Shown: one piece after another, positions 1 to 38,299 of the stretch
Numbering within the stretch: the first letter of the stretch is position 1
Layout of the letters: every line of letters starts with the position of its first letter
Virus record (IMG/VR): IMGVR_UViG_3300022690_000367
Strand: one strand, 5' to 3'
Length of the DNA: 38,299 bases
Origin: a virus
Translations under genes and position numbers: made by a program
The notes under the pieces: generated by a model
Told to the model about the DNA's origin: nothing
Seen by the model: only the letters and a program-made list of their open reading frames with translations
The model's database searches: none

Positions 1-6047: not shown

Positions 6048-6692
6048 CTAATATGGATAAGCGTATTCTTCACACGAAGTATCCAAGCAACCCTCAAAAT
6101 CATAAGGGTTAAATTGCCAGCTTAGTTTTCCGCAGCATGGACAATTCCATCGAGTTTTTCCGCTTGATTCTTTCTTTTTTCGTGGCTTTTTATACTTAAT
6201 GCCAGGGCCAGTAATCATCTTTCGAGTGTTAATGTTTTCTCGCTGGAATGTTCTACGAGCCAAACTATTTAAATATGTTTTAGACCAAATTTGACCATTG
6301 GTGATATTGGCACATACATTTTCAGCAGCAACCAAATTCATAGAAATAGCGTTATTGTAATTAAAAGTCATGCCCCCCGTGACAGCAAAAGCAATATCAT
6401 TTCCATTATATTCCCTGGTAATTTGAATAACATATTGATTATTTGGGTCAACATGCGCTGGTAGTTCTTTAAGATGCTGCATATCAACCGCACGAATAGA
6501 AGCTTTATCCACTTCAGATTTCAGCAAAGGCAATGAGTTGATATCAAATCCCAATTCTTTTTGAGCATCTTTAAGGGAATACAATCTAAGATTATCCAAG
6601 TTAGTACCATAACCACAACCGCCAGTATTATGAAACATTACGTTTGAGCCGCAATCACCATGCCTGCTTGTTAAATAAAATAATTTATCCAT
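6048..6692 (-). CDS. Hypothetical protein with a C-terminal Cys cluster (214 aa)
   Basis: ORF track. WNCPCCGK...CLDTSCEE near the C-terminus. Confidence 0.55.
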   Translation of the reverse strand: MDKLFYLTSRHGDCGSNVMFHNTGGCGYGTNLDNLRLYSLKDAQKELGFDINSLPLLKSEVDKASIRAVDMQHLKELPAHVDPNNQYVIQITREYNGNDIAFAVTGGMTFNYNNAISMNLVAAENVCANITNGQIWSKTYLNSLARRTFQRENINTRKMITGPGIKYKKPRKKKESSGKTRWNCPCCGKLSWQFNPYDFEGCLDTSCEEYAYPY

Positions 6693-6942
6693 TAGTGTCT
6701 TTTACCTGTAAGTGTGCGTCAAGTAGCGCTCTGAGATTCGCCTTATTTTCTTTTCGTTTAGCTTCCATATAATCAGAGTCAAGACCTTTAACCTTTTCAC
6801 CAATCCATTCAAAATCCTCTGATTCTTGAAACCAGTCAGACCATTGAGTTAACCAAAAACCATCTTTCTTTAGTTGCGCCACTTCATTAATGCGACCATG
6901 TTTCCTGGTCATGTAAAACCCTAGCTCTAATTTATCGCTCAT
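6685..6942 (-). CDS. Hypothetical protein (85 aa)
   Basis: ORF track. 8-nt overlap with the downstream gene. Confidence 0.5.
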   Translation of the reverse strand: MSDKLELGFYMTRKHGRINEVAQLKKDGFWLTQWSDWFQESEDFEWIGEKVKGLDSDYMEAKRKENKANLRALLDAHLQVKDTNG

Positions 6943-6951
6943 AGTCTTTTC

Positions 6952-7140
6952 CTATTCCGCTAATTGATGTGTGAGCGCTTCAAAGTCAGCGCATCCAGCC
7001 TTATTAGTTAACCAAGCCACATCGCAGCCATAGTTATTTGGCTGAAGTTCAATGTGCGTTATTTCGTGGTCACTACTTACAACCTTCTTTGTAACCATTG
7101 ATATGTAATTTACTTTGTCACCTACTTTAAATTTACTCAT
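6952..7140 (-). CDS. Hypothetical protein (62 aa)
   Basis: The track start at 7149 is TTG. The ATG at 7140 is preceded by AAAGGAA. Confidence 0.5.
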   Translation of the reverse strand: MSKFKVGDKVNYISMVTKKVVSSDHEITHIELQPNNYGCDVAWLTNKAGCADFEALTHQLAE

Positions 7141-7154
7141 TACTGTCAATTCCT

Positions 7155-7349
7155 TTAAAGTAAGTTAAGTAGGGTTCGCAATCCATCAGCGCATTCTCGC
7201 TTACCTTCTCTATTGCCGCGATCAAGTAAGTTGCCTCTTTCTGCCTCCGGTGAACCATCTTGTTTTTCTGGTTCAATTGCGTCTTGCTCCCATCTTGAAG
7301 CGAGAGCAAATAATACATTTTTACTAATTTTCATGTCGTTCATGGTCAT
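7155..7349 (-). CDS. Hypothetical protein (64 aa)
   Basis: ORF track. ATGA coupling to the upstream micro-ORF. Preferred over the overlapping 7133..7318 frame. Confidence 0.45.
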   Translation of the reverse strand: MTMNDMKISKNVLFALASRWEQDAIEPEKQDGSPEAERGNLLDRGNREGKRECADGLRTLLNLL

Positions 7350-7456
7350 TTCCCGTTTAGAAGGTTTAAGACTTGATCTAACGTTAGATCCTTGTCTTCT
7401 TTTCTGTCGTAGTAGTAAGCGCCATACTTACCCATTCTTAGCTCGTAACGTTCCAT
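7346..7456 (-). CDS. Micro-ORF, 36 aa (MERYELRMGKYGAYYYDRKEDKDLTLDQVLNLLNGK)
   Basis: Manual translation. Fills the gap exactly, abutting the stop of the upstream gene (7457) and ATGA-coupled to the gene downstream. Confidence 0.45.
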   Translation of the reverse strand: MERYELRMGKYGAYYYDRKEDKDLTLDQVLNLLNGK

Positions 7457-7648
7457 TTAGTCGTTTCCTGTTTTCTTAACGCAATTTCCACACGCTCTAA
7501 CTTGAGGTTTATCAAAAGCTTCTGATGTTGTTAAAGTCTCTCTTCCACACAAACTTACTTGACCAGGTTTCGAGTCTGCATCAATCAAGAATGCGTGACT
7601 TGCTCGCTTCCAGTGACTACCTTGCCATTTAATTTTTTTATCGTTCAT
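7457..7648 (-). CDS. Hypothetical protein (63 aa, three Cys)
   Basis: ORF track. Confidence 0.5.
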   Translation of the reverse strand: MNDKKIKWQGSHWKRASHAFLIDADSKPGQVSLCGRETLTTSEAFDKPQVRACGNCVKKTGND

Positions 7649-7751
7649 AGTCTTTTCCTTCCTGTTCTTTATCGATTGATCGACAAATTAAATAACCTGG
7701 GATGTAGGTAACTAATACCATCCATACAATGAAAATTATCCAACCTGTCAT
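7638..7751 (-). CDS. Membrane micro-ORF, copy 1 (37 aa, MTGWIIFIVWMVLVTYIPGYLICRSIDKEQEGKDYER)
   Basis: Manual translation. Lies inside the 116-bp repeat and has one hydrophobic helix. Confidence 0.5.
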   Translation of the reverse strand: MTGWIIFIVWMVLVTYIPGYLICRSIDKEQEGKDYER

Positions 7752-7763
7752 TTTATATCTTTT
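7648..7763. repeat. 116-bp perfect direct repeat, copy 1
   Basis: Identical to 8005..8120 when read base by base. Confidence 0.95.
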
Positions 7764-7765
7764 CC

Positions 7766-8002
7766 TTATTTAATCCAGCTCAAAAATTCGTCTGTTTTGA
7801 TTGTGTGAGTGATTTTCTTTCTGGGCTCTTGGCGTTTTCTACCTGCTATGAAGTAGCCAATTAGACACCTTTCGCTTGCCATATAGAAAAAATCAAGTTC
7901 GTCTACAATGGCTGAACATCTGCAAAACTTTTTGATAAACTCTTCTTCTCGCTCGAACACTTGGCAAATATAAGAACTTAGTTTTTGTTGAAAGTTACTC
8001 AT
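7766..8002 (-). CDS. Hypothetical protein (78 aa) bracketed by the 116-bp repeats
   Basis: ORF track. Confidence 0.5.
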   Translation of the reverse strand: MSNFQQKLSSYICQVFEREEEFIKKFCRCSAIVDELDFFYMASERCLIGYFIAGRKRQEPRKKITHTIKTDEFLSWIK

Positions 8003-8003
8003 T

Positions 8004-8108
8004 TTAGTCTTTTCCTTCCTGTTCTTTATCGATTGATCGACAAATTAAATAACCTGGGATGTAGGTAACTAATACCATCCATACAATGAAAATTATCCAA
8101 CCTGTCAT
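8004..8108 (-). CDS. Membrane micro-ORF, copy 2 (34 aa, MTGWIIFIVWMVLVTYIPGYLICRSIDKEQEGKD)
   Basis: Manual translation. ATGA coupling to the stop of 8105..8329. Confidence 0.5.
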   Translation of the reverse strand: MTGWIIFIVWMVLVTYIPGYLICRSIDKEQEGKD

Positions 8109-8120
8109 TTTATATCTTTT
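8005..8120. repeat. 116-bp perfect direct repeat, copy 2
   Basis: Identical to 7648..7763. Confidence 0.95.
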
Positions 8121-8329
8121 ACTTGTTGTTTTGGTTTTACCCATTTAATTAAATAAGCCCAACCTATGGGATGAATAACAGTATTTCCACCAGCCCGGTA
8201 CCACTTGCCCCATCCTTCAGTATAGGAACCACGACATACAGTGATTGATCCGCCTATACCTCTTATTGCAACTATTACCATGTCAGAGTTTGGTGGTAAG
8301 TCAGTGCGCCATTCGTTCGAGTCTTTCAT
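8105..8329 (-). CDS. Hypothetical protein (74 aa)
   Basis: ORF track. Confidence 0.5.
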   Translation of the reverse strand: MKDSNEWRTDLPPNSDMVIVAIRGIGGSITVCRGSYTEGWGKWYRAGGNTVIHPIGWAYLIKWVKPKQQVKDIK

Positions 8330-8649
8330 TTATTAAACAATAAAAATGCTTTTGCGTAATTGGCTGGCTCTTCGTCTTTGACGCTATCTCTTGATATCTT
8401 CGTTTTGTTTTTGTTTTTACGGGCTAAGTCAATGACTTTTTGATTTTTGTAATCTTTGATTTTATTGATAGACTTTAAAATGTCTGATTCTAGCCACATA
8501 AATGACTCTCTTTTATTTCGGGTCGGACTTACTTTTCCGCTTACCAGCTCCAATTTACAGTAATTAGAGAAAGTTGAGTGCGCTAAGGATTCTAAACCTA
8601 AACCTTTGGTTAAAATCTGGATTGCTTGACTGGTTGTTACTGTCTTCAT
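8326..8649 (-). CDS. Hypothetical protein, possibly DNA-binding (107 aa; start trimmed)
   Basis: The ATG at 8649 is preceded by AAGAAGGA. The track start at 8688 lacks a ribosome-binding site. Confidence 0.45.
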   Translation of the reverse strand: MKTVTTSQAIQILTKGLGLESLAHSTFSNYCKLELVSGKVSPTRNKRESFMWLESDILKSINKIKDYKNQKVIDLARKNKNKTKISRDSVKDEEPANYAKAFLLFNK

Positions 8650-8709
8650 GAAATTATCCTTCTTAAAAAGCCCTGGCCGGTATTGCACCAGGTAATGAGT
8701 ACTCTTTAT

Positions 8710-9522
8710 TTAAATATTATTTCTATTTTCAAACTCTTCAACCGTTGTCGCCTTAATGAAGAACTTTCTGTTTTCTTGCATTAAATCTCTTTCTTCTGTT
8801 GTAAATATCCCACCCTTCGTTGGCGCTCTCCATAACATATCTGTTTCTGTTTTTTCCATATCCTGCCAATAACCACCCGCCAAGTTATAATCTTCATTAG
8901 CTAACGCTTCTTTAATCCCTGCAATAGAGTCAAACTTATCTCTAACCAACCTATATAAATCAAGCAAATCTCTGATATTGATTTCATTAGCTTTCATGCC
9001 GTCATCGTCAGTATCAGCCGTAACAATGCCTAGCGCGCCGATTAATGTGTACCTTTGAAGATAGCTGTTAGACGAACCGATGGCTTGTATAGCATTTTTA
9101 GAGCCACTAGCATCCATTGGTGCGCTCATGCTTGTAGATTCTGAGTGGCCGTTTATATGCGTAACGATACATTTAACAGTCATTTCATTATTTTTCACTG
9201 ATTGCTCATAACGAAATGATAAGCCACATTCATTCAAAGGTTTTTTAATGACTGCGTGAATACTTGGTAGGGTCGCATATTTGCAGTTGTGACCGCTTTT
9301 ACCCTTTAGCACTGGCGGGCATATGCTTTGGAAGTCACTCATTGCCTGAACAAATAATCTTTTGGCTTCTTTCTCTTCAATTCTTTCTTGTAAATCCATT
9401 AATTTACTTAACTTATCAACGTCTGCATCACTAGTTATAGCCAACTCAATAAATCTATTAACCTGATCGCCTTGATTAATCACAGTGATATTTGATTGTT
9501 TACTTACTTTAAGCTCTTTCAT
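8710..9522 (-). CDS. erf: ERF-family single-strand annealing (recombination) protein
   Basis: The motif AIQAIGSSNSYLQRYTLIGALGIVTADTDDDG matches the conserved ERF core (GSaxtYaxRYxLxxxLGI..dDDdg). Confidence 0.7.
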   Translation of the reverse strand: MKELKVSKQSNITVINQGDQVNRFIELAITSDADVDKLSKLMDLQERIEEKEAKRLFVQAMSDFQSICPPVLKGKSGHNCKYATLPSIHAVIKKPLNECGLSFRYEQSVKNNEMTVKCIVTHINGHSESTSMSAPMDASGSKNAIQAIGSSNSYLQRYTLIGALGIVTADTDDDGMKANEINIRDLLDLYRLVRDKFDSIAGIKEALANEDYNLAGGYWQDMEKTETDMLWRAPTKGGIFTTEERDLMQENRKFFIKATTVEEFENRNNI

Positions 9523-9686
9523 AATCCAAATACTCCGCCCATTACTGCATATTCAAGCGCTACACACCCAAGAAATGCCGCGATAACTGTGATTGTCCAA
9601 GCCATTCCGCGCCAATCTCTACGCCTTACTGGTTTGTCAGCATGGTCCAGTTGAAAGCTTACTTTTTTAAATCTTTGATTAGTCAT
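9519..9686 (-). CDS. Small membrane protein (55 aa; start trimmed)
   Basis: The ATG at 9686 (MTNQRFKK...) overlaps the upstream stop by 8 nt. C-terminal hydrophobic helix WTITVIAAFLGCVALEYAVMGGVF. Confidence 0.45.
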   Translation of the reverse strand: MTNQRFKKVSFQLDHADKPVRRRDWRGMAWTITVIAAFLGCVALEYAVMGGVFGL

Positions 9687-9954
9687 CGTCTTTCTCCCTT
9701 TGCCATTGAGCGCCAGTTTCAAACCCATTTTCAAACTGTGTTGTCCAATTTGTAGTTCCAATACCGAGAGCTTTTCTAGATGCTTCCATTGCCGCTTCTT
9801 CTACTGTTTGAGGTTTGATTCTATTGCCGTATAAAATAGGAGCGTAATCCAATTTATCATGCCACTTACAATCAATATCAGTAGCCTGGATGATTTTACC
9901 TTCGCTTCTTGCTAGATATAATTCTGACAATGCTTTATCTTGTTCTTGACTCAT
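9679..9954 (-). CDS. Hypothetical protein (91 aa)
   Basis: ORF track. Confidence 0.5.
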   Translation of the reverse strand: MSQEQDKALSELYLARSEGKIIQATDIDCKWHDKLDYAPILYGNRIKPQTVEEAAMEASRKALGIGTTNWTTQFENGFETGAQWQREKDDD

Positions 9955-9969
9955 TACGCCGCCCTCACA

Positions 9970-10380
9970 TTAACCGTTATATGGTTTTCTACCGTGGTAA
10001 CACCCAAGCATTGATCTTGGTGCGTCAAAATTTATTTCTTTACGAATCAAGCCTGCCTGGTGCTTTTTTTGCTTGGCTTTTCTTTCTTGTTCGGCTTCTT
10101 CTTGTTCGAAAATAATATCTTTGATAATTAGCCCGATTTCAGTTTTAGCATTATCAAACATTGCGCGCTGAATCTCATCCAACTCTGTTAGAACTCTTTT
10201 TTGGTCATATTCTGCTAGATGTTGATAAAGGTCAGCGTGATCGATATCAATAATCGCTTCATATACATCAGCATCCAGGCTAATTGATTTTTGAATGAAA
10301 TACTTAATACCTTTGTCGTTCCAGAGGTTTTCTGGTATTCCGAAAAACATATTTTTTACAAAATCTTTTAACTTGTTCAT
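9970..10380 (-). CDS. Hypothetical protein (136 aa)
   Basis: ORF track. First gene after the leader and terminator. Confidence 0.55.
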   Translation of the reverse strand: MNKLKDFVKNMFFGIPENLWNDKGIKYFIQKSISLDADVYEAIIDIDHADLYQHLAEYDQKRVLTELDEIQRAMFDNAKTEIGLIIKDIIFEQEEAEQERKAKQKKHQAGLIRKEINFDAPRSMLGCYHGRKPYNG

Positions 10381-10413
10381 TGTTATTCCCTTGTTGTTTT
10401 AATGCTTTCACCT

Positions 10414-10436
10414 AAAAACCCTCATTCAAGAGGGCT
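10414..10436 (-). terminator. Intrinsic terminator-like hairpin (GCCCUC-UUGAAU-GAGGGU followed by UUUU)
   Basis: Minus-strand RNA reads GAGCCCUCUUGAAUGAGGGUUUUUAGG. Lies about 35 nt upstream of the ATG at 10380. Confidence 0.5.
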
Positions 10437-10673
10437 CGGTCATTTCCTGTGAGTTAGTTGGGGGCGTTACCCCCTGCGTTATCATTATCTAGTACCATTT
10501 TGCGATTGAGATACAGTCAGTCTGCTTCGGCTACTTCGCTCGGCTTTGCGTTTCACTCTTATCCTAGATAATTTAATTTTCTTATATAAGCTTCTAGCTT
10601 CATCGCATTTCAGCGTTACCTTAGTGCATCGGCTTATCCTCCAATAGTACGGGCTTGGTTGGGTACTGGTGAA

Positions 10674-10916
10674 TTAACTACATTTAAACTTAAAGGTTTT
10701 CAGTTCGCCTGTTTGACGGCATCGGAATAAACCAAGGCCACTAATCAACCTTCCCCATTCATTTTTAACACCTTCTTCAACGCTAACAAAACTGAAACTA
10801 GCCTTTAACTTTCTTTTTAAGCCAAAGTGATAGAGATTCTTATTAGAGATAACTTTAAATCCTTTACTTACTGCCTGGCTCTTCGCATGTCGATTTGGCT
10901 TTTTACTGATTGGCAT
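10674..10916 (-). CDS. Basic hypothetical protein (80 aa), first leftward gene of the switch region
   Basis: ORF track. AAGAGGAAAGAAGG lies just upstream of the ATG. Confidence 0.55.
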   Translation of the reverse strand: MPISKKPNRHAKSQAVSKGFKVISNKNLYHFGLKRKLKASFSFVSVEEGVKNEWGRLISGLGLFRCRQTGELKTFKFKCS

Positions 10917-11018
10917 CCTTCTTTCCTCTTAGTTGTTTTGTTTCGATGAAATTAAGGTTACTCTCATTACATTAATCCGTCAAGCTTTTCGTGCAACTTT
11001 ATGTGGTACAAGTATTTG

Positions 11019-11047
11019 TTGACTACTACCGTTATCGGTGGTACTGT
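11019..11047 (+). promoter_or_regulatory. Candidate rightward promoter TTGACT-N17-TACTGT flanked by GTGGTAC repeats
   Basis: -35 at 11019..11024 and -10 at 11042..11047. GTGGTAC occurs at 11003..11009 and 11038..11044. Confidence 0.35.
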
Positions 11048-11078
11048 CTAGGTATCTTAAATAGTAAAGGCGTTAAAA

Positions 11079-11237
11079 ATGAAAATAGATAAGAAGCTTA
11101 GAATTCATCCAGAAGTGAATGAGAAGTTAAGGGATTTAGTGGCTCATAGGCAGTTAATTGGTCATAGCGTTAATACTGGTAAGGCTATTGTAGCCGATAT
11201 GATTGTGAAGGCTCATAAAAGGGAGTGTAAAACATGA
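11079..11237 (+). CDS. Ribbon-helix-helix (Arc/CopG-like) regulator candidate, 52 aa
   Basis: Manual translation: MKIDKKLRIHPEVNEKLRDLVAHRQLIGHSVNTGKAIVADMIVKAHKRECKT. AAAGG Shine-Dalgarno sequence and ATGA coupling to the next ORF. Confidence 0.5.
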   Translation: MKIDKKLRIHPEVNEKLRDLVAHRQLIGHSVNTGKAIVADMIVKAHKRECKT

Positions 11238-11509
11238 CTTATACAGAAAAGGCCAGGGAATTAACTGCGAATAAAGATAGCCTGCTTGAAAATGCGATTG
11301 GATTGAGTCATTTGTGCTTCGAGGCAGATCGAGAGGTAATTAAACTTAAAGATCAACTTGATAACTCAATACATAAAGATCATATAGGTGATTTAATTTA
11401 TAAAATGGGTAATTTATCGGTTGGCGGTGTAACTGAAAGAGTATGTCAAGCTAAGGTGGATATGATTCATCTTTTTGTCGATGAACTTAAAGACCTTCTA
11501 TCTAACTAA
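11234..11509 (+). CDS. Hypothetical protein (91 aa)
   Basis: ORF track. Confidence 0.55.
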   Translation: MTYTEKARELTANKDSLLENAIGLSHLCFEADREVIKLKDQLDNSIHKDHIGDLIYKMGNLSVGGVTERVCQAKVDMIHLFVDELKDLLSN

Positions 11510-11531
11510 CTTATTAACCAGGGAGAATAAA

Positions 11532-11711
11532 ATGTGTATAAGATTATTATCAGCGAATACTGAATCAGCCATGCGAACCATTGAGAATTACAAGCAAGTA
11601 CATCAGGTTTCAATGTCAAGCGCTGAGAAACGTAGCAGTTGGAAAGATAGCGCTAACATCAGACTTGAAGAGCGCTTAAACGGGTTTAAAAAGGTGAGTG
11701 ATGATGAATAA
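11532..11711 (+). CDS. Hypothetical protein (59 aa; start trimmed)
   Basis: The ATG at 11532 is preceded by GGGAGA. Confidence 0.5.
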   Translation: MCIRLLSANTESAMRTIENYKQVHQVSMSSAEKRSSWKDSANIRLEERLNGFKKVSDDE

Positions 11712-11844
11712 TTTAGATCACACAGGATTATTACTCAAAGTATTAGAGCTTGAAGCCAAGATAAAGGAACTTGAACTTGAAAGAGTTGAGCTTAAAAAGT
11801 CTGTTAAGAACTTATCGTTATATCTACAGGTTCAAGCTATCTAA
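11701..11844 (+). CDS. Micro-ORF, 47 aa, coiled-coil-like (MMNNLDHTGLLLKVLELEAKIKELELERVELKK...)
   Basis: Manual translation. Overlaps its neighbours at both ends. Confidence 0.4.
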   Translation: MMNNLDHTGLLLKVLELEAKIKELELERVELKKSVKNLSLYLQVQAI

Positions 11845-12020
11845 TGGAACGTAAATGGCGTCCATTTCGATTCGTACCTTTCATGACAGGTAAAGAGATA
11901 TGTGAAGGTTATCGAGAGAGGGGCGTCAAGTTCAACAGGGATGTTTTCAAGGAAGATAAAAAGACAGCGATGGTCTTTGTTGATATATTTATTATTGAGA
12001 TGATTAATTTTAAAAAATAA
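11844..12020 (+). CDS. Micro-ORF, 58 aa (MERKWRPFRFVPFMTGKEICEGYRERGVKF...)
   Basis: Manual translation. TAATG overlap with the previous ORF. Confidence 0.4.
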   Translation: MERKWRPFRFVPFMTGKEICEGYRERGVKFNRDVFKEDKKTAMVFVDIFIIEMINFKK

Positions 12021-12031
12021 AGAAGTTTATT

Positions 12032-12286
12032 ATGATTTTTTTAAAGAAAGCTTGGATCCCTGGCGTTATTACAGAAAAGATTGAGCGTGATTTCTACACG
12101 ATTAGAGATGCATATAAGGAGCAGGGTGTGATTTACAAGCTTGAGCTGTTTGATTATGAACTAGGGAACGCTATCGCAGTATCAGACGATTATATTGCCA
12201 CAATGATTATTTGGTACAAAATCAGTGTTATTTTTGAAGTCGAAATGATTATTAATCGGTTGCAAAATAATGAAATATCTATTTAA
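12032..12286 (+). CDS. Hypothetical protein (84 aa)
   Basis: ORF track. Confidence 0.5.
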   Translation: MIFLKKAWIPGVITEKIERDFYTIRDAYKEQGVIYKLELFDYELGNAIAVSDDYIATMIIWYKISVIFEVEMIINRLQNNEISI

Positions 12287-12374
12287 ACTATTTTATTTCT
12301 CGCTTGTAGTATTGTTTTGGATAGTAGTCATTTTATGTGTTTCTTATTCGTTTTTTAGGGGTTTTTATGAATGA
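12270..12374 (+). CDS. Hydrophobic micro-ORF, 34 aa (MKYLFKLFYFSLVVLFWIVVILCVSYSFFRGFYE)
   Basis: Manual translation. Overlaps both neighbours. Speculative. Confidence 0.25.
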   Translation: MKYLFKLFYFSLVVLFWIVVILCVSYSFFRGFYE

Positions 12375-12567
12375 ATTTGCTAAAGCGTTGAGACTGCAAT
12401 TAAAAGCGATGGATATTTTAATCGCTGAGAAAGATGAGGTGATTGAAAATTTACTAAAATACAGGCAACCCGCCGAAATTGAACTTTTAAGACGCCTGCA
12501 AATTCAGAAAAAGCTAAATCTTAGTTTGATTGATGAGATCCAGAAAATCAAGGCTGATAAGTCATGA
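12367..12567 (+). CDS. Hypothetical protein (66 aa; start trimmed)
   Basis: The ATG at 12367 is preceded by AGGGG. Confidence 0.5.
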   Translation: MNEFAKALRLQLKAMDILIAEKDEVIENLLKYRQPAEIELLRRLQIQKKLNLSLIDEIQKIKADKS

Positions 12568-12809
12568 GAGAAGTTGCTGAATGGCTATTTGTTGTTATTT
12601 TAATAATTGCTACAATATATCTTTTAATTGATACATACAACGACAGAAGTAACAAGGCTAGTTGCTTAGATAGTGAGTATAAAACCACTGATTACGATGT
12701 GAAATTAGGTGTTTTGTATTGCCGGTCAAGCGATAACTCTTACCAGCGACTAATCAAGCCTAAAGCTAGGTCGCCACATTTGGATGACCATAAATCGGAG
12801 AAAGAATAG
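12564..12809 (+). CDS. N-terminally membrane-anchored protein (81 aa)
   Basis: Hydrophobic segment WLFVVILIIATIYLLI. ATGA coupling. Confidence 0.5.
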   Translation: MREVAEWLFVVILIIATIYLLIDTYNDRSNKASCLDSEYKTTDYDVKLGVLYCRSSDNSYQRLIKPKARSPHLDDHKSEKE

Positions 12810-13021
12810 TGAGTAACCTTAAATATTTACTAATACTTGTATTGTCTAGTTGCGAACCATATACATCAAAAACGATAGAAGGAACTAACCTTTTATTAGA
12901 TGAGGTATGCATAAGGGGTGTGACTTATTATATTGGAGGTCGAATGCTCTCGCCAGAATATAATAATGATGGAAGTTTAATTCTATGTGAAAATAAACTT
13001 GATAAAAAGGAGAATAAATAA
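12809..13021 (+). CDS. Putative small lipoprotein (70 aa, GTG start)
   Basis: Lipobox-like LVLSSC after a short signal sequence. GGAG 8 nt upstream of the GTG. Confidence 0.45.
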   Translation: MSNLKYLLILVLSSCEPYTSKTIEGTNLLLDEVCIRGVTYYIGGRMLSPEYNNDGSLILCENKLDKKENK

Positions 13022-13209
13022 GATAATAGTAGGGCTGATTTAATTAGTTAGGTTTCGTAGCCTACATAATACACCTAAAGAAAGAGTTTACACATGTCGT
13101 TACTGGTCAATTTTCTTAGGTGGATTTTCTAGGTACGATGACGACAGTTGTAAGCTCTTTTTTATGCCTGTCAATAACCTTCCTGGTTATAGAGGTAGTT
13201 TTGAATAAT

Positions 13210-13285
13210 CGCGGTATAGTGTAGTCGGTTAGCACATGGTCCTTTGAAGTCCATAGGTTGGGTTCGAATCCCGATACCGCTGCCA
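13210..13285 (+). tRNA. tRNA-Gln (anticodon UUG), 76 nt with encoded CCA
   Basis: Hand-folded cloverleaf: D stem GTGT/GCAC, anticodon loop CTTTGAA, T arm TTGGG-TTCGAAT-CCCGA, acceptor 6 bp plus a C1:U72 mismatch, discriminator G73, then CCA. Confidence 0.8.
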
Positions 13286-13460
13286 TTCAAAGCAATAAGT
13301 GTTTATATGTATTTCAGAGTGACCAACCTTGATAATTTGGGTGTATCTGGGCAAAGCCACATTAAAGTTTATCGTTGGGTCTTACTGTGGCACAGCTAGC
13401 AAGTTAGATTATCTATCTTAGGCTTGTTAGTTGTTTGACCTCTCTAAACACTTCCTCAGA

Positions 13461-13702
13461 TAGTTAGTATAGAGATTCAAGCGGTGCTGAAAGTAGAAGC
13501 ACTGACTCTCGATAAGGTTAGATTGTCATAGCTGGTCGAGTCAACTTAATAAATAAGGTTGATTATGGTGGTCACTGAGCAGATTTACGCCAAACCATGA
13601 ACGGCTCTAGGTTCGATTCCTAGATTTACACTGGATATGTGGCATCGAGAACACTTAACCATAGCAGGATTAACGCCCTGCCTTGAATCTCTATACTAAC
13701 TA
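13461..13702. other. 242-bp non-coding element bounded by perfect 21-bp inverted repeats, containing a tRNA T-arm mimic
   Basis: TAGTTAGTATAGAGATTCAAG at 13461..13481 is the exact reverse complement of 13682..13702. The interior holds CTAGG-TTCGATT-CCTAG (13607..13623) and several hairpins. Confidence 0.8.
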
Positions 13703-13940
13703 AAGTCCTTATAAAGATTAATTCTTATCAGCAAAAATGAATCGACAATCATGCCAGATTTAAAATGGCATTAACTAAGGAAGAGTTAATTATAATCTAG
13801 CATACGGATACCCGCCCATGTCAATGAGTGCTAGTCCTGATTTAAAGAGCAAAAAGTACTCTGCCGTAATGGTAAGCCTGTAAGGGTTTAAAGAGGAAAT
13901 TGGGCCACTATTAACTAAATTTAATAACTGGAGATAAAAA

Positions 13941-14339
13941 ATGTTCAATTCAAAACTTAAAGCACAAAAAGAAGAGCTCGAAAAAGAAGTAAGGATGCTT
14001 AAATCAGAACTAGCCGACGAGACTATTAAAAACAGGCCCGAGAAAGAAATCAGATCATTAAAGAATGAATTGGCCGAAGTTGTGCAAAAGAAGAAAATGG
14101 AAGAAGATGATATTAAACATATGGTTAAAATCCATAAAGAGCGAAACGCCATTGAACTTGAAAAGAAAACCATGGAACTTGAGCGAGAAAAGCAGAACGA
14201 AGTTGCAGTCGTTAAAGATAATTACAAAGATAAAATGGAGGAGCGCTTGCAGTTTGAAGTAACCAACATGAAAGAAATGTATGGTCAGATTTTAGAACGG
14301 CTACCAAATGTCTCAGCAAGGTTAAAAGGAGATATTTAA
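13941..14339 (+). CDS. K/E-rich coiled-coil protein (132 aa)
   Basis: ORF track. GGAG Shine-Dalgarno sequence. The antisense ORF 13790..14173 is a shadow. Confidence 0.6.
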   Translation: MFNSKLKAQKEELEKEVRMLKSELADETIKNRPEKEIRSLKNELAEVVQKKKMEEDDIKHMVKIHKERNAIELEKKTMELEREKQNEVAVVKDNYKDKMEERLQFEVTNMKEMYGQILERLPNVSARLKGDI

Positions 14340-14602
14340 TGTTTTTTGAAGGTCTTGCTGGGCTTGCTGCCGCTCAAGGATTGAGGCAGCAGGTGGGGAT
14401 AGGTGGACTAATGGGCTTAGGAGGCCAGGCAGCGCAAGGTAGTTTGAATAATGGTAGGTTAGCTATGCAAATAGCTCGTCAGGACGCTGTGTCGCAGAGA
14501 TCCAGTTTGTTTCAAAAAGAACATAAAGCTGTGAAAAAAGACAAAACCATCATTCAAGAGCTTCAAGCTGAAACTGATGAATGGTTAAAAGATATTGATT
14601 AG
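14339..14602 (+). CDS. Hypothetical Gly/Ala/Gln-rich protein (87 aa)
   Basis: ORF track. TAATG coupling. Confidence 0.5.
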   Translation: MFFEGLAGLAAAQGLRQQVGIGGLMGLGGQAAQGSLNNGRLAMQIARQDAVSQRSSLFQKEHKAVKKDKTIIQELQAETDEWLKDID

Positions 14603-14628
14603 ACACAGTTATAACTTAAAAGGATTGA

Positions 14629-14877
14629 ATGATGAATTTTAAAGAATACCTAGAGAAACTAAACGCCTTTGCTAAAGAAAACCCGGAATCGTTAGGTTTC
14701 GTTGTTGTATCGTCATCAGATGATGAAGGGAATAGTTACAACAAAGTCCATTATGATCCTTCACTAGGTCATTATGATGGTGAATATAACGGTGATTGGC
14801 ATAGTGAAGAGAATATAAAGGATGAGCCTGAAGAATATGAAGATGATATTAAACTGAATTCGGTATGTATCAATTAA
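14629..14877 (+). CDS. Hypothetical acidic protein (82 aa)
   Basis: ORF track. Confidence 0.55.
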   Translation: MMNFKEYLEKLNAFAKENPESLGFVVVSSSDDEGNSYNKVHYDPSLGHYDGEYNGDWHSEENIKDEPEEYEDDIKLNSVCIN

Positions 14878-14904
14878 CCAACCTTATTGTTAATGGAGAA
14901 TAGA

Positions 14905-15048
14905 ATGGAAGATAAACATAAAAATTACGCGCTAGTCATCGGAATGATTGGTTTAGGATGTATCGGAACGTACCTAGAACTAAACGGTATTAGTTCAACA
15001 TGGGTTTGGGTCGGATGTTTCTTTTGCTTCTTTAGTTTAGTAGATTAA
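14905..15048 (+). CDS. Membrane micro-ORF, 47 aa (MEDKHKNYALVIGMIGLGCIGTYLELNGISSTWVWVGCFFCFFSLVD)
   Basis: Manual translation. GGAGAA Shine-Dalgarno sequence. Confidence 0.45.
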   Translation: MEDKHKNYALVIGMIGLGCIGTYLELNGISSTWVWVGCFFCFFSLVD

Positions 15049-15050
15049 TT

Positions 15051-15167
15051 ATGCCTAAACAAATGATTGGCCCAAACTGGCGGGCAAGCGATAGAACCAT
15101 TAAAAGCTTGGTAAATGCCGGTTATACTGATGAGCAACGTAAGCGAATCTTACAGGAGCACTCATGA
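15051..15167 (+). CDS. 38-aa ORF homologous to the N-terminus of the 15661..16026 product (gene-fragment duplicate)
   Basis: IGPNWRASDRTIKSLVNAGYTDEQRKRI versus IDFKWRPAKKTSTSLENLGYTEEQRKAI gives 15 identities in 28 residues by hand alignment. ATGA coupling to the HNH gene. Confidence 0.5.
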   Translation: MPKQMIGPNWRASDRTIKSLVNAGYTDEQRKRILQEHS

Positions 15168-15661
15168 TTACGTACCAAATAGTTAAGGGTTTATTTAATT
15201 ACGAACCGGATAGCGGAATTTCAACTTGGAAAATAAAACCTTCTAGAGCTGTGAATGCCGGAGATATAGCTGGATCAATTAATTCTAAAGGTTATTTACA
15301 TACAAGGATAAGTGGAAAAGTTTATTTTAATCACCGAATATCCTTTTTATGGTATCACGGCTATCTACCAAAGTATGTTGACCATAAAGACACAATCCCG
15401 TTGCATAACTGGATCAGTAATCTCAGGGAGTGCTCACATTCTCAAAACAACTTTAATATCAAAATAAGCAAAAACAACAAGTCTGGTGTAAAAGGTGTTT
15501 GCTGGAATAAATCAGCTAAAAAGTGGCACGCTCAATTACAAGTTAACAGGAAATCAATACACCTTGGATTATTTGTAGATCTAAAAGAAGCAGAAAAAAC
15601 AATTAAGGCGGCCAGGTTAGAGCTTCATGGAGAATTTACTAATCATGGTAAATCTGAATAA
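15164..15661 (+). CDS. HNH (HNH_3-type) homing endonuclease with a C-terminal AP2 DNA-binding domain
   Basis: GYLHTRISGKVYFNHRISFLWYHG...VDHKD...NLRECSHSQN is the HNH_3 pattern. SGVKGVCWNKSAKKWHAQLQVNRKSIHLGLF...HGEF is the AP2 pattern. Confidence 0.8.
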   Translation: MITYQIVKGLFNYEPDSGISTWKIKPSRAVNAGDIAGSINSKGYLHTRISGKVYFNHRISFLWYHGYLPKYVDHKDTIPLHNWISNLRECSHSQNNFNIKISKNNKSGVKGVCWNKSAKKWHAQLQVNRKSIHLGLFVDLKEAEKTIKAARLELHGEFTNHGKSE

Positions 15662-16026
15662 TGGAAACCCTAATCGATTTCAAATGGCGGCCAGCAAAGA
15701 AGACCAGCACATCACTGGAAAATCTTGGCTACACAGAAGAACAGAGAAAAGCAATAGGTATAATATTTCTCAAAAGATTTGGTGGTCAGTCAATCGATAA
15801 AGCTTCAAGTAAGTTTTACAATATGGTGCGTAGCTCAGGTTCAGCTCATAAAACTCTAAAGCCTGATTTAAGCGCTGGTGAGGCTTTAGGTAAAGAGAGA
15901 GCTGATGATATTGCTAACCGTTCAAAAGACGCTCACAACAAGGCCGTGGAGTCTCATAACGTAGAGGGCGGCATGACTAAAGAACAAGCTAAGGTTTGGA
16001 TAGATAAACAGAGAGGTTTAATATGA
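15661..16026 (+). CDS. Hypothetical protein (121 aa), probable homing target/partner gene
   Basis: ORF track. Its N-terminus is paralogous to the 15051..15167 product. Confidence 0.55.
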   Translation: METLIDFKWRPAKKTSTSLENLGYTEEQRKAIGIIFLKRFGGQSIDKASSKFYNMVRSSGSAHKTLKPDLSAGEALGKERADDIANRSKDAHNKAVESHNVEGGMTKEQAKVWIDKQRGLI

Positions 16027-16448
16027 CAACAATTGCATACAAACACGAAGATGGACAAATCGCTATTGATTCTAGAGTGACCGCAGGGAACGTATTGATT
16101 TCGAATAAGGTGAATAAAATAATTAAAAATAATACTGGCGTTTGGCTTCTTGCTGGATCTACTTGCGATTGCGAAGGGCTGGCTTTATTAAAACATAATG
16201 ATCATGTTGAACCACTGCCTGACTGCAGCGCTTTATTAATTAAGGACAGAAAAGCCTATCTCGTATCAGTTAATAATGATGGGTATTGTTGCTATACAGA
16301 ATTAAATTATGATTACACTATTGGCTCTGGTGGAGAATATGCAACCGGAGCCATGGATCATGGTAAGAGTGCAAAAGAGGCCGTTAAATATGCTATGACT
16401 CGTGATGTTTATACCGGCGGTAGGATTAGAGTTTTTAATGTTCGATAA
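16023..16448 (+). CDS. HslV / proteasome beta-like Ntn-hydrolase (141 aa)
   Basis: Starts M-TTIAYKHEDGQIAIDSRVTAGN (compare HslV [24 protein letters not shown]). Also carries the conserved GSGGEYATGA motif. Confidence 0.65.
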   Translation: MTTIAYKHEDGQIAIDSRVTAGNVLISNKVNKIIKNNTGVWLLAGSTCDCEGLALLKHNDHVEPLPDCSALLIKDRKAYLVSVNNDGYCCYTELNYDYTIGSGGEYATGAMDHGKSAKEAVKYAMTRDVYTGGRIRVFNVR

Positions 16449-16482
16449 ACAACGTGAGTTAATTAACTAACTGGAGAGAGAA

Positions 16483-16707
16483 ATGAAAATTGAATTTATA
16501 TTAAGAGAGTCGACGATTAAAGATATTATTAAGCCTTGGGTGGATACTGGCCATACTGATAATTCGGGTGATGGCGGATTTATCTTTGATGATTTGTTGA
16601 CAATGCCTTTTTTTGAGGATGGGTGCGTATATGTAGAAACTGATGAGTCGCAATATATCTACAATGTGTCTGATTTCTACAGGATTAAAATTAGTGGCAA
16701 ACTGTAG
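16483..16707 (+). CDS. Hypothetical acidic protein (74 aa)
   Basis: ORF track. Confidence 0.5.
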   Translation: MKIEFILRESTIKDIIKPWVDTGHTDNSGDGGFIFDDLLTMPFFEDGCVYVETDESQYIYNVSDFYRIKISGKL

Positions 16708-16743
16708 CCAACCATCAGAAAGATAGATTAAGAGGGTTTAAGC

Positions 16744-17271
16744 ATGAAAGTATTTGAATCAACCACAAAAGAATCAGAAAAAGATGGCGCACAAACCCCT
16801 TGGTGGTTTATTAGATCTCTAGAGTCCGTTTTGGGTATAAAATTTAGCCTTGATGTTTGTTGCTCCAAATTAACAGCTAAAGCAGGCAATTATTTTAGCT
16901 TAGTGGACGACTGTAAGGACGGATTAAGTGAGGAATGGGTTGAATATAATTGGTGTAACCCGCCTTTTTCAGATATTGCAATATGGATAAGTAAAGCGAT
17001 AGATGAAGCTAAATTAGGCCGATGCACAGCAATGATAATGCCTGATAATACAGAAACCAAATACGTTAGATTAGCAACCGATTACTGCGACACAATTATT
17101 AGGATGCCTTTTCGTCTCAATTTTCTTAAACCGGACGGCTCTAACTTTCTAGACAAGAAAGGCAAAAAACAAGGCCCGCAATTTCCTTGCGCTGTATTTT
17201 GGTTTACTCCATTGGGATTATCTTGCGATAGCAGGGTTATTTACCATGATTTTAGAGTTGGGTTTGAATAA
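16744..17271 (+). CDS. dam: Phage-type DNA N6-adenine methyltransferase (Dam, PF05869-like)
   Basis: QTPWWF...FSLDVCC...DGLSEEW...WCNPPFS (motif IV NPPF) and downstream conservation typical of the phage Dam family. Confidence 0.8.
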   Translation: MKVFESTTKESEKDGAQTPWWFIRSLESVLGIKFSLDVCCSKLTAKAGNYFSLVDDCKDGLSEEWVEYNWCNPPFSDIAIWISKAIDEAKLGRCTAMIMPDNTETKYVRLATDYCDTIIRMPFRLNFLKPDGSNFLDKKGKKQGPQFPCAVFWFTPLGLSCDSRVIYHDFRVGFE

Positions 17272-17612
17272 TGCAGCCTCTTGAACGAATAACCCAGCTT
17301 CACGCATTAAGTAAAGTTTATGCAAAAGCTAAAGCTGAGACTGAGTATCTAAAACATTTCAGAAAGTCTAAGTTAGCAATGCTTAAGGCTAAATACTTAA
17401 AGCTAGACACAAAACGGTCAAATGCGGCTTGTGATGACCTTGCTAGAGCTGATGATGAGTATCTAACTGTTATAGACGGTCTTAAAATCGCCATAGAGAC
17501 TAGTGAGGCGGCTTTCTGGGAGTTGAACATATCGAAGGCAGGGATACAAATTTGGCAGACACAGCGAGCAGATGAGAGGGCTAAGCAATCAATTGAGAGT
17601 CAATTAACATGA
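17271..17612 (+). CDS. Hypothetical protein (113 aa)
   Basis: ORF track. The antisense ORF 17318..17530 is a shadow. Confidence 0.55.
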   Translation: MQPLERITQLHALSKVYAKAKAETEYLKHFRKSKLAMLKAKYLKLDTKRSNAACDDLARADDEYLTVIDGLKIAIETSEAAFWELNISKAGIQIWQTQRADERAKQSIESQLT

Positions 17613-17731
17613 GCAAGATGATTAAAATATTGTTTATTTTGCCAACAGTATTATTTTTACTGGCTATTTTATTTTGGGTTTTAATATCGTTTACAAGAAG
17701 TCAATTTAATGAATTGGAGATCAAAGAATAA
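17609..17731 (+). CDS. Membrane micro-ORF, 40 aa (MSKMIKILFILPTVLFLLAILFWVLISFTRSQFNELEIKE)
   Basis: Manual translation. ATGA and TAATG coupling to its neighbours. Confidence 0.45.
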   Translation: MSKMIKILFILPTVLFLLAILFWVLISFTRSQFNELEIKE

Positions 17732-18135
17732 TGGGAATTAAAATTAAACCTGCTGATAAGGCCTTTGCAGACTGTTTAAAGACTGCTCATGACTACACGT
17801 GTGAAAGATGCGGTAATCAAGGAAGAATGGAGTTAAGCCACGTTTACGGACGTAGGCACCGTACTATAAGATGGTGTAAGGATAATGGTAATTGCCTTTG
17901 TCACTACTGTCATCGCCAATGGCATGAAGACCCTCTGGATTCCTTTTATTGGTTTGATGAAAAGTATGGTGAGGCTAGAAGGAATTTCTTAACTGAGAAA
18001 ATGCACAATAGAGTTAAAGTATCGAAACTTGAAGAAAAAGACATTGCTAAACACTATCGAGAGCAACTTAAGCTTATAGAGCAAAAGCGCCTCGATGGTG
18101 AATGTGGTTATATTGATTTTGTTAGCTGGCAGTAA
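17731..18135 (+). CDS. Zn-finger His-Me (HNH-like) nuclease candidate, NinG/YbcO-like
   Basis: CERCG...ELSHVYGRRH...NGNCLCHYCHRQWH is a CxxC/H/CxxCH pattern. It is the last gene of the right arm, as in lambdoid nin regions. Confidence 0.4.
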   Translation: MGIKIKPADKAFADCLKTAHDYTCERCGNQGRMELSHVYGRRHRTIRWCKDNGNCLCHYCHRQWHEDPLDSFYWFDEKYGEARRNFLTEKMHNRVKVSKLEEKDIAKHYREQLKLIEQKRLDGECGYIDFVSWQ

Positions 18136-20439
18136 TTAACCAAAAAACATAATAGTTATAGCTCTGGTTGAGCCTAATCTGTTTTTAATGTTTACCGCTC
18201 CCGTTGCATCAACCCATAAATTTAGGTCTCCATCGGTATCAGGGTTTGCTCCCGCAACAGAGTGGTCGATTAGGTTGGCTGTATTGGAGTTCTTGGCTAT
18301 AATGTTTCCGCTCGGACCTTCGCATCCGAATATGCCTTGTGTTAGATGGGTTCCGAAATTCACATTAACCATGATCATGTGATTGCCTTTAGCAAAACCA
18401 CGAATATCGAATACGTGCGTTGCATCGTCAGCAAGAGAGACAGATTGAACTGATAAAGCACCACCTGAATTTTTATTGCCGTCAAATAACGCACCCCCGG
18501 CAAGCATTGGCGCTCTGCCTGCAGTGGCACCTATCTCATATTTCCGGATAATACCTGCAAACCCTAACCCACCGCTAAGCACACCAAGGAAACTACGACT
18601 ACCACCGCCAACATCATTGGAAAACTCAACATCACTACCACTAGTATTACTAATGTTGTTTGCACTTAGAGTAGCATCAACATGATTATCTTGTAATGCA
18701 ATAGGATTAAAATTGAAGTTACCTGAAATCCCATCTATTATGATAGAACCAATAGCTCCTGTTGTGTAACTTGAAATCGTTGCGTGGTCTACATCCCCAT
18801 TCTCCATTGTTACGTTTGTTATACTGACAAGACTGAAAGGCTTAGCTGATGAAGTTACGTTCAATTGTAGCCCAACATAAGCAGCTAAAGTATTAGATAG
18901 TGACGCTAAAACATCATTGTAAATCCTAATATTATCAACGGTAACTGTACCACGCCTTTCACCAAAATCAGTACCTTGAAAATAAGAAACGGGTATATAT
19001 GAAGTCGAGATTGGACTTGTTGTATCACCAATTAAAAATATAGTTTGGTTTTTACAAGTTCCTACTCCGTATTGTAAATTAAAATCAATAGATCCACCGC
19101 TAATTGTCCTGCTTCCTGTATCACCATCACGAACAACAACATTGTCATGGGTGTTAGGTACGCATTGATATTTTTCAGATCTTCCAATTGGGTTTATATA
19201 AGTGTTACTGTGAGATTCTACTGAAACCGGAGCATGAGCATTTATACCACTACCACCAATAGGGAAATTAGTAGGGTCTGGAAGCTTGGCAAAGAAATAA
19301 TCAGTATCATTGTCTGAAGCCCCTGTATCATCTGTATCTATACCGGAATAAACATTTTTTGTATGAAGGATAGCTCTAGGGAAAAGCGTTGGGCTAATAT
19401 CTTGAACAACCATTGTTTGTGTTGCCACAGTTCCAAGACCTGATACCCGTGTTGTATCTTTATGCACTCCACCAGACACATCGACTAATTCAAAACTACC
19501 CCTAACAAAAATGTTGGTATTGAATAAAGTAGTTAACGTTGCTCTAAAGCTTGTTGATTTACCTTTAATAACACAGGTTGGTAAAGGCGAAGTCATGGCT
19601 GTGCTATTCTCAATTAACCAACCAGCGCACATCAGGTTGTTACCATCACTATTTATATCGTATCTGAAATCGAAACCGTCACATTCAATTGTTATCATAT
19701 TTCCAGCAGTGGCAATACCAGACCACTTAATAATGCCATCACCAATTATTCTCTTATCGTTAGTTAATGTAGCCAAGGAGATAACGGAATCCATAGAACA
19801 TTCATCTGAGAATATAATACTGTAAACGTCAGACTGTAATAGGCTTAATATTGCCGCCGAACTATCAGAGCTGTCATAAGTAATACCCCATGCCGCTGCG
19901 TCTACTGTATCCTCAATAACTCTGAGTACAAAACTAATTGAATTATCTGCTACACCAACAATGATATTAAATGTATTGGGTGTTACGCTTGAAGTTAAAA
20001 CAACATCGTAAGTTCCTCCCCCACCGTTTCCGGTTGAAAATTCTGCTGTTCCGACTATATCGTTAACAATGTAAGTATTATTTGTGTTACCCGTCATTGT
20101 TGCCGTAGTTAGCTCCTGCCCTGCAACTTTCCCACCCACAAAGGTTATAATATTATCAGCTATTTGCAGAGCGTTTGTTGTGTCGTTGTCGTCGGCTTCT
20201 GCCGCTGTTGGTATTATCCATAAGTCATAAGGACCGTCAATAAATGGAATAACTAACGCTGAGCCTGCTGTAACCGGAAATCCTTGAGAATTTAATTGGA
20301 ATTTTGACGCGGTAGTAAGCCCTGTTATATCGGTTGCCATTGTTTTGGGTGTGGTTGTACCTTGCTCAAATGCTTTAATATATTGATTAGCAAAGTCTTC
20401 GTATTGTAGCGCTGAAAAAGCTATTGGAGCGAGAGCCAT
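18136..20439 (-). CDS. Tail fibre / tailspike protein (767 aa)
   Basis: Largest distal virion gene. Rich in T/S/G/N and beta-structure. Last gene of the structural operon. Confidence 0.6.
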   Translation of the reverse strand: MALAPIAFSALQYEDFANQYIKAFEQGTTTPKTMATDITGLTTASKFQLNSQGFPVTAGSALVIPFIDGPYDLWIIPTAAEADDNDTTNALQIADNIITFVGGKVAGQELTTATMTGNTNNTYIVNDIVGTAEFSTGNGGGGTYDVVLTSSVTPNTFNIIVGVADNSISFVLRVIEDTVDAAAWGITYDSSDSSAAILSLLQSDVYSIIFSDECSMDSVISLATLTNDKRIIGDGIIKWSGIATAGNMITIECDGFDFRYDINSDGNNLMCAGWLIENSTAMTSPLPTCVIKGKSTSFRATLTTLFNTNIFVRGSFELVDVSGGVHKDTTRVSGLGTVATQTMVVQDISPTLFPRAILHTKNVYSGIDTDDTGASDNDTDYFFAKLPDPTNFPIGGSGINAHAPVSVESHSNTYINPIGRSEKYQCVPNTHDNVVVRDGDTGSRTISGGSIDFNLQYGVGTCKNQTIFLIGDTTSPISTSYIPVSYFQGTDFGERRGTVTVDNIRIYNDVLASLSNTLAAYVGLQLNVTSSAKPFSLVSITNVTMENGDVDHATISSYTTGAIGSIIIDGISGNFNFNPIALQDNHVDATLSANNISNTSGSDVEFSNDVGGGSRSFLGVLSGGLGFAGIIRKYEIGATAGRAPMLAGGALFDGNKNSGGALSVQSVSLADDATHVFDIRGFAKGNHMIMVNVNFGTHLTQGIFGCEGPSGNIIAKNSNTANLIDHSVAGANPDTDGDLNLWVDATGAVNIKNRLGSTRAITIMFFG

Positions 20440-20441
20440 GA

Positions 20442-22616
20442 TTAATTACCTTCTTCTAATTCATTTATAAATAGATAACCCACTAAACTCGAGTCCTGTA
20501 AATTTCTTTGTTGTTCTGTACTTAATGTTTCAACCCATCTTTTATAAGGTCGTGTATCTTTTAACGCTGATTCTGCTTTCTGTAGCCCTTGAGATGCCGC
20601 TTTATTACCTTCAATCACACCCTCTTTTACGGATCTTCTAATAATCGCTTGGAATTGTGGTGATGCCAACAAATCGGAAGCTCTTTTAGCCCCGCTAGTT
20701 CCTTGCTGTAGAAATTCTAAGCTTGCATTTGTCATGAATGATGCTGTAGGGCTCCCTGTAGCCGCGGCAACGACGCTTGGTGCGGCTCTCCCTATCATTC
20801 TCCTAATAAAACCCGTTTCCTCATTAAACATGGCGTTTAATCGACCTGTAGTTATTCTATCTCCCAAAGCTCTAGATATTCCGCTTGATACTTTAAATAA
20901 GTTTTGTACGGCTTGCTGTGATCCTGGTGGTAAATTTTCAAATAACTTTTTCTTTACTGCTGGAGAACGCTCAATATTTTGAAACCATTTAGTAAACTGA
21001 GTCGGATTTAATGATTGTTGACCAACTCCGGAACCTCTAAATACGTCGTTCATAGCAGTAAGAACAACTGATTGCCTTTGGTTTTCAGGTATTGCGTTAA
21101 TCACTCGATTAAATCGATCTATATCATTTTTAGCCAAACCTTTAACAGCTCCCGCCACATTGACAGATAAAGCCTGATTTAAATCCTTCCCTAAAAGAGT
21201 TGTTATATTGTCTTCCAGTACTTTTCGTTGCGTTATTAATCCTTTGGCTGATGTTGTTATATCGCCAAACCCGGCACCTTCGGCTATTGCGTCCTGATCT
21301 TTAGATAACCTAGCGTACAGAGCTTTTAATAATCCTTGCTCTGTATCTTTAAAAGAACCAGACTTTTTATTAATAGCCTGACCTACCTCTCTCCTGATTT
21401 GATCTATTTTGCCTAATGTTGGGTTTATAGTCTCAGCACCCGAAAAAGTAACTCCACCAACAGCAGGATCGACAATTCTTGTGCCTCTTGTGGTTTTTGG
21501 CTCTAAATCATTTAGTATACTTCTTAATTTCGGTGGAAGTTCTTTTATCCCACCCAACTCTCGTATTTTACTCTGAATAAAATCAACTGTTTCAGGTGCT
21601 GGAAATCGTTCTGACTTCGGTAAAACTTTAGCAATTGTTCCATAAACATCATCGGCTTGTTGCGCCAAGCTATCTACAGTAGCTAAAGAGTTACGTTTGA
21701 AATCAATATTTAATTGCCCTTTATCTAAAGTCCCGCCGAAAGTTTCAATTAAATCATCAGCTCTTTGTGATAGATTTGATATAAAGGCTTTTGTTTGCAC
21801 ATCTAAAATGCTAGAAGGAACAGAGGCTAAACCCCCTTCAACGGCTCTAAATTGAGGGTTCCTACTTGCAAAACTTGCTAAAGGTTCAACGTTAATACCT
21901 AACTCGTCAGCAGCCCTAAAAAACTCTTTATCCGCATTAACTAAAGCCGCTAAATCTTCATCTGTTCCTTTTTTAATGACATCTGCTACAGGCTTTAATG
22001 TGTCTTCGGTTACGGCCTTTGATTTACTGTCGGTTATAGCTTTTAATATCCTAGGCTCTCTCGCGAATTGCCTAGCCACAGCTTGACCTGGTACAGCACC
22101 CCTTAAAAAAGCGCCTTCAATTAACGCCTCTGGTGCCGCTTGTCCGATGGCACCACCAATTCTCCGACCTCTTTCACCCAACAAAACTTGTCCGGTGATT
22201 TCGCCGATCTTAGTGATAAAATCACCAGCATCTTTTGACAGCTCGATAATTTTATCTATGCCTGGTAATTTCAATAAACTTTCTAATCCGCCGCCTATAT
22301 CCTGTAATGCCTGTTGGCCTTCCTCACTTAATTCAGGTGTTAATAATTCTTGCTGTCTTGCTACTTCTTCCGCACCAGCTTCAGCCCCTTCAAGAGCTGT
22401 TGTAACTAAACCTCCCAAACCAGATATAGGTCTTGTAACGGCACCTGCACCGATAAAGCCTACAGCCTCACCCACTCCTTTAACACGCCTAGCTAGCTCT
22501 ATAGGGTTAAATCCAAATATATCTTGAACGGCTTGTCCTGGTGCCTGCTGTTGTGGAATGTCAGCTAAGAGATTAACAGGTTGTCTTTGCTGAAGTTCTG
22601 CTAATAAATCAGCCAT
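20442..22616 (-). CDS. Internal virion / ejection protein candidate (724 aa)
   Basis: Large, alpha-helical, A/G/L/Q-rich. Lies between the tail genes and the fibre, as in podovirus core-protein clusters. Confidence 0.45.
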   Translation of the reverse strand: MADLLAELQQRQPVNLLADIPQQQAPGQAVQDIFGFNPIELARRVKGVGEAVGFIGAGAVTRPISGLGGLVTTALEGAEAGAEEVARQQELLTPELSEEGQQALQDIGGGLESLLKLPGIDKIIELSKDAGDFITKIGEITGQVLLGERGRRIGGAIGQAAPEALIEGAFLRGAVPGQAVARQFAREPRILKAITDSKSKAVTEDTLKPVADVIKKGTDEDLAALVNADKEFFRAADELGINVEPLASFASRNPQFRAVEGGLASVPSSILDVQTKAFISNLSQRADDLIETFGGTLDKGQLNIDFKRNSLATVDSLAQQADDVYGTIAKVLPKSERFPAPETVDFIQSKIRELGGIKELPPKLRSILNDLEPKTTRGTRIVDPAVGGVTFSGAETINPTLGKIDQIRREVGQAINKKSGSFKDTEQGLLKALYARLSKDQDAIAEGAGFGDITTSAKGLITQRKVLEDNITTLLGKDLNQALSVNVAGAVKGLAKNDIDRFNRVINAIPENQRQSVVLTAMNDVFRGSGVGQQSLNPTQFTKWFQNIERSPAVKKKLFENLPPGSQQAVQNLFKVSSGISRALGDRITTGRLNAMFNEETGFIRRMIGRAAPSVVAAATGSPTASFMTNASLEFLQQGTSGAKRASDLLASPQFQAIIRRSVKEGVIEGNKAASQGLQKAESALKDTRPYKRWVETLSTEQQRNLQDSSLVGYLFINELEEGN

Positions 22617-23995
22617 TATTGAATGCCTAACTGTTGAAATAATTGATCTCTGGTTAATCCAGGATTTGCATTTAAGGTGTCTTGAATATCCTGTTCTGAA
22701 ACAACTCTACCTAACACCGAACTATTAAACTGTCCTGCTTGTTGTGCTGGCTGACCTACTTGTTGTGCCGGTTGCTGTACTTGCTGTTGTGGTGACTGCT
22801 GCGTTGTTTGTTGAAACCCCCCTTGTTGACCTTGTTTAGATCTCAAAAACCCTGCAATTGTCCCACCTTGATCTAAAAATTGAATCTGTTCGTTAAAATA
22901 ATCTCTTAATTTTCCTTGAGCAACCTTCTTTCTTTGTAGAACGTCTCTCAACGCTGGTCCGTCCAAACCCGTATCTAATGCGATTCTTTGGGCTAAATCT
23001 AATTCTCCTTGAGACAAGGCTCCAAAAGTAACCGATCCAATAACATCTAATGCAAGCTCTCCTTGTATCTGGTTTAGCTCTCTAGTTGCCGCTTTTATGC
23101 TAGGAAAAAATTGTTCTGCTGCACCTGTTCCAGCCCCACGATCTAGTGCAGCCAATGCCCTATCAATAGTGTTGATATTTTTAGTTATCCCAGCGACCCT
23201 CTCGAATCCTTTGTCAATCGCTTTAGCTCTTGATGAACCAGTCAACTCACCAAACTTTTCTCGCTGTCTAATGGTAGCTTTACTTGCTCCGACCGTCTCA
23301 GCAGTGACTTGCTCACCTTCAACTGTAGCAGGAACTAGCGTTTGTTTTACGGGATCAAAAACATGCGGAACGCCACCAACATCGACCGTTTTAGCAGCCG
23401 CCCCAACAGGAGGAGCAATTAACCTTAGTTTTATAGCTGCCGCTCTCTGTGTGGCAGTCATATCTTTAACTGGAATTAGTTTCCCTGTCTCTTGGTTAAT
23501 CGCACCTTCAAGGTCTTTCTGTAAATCGCCTCGCTCTCTTTGACCTGCAGTTAATCCTGTTTGACCTCTAAGCCCTGAAAGCTGCTGTCTACCTCTTTCT
23601 ATTGCATCGGTTGCCCTTTGTTTTAGTAAGCCTGGGTTTGATTGCAATAGTCTCATCGCTTCATCAGCCCTATCTACAGGCTGTCCCGAAGCTTGAAGTT
23701 GAGTTCTTAACTCATTAAGATTTTCTTGAGCGCCTTGAAAGTCTCCTGAATCTATGAAGTCAACTAATTCTTGCGAGTTATCAATACTTGCAATTAGATT
23801 TTGTCTACCCTGCTCGGCCTGCAACCCTAACTGTTGGCTTTCTACATTAGTTTGCAATAATTGTTGTCTCAGAGGTGCTTGAGCCTGGCTTTCCCTTAAT
23901 TGATTAAGGTCAGATACATTACGAAGCGCGCTGCTGAAAACGCTCCCTATATCTGCTGGCCGTATTCCTAATGATATTCTTGGATCGACTGCCAT
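22616..23995 (-). CDS. Internal virion protein candidate with a Q-rich low-complexity segment (459 aa)
   Basis: ORF track. QGQQGGFQQTTQQSPQQQVQQPAQQVGQPAQQAGQ near the C-terminus. Confidence 0.45.
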   Translation of the reverse strand: MAVDPRISLGIRPADIGSVFSSALRNVSDLNQLRESQAQAPLRQQLLQTNVESQQLGLQAEQGRQNLIASIDNSQELVDFIDSGDFQGAQENLNELRTQLQASGQPVDRADEAMRLLQSNPGLLKQRATDAIERGRQQLSGLRGQTGLTAGQRERGDLQKDLEGAINQETGKLIPVKDMTATQRAAAIKLRLIAPPVGAAAKTVDVGGVPHVFDPVKQTLVPATVEGEQVTAETVGASKATIRQREKFGELTGSSRAKAIDKGFERVAGITKNINTIDRALAALDRGAGTGAAEQFFPSIKAATRELNQIQGELALDVIGSVTFGALSQGELDLAQRIALDTGLDGPALRDVLQRKKVAQGKLRDYFNEQIQFLDQGGTIAGFLRSKQGQQGGFQQTTQQSPQQQVQQPAQQVGQPAQQAGQFNSSVLGRVVSEQDIQDTLNANPGLTRDQLFQQLGIQ

Positions 23996-23998
23996 TGG

Positions 23999-24637
23999 TT
24001 ACTGCCTCAATTGATTGCTTGGTGTTGTTGTTTGGCCTGAAAGGATGCCGCTTTGAATTAACCCTTGAAGAACTCCACTAAATCCTTGCTGCCTTGCGTT
24101 TTCAGCACCAACTATACCACCAGCTTGAACCGCCCCAATATCTGTTAATAGACCGCTTATGTTTGATCCGACGCCTAACGCTGTATTCGCTTGGCTTTGT
24201 GCGATGCCTTGACCTATTCCTAATAATCCGAAAATATCTTGCCTTTGTCTATCAATAAGAGGTTGAGCTTGTAATAAAACATTGCTTGATAATTGCTGCA
24301 GGGTATCTCCAGCACTTAGTCGACCTCCAGCCGCCGCACTTGATAAAGTTTGTTGATTGGCATTTTCTAGAGCTAGTTGGAATAATGGATTGTTTTGTAA
24401 GAAATCAAACTGAGCCTGTGGATCGCCTAAAAACCCAGATAACCCTATACCTCTTTGGCCTAGCTCGCTGAAAGGTTCTAAAAAACCTAAACCTTGTTCC
24501 TGTGCGCGCCGCTGCTCATCAATCGCTAGCTGTGCGGCTCTCTCTTGTGCGCTACCCGCCCTTCTTGACGCTCTGCTTGCGCTTCTTGAGCTGATTATAG
24601 ATCCAACAACGACGGCCCCTGCTACCCATCCACTCAT
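23999..24637 (-). CDS. Internal virion protein candidate with an N-terminal hydrophobic segment, G/Q-rich (212 aa)
   Basis: MSGWVAGAVVVGSIISS hydrophobic start. ATGA coupling to the SET gene. Confidence 0.45.
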   Translation of the reverse strand: MSGWVAGAVVVGSIISSRSASRASRRAGSAQERAAQLAIDEQRRAQEQGLGFLEPFSELGQRGIGLSGFLGDPQAQFDFLQNNPLFQLALENANQQTLSSAAAGGRLSAGDTLQQLSSNVLLQAQPLIDRQRQDIFGLLGIGQGIAQSQANTALGVGSNISGLLTDIGAVQAGGIVGAENARQQGFSGVLQGLIQSGILSGQTTTPSNQLRQ

Positions 24638-25485
24638 AATAAGTCACCACTACGCTCTCTAAAATTAAGTACATCTCTATAATTTATCGTTATCTCTTCG
24701 TTTTCCCTGATGTCTGAGTTTGCGACAAAATAAAACATATCTTTTTCATAAAAAGGAACGCTATTGGCGTAAAACGCATGATTTGAATACCTGCCTGCAA
24801 TTGTTCTCTTTTTACCTATTCTGGCCGGGCAGATTATCTCCCCTTTATTTATTTGTTTTTTTGTAAAGAGTCCGATCCCGCTTAATTTTGATTCCTTTTT
24901 ATAAATATATTCATAGCCAAGCGGCATATCAACAACATCATTTGCTGTAACCATCTCATCCATCTGTTCTTGGTTTATTCCTAACTGCGATAAAAACTTA
25001 TTGTAATCTAGGTTATTCAATTCTTTATAGAAACTGTCATACTCCTCATAAGTTAATACAGAAGTATAATCTAACATCTTATTTAGTGGGACATTTTCAG
25101 GAACTTGATTGACCGTCATCCAAACAGTGTCGCTTATAGCTAATCCAGCCTGTCTTTTGCCAGACTTAGCTGATATTACATTAAATCCCTCATAAGTATT
25201 CTTTGGACCATCTGCTGAAATTATTGTAATTTCACCGCTAACCATCATTTCAATATGATCAAACTTATATATTCGACCTGTTATTAAAGCGCCCGCTGGT
25301 ATTGTAATTTGTCTACAATAGAGACCACCTGAATAATATTCTTTTAGCTGGTAGTCTTCATCGGTTAATTGGGGAAGTTTTTTAAGTTCAGATTCTAATT
25401 TATCAAACAAAGTTCTACACTTAACAGCCGGTAAGTTATCGAATTGATCTATTATTCTCATAATAGTTTTATTTTCTTCAGTCAT
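24634..25485 (-). CDS. Cupin-like N-terminal region fused to a C-terminal SET-domain (lysine methyltransferase fold) protein
   Basis: C-terminus SGIGLFTKKQINKGEII...GRYSNHAFYANS...IRENEEITINY matches the SET motifs GxG / NHSxxPN / GEEITxxY (compare chlorella virus vSET). Confidence 0.6.
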   Translation of the reverse strand: MTEENKTIMRIIDQFDNLPAVKCRTLFDKLESELKKLPQLTDEDYQLKEYYSGGLYCRQITIPAGALITGRIYKFDHIEMMVSGEITIISADGPKNTYEGFNVISAKSGKRQAGLAISDTVWMTVNQVPENVPLNKMLDYTSVLTYEEYDSFYKELNNLDYNKFLSQLGINQEQMDEMVTANDVVDMPLGYEYIYKKESKLSGIGLFTKKQINKGEIICPARIGKKRTIAGRYSNHAFYANSVPFYEKDMFYFVANSDIRENEEITINYRDVLNFRERSGDLL

Positions 25486-25527
25486 TGTTTAATCCTGTTT
25501 TTTCGATTATACCATAGTTTAAATCAA

Positions 25528-25872
25528 TCATATGTCAATCTCTGTAACTGTGAGTTTACCGTTAACCCTATTGTTGTCACCTACCTTTACCTGTAATATT
25601 CCTCCACTCAGCAATGCTTGCCCTATAAGACCTGGAGCTAGAAAGTTATCCTTACCCCTGATAGTTCGATCGGTTATTACCTCGTCAAAAATATCACCGG
25701 TACCAGACTGAATTAAACGGATAGTAATCGTTGTATTAGTTGATGAATAATTATTAAACACAATCGCATCAATTCCAGCCCTTGATTTGTCAGCAGGCAC
25801 AGAGTAGATAGTTTGAAATACCGTAGTTAAATCAAACCCTGCGCCAATTGGTGTTAGTGGATTGCTAGCCAT
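25528..25872 (-). CDS. Virion-module hypothetical protein (114 aa)
   Basis: ORF track. Confidence 0.55.
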   Translation of the reverse strand: MASNPLTPIGAGFDLTTVFQTIYSVPADKSRAGIDAIVFNNYSSTNTTITIRLIQSGTGDIFDEVITDRTIRGKDNFLAPGLIGQALLSGGILQVKVGDNNRVNGKLTVTEIDI

Positions 25873-25873
25873 A

Positions 25874-26062
25874 TCATTCTAACCCGTCTATAAATGTTTG
25901 AAATTCAGATTCTTGGACTTCTGTTGTCTTGGTTAAATCAATCACAATAATTTGAGAACCTTTAGATATAGTTGCTTTTTCCGTAACTGGATTAAACTGA
26001 TAGCGATCAATCAAGATATCTCCAGCCAGGTCAATAAATTTATTTAATTCACAAACATTCAT
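25874..26062 (-). CDS. Virion-module hypothetical protein (62 aa; start trimmed)
   Basis: The ATG at 26062 has GGAG 6 nt upstream. The track start at 26074 is TTG. Confidence 0.5.
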   Translation of the reverse strand: MNVCELNKFIDLAGDILIDRYQFNPVTEKATISKGSQIIVIDLTKTTEVQESEFQTFIDGLE

Positions 26063-26064
26063 TA

Positions 26065-26406
26065 TTAACTCCAAGCCACGGTAAGTTTAATTTTATCTTT
26101 TATGCCTGATCTTGTTGTTATAGCCTTACAGCTAACCCTGTAACCGGCAAGTTTTAAAGTTTCTTCCACATCAAATAGATTCACTTTAGTTGCATTAGAT
26201 TGTATTAACTCTACAGGTCCGTTATCTGTAATCTCACAGTCTATATATAAAGTCGCTCTATATACCCTCTCTTCTGTATCAGTTCCAGTAGATTGAGCTG
26301 TTATCTCTGTATTGATAAGAGTGACAACTAAAGAACTAGTTAAACTTGTAAAGATTGCCGCGCCGTCACTAGCTGTTTTTGCCGCGGATGCTGCCTGTAA
26401 TGTCAT
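26065..26406 (-). CDS. Virion-module hypothetical protein (113 aa; start trimmed)
   Basis: The ATG at 26406 is preceded by GGAGGA. ATGA coupling. Confidence 0.55.
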   Translation of the reverse strand: MTLQAASAAKTASDGAAIFTSLTSSLVVTLINTEITAQSTGTDTEERVYRATLYIDCEITDNGPVELIQSNATKVNLFDVEETLKLAGYRVSCKAITTRSGIKDKIKLTVAWS

Positions 26407-27875
26407 TGTAAATCCTCCAGCCAACTAGCCAAAACTTGCATATCTGCTGCTGCGCCACTCGACACTCTGGCTGCGATGCTAAATACCACCCCTGGTAATG
26501 CTATAAACTCCCTTAAATCTGATTCATTAAATTCAACAGTCTCAGATGAACCCGCAACTACAGTTCTGCCGCCGAGTAAACGACCTCCTGTAACACTAAC
26601 CGCATCTGTTGCAAACTCCATAATTGAATTCTCTTTATCTACATAAGAGAAATCTAAATCTCCGCCAAATGTAGGATCAGCTACAATCTCAAAAAATGCA
26701 GTTTTATTACTCTGGGTTGAAAAGCTAGCCTCTGTAGGAATAACCGCCGCTCTGTTTACTTTTCCACCAAAATGTATCCTTGGTCTAAACGTAATAATAT
26801 TGGTTAATACGGTGGTAACGGCCAACTGCTCGTTATCCTCTGTTCTTGGAGGGGTACTACGTTTAATTCTACCCTCAAGAAAACCTCCGGCTGCATTTCC
26901 TGATGTAGTAAGGTTGCTATTATTGCCTAAATTTTGAGATAGCCAACCTAATCTAAATGTTTGGTTAGTAACATTGGTGGTTGTGCTTGTATTGGCGTTT
27001 TTAATTTGGTGTACTAAATCCATTAACCCCGTATCATTCCGTTGAATAAAAAAGTTAACTGCCCCAAAATTAGATCCAACTTGTATTTCATATACATTTC
27101 CTGTCAATGGGTTAAATATGTCCGCGCCTGATCCATCCGTCCTTGTATCAACATTCCAGCTCGCTTGTGGTATAAAGTCTAATATTGCCGCTACTCCTGC
27201 GTGCTCTTGTACCCACGCAGCAACAGCTGCACCATCACTAGAGAAAGTAAATGACCCTTGGGGTCCTGCTAGCAAAGACTGAGCAACAACTTGGTCATTA
27301 TTCGATGTAAAGTTATAATTTACTACATTTGCTTGTAAGAAATTAGCTATCTCAAAAGCATTATGCTGTACAGTTGGAGGGGTGTTTGTTAACGGTACAG
27401 CAATAGGGCTGCCGTTAATATTAATAGTAGCTGTCTCCGATCCTGCTGCTGGCGTTGTTATAGTTAATTCTTGCTCTTCACTTATACCACCATGAGTTGC
27501 TGCAATCCCAAAAGCAGTACCAAGGAATGCAAATACATATGAATTTTCAGATGTTATAAGCCCCGCTGCTTGTTGACTATCAGCTATTGCAGTAGTGAAC
27601 AACGAGTCAAACCTGGAAATTGTTCCTTGTCCTGGTCTTGTACTAACCTGGCTTAACGTTAGGATGCTTGCTAAACCGGTAGAGCTAGTGCCTGTTTGAC
27701 AGGTAAATAAATCATTAACTACTGTGGTTGTTCCCGATGCCGCCGAATCTGTGACAGTTAAGGTTAAGTCCAATAACCCATAAGTAGCATCAATTTGAGC
27801 TTGAGAGGTATCTTCTGATGATCTAGCATCATTATAAGCCGTTATAGCTGACTCTTTTATTACATTATTAGCCAT
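26403..27875 (-). CDS. Virion structural protein (490 aa; start trimmed)
   Basis: The ATG at 27875 has a TAATG overlap with the upstream stop. T/S/G-rich and beta-type. Confidence 0.6.
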   Translation of the reverse strand: MANNVIKESAITAYNDARSSEDTSQAQIDATYGLLDLTLTVTDSAASGTTTVVNDLFTCQTGTSSTGLASILTLSQVSTRPGQGTISRFDSLFTTAIADSQQAAGLITSENSYVFAFLGTAFGIAATHGGISEEQELTITTPAAGSETATININGSPIAVPLTNTPPTVQHNAFEIANFLQANVVNYNFTSNNDQVVAQSLLAGPQGSFTFSSDGAAVAAWVQEHAGVAAILDFIPQASWNVDTRTDGSGADIFNPLTGNVYEIQVGSNFGAVNFFIQRNDTGLMDLVHQIKNANTSTTTNVTNQTFRLGWLSQNLGNNSNLTTSGNAAGGFLEGRIKRSTPPRTEDNEQLAVTTVLTNIITFRPRIHFGGKVNRAAVIPTEASFSTQSNKTAFFEIVADPTFGGDLDFSYVDKENSIMEFATDAVSVTGGRLLGGRTVVAGSSETVEFNESDLREFIALPGVVFSIAARVSSGAAADMQVLASWLEDLQ

Positions 27876-28360
27876 TAGATTACCGCCCACTCAGAAGAGC
27901 CAAACACATAAAAGTCAGACCATTTCTCAATATTAATCACTCTTGATGTTTTTCCATCAATCGCTCCCGACACGGTTACTTTTGCCGTATCTTGTTTTCT
28001 TTTTACATGTATTTGATCATCTAATATGGCGTTAGGCTCTAGAGTTACTGTGATCGGCACTACGTTATTACAAATTACTATTTCAAAAGGAGCCGCAGTA
28101 TAATTCGCCGTGACTTCAACTACTCTAAATTTAATAAATTCTAAAGCATCAATCTTAGCGGCGTTTCTGGAAACTCTTGAGTTTGAACTTGTAATACTTT
28201 GATCGGCATCATCGATAAAATCATCTGCACCACCCGTTCTAGTCCACAATTGTAAGTCAAATCTTGCTTGCTGTTGAAAGTAATTAACAACATCTATGCC
28301 TAAATTAGATAAAGCCTTCGGTAATATAATCTGCGGTGGTGGATTGACATTAGTTACCAT
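27875..28360 (-). CDS. Virion-module hypothetical protein (161 aa)
   Basis: ORF track. Confidence 0.55.
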   Translation of the reverse strand: MVTNVNPPPQIILPKALSNLGIDVVNYFQQQARFDLQLWTRTGGADDFIDDADQSITSSNSRVSRNAAKIDALEFIKFRVVEVTANYTAAPFEIVICNNVVPITVTLEPNAILDDQIHVKRKQDTAKVTVSGAIDGKTSRVINIEKWSDFYVFGSSEWAVI

Positions 28361-29781
28361 TATCTACCCGCCAATCTTAAATCAATAGCAGCCGAATAAA
28401 TCTCGTAAGGTACAGCGTCACTAGTAGTAATCCTAAAAATGAAGTCGTAATCTGATATCAGACTATATAACTCTACTCTTAGTTGGGTCTCTCCTAACCT
28501 GCCTATCCTTACAAATCCCTCGCTAAACCAGCTTCTCCCGCCATCTCTTGATATATCAATCATAATTTGTGGATCTTCACCTTGCCCGGTAATAAGGCCG
28601 ACTCCTTTCTCCATAATAAACTCAATTCGAGACATTTGAACTCTTGATCCTGGTGCGTCTAGTAAAGATCCATTAACAGATCCGGTTATTCTTCGCCTTT
28701 GAATGACCTCGCCGTTATTAGTAAAGGTGTCAATATCTAATTCGTACAGGTTGCCGTTAGTTGAATCGGCAGCAAAGTTCTTTCCATACACGCTAATTAA
28801 ACTCGAACCTTGATAAACGCCGTCATTCTTACCAGATGAAAGCTCAAACCATCCTTTTTGACCTAGTCCCTCATTTAAACACCATGTTCTATTGGCTGTT
28901 GGAAATGAAATTGCATAGAAGTTCATTCCTTCTAAAGTATAGGTAAAAGCTATCGCATCATCTGTTCTAGAGTACCCGGCTATAGCGTGACTAATAGCCG
29001 TGGTTGATATTCTCTGTCTTTGACCGCCTACCGCTTGATAAATTGCTTTATCATCACCGAGCCAGTACATAAATTGATCTGTATTAGCGACTGAATGAAT
29101 AGCATCTAGACCTATTTCGAAGATTTGGCCGTCAATTCTATCAAGAGGGGGATTTCCTACACCTGAATTCCAGAAAGGTTCAACAGTTCTCTCTCCAAAC
29201 ATATAGACGTTTTGCTTAAAGGGGTAAGCCCTCACTAATTTGTCAGGCTTGCTGTCTGCGCTTGATGCATTTAATCCGCTTGCGGTACCTGGATCATTTA
29301 CATTAGCCAATACAAACAATTCTGTTAATGGGTTTGTGTAAATAATTCGACTATTAATAAAACCGTTAGCTGTTGAGCCAACAATATTACTATCAGTAAT
29401 AGCTTTTACTTCTGTCCCATCAAATATAAATTGCCCGTCGATACCTGTAATAATAAGGTTTTTACCGTCATCATCGAGAATCATCCGATTAGATCCTGGA
29501 ATAGTTCCTACAACAGTGTGGACACCGTTAACATCGAATCGATTAAGATTGGTGCCAGTAATTCTAAAACCAACTTCTGCAAAGTTTCTCATCCCTCTAT
29601 CTATCCCAACACCAGAACCTTTAAGTTTCAATCCCGGGTGAGAATGCAAAACAAACTGATCTCTTCCTTCTTCAACAACGGCATGATAAAAATTTCTAGT
29701 TTGTTGTGATGATAACGGGCGTGACCGGCTTAAATAGCTTGGCCCAGTTGTATTGAGAGCGATATTCTTCTGAAAGGTCAA
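28360..29781 (-). CDS. Tail tube / nozzle-type structural protein candidate (473 aa)
   Basis: Position after the adaptor candidate, and a beta-rich repetitive sequence. Assignment is by synteny only. Confidence 0.35.
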   Translation of the reverse strand: MTFQKNIALNTTGPSYLSRSRPLSSQQTRNFYHAVVEEGRDQFVLHSHPGLKLKGSGVGIDRGMRNFAEVGFRITGTNLNRFDVNGVHTVVGTIPGSNRMILDDDGKNLIITGIDGQFIFDGTEVKAITDSNIVGSTANGFINSRIIYTNPLTELFVLANVNDPGTASGLNASSADSKPDKLVRAYPFKQNVYMFGERTVEPFWNSGVGNPPLDRIDGQIFEIGLDAIHSVANTDQFMYWLGDDKAIYQAVGGQRQRISTTAISHAIAGYSRTDDAIAFTYTLEGMNFYAISFPTANRTWCLNEGLGQKGWFELSSGKNDGVYQGSSLISVYGKNFAADSTNGNLYELDIDTFTNNGEVIQRRRITGSVNGSLLDAPGSRVQMSRIEFIMEKGVGLITGQGEDPQIMIDISRDGGRSWFSEGFVRIGRLGETQLRVELYSLISDYDFIFRITTSDAVPYEIYSAAIDLRLAGR

Positions 29782-30404
29782 GGTGTAGACCCTTCTATTC
29801 TGGCATAAGGAGCAGGACCATATCTACCATCCTTGTCTTGATTGTTGGCCCCATCAATTGCCTGAGAGTACATCCCATAGTAAGCGCTTTTTTGCACTTC
29901 ATCCACTGCATGAGCAAATAAGAAGGCCAATACACCAAACAAATAAATATCTGGATTATCAGTTAGAACAATATTGGTCGGATTAGCTATGGACAATGGA
30001 TCTGGACGCTTAAAATATTTTATCTCAACCGTGTAACTTTGATCGGGAGTAATATCAAACTCTATATTGCTGGTTATTGTAAAAAATCTAGGTTTTCCTG
30101 TTCCCGTTCTGCTTCTTAAGGCGTCAGGAACTTTATACTTTATCTCGGTCTTACTATCAGAGGTTTGTATTTCAATAGAACGCATTGATAAGTATCCAAC
30201 AGGCAAAGCAAATGTTTTAGTTGAAACGGCTGTAGATGAAGTTGATTCTATAGCTCTTACGTCAAGAGATTCATGATTAGCGTTAGTCTTAAACATGTCC
30301 TTTTCAGTCATCAAGATAAAATCATCAATTAACTTATTGAGATCGTTTCTATGTGACCAATCAACAACCGATTGCTTAAGCTCTTTAAAATTAGATAACG
30401 CCAT
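29778..30404 (-). CDS. Head-to-tail adaptor / tail tubular A-like candidate (208 aa)
   Basis: Position downstream of the capsid genes, with an N-terminal W.HRNDL...FI pattern seen in adaptor-like proteins. Synteny-level call. Confidence 0.35.
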   Translation of the reverse strand: MALSNFKELKQSVVDWSHRNDLNKLIDDFILMTEKDMFKTNANHESLDVRAIESTSSTAVSTKTFALPVGYLSMRSIEIQTSDSKTEIKYKVPDALRSRTGTGKPRFFTITSNIEFDITPDQSYTVEIKYFKRPDPLSIANPTNIVLTDNPDIYLFGVLAFLFAHAVDEVQKSAYYGMYSQAIDGANNQDKDGRYGPAPYARIEGSTP

Positions 30405-30717
30405 CTTTAGTCCTTAACTTCCCCCAATCACTATTATTTAGCTTTGCAATCAAGAAAGGTCTGTTTTCATTACAAAAAGGGTTTGGATTTCTACCTTGGG
30501 CCTTTAGTTCTTCCCGCCACATGTCAGCGATAATTAAGGGTATCGAGGCGACCTTGTGCATATCACCCTTCCACCCTTTATTTTCAGCCCTATCGACTTT
30601 GTTATGTATGAGAGTATTTTCCACATCTTGAGTCTTGGAAATTATTATTTTCCCTTCCTCTTTGTGAAACCTCTCAACAATCCCAGTTAAGTGATCTACA
30701 TCGAATATCCTCGACAT
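30391..30717 (-). CDS. Virion-module hypothetical protein (108 aa)
   Basis: ORF track. Confidence 0.55.
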   Translation of the reverse strand: MSRIFDVDHLTGIVERFHKEEGKIIISKTQDVENTLIHNKVDRAENKGWKGDMHKVASIPLIIADMWREELKAQGRNPNPFCNENRPFLIAKLNNSDWGKLRTKDGVI

Positions 30718-31076
30718 TATCGAAGAATCACTATTGTGCCAAACACTTCAACAGTGTTACCTGATGCCCCAGTAGTTTCAATCTCAATAGCTTCTCCAGC
30801 GCGGACAGTATTCAATCCAGTAGGCCGTGAAAAATCTATATCTCCAGTGGCAGAACCAGATTGGTCGATTGTTATAATTCCGTTAGTTAAAGCGACGCCG
30901 TTAATTTTAGGCGTTAAAACTGCATCAGCAGTAATAATTGCCCCATTTAAAACGGTTCGTATTTCAATTACCTCGCCATCGAATTCCTCAGGGACAGGCA
31001 CGAACACCTGGCCGGCAGTTGATACATCGGCGATGGTGAATTGAAGCGTAACTCTATTTAAATTAAATGCAGTCAT
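30717..31076 (-). CDS. Virion-module hypothetical protein (119 aa)
   Basis: ORF track. The antisense ORF 30691..31044 is a shadow. Confidence 0.55.
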   Translation of the reverse strand: MTAFNLNRVTLQFTIADVSTAGQVFVPVPEEFDGEVIEIRTVLNGAIITADAVLTPKINGVALTNGIITIDQSGSATGDIDFSRPTGLNTVRAGEAIEIETTGASGNTVEVFGTIVILR

Positions 31077-31282
31077 TAGTCTAACTCCTCAATAGCTTTG
31101 CATTTCTTGCCAACCTTTAATGCTTCGCCTTTTAGTTCTTGGATGTTTGGTATTTTCTGTTGAGTTTCTGGGTCAACAATAAACTTGCTGCCCTCCATTT
31201 TCCAGCGCTGAACATATACGTTACCACCCTCTTCAGCTGCGTAACAAAAACGCTTCTTGATTAAATATTTCTTACTAGACAT
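31076..31282 (-). CDS. Hypothetical protein (68 aa; start trimmed)
   Basis: The ATG at 31282 is preceded by GGAGAATAAT. The track start at 31294 is TTG. Confidence 0.5.
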   Translation of the reverse strand: MSSKKYLIKKRFCYAAEEGGNVYVQRWKMEGSKFIVDPETQQKIPNIQELKGEALKVGKKCKAIEELD

Positions 31283-31292
31283 ATTATTCTCC

Positions 31293-31311
31293 AAAAAGGG
31301 GCCTAAGCCCC
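31293..31311 (-). terminator. Intrinsic terminator just after the major capsid gene
   Basis: Minus-strand RNA reads GGGGC-UUAG-GCCCC followed by UUUUU, beginning 6 nt after the capsid gene stop. Confidence 0.6.
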
Positions 31312-31316
31312 AACTG

Positions 31317-32261
31317 TTAAGAGGTTGTTAAATCAAATATTCCGCCAGAAGCAGCTTCGTTACGTGCCTCTAGAGTATATTCACTAAGTAATTGAACTCT
31401 GTCTGAGTCACCCGTTTTGGCTAATGGAACTTCCATAAACGAACGAAGTGAAGCCATGGCCCACATGTCAGTCTGAAATACCTGTGCGTCACGAGTACGA
31501 ACAAATCGATTAGGGATTACTGATAGCTCACCAAAGTCTGACACATAAACATCGATAGCCGCTGTTAATCGTTTATCTGCAGCATCTACGGTACGAGTTG
31601 CGCCACCGGTAAAGCTAGACATTGCTTGCTTATTGAATGAACCAAGCATAATCAAGTCAGGTTCACCGCCAGCATCCCAAATGCCCGCAATAACAGATTT
31701 AAGGTCAGCTTCAGCAAATGCTCGCTGTGTACCATCTGTTCGTGCGTCTGTTCCGTCACCGGTTGGATCTGCGCCAGTAGCACCAAAACTAGTATTAGAG
31801 TTAATGTAAGATAAGGTAGAACCCAACTCACTAGCGGTTGAATCATCGCCGGTTACTTTAGCGTTATTCACGCCACAAAGCGCTCGCTCCATATCACGCT
31901 TTAATTCTTTACCCATCTTCATGATTTGATAATCCAGTTCGTCGCCTCGACCTGCTGAATCAATAACTCGTTGAGTGCCGGTAACACGTGGAACCTTATC
32001 ACTAATTTGACGGACGTTGTTTAAACGTACTGTAGGGACTGCCGCTGTGGTTGTTGCATCATCACCTTCAATTACTGCATTGTCTGCCGCTGCAGCTAAA
32101 ACATCAGTTTGCCATTCATGCAAAGTTGCTGTCGCGGTAATGTGTGGGATGCCGCTAATAAAAGGGGTTTGTATTGGAGAAATATCATAAATAATATCTG
32201 ATAAATCCTCTCTATTTCCGATAGCATCGAATGTGCTAAACGTATCTGCTGGTTGTGCCAT
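31317..32261 (-). CDS. Major capsid protein (314 aa)
   Basis: Position after the scaffold gene, AAAGGTGA Shine-Dalgarno sequence, and a terminator downstream. The N-terminal motif FDAIGNREDLSDIIYDISP...HEWQTD is typical of a podovirus/SU10-like capsid family (recognised from memory). Confidence 0.75.
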   Translation of the reverse strand: MAQPADTFSTFDAIGNREDLSDIIYDISPIQTPFISGIPHITATATLHEWQTDVLAAAADNAVIEGDDATTTAAVPTVRLNNVRQISDKVPRVTGTQRVIDSAGRGDELDYQIMKMGKELKRDMERALCGVNNAKVTGDDSTASELGSTLSYINSNTSFGATGADPTGDGTDARTDGTQRAFAEADLKSVIAGIWDAGGEPDLIMLGSFNKQAMSSFTGGATRTVDAADKRLTAAIDVYVSDFGELSVIPNRFVRTRDAQVFQTDMWAMASLRSFMEVPLAKTGDSDRVQLLSEYTLEARNEAASGGIFDLTTS

Positions 32262-32263
32262 AA

Positions 32264-33253
32264 TTATTCACCTTTGAATTTCCGTTGTGCTTTACGAAGT
32301 GCAAAGGCGCTCTCAACAGACCCAAATCTCTTATGATTCGCTATAGCTTTCTCAAGCTCGGTTGTTGTAGTGCTTTTGCTTACTCCACCTGGTTTAGTGA
32401 CCACAGGGGCTTTTCTTACCTTTTTAGTGATAGCGGCGTTTGTTGCTCTGCTTGCGTGATATTTGGCAGCATCAATGAAGACTTGCCCGTTACCACCCAT
32501 CAAAATACCATTCTTCTTCTCTTCTGTGTAATCAAGAGAATCAAGATATTTATTAATAATCGCTATGTCGGCATCGTAAGCTTTAGTTGTCTTGCCATCT
32601 TTAACCCAACTTGGATTATCTTTGACTATTTTATCTAACGCTACTTTTTGTGATGCTTTTAACTCGCTATCAGAAACACTTGATTTAACGCCTTGAGCCT
32701 CCTTTAAGGCTTTTTTACGTTTCGCCTGCATCTCTGTTACTTTCAGGTATTCACCTGGGTCATTCTGTCGCAATTCATCAAGCGTATATCCATCAAAATC
32801 AGTTTGTTCAAACTCACCGATTAAGACTTCCAATGATGCGGATAAATCATCGAGCTTTTGAGACTTTTCAACTAACTCAGCTTGATTGGTTTCTAATTGC
32901 TTTCTGGTATCTGCGTTCGCTTGGCTTTTGCGCGTATAGTCAGACTGTCTTAAACTACCTTGTTTCCATTCTTCAATCTGTGTAAAGGATATTTCCTCAC
33001 CTTTAAAATCGATGTAGGAGTCCTCTAAATTGCTTTCTGGCTCTTCGGTTTCGTCTGTCTCTACAGTTTCAGGTTTAGCTTCTAGTGTTTCGGTGGTTTC
33101 CTCAACTTCTGCAGCTTCAACTTCTTCTGGTGATACTTCCTGTGCTTGAGGCTCTTCGGTTAGCGCTTCTGGCTCCGAATTCCCTCTTGCGGCTGTAATT
33201 CTCTTTAATATATCGTTTTGATTAGGTCCTGATAGGGTGTCTAATACGCTCAT
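32264..33253 (-). CDS. Scaffolding protein (329 aa)
   Basis: Lies between the portal-side genes and the capsid gene. Very acidic N-terminal half (E/T-rich), helical, with a basic C-terminus. Confidence 0.65.
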   Translation of the reverse strand: MSVLDTLSGPNQNDILKRITAARGNSEPEALTEEPQAQEVSPEEVEAAEVEETTETLEAKPETVETDETEEPESNLEDSYIDFKGEEISFTQIEEWKQGSLRQSDYTRKSQANADTRKQLETNQAELVEKSQKLDDLSASLEVLIGEFEQTDFDGYTLDELRQNDPGEYLKVTEMQAKRKKALKEAQGVKSSVSDSELKASQKVALDKIVKDNPSWVKDGKTTKAYDADIAIINKYLDSLDYTEEKKNGILMGGNGQVFIDAAKYHASRATNAAITKKVRKAPVVTKPGGVSKSTTTTELEKAIANHKRFGSVESAFALRKAQRKFKGE

Positions 33254-33257
33254 TATA

Positions 33258-33557
33258 TCACAATCCTGGTATTAATTTCTTTACCCTCTCCAGGTTGGTT
33301 AGGGTTTGTTGTCCAAATTTACCTGTATCCATCAACTCTTCGAAATAATCATGAACATAAGTAATTGTTTGCATCTTGCGCCATATCTCATCCCTTTCGG
33401 CGCTATCCTTAAATTTTGTGTTTTGAAACTGCTCCATACATTGGCCGCGAAACATCTGATAAGCCTCTTGATATACGGGGTTATCCATCACTTGTCTCGC
33501 TAATTCTGCTCGATCTATCTCTTCTCTTGCTTGTCTGGCCTGCTCTAATTCGCTCAC
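33258..33557 (-). CDS. Hypothetical protein (99 aa) between portal and scaffold
   Basis: ORF track. 4-nt overlap with the portal gene. Confidence 0.55.
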   Translation of the reverse strand: MSELEQARQAREEIDRAELARQVMDNPVYQEAYQMFRGQCMEQFQNTKFKDSAERDEIWRKMQTITYVHDYFEELMDTGKFGQQTLTNLERVKKLIPGL

Positions 33558-35602
33558 ACTCTACTCCCTGGAATATCTTGACCAGAATCAACTTCTAATT
33601 TAGTTAGATTAAAGGTTAGTTTTTCTTGTGCCTGTCTTGCGTCTTGAGCTGTTTTAGCATCAAACTGTCTGACATTTTCTGTTATTTTAGCAGCTTCTAT
33701 TCCTGCTTTTCCCTGAGCCTCTATTAGTTTGGCTTCCGCTCTAACTTGTTCAGCTTCAGCTAATGGATTTTGCTGCTGTTCTAACACTTGTTGCATTTTC
33801 TGTAAGTTTTTCTTAAGTATTTCATTCTCAGCTTGTAATAGTTGATCAGGTTGTTCTGGATCATTAAAGAACGGTTCAACTTGTTTAAATCCTAGACCTT
33901 TAACGATTTGAGATAGAGTATTAAATACCTTTACCTGATCAACCATTGGCGAGCCGGTTGCTTGTAATTGTTGTTGAATGCCTAATATACCTTGCATAGC
34001 ACCAATTAACTGGGCTGAATCTCCTGAGCCTAAACCAACATTAGATACTACCTTATGATTGTGACGCCATTCAGTAGGGTTAACAGTAAGTTGCTTTCCT
34101 AGCACTCTTATCTCTGATTCTGAATCTTGGAACTGTGACACCATCCATGCGGCACCCTCGTAAAGCTTCCTAAATCCTGTCTCAGCGAATGTTCTAGCAA
34201 CTAATTCTATCTTGGCCTGAGCGTCATCTCTAATTGCATTTACTTTTGTAGCTGTTTCTTTGGCGATTGCATCAGAATCTAATCCTTGCGAAGCCATTAA
34301 TGTACCGGTTGATTGCGATCTAACTAAATCCATGTATTGAATAACTTGCAATGACTGTTGCATCATAGGGGGTATCACTATGGGAGATACTGCAAATTGA
34401 GGTGGAACATCTGAACCTTTTTTTAGTCTTATAGCACCGTTCAGCCTTATTTTTAAATAGTCGTCAATATTAACATCGTTATGCACAACGCTTCGAGGAT
34501 GATTAACACTATACATATTATCAAGAGTCTGTCTTAACAATACGGTTTTAACTCGTTGAGTTTGTTGTGTTAGTTCCGCTCTGCTTATTCCAATAGCCTT
34601 ATGAGGCATAACCAAACAACTTAATGAGGCGTAAGGAACGTGATCGAAAGCTTCGTTTATTAGTACGTGGTTGCCCGACTTAAGAATGTGTCGCCTTTCT
34701 GCTATTCCATCTTGATCAAAGTCCACTAAAACATATAAATCAGTCAACTCTACTAACTCACTAGCCCAATCATTAATAGACTCTTGAGTAACAGTATCAC
34801 CCGTATCTCTATTTCTGATATTAGCTAACGCGCTTGATTCTGTTCTGTCAGTGCTAATGCTAGGTAGCTTGTTGATTAAGTCGCGTTTAAAGCCTTCCGC
34901 TAATAATTGGCCTCGGTTCTTCTGTTGTGGCCTATCTCCAACTAGTTCGGCGGTATCTATTGATGTTGCATTTTTAGAGATTAAGAACTGTTCAGGGGGG
35001 ACGTTAATTATTTTAAATTCTTGCTTACCTCTTGTGACTTTAAACGTGATATCAAACTCACCGGCCTCTAATTCTTCGCCGCGACTAACAATCTCTATCT
35101 TTTGCACGTTATCACGCTGTAAATCAGTAACTATCTGTTCTAATTCTTGCTCTGATACCCCAGTGAAACTTACTTCTTCTGTTTTTCGCTCGTCCTGGAT
35201 AAAGTATTTAACAACGCCATTCTTTTGAATTTCTGCGTCTTTCATCCATGATAACAATGTTTGATAAGACCATGGCTGTTCCATAATCAAATGATTAATA
35301 TATTTGTTCTTTTCCTCAACTTCTTTAAGTTCCTGTTCACTGCCGCCATTTGATTGAAATACTACTGGTTGAGTCGAGCCTAAAAATACTCGCGCATGAC
35401 TAGGCATATCTGATTCGACAACATCTTGAACATCAGGAGATATAACTTGAGATTGGTCGGCTTGTTCGTCGCCGTATGGACGTTGTAAATAGTCAGCAAG
35501 AAGCCTTTCATTTATCTTGGTGAATTCGCCATTAAATATAACTGCATCTTGTTCTGCGTTGTTTACAATAGCTAACAGTTCTGCATCTGACATTTCATGC
35601 AT
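33554..35602 (-). CDS. Portal protein (682 aa)
   Basis: Size and position immediately downstream of terL. Helical, Q-rich C-terminal barrel-like tail. Confidence 0.75.
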   Translation of the reverse strand: MHEMSDAELLAIVNNAEQDAVIFNGEFTKINERLLADYLQRPYGDEQADQSQVISPDVQDVVESDMPSHARVFLGSTQPVVFQSNGGSEQELKEVEEKNKYINHLIMEQPWSYQTLLSWMKDAEIQKNGVVKYFIQDERKTEEVSFTGVSEQELEQIVTDLQRDNVQKIEIVSRGEELEAGEFDITFKVTRGKQEFKIINVPPEQFLISKNATSIDTAELVGDRPQQKNRGQLLAEGFKRDLINKLPSISTDRTESSALANIRNRDTGDTVTQESINDWASELVELTDLYVLVDFDQDGIAERRHILKSGNHVLINEAFDHVPYASLSCLVMPHKAIGISRAELTQQTQRVKTVLLRQTLDNMYSVNHPRSVVHNDVNIDDYLKIRLNGAIRLKKGSDVPPQFAVSPIVIPPMMQQSLQVIQYMDLVRSQSTGTLMASQGLDSDAIAKETATKVNAIRDDAQAKIELVARTFAETGFRKLYEGAAWMVSQFQDSESEIRVLGKQLTVNPTEWRHNHKVVSNVGLGSGDSAQLIGAMQGILGIQQQLQATGSPMVDQVKVFNTLSQIVKGLGFKQVEPFFNDPEQPDQLLQAENEILKKNLQKMQQVLEQQQNPLAEAEQVRAEAKLIEAQGKAGIEAAKITENVRQFDAKTAQDARQAQEKLTFNLTKLEVDSGQDIPGSRV

Positions 35603-35663
35603 TAAATTAATCTCGATTGTTTGATAGTTTGAATTGTAACATATAATCTACGATAGATAAAAA

Positions 35664-37214
35664 CTATGCGATACTTACCTGGCCATAGCTTAAATCAGCC
35701 CATTCATCTTCTATTGGTGGTTCAAATCCAGACATCATTATGCAATCCCCTTCATTGGGAGAGTTTATTTTATTGGATTTCATATCCTTTTTGCTCATTA
35801 TCTGTTGCAAACCTCTTCCATTTGGAACTCTTGGTATCCTAGTTAACTGAGAACGTAAGTCGGATTTATTCTCCATGCCTTCAGAATCAAAGCTAATCAT
35901 TTCTTCCGGGTCAATGTACTCACCCCTAACAACGCACTTATAAGTATTGAACATTTTATTGGCTAATTTTATATAGTATTGCGACCGGTTGTTTAGAAAA
36001 ACTTCCTCTATCTTCTTTGGCTGATTGTCTTTGTCATCTAAAACATCTTGATAGACTTTACCAGCATTGTCCTGGCCTCTCCCAGACAATGACCCTCTAA
36101 AACCATGGTATTTAATGTGCTTACCTTGAAAATTTATTGATATCTGTCTTTTTAAGCCGGCACCCATGCCATCTTCATCCCACACAAACCAATCAGCTCC
36201 GTCATTAATAGCGTGATCAGTAGCCCAGTCACATGTCTCATCGATTGAACCTTTTTCTTTCGATCTTATTTTCTTGATGATAGAACCGTGCTTTAATATG
36301 TAGCCTCCAGCATCTTCTCCATCATTAAATGGATCATGAACAGCTATCTTACATCCATGAGGTTCGAAGACTTTCTTAAGCCTGGGTATCTTATGAGCAT
36401 CGATACAAGCGTCAAACCATTCACCTTTTATAATTGCATCCGCTACTTCATCTAAATAATTCCCATGCCATTTGTGCCTGTAGGCTGAGTCAGACATCTT
36501 TTCCTTATCATCAAGTCTTTCCTGCTCTAACCCAGAGGCAATAAACCATGATTGCGGCATGTCCGTATAATTCATCTCAACCACCATGATTGTATCGTCT
36601 TCATAGTATCCGCACCTAGCTAGCTCCTTATCAGCTCTTGCTAACCATTTCTTTGCAATTGCTCCAGTTCTCACACCGCGGTTCATAGTAATAATTATCT
36701 CTGGCATTTTAATACTGCTGTTAGCCAGTAAACTATCTAAGTCTTCAATTGATTCTACGCTTTTACCATCAAGAAGCTTTTCTGTGGCTGTGGCATTAAG
36801 GCGAACTGAAGCTGTCAAAACTCTTAACGTGTTATCTGATATGTCTTCGCCTTCCTCTATCCATAATCCATCAACGCCGGACAAGGTAGATTTTAACGAG
36901 GTGATGTTTCTTGATAGGCCGCGATAGAATGTTCTACCGCCTGATGTATGATTAATAGAAGTCTTGGTGTCTGTGAAGCCTGGTATTCCTAGCCTCTCTA
37001 TCTCATCAAGCAAAGTCCTGTGTACCGATTCTTCAATAGAGTTTTGGTTCTCTCTTGCGCAACACCACAACTCACCTGAATATACTTTAGCACCCACATA
37101 ATCGGCTATGCCGGTAGATTTAGTTGAACCTCGACCACCGACAATAATTTTAATTCTTTTAGGTTTGGTGAATATAGGATGAAGCTTATCAACATAATCT
37201 ATATTGATGTTCAA
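35664..37214 (-). CDS. terL: Terminase large subunit (516 aa, TTG start)
   Basis: Walker A IIVGGRGSTKST and Walker B-like GLWIEEGEDI, with a C-terminal nuclease-type region. TTGA overlap with the terS stop. Confidence 0.85.
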   Translation of the reverse strand: MNINIDYVDKLHPIFTKPKRIKIIVGGRGSTKSTGIADYVGAKVYSGELWCCARENQNSIEESVHRTLLDEIERLGIPGFTDTKTSINHTSGGRTFYRGLSRNITSLKSTLSGVDGLWIEEGEDISDNTLRVLTASVRLNATATEKLLDGKSVESIEDLDSLLANSSIKMPEIIITMNRGVRTGAIAKKWLARADKELARCGYYEDDTIMVVEMNYTDMPQSWFIASGLEQERLDDKEKMSDSAYRHKWHGNYLDEVADAIIKGEWFDACIDAHKIPRLKKVFEPHGCKIAVHDPFNDGEDAGGYILKHGSIIKKIRSKEKGSIDETCDWATDHAINDGADWFVWDEDGMGAGLKRQISINFQGKHIKYHGFRGSLSGRGQDNAGKVYQDVLDDKDNQPKKIEEVFLNNRSQYYIKLANKMFNTYKCVVRGEYIDPEEMISFDSEGMENKSDLRSQLTRIPRVPNGRGLQQIMSKKDMKSNKINSPNEGDCIMMSGFEPPIEDEWADLSYGQVSIA

Positions 37215-37708
37215 TCTTTGTTACTCACTGGATTGAATGTAAATGATACGTCAGCTACTTGGACTGGACCACCACCAGGACCTGTAAGAGCGCTCTCTGA
37301 TTTGTCTTTTAATCCTAGGTCCCTAGCTATAATATTTGGATTCATAAGCCCTGCCGTGGCTCCTGCGAACTTCTGTTCGTATATTATTTGCCTGATTGCC
37401 TTTATGATCTGGGAATATTCTTTCCCTTCTTTAATGTCAAGGTTTAAATCAGATTCGAAACCAGCGAGATATTCAGCATGAACGCCAAGAAACAAACACA
37501 AACCTCCAATAGTCATAGGTCTCATAAGAGCCTCAGTATCTTTACTCAGCTCACCTTGATAAACAATACCTTTCAACAATGGATTATCTTCGACCCACTC
37601 AAAGTATTCACACGCAGCATCCCATAGCAGCTCTGGAGTGGTAAAGATTTTATCTCTACCATGCTTACTTCTAGCTTTCCAGAATTGATTACCTTTAGGT
37701 GCTGACAT
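37211..37708 (-). CDS. terS: Terminase small subunit (165 aa)
   Basis: The N-terminal motif PKGNQFWKARSKHGRDKIFTTPELLWDAACEYFEWVEDNP is typical of a terS family. Lies directly upstream of terL. Confidence 0.75.
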   Translation of the reverse strand: MSAPKGNQFWKARSKHGRDKIFTTPELLWDAACEYFEWVEDNPLLKGIVYQGELSKDTEALMRPMTIGGLCLFLGVHAEYLAGFESDLNLDIKEGKEYSQIIKAIRQIIYEQKFAGATAGLMNPNIIARDLGLKDKSESALTGPGGGPVQVADVSFTFNPVSNKD

Positions 37709-37950
37709 TAAAACAAATCCTTTTCAATAACATCACCCGCTTTAAACTGCTTTATAGATTCCTCTAGGCGGTCAGCATTAGCTTTTGAACTTAATAGATA
37801 TTCTGTTTCTGTTTGTTTCTTAGTTACTTTGTAATCGATACTGCAGGATCCTCCAAAATTAGTTGGAATAAACTCTCCTTTAACTTCTTCTATCTCATAA
37901 CCAGAAGCCTCGATAAAAGCTCTTAGTAGTTTCATTTCGTTAGTCATCAT
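37708..37950 (-). CDS. 80-aa protein with a YefM/Phd-type antitoxin C-terminal segment
   Basis: TETEYLLSSKANADRLEESIKQFKAGDVIEKDLF versus E. coli YefM [34 protein letters not shown] gives about 19 identities in 34 residues. The YefM sequence is quoted from memory. Confidence 0.5.
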   Translation of the reverse strand: MMTNEMKLLRAFIEASGYEIEEVKGEFIPTNFGGSCSIDYKVTKKQTETEYLLSSKANADRLEESIKQFKAGDVIEKDLF

Positions 37951-38299
37951 AAATCCTCATGCCAATTAACATTAACCGACAAACCTTCACCATCAGTCAC
38001 TCGAAGTATATCTCCGGTATCTATGATAATGGTTCCTTTCTCAAGATTTGGTAGAAGCTTAAAGTGTTTAGCTATTGCTATAGCATCTGATTCCTCTATA
38101 TAAATTGAATCGACATCTACTACACCTAACGCTAAATTGTTTGAGTTAGGTGTAGCGCATGTAATATCCTCATCACTCCACTTATGCTTTGTTATATCGA
38201 AACCGCTGCATTGAAGGACATGAGAGACATCTTTATCTAGAACAATATTAAATCCGTTAGGGATGACGCTTATTGTCTTTACTCTTTTGCATTGTCCGT
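37947..38299 (-). CDS. Hypothetical protein, 3' part of the junction-spanning 132-aa ORF
   Basis: Manual translation ends ...NVNWHEDL, with TGA at 37947..37949 overlapping the ATG of the next gene (ATGA coupling). Confidence 0.55.
   Translation of the reverse strand, partial: GQCKRVKTISVIPNGFNIVLDKDVSHVLQCSGFDITKHKWSDEDITCATPNSNNLALGVVDVDSIYIEESDAIAIAKHFKLLPNLEKGTIIIDTGDILRVTDGEGLSVNVNWHEDL
38156..38299. repeat. Terminal direct repeat, copy 2 (exact duplicate of 1..144)
   Basis: Identical to 1..144. Confidence 0.95.

Follow-up and report, generated by a model that had tools for sequence, protein, structure and literature searches.

What kind of element carries a perfect inverted repeat at its ends and a fragment of a tRNA between them? 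The question is raised by a 242-bp segment (13461–13702) in a 38,299-nt stretch of phage DNA, which was analysed over its whole length and is referred to here as the window. The initial annotation offered three readings of the segment: an RNA with a long terminal stem and a tRNA-like module, as in bacterial Y RNA; a DNA segment inverted by a tyrosine recombinase; and a miniature inverted-repeat element (MITE). The two ends of the window (1–144 and 38156–38299) are identical, which indicates a circular or terminally overlapping contig and a genome of about 38,155 bp. The capsid and portal proteins of the phage are of the SU10 type and its large terminase is P22/Sf6-like. By exact-protein look-ups the phage was also recovered from one JGI contig and two Logan assemblies, and the contigs spanning the element are L025/L028 and L029. 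The features discussed below are collected in Table 1.

Table 1. Features of the element, of the surrounding non-coding region and of the recombinase gene, in window coordinates
Feature	Position	Strand	Description
Sigma-70-like promoter TTGATA-17-GATAAT	12999–13027	+	10/12 in the promoter scan; head of the island; putative function
Long hairpin resembling a terminator, with a U run after it ('stem A' analogue)	13078–13163	+	Nearly identical in L095
Slot 1	13198–13295	+	tRNA-Gln(UUG), 13210–13285, inside a 9-bp leader/trailer helix
Conserved 5' flank (leader) of slot 2, TTGTTTGACC..CTAAACACTTCCTCAGA	13431–13460	+	
Left arm	13461–13481	+	5' strand of the 21-bp leader/trailer stem; exact inverted repeat, covariation
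Hairpin GGTGCTG..AGCACTG	13483–13504	+	Predicted in both the MFE and the centroid fold; alignable with the canonical D arm of L090, TAGCTCAATTGGAAGAGC
Canonical T arm CTAGG-TTCGATT-CCTAG	13607–13623	+	Best-preserved tRNA part; forms in every fold
Right arm (trailer)	13682–13702	+	3' strand of the stem; exact inverted repeat
Conserved 3' flank, AAGTCCTTATAAAGATTAATTCTTATCAGCAAAAATGAATCGA	13703–13745	+	Also in L090, L092, L093 and L094
Tyrosine recombinase, catalytic domain only	5308–5973	−	221 aa, PF00589

The left arm (TAGTTAGTATAGAGATTCAAG) is the exact reverse complement of the right arm, and 200 nt lie between the two. When the window was searched for the 21-mer with three mismatches allowed, the two arms were the sole matches, with none expected from shuffled sequences, and no other perfect long inverted repeat exists in the 38,299 nt. 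The 21/21 repeat described in the initial annotation is thus real and unique in the window. Two further statements made there also hold: the canonical T arm is present, and there is no credible open reading frame, nothing longer than 25 codons being found within or across the element. A strict T-arm motif scan of 1.55 Mb of fetched DNA returned almost exclusively real tRNAs and tRNA-like elements, with about two matches unexplained, so that the chance occurrence of a T arm in a given 200-nt stretch is very unlikely. A 23-mer comprising this T arm and the adjoining acceptor strand also forms the end of a phage tRNA-Phe in contig L001, its only viral match. The hairpin at 13483–13504 is probably the remnant of a D arm, the homology being drawn from a single pairwise alignment, with L090. 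Folding of the whole element gives z = -5.96, which is owed to the terminal stem; the interior (13482–13681) folded alone gives z = -1.55 on the + strand and -0.90 on the - strand, and the additional interior hairpins that had been proposed are therefore not above chance. Two copies of AGATTTAC do exist as reported, at a number that chance would supply in a segment of 242 nt. The folding energy is lower for the + strand (-87.1 kcal/mol) than for the - strand (-76.9 kcal/mol), which supports an RNA of the + strand.

No catalogued RNA family accounts for the element. Rfam applied to the whole window at gathering thresholds assigned no known family to it, and a cmscan of 13100–14000 at E<=10 returned the tRNA-Gln and chance matches only. 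The comparison with tRNA-like, Y_RNA and YrlA models suggested in the initial annotation was carried out in this form, and neither these models nor those of tmRNA, group I introns or ribozymes matched the element, even at E<=10. Searches of the loci of related phages, with the gathering thresholds as well as with E<=10, likewise assigned the element to no known family. Besides the tRNA-Gln, no second tRNA was called by the Rfam tRNA model (RF00005) at E<=10 or by ARAGORN with default settings, in agreement with the earlier view that this is not a tRNA gene. Relaxed ARAGORN runs (70–80% thresholds, introns, permuted tmRNA) produced poor candidates, for example a 'tRNA-Arg' with a 214-nt intron that ignores the repeat boundaries. 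A tmRNA was likewise rejected: ARAGORN and Rfam find none in the window, and the one permuted call at the 70% threshold is spurious. The related locus L093 scores 11.6 bits on the tmRNA model, against a gathering score of 47. Comparison of 13300–13900 with GenBank phages by blastn gave no match, and no description of this arrangement was found in the literature.

The surroundings of the element are more informative. There is a reasonable case for regarding 13021–13941 as a tRNA and small-RNA island of about 0.9 kb in which the element forms the second tRNA slot. The promoter-like site at its head lies in a region that aligns at about 90% with the related phage L095, where TTGATA-17-TAAAAT is found at the same place; the promoter scan as a whole returned four matches against 4.0 expected, that is, chance level. 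Downstream of this site the segment 13025–13170 folds with z = -3.89, and its long hairpin is possibly the end of a leader or of a small RNA. As a whole, 13025–13170 could be a small-RNA unit that follows the promoter-like site, and it is about 90% conserved in L095. Analogous hairpins of 26–31 bp, each with three to seven G.U pairs and followed by a T run, are present in L002, L014, L094 and L093. The tRNA-Gln named in the initial annotation upstream of the element is genuine, as it is called by ARAGORN and scores 52.7 bits on the Rfam model. The 9-bp helix that frames it (13198–13206 with 13287–13295) appears in both the MFE and the centroid structures. The leader of the second slot is nearly identical in L095, directly upstream of a tRNA-Gln of that phage, and is partly kept in L090.

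The first relatives (L002–L024) were found through the downstream ORF 13941–14339 and do not resemble the element in sequence; the loci that proved decisive were obtained by protein searches in a larger collection. One of these, L090, encodes a homologue of ORF 13941–14339 that is 73% identical and carries a homologue of the element at 1631–1842, with arms TAGTTAGTATAGAGTTTCAAGC and GCTTGAAATTCTATACTAATTA. The right arm and 3' flank of the window are about 89% identical to those of L090, and the interiors are unalignable. In comparison to the window, the L090 stem has G.U pairs at positions 3 and 14 and a compensatory swap from A-U to U-A at position 15. At the 5' end of its interior lie an acceptor strand and a canonical D arm, and at the 3' end come a degenerate T arm and the 3' acceptor strand, which runs on into the long stem. 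A shorter version in L093 (2574–2682) has a 13-bp stem around an 83-nt tRNA-like RNA. This payload keeps an acceptor stem and the T arm GAGAG-TTCGATT-CTTTC, with the same loop as in the window, and folds into a compact three-way tRNA-like structure on the 13-bp stem (z = -6.2). In L094 (2542–2670) a stem of 18–20 bp surrounds unrecognisable sequence. The outer 12 bp of the L093 and L094 stems are common with the window, and the inner halves differ yet pair; the outer 12 nt of the left arm, TAGTTAGTATAG, are identical in L090, L093 and L094.

In two other phages the slot is occupied by a real tRNA. Between L095 and the window the promoter, the stem A hairpin and the 5' flank are about 90% identical. 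Its first slot holds a tRNA-Met where the window has the tRNA-Gln, and its second slot, exactly at the place of the element, holds a bona fide tRNA-Gln (50.1 bits) within a leader/trailer helix of 7–8 bp. In L092, a contig that ends inside a tRNA and so has no sequence upstream of it, a real tRNA-Ser(GCU) is present; immediately after its CCA come the outer half of the right arm and then the conserved flank.

Among the other relatives, L002 and L014 have, in a non-coding region of this kind, long stems that contain G.U pairs on the + strand. The stem of L014 encloses a T-arm mimic, and the slot of L002 contains unrecognisable sequence with no tRNA part kept. Degenerate pattern scans gave mostly chance matches and one true member, L070, in which a homologous 23-bp stem encloses a payload that scores 35.7 bits on the Rfam tRNA model and has 48 nt in place of the anticodon loop. 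These three loci are tied to the window via L090, which has arms in common with the window and a terminator/GTGTCT block in common with all three. A weak local similarity (p = 0.0065 and 0.027) also links them to the window, and nhmmer profiles of their arms did not find the window arms. An alignment to L014 749–1001 made by eye was rejected (z = 0), as were local alignments of the whole region, which were not significant.

Seven of these sequences, all from marine phage contigs, were placed in one register for analysis of covariation (the window, L090, L093, L094, L014, L002 and L070). In this set 95.7% of the cells are paired, a figure that is partly built in as each stem was picked as an inverted repeat, and both sides have changed in 13 of 20 pairs, a count that depends on the register of the alignment. 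The covariation score was reached by 0 of 500 shuffles, and slid registers are only 29–42% paired. Positions 2, 4 and 7–10 of the stem are invariant and position 14 is unpaired in four sequences. At position 3 the + strand has G.U in five of the seven sequences and G-C in two. Since G.U reads as a pair only in RNA of the + strand, the stem is taken to be formed by + strand RNA. The window stem has neither a G.U pair nor a mismatch and, considered alone, would fit a DNA-level repeat or a recent event equally. A leader/trailer helix was understood here as a continuous, covarying duplex of about 20 bp or more between the two flanks of a stable RNA, and in the window such a duplex is found as a perfect helix of 21 bp.

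Taken together, the helix is conserved and covaries, the occupant of the slot varies from a real tRNA to a remnant, and there is a single copy of the element, at one syntenic site. We consider it fairly probable that the element is a tRNA slot, the arms of which are a leader and a trailer that pair into a conserved RNA stem around a degenerate tRNA. The island would be transcribed rightward, probably from the promoter-like site at its head, and the two 21-nt arms would pair in the RNA to give a 21-bp helix that encloses whatever the slot holds. Here the payload would be a tRNA-derived sequence of about 200 nt of which only the T arm has stayed intact, with perhaps a remnant of the D arm; it would be a pseudo-tRNA or a tRNA-like RNA and not a decoding tRNA. 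Helix and flanks are the conserved part, and would therefore be the functional part. The most likely role of the helix is that of a double-stranded processing stalk, a substrate for an RNase III-type enzyme, whose cut would free the slot RNA from a long early transcript and away from the mRNA that starts at ORF 13941. Processing by RNase III is probable, judging from a perfect helix of at least 20 bp; a perfect 21-bp duplex between the sequences on either side of a stable RNA is the classic shape of such a stalk. The surviving tRNA parts vary from phage to phage (the T arm in the window, acceptor and D arm in L090, acceptor and T arm in L093, none in L094 and L002), which agrees with a payload that decays while its frame is conserved. 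The pattern of surviving parts is consistent with neutral decay, and the payload may be simply junk. From the comparison of sequences, the presence of different tRNAs and relics in the same slots suggests that marine SU10-like podoviruses exchange tRNA cassettes as modules.

The arrangement is of a known kind, a cluster of phage tRNA genes that has precursor helices and relics of tRNAs, in which the helix is conserved and uncatalogued. As in other phage tRNA clusters, tRNAs and small stable RNAs appear to be co-transcribed in a non-coding island and flanked by leader and trailer structure, and homing-endonuclease-type genes are near (an HNH gene at 15164–15661 in the window and T5orf172 in L070 and L090). 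In the tRNA region of T4, RNase III has been reported to cut the precursor near the tRNA-Gln. The difference is that here a specific leader/trailer helix of 20–23 bp is conserved and covaries, and is kept despite the decay of the tRNA. The stalks of rRNA operons offer a second likeness: these are long helices formed by the flanks of 16S and 23S rRNA and cleaved by RNase III, and there too a long duplex of 5' and 3' flanks encloses a stable RNA within a longer transcript. Unlike rRNA, the enclosed RNA here is of about 85–200 nt and tRNA-derived, and the cleavage is putative. The payload itself resembles the tRNA pseudogenes and relics of phages in having a T arm without a functional cloverleaf and in being rejected by tRNA finders; it differs from them in being framed by a conserved covarying helix, with homologous slots at different stages of decay. 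The analysis thus defines a conserved, uncatalogued RNA helix with a putative processing role, and yields a small set of tRNA-like RNAs and of tRNAs with large insertions in the anticodon loop.

An alternative at the RNA level is that the payload is a functional tRNA-mimic RNA similar to Yrn1 of D. radiodurans, with the stem starting from the acceptor position and followed by D-like, long central and T arms. Its elbow would recruit or titrate a host factor (a modification enzyme, RNase P, a tRNA-targeting defence nuclease or a Ro-like protein), and the stem would be part of the mature RNA. We regard this as unlikely. It is favoured by the recurrence of T or D arms inside the long stems of the window, L090, L093, L014 and L070 and by the three-way fold of L093, but the tRNA parts differ by phage and are absent from L094 and L002, a pattern of decay and not of a conserved effector module, and the interior of the window element alone is not significantly structured. 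That the long-stem tRNA-like RNAs of these five phages are functional, fast-evolving mimics, with a stem that belongs to the mature RNA and binds a specific protein and a variable head that titrates or decoys host tRNA-binding factors, for instance tRNA-targeting defence nucleases, is to our mind rather improbable. YrlA and Yrn1 have a terminal stem of the 5' and 3' ends, at the acceptor position in Yrn1, and a tRNA-like module with a T arm, and GNCGAA(N0-1)G is a motif in the Ro60-binding strand of bacterial Y RNA (PMC4201824). The order of the modules relative to the ends in Yrn1 matches that of the element. In YrlA, however, the T arm is 5' of the D arm and the acceptor is a closed stem-loop, whereas in the element the D-arm remnant is 5' of the T arm, and the acceptor stem of L090 and L093 is continuous with the terminal stem. 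Also unlike Y RNAs, the element has no Ro-binding helix and no GNCGAA(N)G motif on either strand of 13461–13702 (regular-expression search), in addition to the lack of Rfam matches described above. Bacterial Y RNAs lie beside a gene for Ro60 (Rsr, with a TROVE domain). No Ro60 gene was recognised here, as none of the 30 ORFs compared with Pfam or PHROGs, among them all ten of at least 283 aa, contains a TROVE domain; Ro60 is a protein of about 500 aa. The first of the earlier readings was partly right, as to the kind of object, an RNA that has a long terminal stem and a tRNA-like module, in view of the covarying stem in seven phages and of relatives whose slots hold tRNAs or their derivatives; membership of the YrlA or Y RNA families is rejected, given the absent Rfam match, TROVE gene and motif and the reversed order of the arms.

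A perfect inverted repeat around a tRNA fragment is striking, and can be mistaken for a switch or a transposon. In the former case the 221-aa tyrosine recombinase would flip 13482–13681 and thereby switch a hybrid promoter between rightward and leftward, and inversion predicts a junction of GAGATTCAAG with GCAGGGCGTT together with its partner. Like fimS with FimB/FimE and other invertons, the element has short inverted repeats around a few hundred bp (21 bp around 200 bp), and the genome encodes a small recombinase of FimB/E-like size that consists of the catalytic domain only (PF00589 at aa 7–210 of 221). An 11-mer of the arms is found one more time, 29 nt before the start codon of the recombinase, and a weak promoter match (9/12) spans the junction of the interior and the right arm. 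We nevertheless find inversion very unlikely, since a single orientation was seen, with 100% identity, in the three spanning assemblies (the window, the JGI 3300022707 contig and the Logan SRR7467839 contig). The Logan contig L029 crosses the boundaries of both arms without a break; the opposite orientation is therefore not abundant there, at the level of an assembly that could miss a rare one. Unlike in invertons, the arms of relatives are imperfect, with mismatches of the G.U type, and the interior is hypervariable with no conserved internal promoter, being unalignable between the window and L090 and replaced by a plain tRNA-Gln in L095; the promoter match belongs to a scan at chance level. 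The recombinase is unlinked to the element, as L032 encodes one that is 80% identical in a fetched 20.7-kb locus with no tRNA and no comparable inverted repeat. L031 and L032 also have the motif TGTAGAG[A/G]TTCA conserved ahead of their recombinase genes; the motif thus belongs to the upstream region of this gene, the match to the arm being weak. The invertible switch of the initial annotation is accordingly unsupported, and the MITE fares no better. An insertion beside the tRNA gene, possibly with duplication of a TA target, would account for perfect terminal inverted repeats on 242 bp with no ORF and for the TA at both outer ends. It is highly improbable, in that the 21-mer has no other exact copy in 2.9 M viral contigs (IMG/VR), 241 M JGI metagenome records and 185,579 species genomes (a collection of one genome per species), a search that diverged copies would escape; the homologues occupy one and the same syntenic site, where the flanks to either side are conserved, the arms covary rather than being identical copies, and no transposase is encoded among the 30 ORFs scanned. 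A phage attachment site with the T arm as its core, for integration into a host tRNA gene at the T loop, and with the arms as accessory binding sites, seems scarcely credible. T stem-loops are classic core sites of tRNA-targeting integrases, a tyrosine recombinase is present, and the distances from the T loop to the ends of the arms (about 154 and 87 nt) resemble the arm lengths of lambda attP. Against this, the 23-mer of T arm and acceptor has no match in the 185,579 species genomes and its only viral match is the phage tRNA-Phe, the recombinase is encoded at a distance of 7.5 kb and has no arm-binding domain, and the same slot holds whole tRNAs in relatives.

Close variants of this phage are not on record, as the 90%-identity clusters of the flanking ORFs have one member each. 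The Logan assemblies of two runs break at 13134–13163 and at 13716–13745, both being 30-nt (k-1)-mer overlaps. The two breakpoints flank the tRNA-Gln and the element and lie inside framework segments that are conserved in related phages, which suggests co-occurring phages with the same frame and different cassettes.

Near-perfect tRNAs with enlarged anticodon arms were observed at 8450–8584 in L020 and at 2281–2392 (- strand) in L070, with Rfam scores of 52.3 and 35.7 bits. In these, 69 and 48 nt, respectively, replace the anticodon loop, and ARAGORN calls neither. The L020 tRNA is flanked by direct repeats, AGGCCTGGCATGAC.GTCTA. The insertions could be intron-like or replacements of the anticodon arm in phage tRNA genes; in the former case L020 and L070 could represent intron-containing tRNAs that are matured by an unknown bacterial or phage splicing route.

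The recombinase family comprises 24 homologues of 179–228 aa, which occur in related phage contigs of 30–54 kb and in chromosomal contigs of Oleiphilus. The Oleiphilus homologues adjoin dsbA-like, ftsH and IS91 genes, and the family, to which L033–L037 also belong, is consistently of about 220 aa and consists of the catalytic domain only. The 11-mer mentioned above, TTGAATCTCTA, is located at 6002–6012 and, within the arms, at 13470–13480 and 13683–13693. Downstream of the recombinase gene there is a consensus promoter, TTGACA-16-TATAAT, at 5251–5278 on the - strand. The motif CAAATAGTTTG occurs twice around it, at about 5240–5300; the one upstream is palindromic (TCAAATAGTTTGA), and the other (TCAAATAGTTTGG) occupies the spacer of the promoter. 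Both are probably operators.

Three other observations concern the rest of the genome. In the leftward early region there is a 123-nt direct repeat (7648–7770 and 8005–8127, 98% identity), which coincides with a Logan break near 8091–8120. The leftward gene block also contains a tandem repeat of 9-nt units similar to ATCATAGCA, about 63 nt in length (2591–2653). Within the structural module, a 283-aa ORF on the - strand (24634–25485) has a SET domain of the lysine methyltransferase type (E = 1.8e-7).

Follow-up and report, generated by a model that had tools for sequence, protein, structure and literature searches.

A predicted cupin–SET lysine methyltransferase tied to the ejection-protein cassette of a short-tailed phage

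The gene at 24634–25485 of the window (the whole stretch of viral DNA analysed, 38,299 nt) very probably encodes a cupin joined to a catalytically competent SET-domain lysine methyltransferase and tied to the phage ejection cassette. The preliminary description had centred on the SET domain. What it missed is that this domain is an accessory, optional passenger of a conserved, phage-specific core cupin, and that cupin is found with the ejection genes of podophages with or without its passenger.

The gene and its two domains

The coding strand, left unstated in the preliminary description, is the minus strand (Table 1), and AGGA stands 7 nt upstream of the start of the open reading frame (+ strand 25493-25496). 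The translational coupling that had been proposed is real: tcat at + strand 24634-24637 reads ATGA on the minus strand, and the TGA of the cupin–SET gene overlaps the ATG of the downstream open reading frame (23999..24637). The motifs quoted earlier are all present in the 283-residue translation, namely SGIGLFTKKQINKGEII, GRYSNHAFYANS and ENEEITINY, together with YSGGLYCRQITIPAGALITGRIYKFDHIEMMVSGEITII. The protein matches PHROG 34170 over its full length (E=1e-48), and in its AF2 model (pLDDT 89.4, pTM 0.76) helices connect two small globular domains. No nucleotide-level relatives were found in the phage collection. The GC content of the gene is 33.5%, against a genome mean of 38.5%, and the low value stems from a K/I/N/Y-rich composition. 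Recent horizontal acquisition, which low GC might suggest, is ruled out because the GC3 of 0.282 is typical of the genome (range 0.24-0.36).

Table 1. Features of the cupin–SET gene and of the genes downstream of it, in window coordinates
Feature	Coordinates	Strand	Basis or detail
Cupin–SET fusion protein, whole ORF	24634..25485	minus	283 aa + TGA stop, ATG start
N-terminal helical segment, aa 1-35, conserved LPQ motif at its end	25381..25485	minus	AF2
Cupin beta-barrel core, aa ~36-130, without conserved metal triad	25096..25380	minus	Foldseek, AF2
Helical linker/pre-SET segment, aa ~134-180, D-Y/F-x-x-F-L motif	24946..25086	minus	AF2, alignment
Minimal SET domain, aa ~190-283, SET-I insert nearly absent	24637..24918	minus	Pfam, profile, Foldseek
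GxG motif G203-I204-G205, SAM-binding turn of SET-N	24871..24879	minus	Aligns to MLL1 GRG
N235-H236, NH of RFINHS-like motif (AGRYSNH)	24778..24783	minus	Aligns to NH of MLL1 ARFINHS
Y269, Tyr of EEITxNY (ELxFDY-type) motif	24679..24681	minus	Aligns to last Tyr of MLL1 EELTYDY
ATGA stop/start overlap with downstream ejection-protein gene	24634..24637	minus	Sequence reading
P22 gp7-family DNA-ejection protein, 212 aa, 0 Lys	23999..24637	minus	Pfam, PHROG
Second cassette protein, 459 aa, Q-rich, gp20 position	22616..23995	minus	Position and size
Third cassette protein, 724 aa, gp16 position	20442..22616	minus	PHROG matches

As had been proposed, the last ~95 residues make up a true, minimal SET domain in which the SAM and catalytic motifs are conserved, and Pfam, profile and Foldseek comparisons all point the same way. 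The match to PF00856 (E=1.8e-7, 31.9 bits) lies above the gathering score of 22.4. A profile of the C-terminal half run against PDB sequences recovers the SET domains of MLL1 (3.4e-10), EZH2 (2e-8) and the chlorovirus protein vSET (6e-7), and also SETD8. The AF2 model of residues 132-283 (pLDDT 83.5) retrieves SET/PR domains, which make up all 50 of its best Foldseek matches in the PDB. A pseudoknot and SAM pocket are predicted from these fold matches and from the presence of the motif segments.

Conservation is concentrated where catalysis would require it. Among 26 homologs with 27-67% identity to the 283-residue protein, G205, R232, N235, H236, E264 and Y269 (codon TAT on the minus strand) are invariant, the N235-H236 pair being present in 26 of 26, and G203 is found in at least 90% of the sequences. 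The same catalytic motifs, the NH motif included, occur in the Burkholderiales clade and in the clade with reversed domain order. Since the catalytic and SAM motifs do not vary even though overall identity is low, the SET domain is predicted to be active. SET-I is the insert that ordinarily walls the substrate and lysine channel on one side; in vSET, SET-N and the NH motif are about 37 residues apart. In the phage protein this interval is ~10 residues in the profile alignment, as against ~45 in MLL1. With SET-I nearly absent, a point that the preliminary description had also missed, activity could be altered or could depend on a partner.

The segment between the two domains comprises three helices in the AF2 model (aa 134-141, 146-168 and 172-179), within which D160 is nearly invariant in the 26 homologs. 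It is part of the SET module, because it also precedes SET in proteins of reversed SET–cupin order (P0080) and in a split SET gene (L013).

The N-terminal half, previously likened to a small beta-barrel or cupin, is indeed a cupin. Two helices (aa 3-17 and 20-34) lead into strands spanning aa 48-127, and the best Foldseek matches in the PDB are the RmlC-like 3fjs, KdgF, TM1459 and EutQ (E 2e-6 to 4e-5); the best 50 matches of the full model are nearly all small cupins or cupin-containing proteins. A single-sequence search of the PDB gave marginal cupin matches only, and a profile was required. Y56, R58, G70, G84 and G109 are invariant, as is Q39 across the cupin family. The barrel is non-catalytic. 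The cupin metal motif G(X)5HXH(X)3-4E(X)6G and the His of the second motif were not found in the family alignments: the metal-site positions of the 283-residue protein are Y73/D76/H77, the second-motif His is missing, and H77 is not family-wide, being replaced in Bordetella phage BPP-1. A JmjC-like or other metal-dependent cupin enzyme is ruled out, given the lack of a conserved His/Asp/His triad and fold matches to small RmlC-like proteins.

The cupin slot and its SET passenger

The cupin part matches PHROG 12032 and 24280 and belongs to a large podophage family of at least 1,737 homologs, which nearly always lie just upstream of ejection or internal-virion genes. This ‘slot’ is the same in Pseudoalteromonas phage PH1, Thalassomonas BA3 and Ralstonia RSK1, in metagenomic P22-like contigs (L004, L006 and L012) and in a Paraburkholderia prophage; in phiAp1 (Autographiviridae) the cupin is flanked by tail tubular B and an internal virion protein. 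The cupin is thus the conserved occupant of the slot in P22-like and some T7-like podophages. The rule is not absolute, since in BPP-1 the cupin gene is placed between terminase and portal, beside a GNAT gene. This acetyltransferase neighbour is a hint that the cupin may be associated with enzymes that modify lysines.

Many members of the family are cupins only, among them BPP-1 Bbp23, RSK1 gp13, Thalassomonas BA3_0007 and Ralstonia phiAp1 gp43. These proteins (~140-220 aa) are homologous to residues ~20-158 of the fusion (24-40% identity, E down to 4e-22) and, BPP-1 excepted, share its slot, but they are without the pre-SET helices and the SET domain. The BA3 protein A8HNX0 is also a structural match to the model of the 283-residue protein (E=5e-15). 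A literature search for Bbp23 returned unrelated papers only.

The family occurs as cupin–SET, as SET–cupin, as two adjacent genes or as a cupin without SET. In the cupin tree, forms that bear SET are spread over four or more separate clades, and the SET-less RSK1, P0041 and P0042 are nested within a SET-bearing clade. In the other direction, a search with a profile of the SET module finds nearly exclusively cupin fusions, and the module recurs in tailed phages and prophages, marine phages, freshwater phages and Burkholderiales prophages among them. Pseudoalteromonas phage PH1 (gp49) and Rhodoferax phage P26218 are cultured carriers. An apparently ‘standalone’ SET gene (L014) is uninformative, since a run of N (an assembly gap) lies upstream of it. 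The existence of both domain orders and of split genes argues for functional coupling and dependence on the cupin rather than random insertion.

Of the three internal-virion-like proteins that had been described downstream, the first and the third are upheld. The 212-residue protein matches Pfam PF25688 P22_gp7 (31.3 bits, gathering score 28) and PHROG 598 ‘DNA ejection’ (1e-22), and the 724-residue protein matches PHROG 6704 (1e-83) and PHROG 770 ‘DNA transfer protein’ (1e-20). The second, with 13.7% Q and 3.7% K, has a weak PHROG match only. The sizes of the three (212/459/724 aa) parallel those of P22 gp7/gp20/gp16 (229/471/609 aa). In P22 the slot of the cupin is held by gp14 (order gp26-gp14-gp7-gp20-gp16) and in T7 by gp13 (order gp12-gp13-gp14-gp15-gp16). 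Homology of the cupin to either is ruled out (hhalign probability 0.9% for P22 gp14 and 0.2% for T7 gp13). Both belong to other PHROGs, have no enzyme domain and are positional analogs only; with no similarity to build on, no function can be transferred from either.

Packaging and delivery weighed against other roles

The cupin may be an anchor module that associates with the set of ejection proteins, with which it would be co-expressed through its coupling to the gp7 homologue. The SET domain would ride on this anchor as an active SAM-dependent protein-lysine methyltransferase. Most likely, the fusion would enter the procapsid together with the ejection proteins and be delivered into the next cell. 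There, as infection begins, the enzyme would methylate either a protein of the host or a phage protein ejected with it, in the manner of packaged vSET. The packaging-and-delivery step, for which the position of the gene is the evidence, is plausible, if a little short of an even prospect. An effect on a new host would need delivery by the virion, since the gene is in the late structural operon. The full proposal, a methyltransferase loaded by its cupin and injected so as to methylate a host protein or to shield the lysines of co-ejected phage proteins, is put forward tentatively; a nucleoid-associated protein, a translation factor or a defence protein would be candidate host targets. A literature search found no virion proteomics that include cupin–SET or cupin-only homologs, and the best 50 Foldseek matches include no solved virion structure.

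Alternatively, the protein may stay in the producing cell as an assembly-time modifier, with the cupin docking on ejection or other virion proteins during procapsid assembly and the SET domain methylating the lysines of these. Adjusted folding or solubility, resistance to host proteases and protection from lysine-directed host defences are examples of what this could achieve. Such a role is possible rather than probable. It would suit a late gene in the structural operon that is coupled to ejection genes, and the cupin-only relatives, as the conserved core of the slot, are what would be expected of a morphogenetic factor. The GNAT acetyltransferase that adjoins the cupin in BPP-1 also fits. 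Lysines are available in the gp20-like and gp16-like proteins (17 and 43), but the gp7-like protein to which the gene is directly coupled has none and is thereby ruled out as a substrate. Poverty in lysine among gp7-like proteins does not track the presence of SET: the gp7-like gp14 of the SET-less phage RSK1 also has 0 Lys. The frequent loss of SET is a better fit to an accessory, host-directed function than to virion maturation, and lysine-methylated virion proteins in these phages were not found in the literature.

A host-directed enzyme could also act unpackaged, late in the same infection cycle, its position being an accident of moron insertion. The patchy, accessory distribution of SET would be in keeping with this, as would a sigma-70-like promoter match just upstream of the gene (25538-25511, minus strand). 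However, promoter-like matches are not enriched above shuffled sequence (46 vs 36.6 ± 6.2), the GC3 bears no sign of recent foreign origin, and SET is fused or adjacent to the cupin almost without exception, in both orders, so we regard this role as improbable. An equally poor candidate is a non-enzymatic structural protein, in which a degenerate SET domain would serve as a binding module of a minor tail or fibre component. PHROG 12032 and 24280 do carry the labels ‘short tail fiber protein’ and ‘tail fiber adhesin’, copied by RefSeq, and the missing SET-I is part of the canonical substrate groove. Yet no experiment behind the labels was found in the literature, and invariant catalytic and SAM motifs at low identity are hard to explain without catalysis. 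A fibrous, trimeric receptor-binding architecture was likewise not seen by AF2 and Foldseek: the two small globular domains contain no fibre-like repeat or trimerisation element, and in fold they most resemble enzyme-like cupins and SET domains.

Known SET enzymes and the place of the phage protein

The resemblance to PBCV-1 vSET suggested in the preliminary description is real at the level of both profile and fold. The vSET structure 3kma matches the C-terminal model with a TM of 0.61 on target and an rmsd of 3.8 Å. vSET (A612L), an H3K27 methyltransferase, is likewise a small viral SET domain with the same GxG, NH and Tyr motifs, and virions carry it as a packaged protein that acts early (PMC7019647). 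The differences are equally clear. vSET is a standalone 119-aa dimer that keeps SET-I, whereas the phage protein has barely a remnant of this insert and carries a helical pre-SET segment and a cupin; vSET targets a eukaryotic histone, whereas the host of the phage is without histones; and packaging of the phage protein is only proposed. The best profile and fold matches also include cellular SET enzymes (MLL1, EZH2, SETD8 and NSD1, and bacterial effectors such as Legionella LegAS4), which have the SAM and catalytic motifs in common with the phage protein. Unlike it, these have SET-I, pre- and post-SET elements, large regulatory contexts and eukaryotic histone substrates.

Packaged enzymes that act at the start of infection are established in other phages. 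P1 DarB, T4 Alt and the N4 virion RNA polymerase are examples for which packaging has been demonstrated experimentally. The concept is the same as that proposed for the cupin–SET protein, for which packaging has the standing of a proposal, but the folds and chemistries are unrelated.

The earlier statement that SET has no established role in tailed phages holds, in that a literature search found no functional study of a phage SET protein. A review of bacterial SET proteins does not mention phage, and the ‘SET domain’ of a phage-tail review proved to be Ig I-set domains. Phage SET domains are nonetheless already auto-annotated in databases: NCBI lists a ‘SET domain-containing protein-lysine N-methyltransferase’ in Paraburkholderia prophages, UniProt has a ‘SET domain containing protein [uncultured Caudovirales phage]’, and GenBank MW202744 is also so annotated. 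Protein-lysine methylation by SET domains is characteristic of chromatin control in eukaryotes, and bacterial SET enzymes are known mainly as effectors against eukaryotic hosts. The recurrence of a conserved, predicted-active SET domain with a cupin of the ejection cassette instead points to a bacterial or phage substrate.

An unexplored layer of phage–host interaction is thereby suggested. If the enzyme is indeed delivered by the virion, it would parallel chlorovirus vSET in a prokaryotic setting and would be the first instance in which a phage injects a weapon based on protein-lysine methylation. The cupin would then serve as an adaptor for cargo in general, the BPP-1 GNAT being a second cargo. 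Being so small and lacking SET-I, the SET scaffold should also help to define the minimal requirements of the fold. More generally, a fold and a genomic rule can now be assigned to a large family of podophage genes mislabelled as ‘short tail fiber’.

Domain structure of the cupin-SET protein

The C-terminal half of the cupin-SET protein, as judged from profile matches and a predicted structure, is a real SET domain. The protein scores 31.9 bits against Pfam PF00856 (gathering score 22.4, E=1.8e-7), and nearly all of the 37 homologs from a database search carry the same flag. In an alignment of 26 of these homologs (27-67% identity to the window protein), S199, G205, A230-G231-R232, N235-H236, N241, E264 and Y269 are invariant, and at this level the catalytic motifs are intact and strongly conserved. 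A profile built from the last ~98 residues matches the solved SET domains of MLL1 (3.4e-10), EZH2 (2e-8) and the chlorovirus PBCV-1 protein vSET (6e-7), as well as SETD8 and NSD. The match falls into two stretches, the GxG/GE region aligning with SET-N, and AGRYSNH...EEITxNY with ARFINHS...EELTYDY of MLL1. AlphaFold modelling of residues 132-283 (pLDDT 83.5) gave a structure whose top 50 PDB matches are only SET or PR domains, including vSET (3kma); given these matches, a pseudoknot and SAM pocket would be expected. Canonical SET domains such as MLL1 keep a SET-I insert, but the phage domain is nearly without one: since its two matched stretches are only ~10 residues apart (~45 in MLL1), the insert is essentially missing.

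The full-length model (pLDDT 89.4, pTM 0.76) has two N-terminal helices, a beta-barrel (residues 48-127) and a helical linker (residues 134-179) before the SET domain. With this model, Foldseek retrieved small RmlC-like cupins from the PDB. Thus, the preliminary description is borne out for the cupin half, as it is for the SET half by the Pfam and PDB profile matches, and all of the peptide strings it quoted are found in the translated ORF. The barrel is regarded as probably non-catalytic because the family does not preserve the canonical metal ligands; the window protein carries Y73/D76/H77, and in Bordetella phage BPP-1 another residue stands in place of H77. Taken by itself, the cupin domain hits PHROGs 12032 and 24280, whose labels, ‘short tail fiber’ and ‘tail fiber adhesin’, could be traced to no experimental source in the literature. 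It also has matches in ~60 phage records, among them Vibrio, Ralstonia, Bordetella BPP-1 (Bbp23, a cupin-only homolog), Thalassomonas BA3 and Shewanella phages.

Position in the ejection cassette

The window has the appearance of a complete podophage genome, whose temperate lifestyle is suggested by the integrase-like ORF and Erf-like recombinase (see table). The minus strand encodes, in order, the small and large terminase, portal, scaffold and major capsid protein, then a ‘head closure’ protein resembling P22 gp10 and several tail-region proteins that lack annotation, and then the cupin-SET protein followed by four large proteins. The fourth of these, for which Pfam gives no match, may be a tailspike or fibre or a further internal protein. 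The major capsid gene is closely followed by a strong terminator-like hairpin, an arrangement shared with P22, lambda and HK97. A nucleotide-level search of the phage collection found no near-identical DNA; the capsid protein shares ~49% identity with its counterparts in a Bradyrhizobium phage and in Pelagibacter phage HTVC106P.

Features of the window and of related contigs
Feature	Location	Strand	Details
Cupin-SET ORF	window 24634..25485	-	283 aa, ATG start
P22 gp7-like ejection protein	window 23999-24637	-	Pfam P22_gp7, 31.3 bits vs 28
Fourth large protein	window 18136-20439	-	767 aa; PHROG 33142 (function not given there); follows three ejection-type genes
Integrase-like ORF	window 5308-5973	-	221 aa; short, possibly truncated or mis-started
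Erf-like recombinase	window 8710-9522	-	
tRNA-Gln	window 13210-13285	+	anticodon TTG; early/middle region
Sigma-70-like match	window 25511-25538	-	TTGACA, 16 nt, TATGGT
Terminator-like hairpin	window 31298-31311	-	GGGGCTTAGGCCCC then TTTTT
Reversed SET-then-cupin protein (P0080/P0147)	L012 10001-10849		slot upstream of ejection genes
Split cupin and SET genes	L013 4994-5918		175 aa and 136 aa; 14-nt overlap, different frames
Bbp24 and Bbp23	BPP-1 (L009) 7531-8450		ORFs overlapping

The cupin-SET ATG is preceded, 7 nt upstream, by AGGA. The proposed ATGA coupling can be read from the sequence, the TGA stop overlapping the ATG of the next ORF, and the description of that neighbour as internal-virion-like agrees with its Pfam match. 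A sigma-70-like match lies just upstream of the start; promoter-like matches in this region are not enriched relative to shuffles, and it is of doubtful significance. The low GC of the gene (33.5%) is compositional, since its GC3 (0.282) lies inside the genome's range, and nothing indicates that the gene was acquired recently from elsewhere.

A cupin or cupin-SET gene lies immediately upstream of, and often overlaps, the PHROG 598/P22 gp7-like gene, with larger ejection-type proteins after it, in Pseudoalteromonas phage PH1, Thalassomonas BA3, Ralstonia RSK1, three metagenomic P22-like contigs (L004, L006 and L012) and a Paraburkholderia prophage that also carries P22_portal, P22_CoatProtein and Phage_stabilise genes. 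The cupin of the Autographiviridae phage phiAp1 is flanked by tail tubular protein B and the first internal virion protein. P22 gene 14 and T7 gene 13 occupy the same slots, and comparison detected no relationship of their proteins to the cupin. BPP-1 departs from this pattern: its Bbp23 is located between terminase and portal and immediately follows the GNAT acetyltransferase Bbp24 (PF00583, 30.1 bits vs 20.7), a second case of a cupin beside a putative lysine-modifying enzyme.

The SET domain as an optional passenger

The cupin is the conserved core and SET an accessory passenger. At least 1,737 homologs are retrieved with the cupin profile, and the best 120 comprise only ~140-170 aa cupin-only and ~270-296 aa PF00856-bearing proteins. 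Within the phage collection, no more than five distinct genomes (eight records) carry the SET half, fused to a cupin in all, and a profile of the SET module, helices included, finds 203 proteins, almost all of which have the length of a fusion. In the 96-member cluster P0080 the order is reversed, with pre-SET helices and SET at residues ~20-136 and the cupin at 148-244, as confirmed by HMM coordinates and Pfam; this P0080/P0147 architecture is present on many contigs. The separate genes of L013 may be a genuine split or may reflect a frameshift error in the assembly. A helical D-Y/F-x-x-F-L segment accompanies SET in every arrangement (fusion, reversed and split) and so belongs to the SET module. 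In a neighbour-joining tree of 150 cupin cores, SET-bearing proteins fall into at least four separate clades, and the SET-less RSK1, P0041 and P0042 are nested in a SET-bearing Burkholderiales clade. Both orders, the split form and the scattered clades show that SET has been gained or lost repeatedly, and that selection keeps the two modules physically close.

Recognising the SET domain is not new, since automatic annotation in databases already gives such proteins names like ‘SET domain-containing protein-lysine N-methyltransferase’ in Paraburkholderia (NCBI) and ‘SET domain containing protein [uncultured Caudovirales phage]’ (UniProt), while the annotation of GenBank MW202744 points to the vSET structure. 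A literature search found no paper on SET-domain function in phages, which also go unmentioned in a review of bacterial SET proteins. A family of cupin-SET modules, their constant location within the ejection cassette, the permuted and split forms and the near absence of SET-I appear undescribed so far.

Possible roles

The P22 gp7-like protein has no lysine in its 212 residues and is therefore not a substrate of SET. Lysine-poor gp7-like proteins occur in SET-less phages too, so lysine content does not track SET presence. Several putative outer virion proteins are also lysine-poor (major capsid protein 2.9%, gp10-like 2.7%, a 495-aa protein 1.2%), whereas terminase, integrase and Erf contain 8-10%. 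Glutamine is unusually abundant in the ejection-cassette proteins (13.7% in the gp7-like protein), and the window encodes a tRNA-Gln.

The late co-expression of cupin-SET with the ejection proteins, and the modular, optional presence of SET, bear on several readings. A non-enzymatic structural role seems improbable, and so, to the same degree, does a late host modifier that is not packaged. Methylation of phage proteins during assembly ranks next after the preferred reading, although it too is rather unlikely. Tentatively favoured, by analogy, is delivery of cupin-SET with the ejection proteins into the new host, on the late-operon position, the accessory distribution and the precedent of vSET, a packaged chlorovirus enzyme that reportedly acts as infection begins (PMC7019647). 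With its gene in the late operon, the protein could affect a new host only if packaged. The cupin would anchor the enzyme to the ejection-protein assembly, and SET is probably an active lysine methyltransferase. A host-directed or counter-defence role fits with the accessory distribution of SET.
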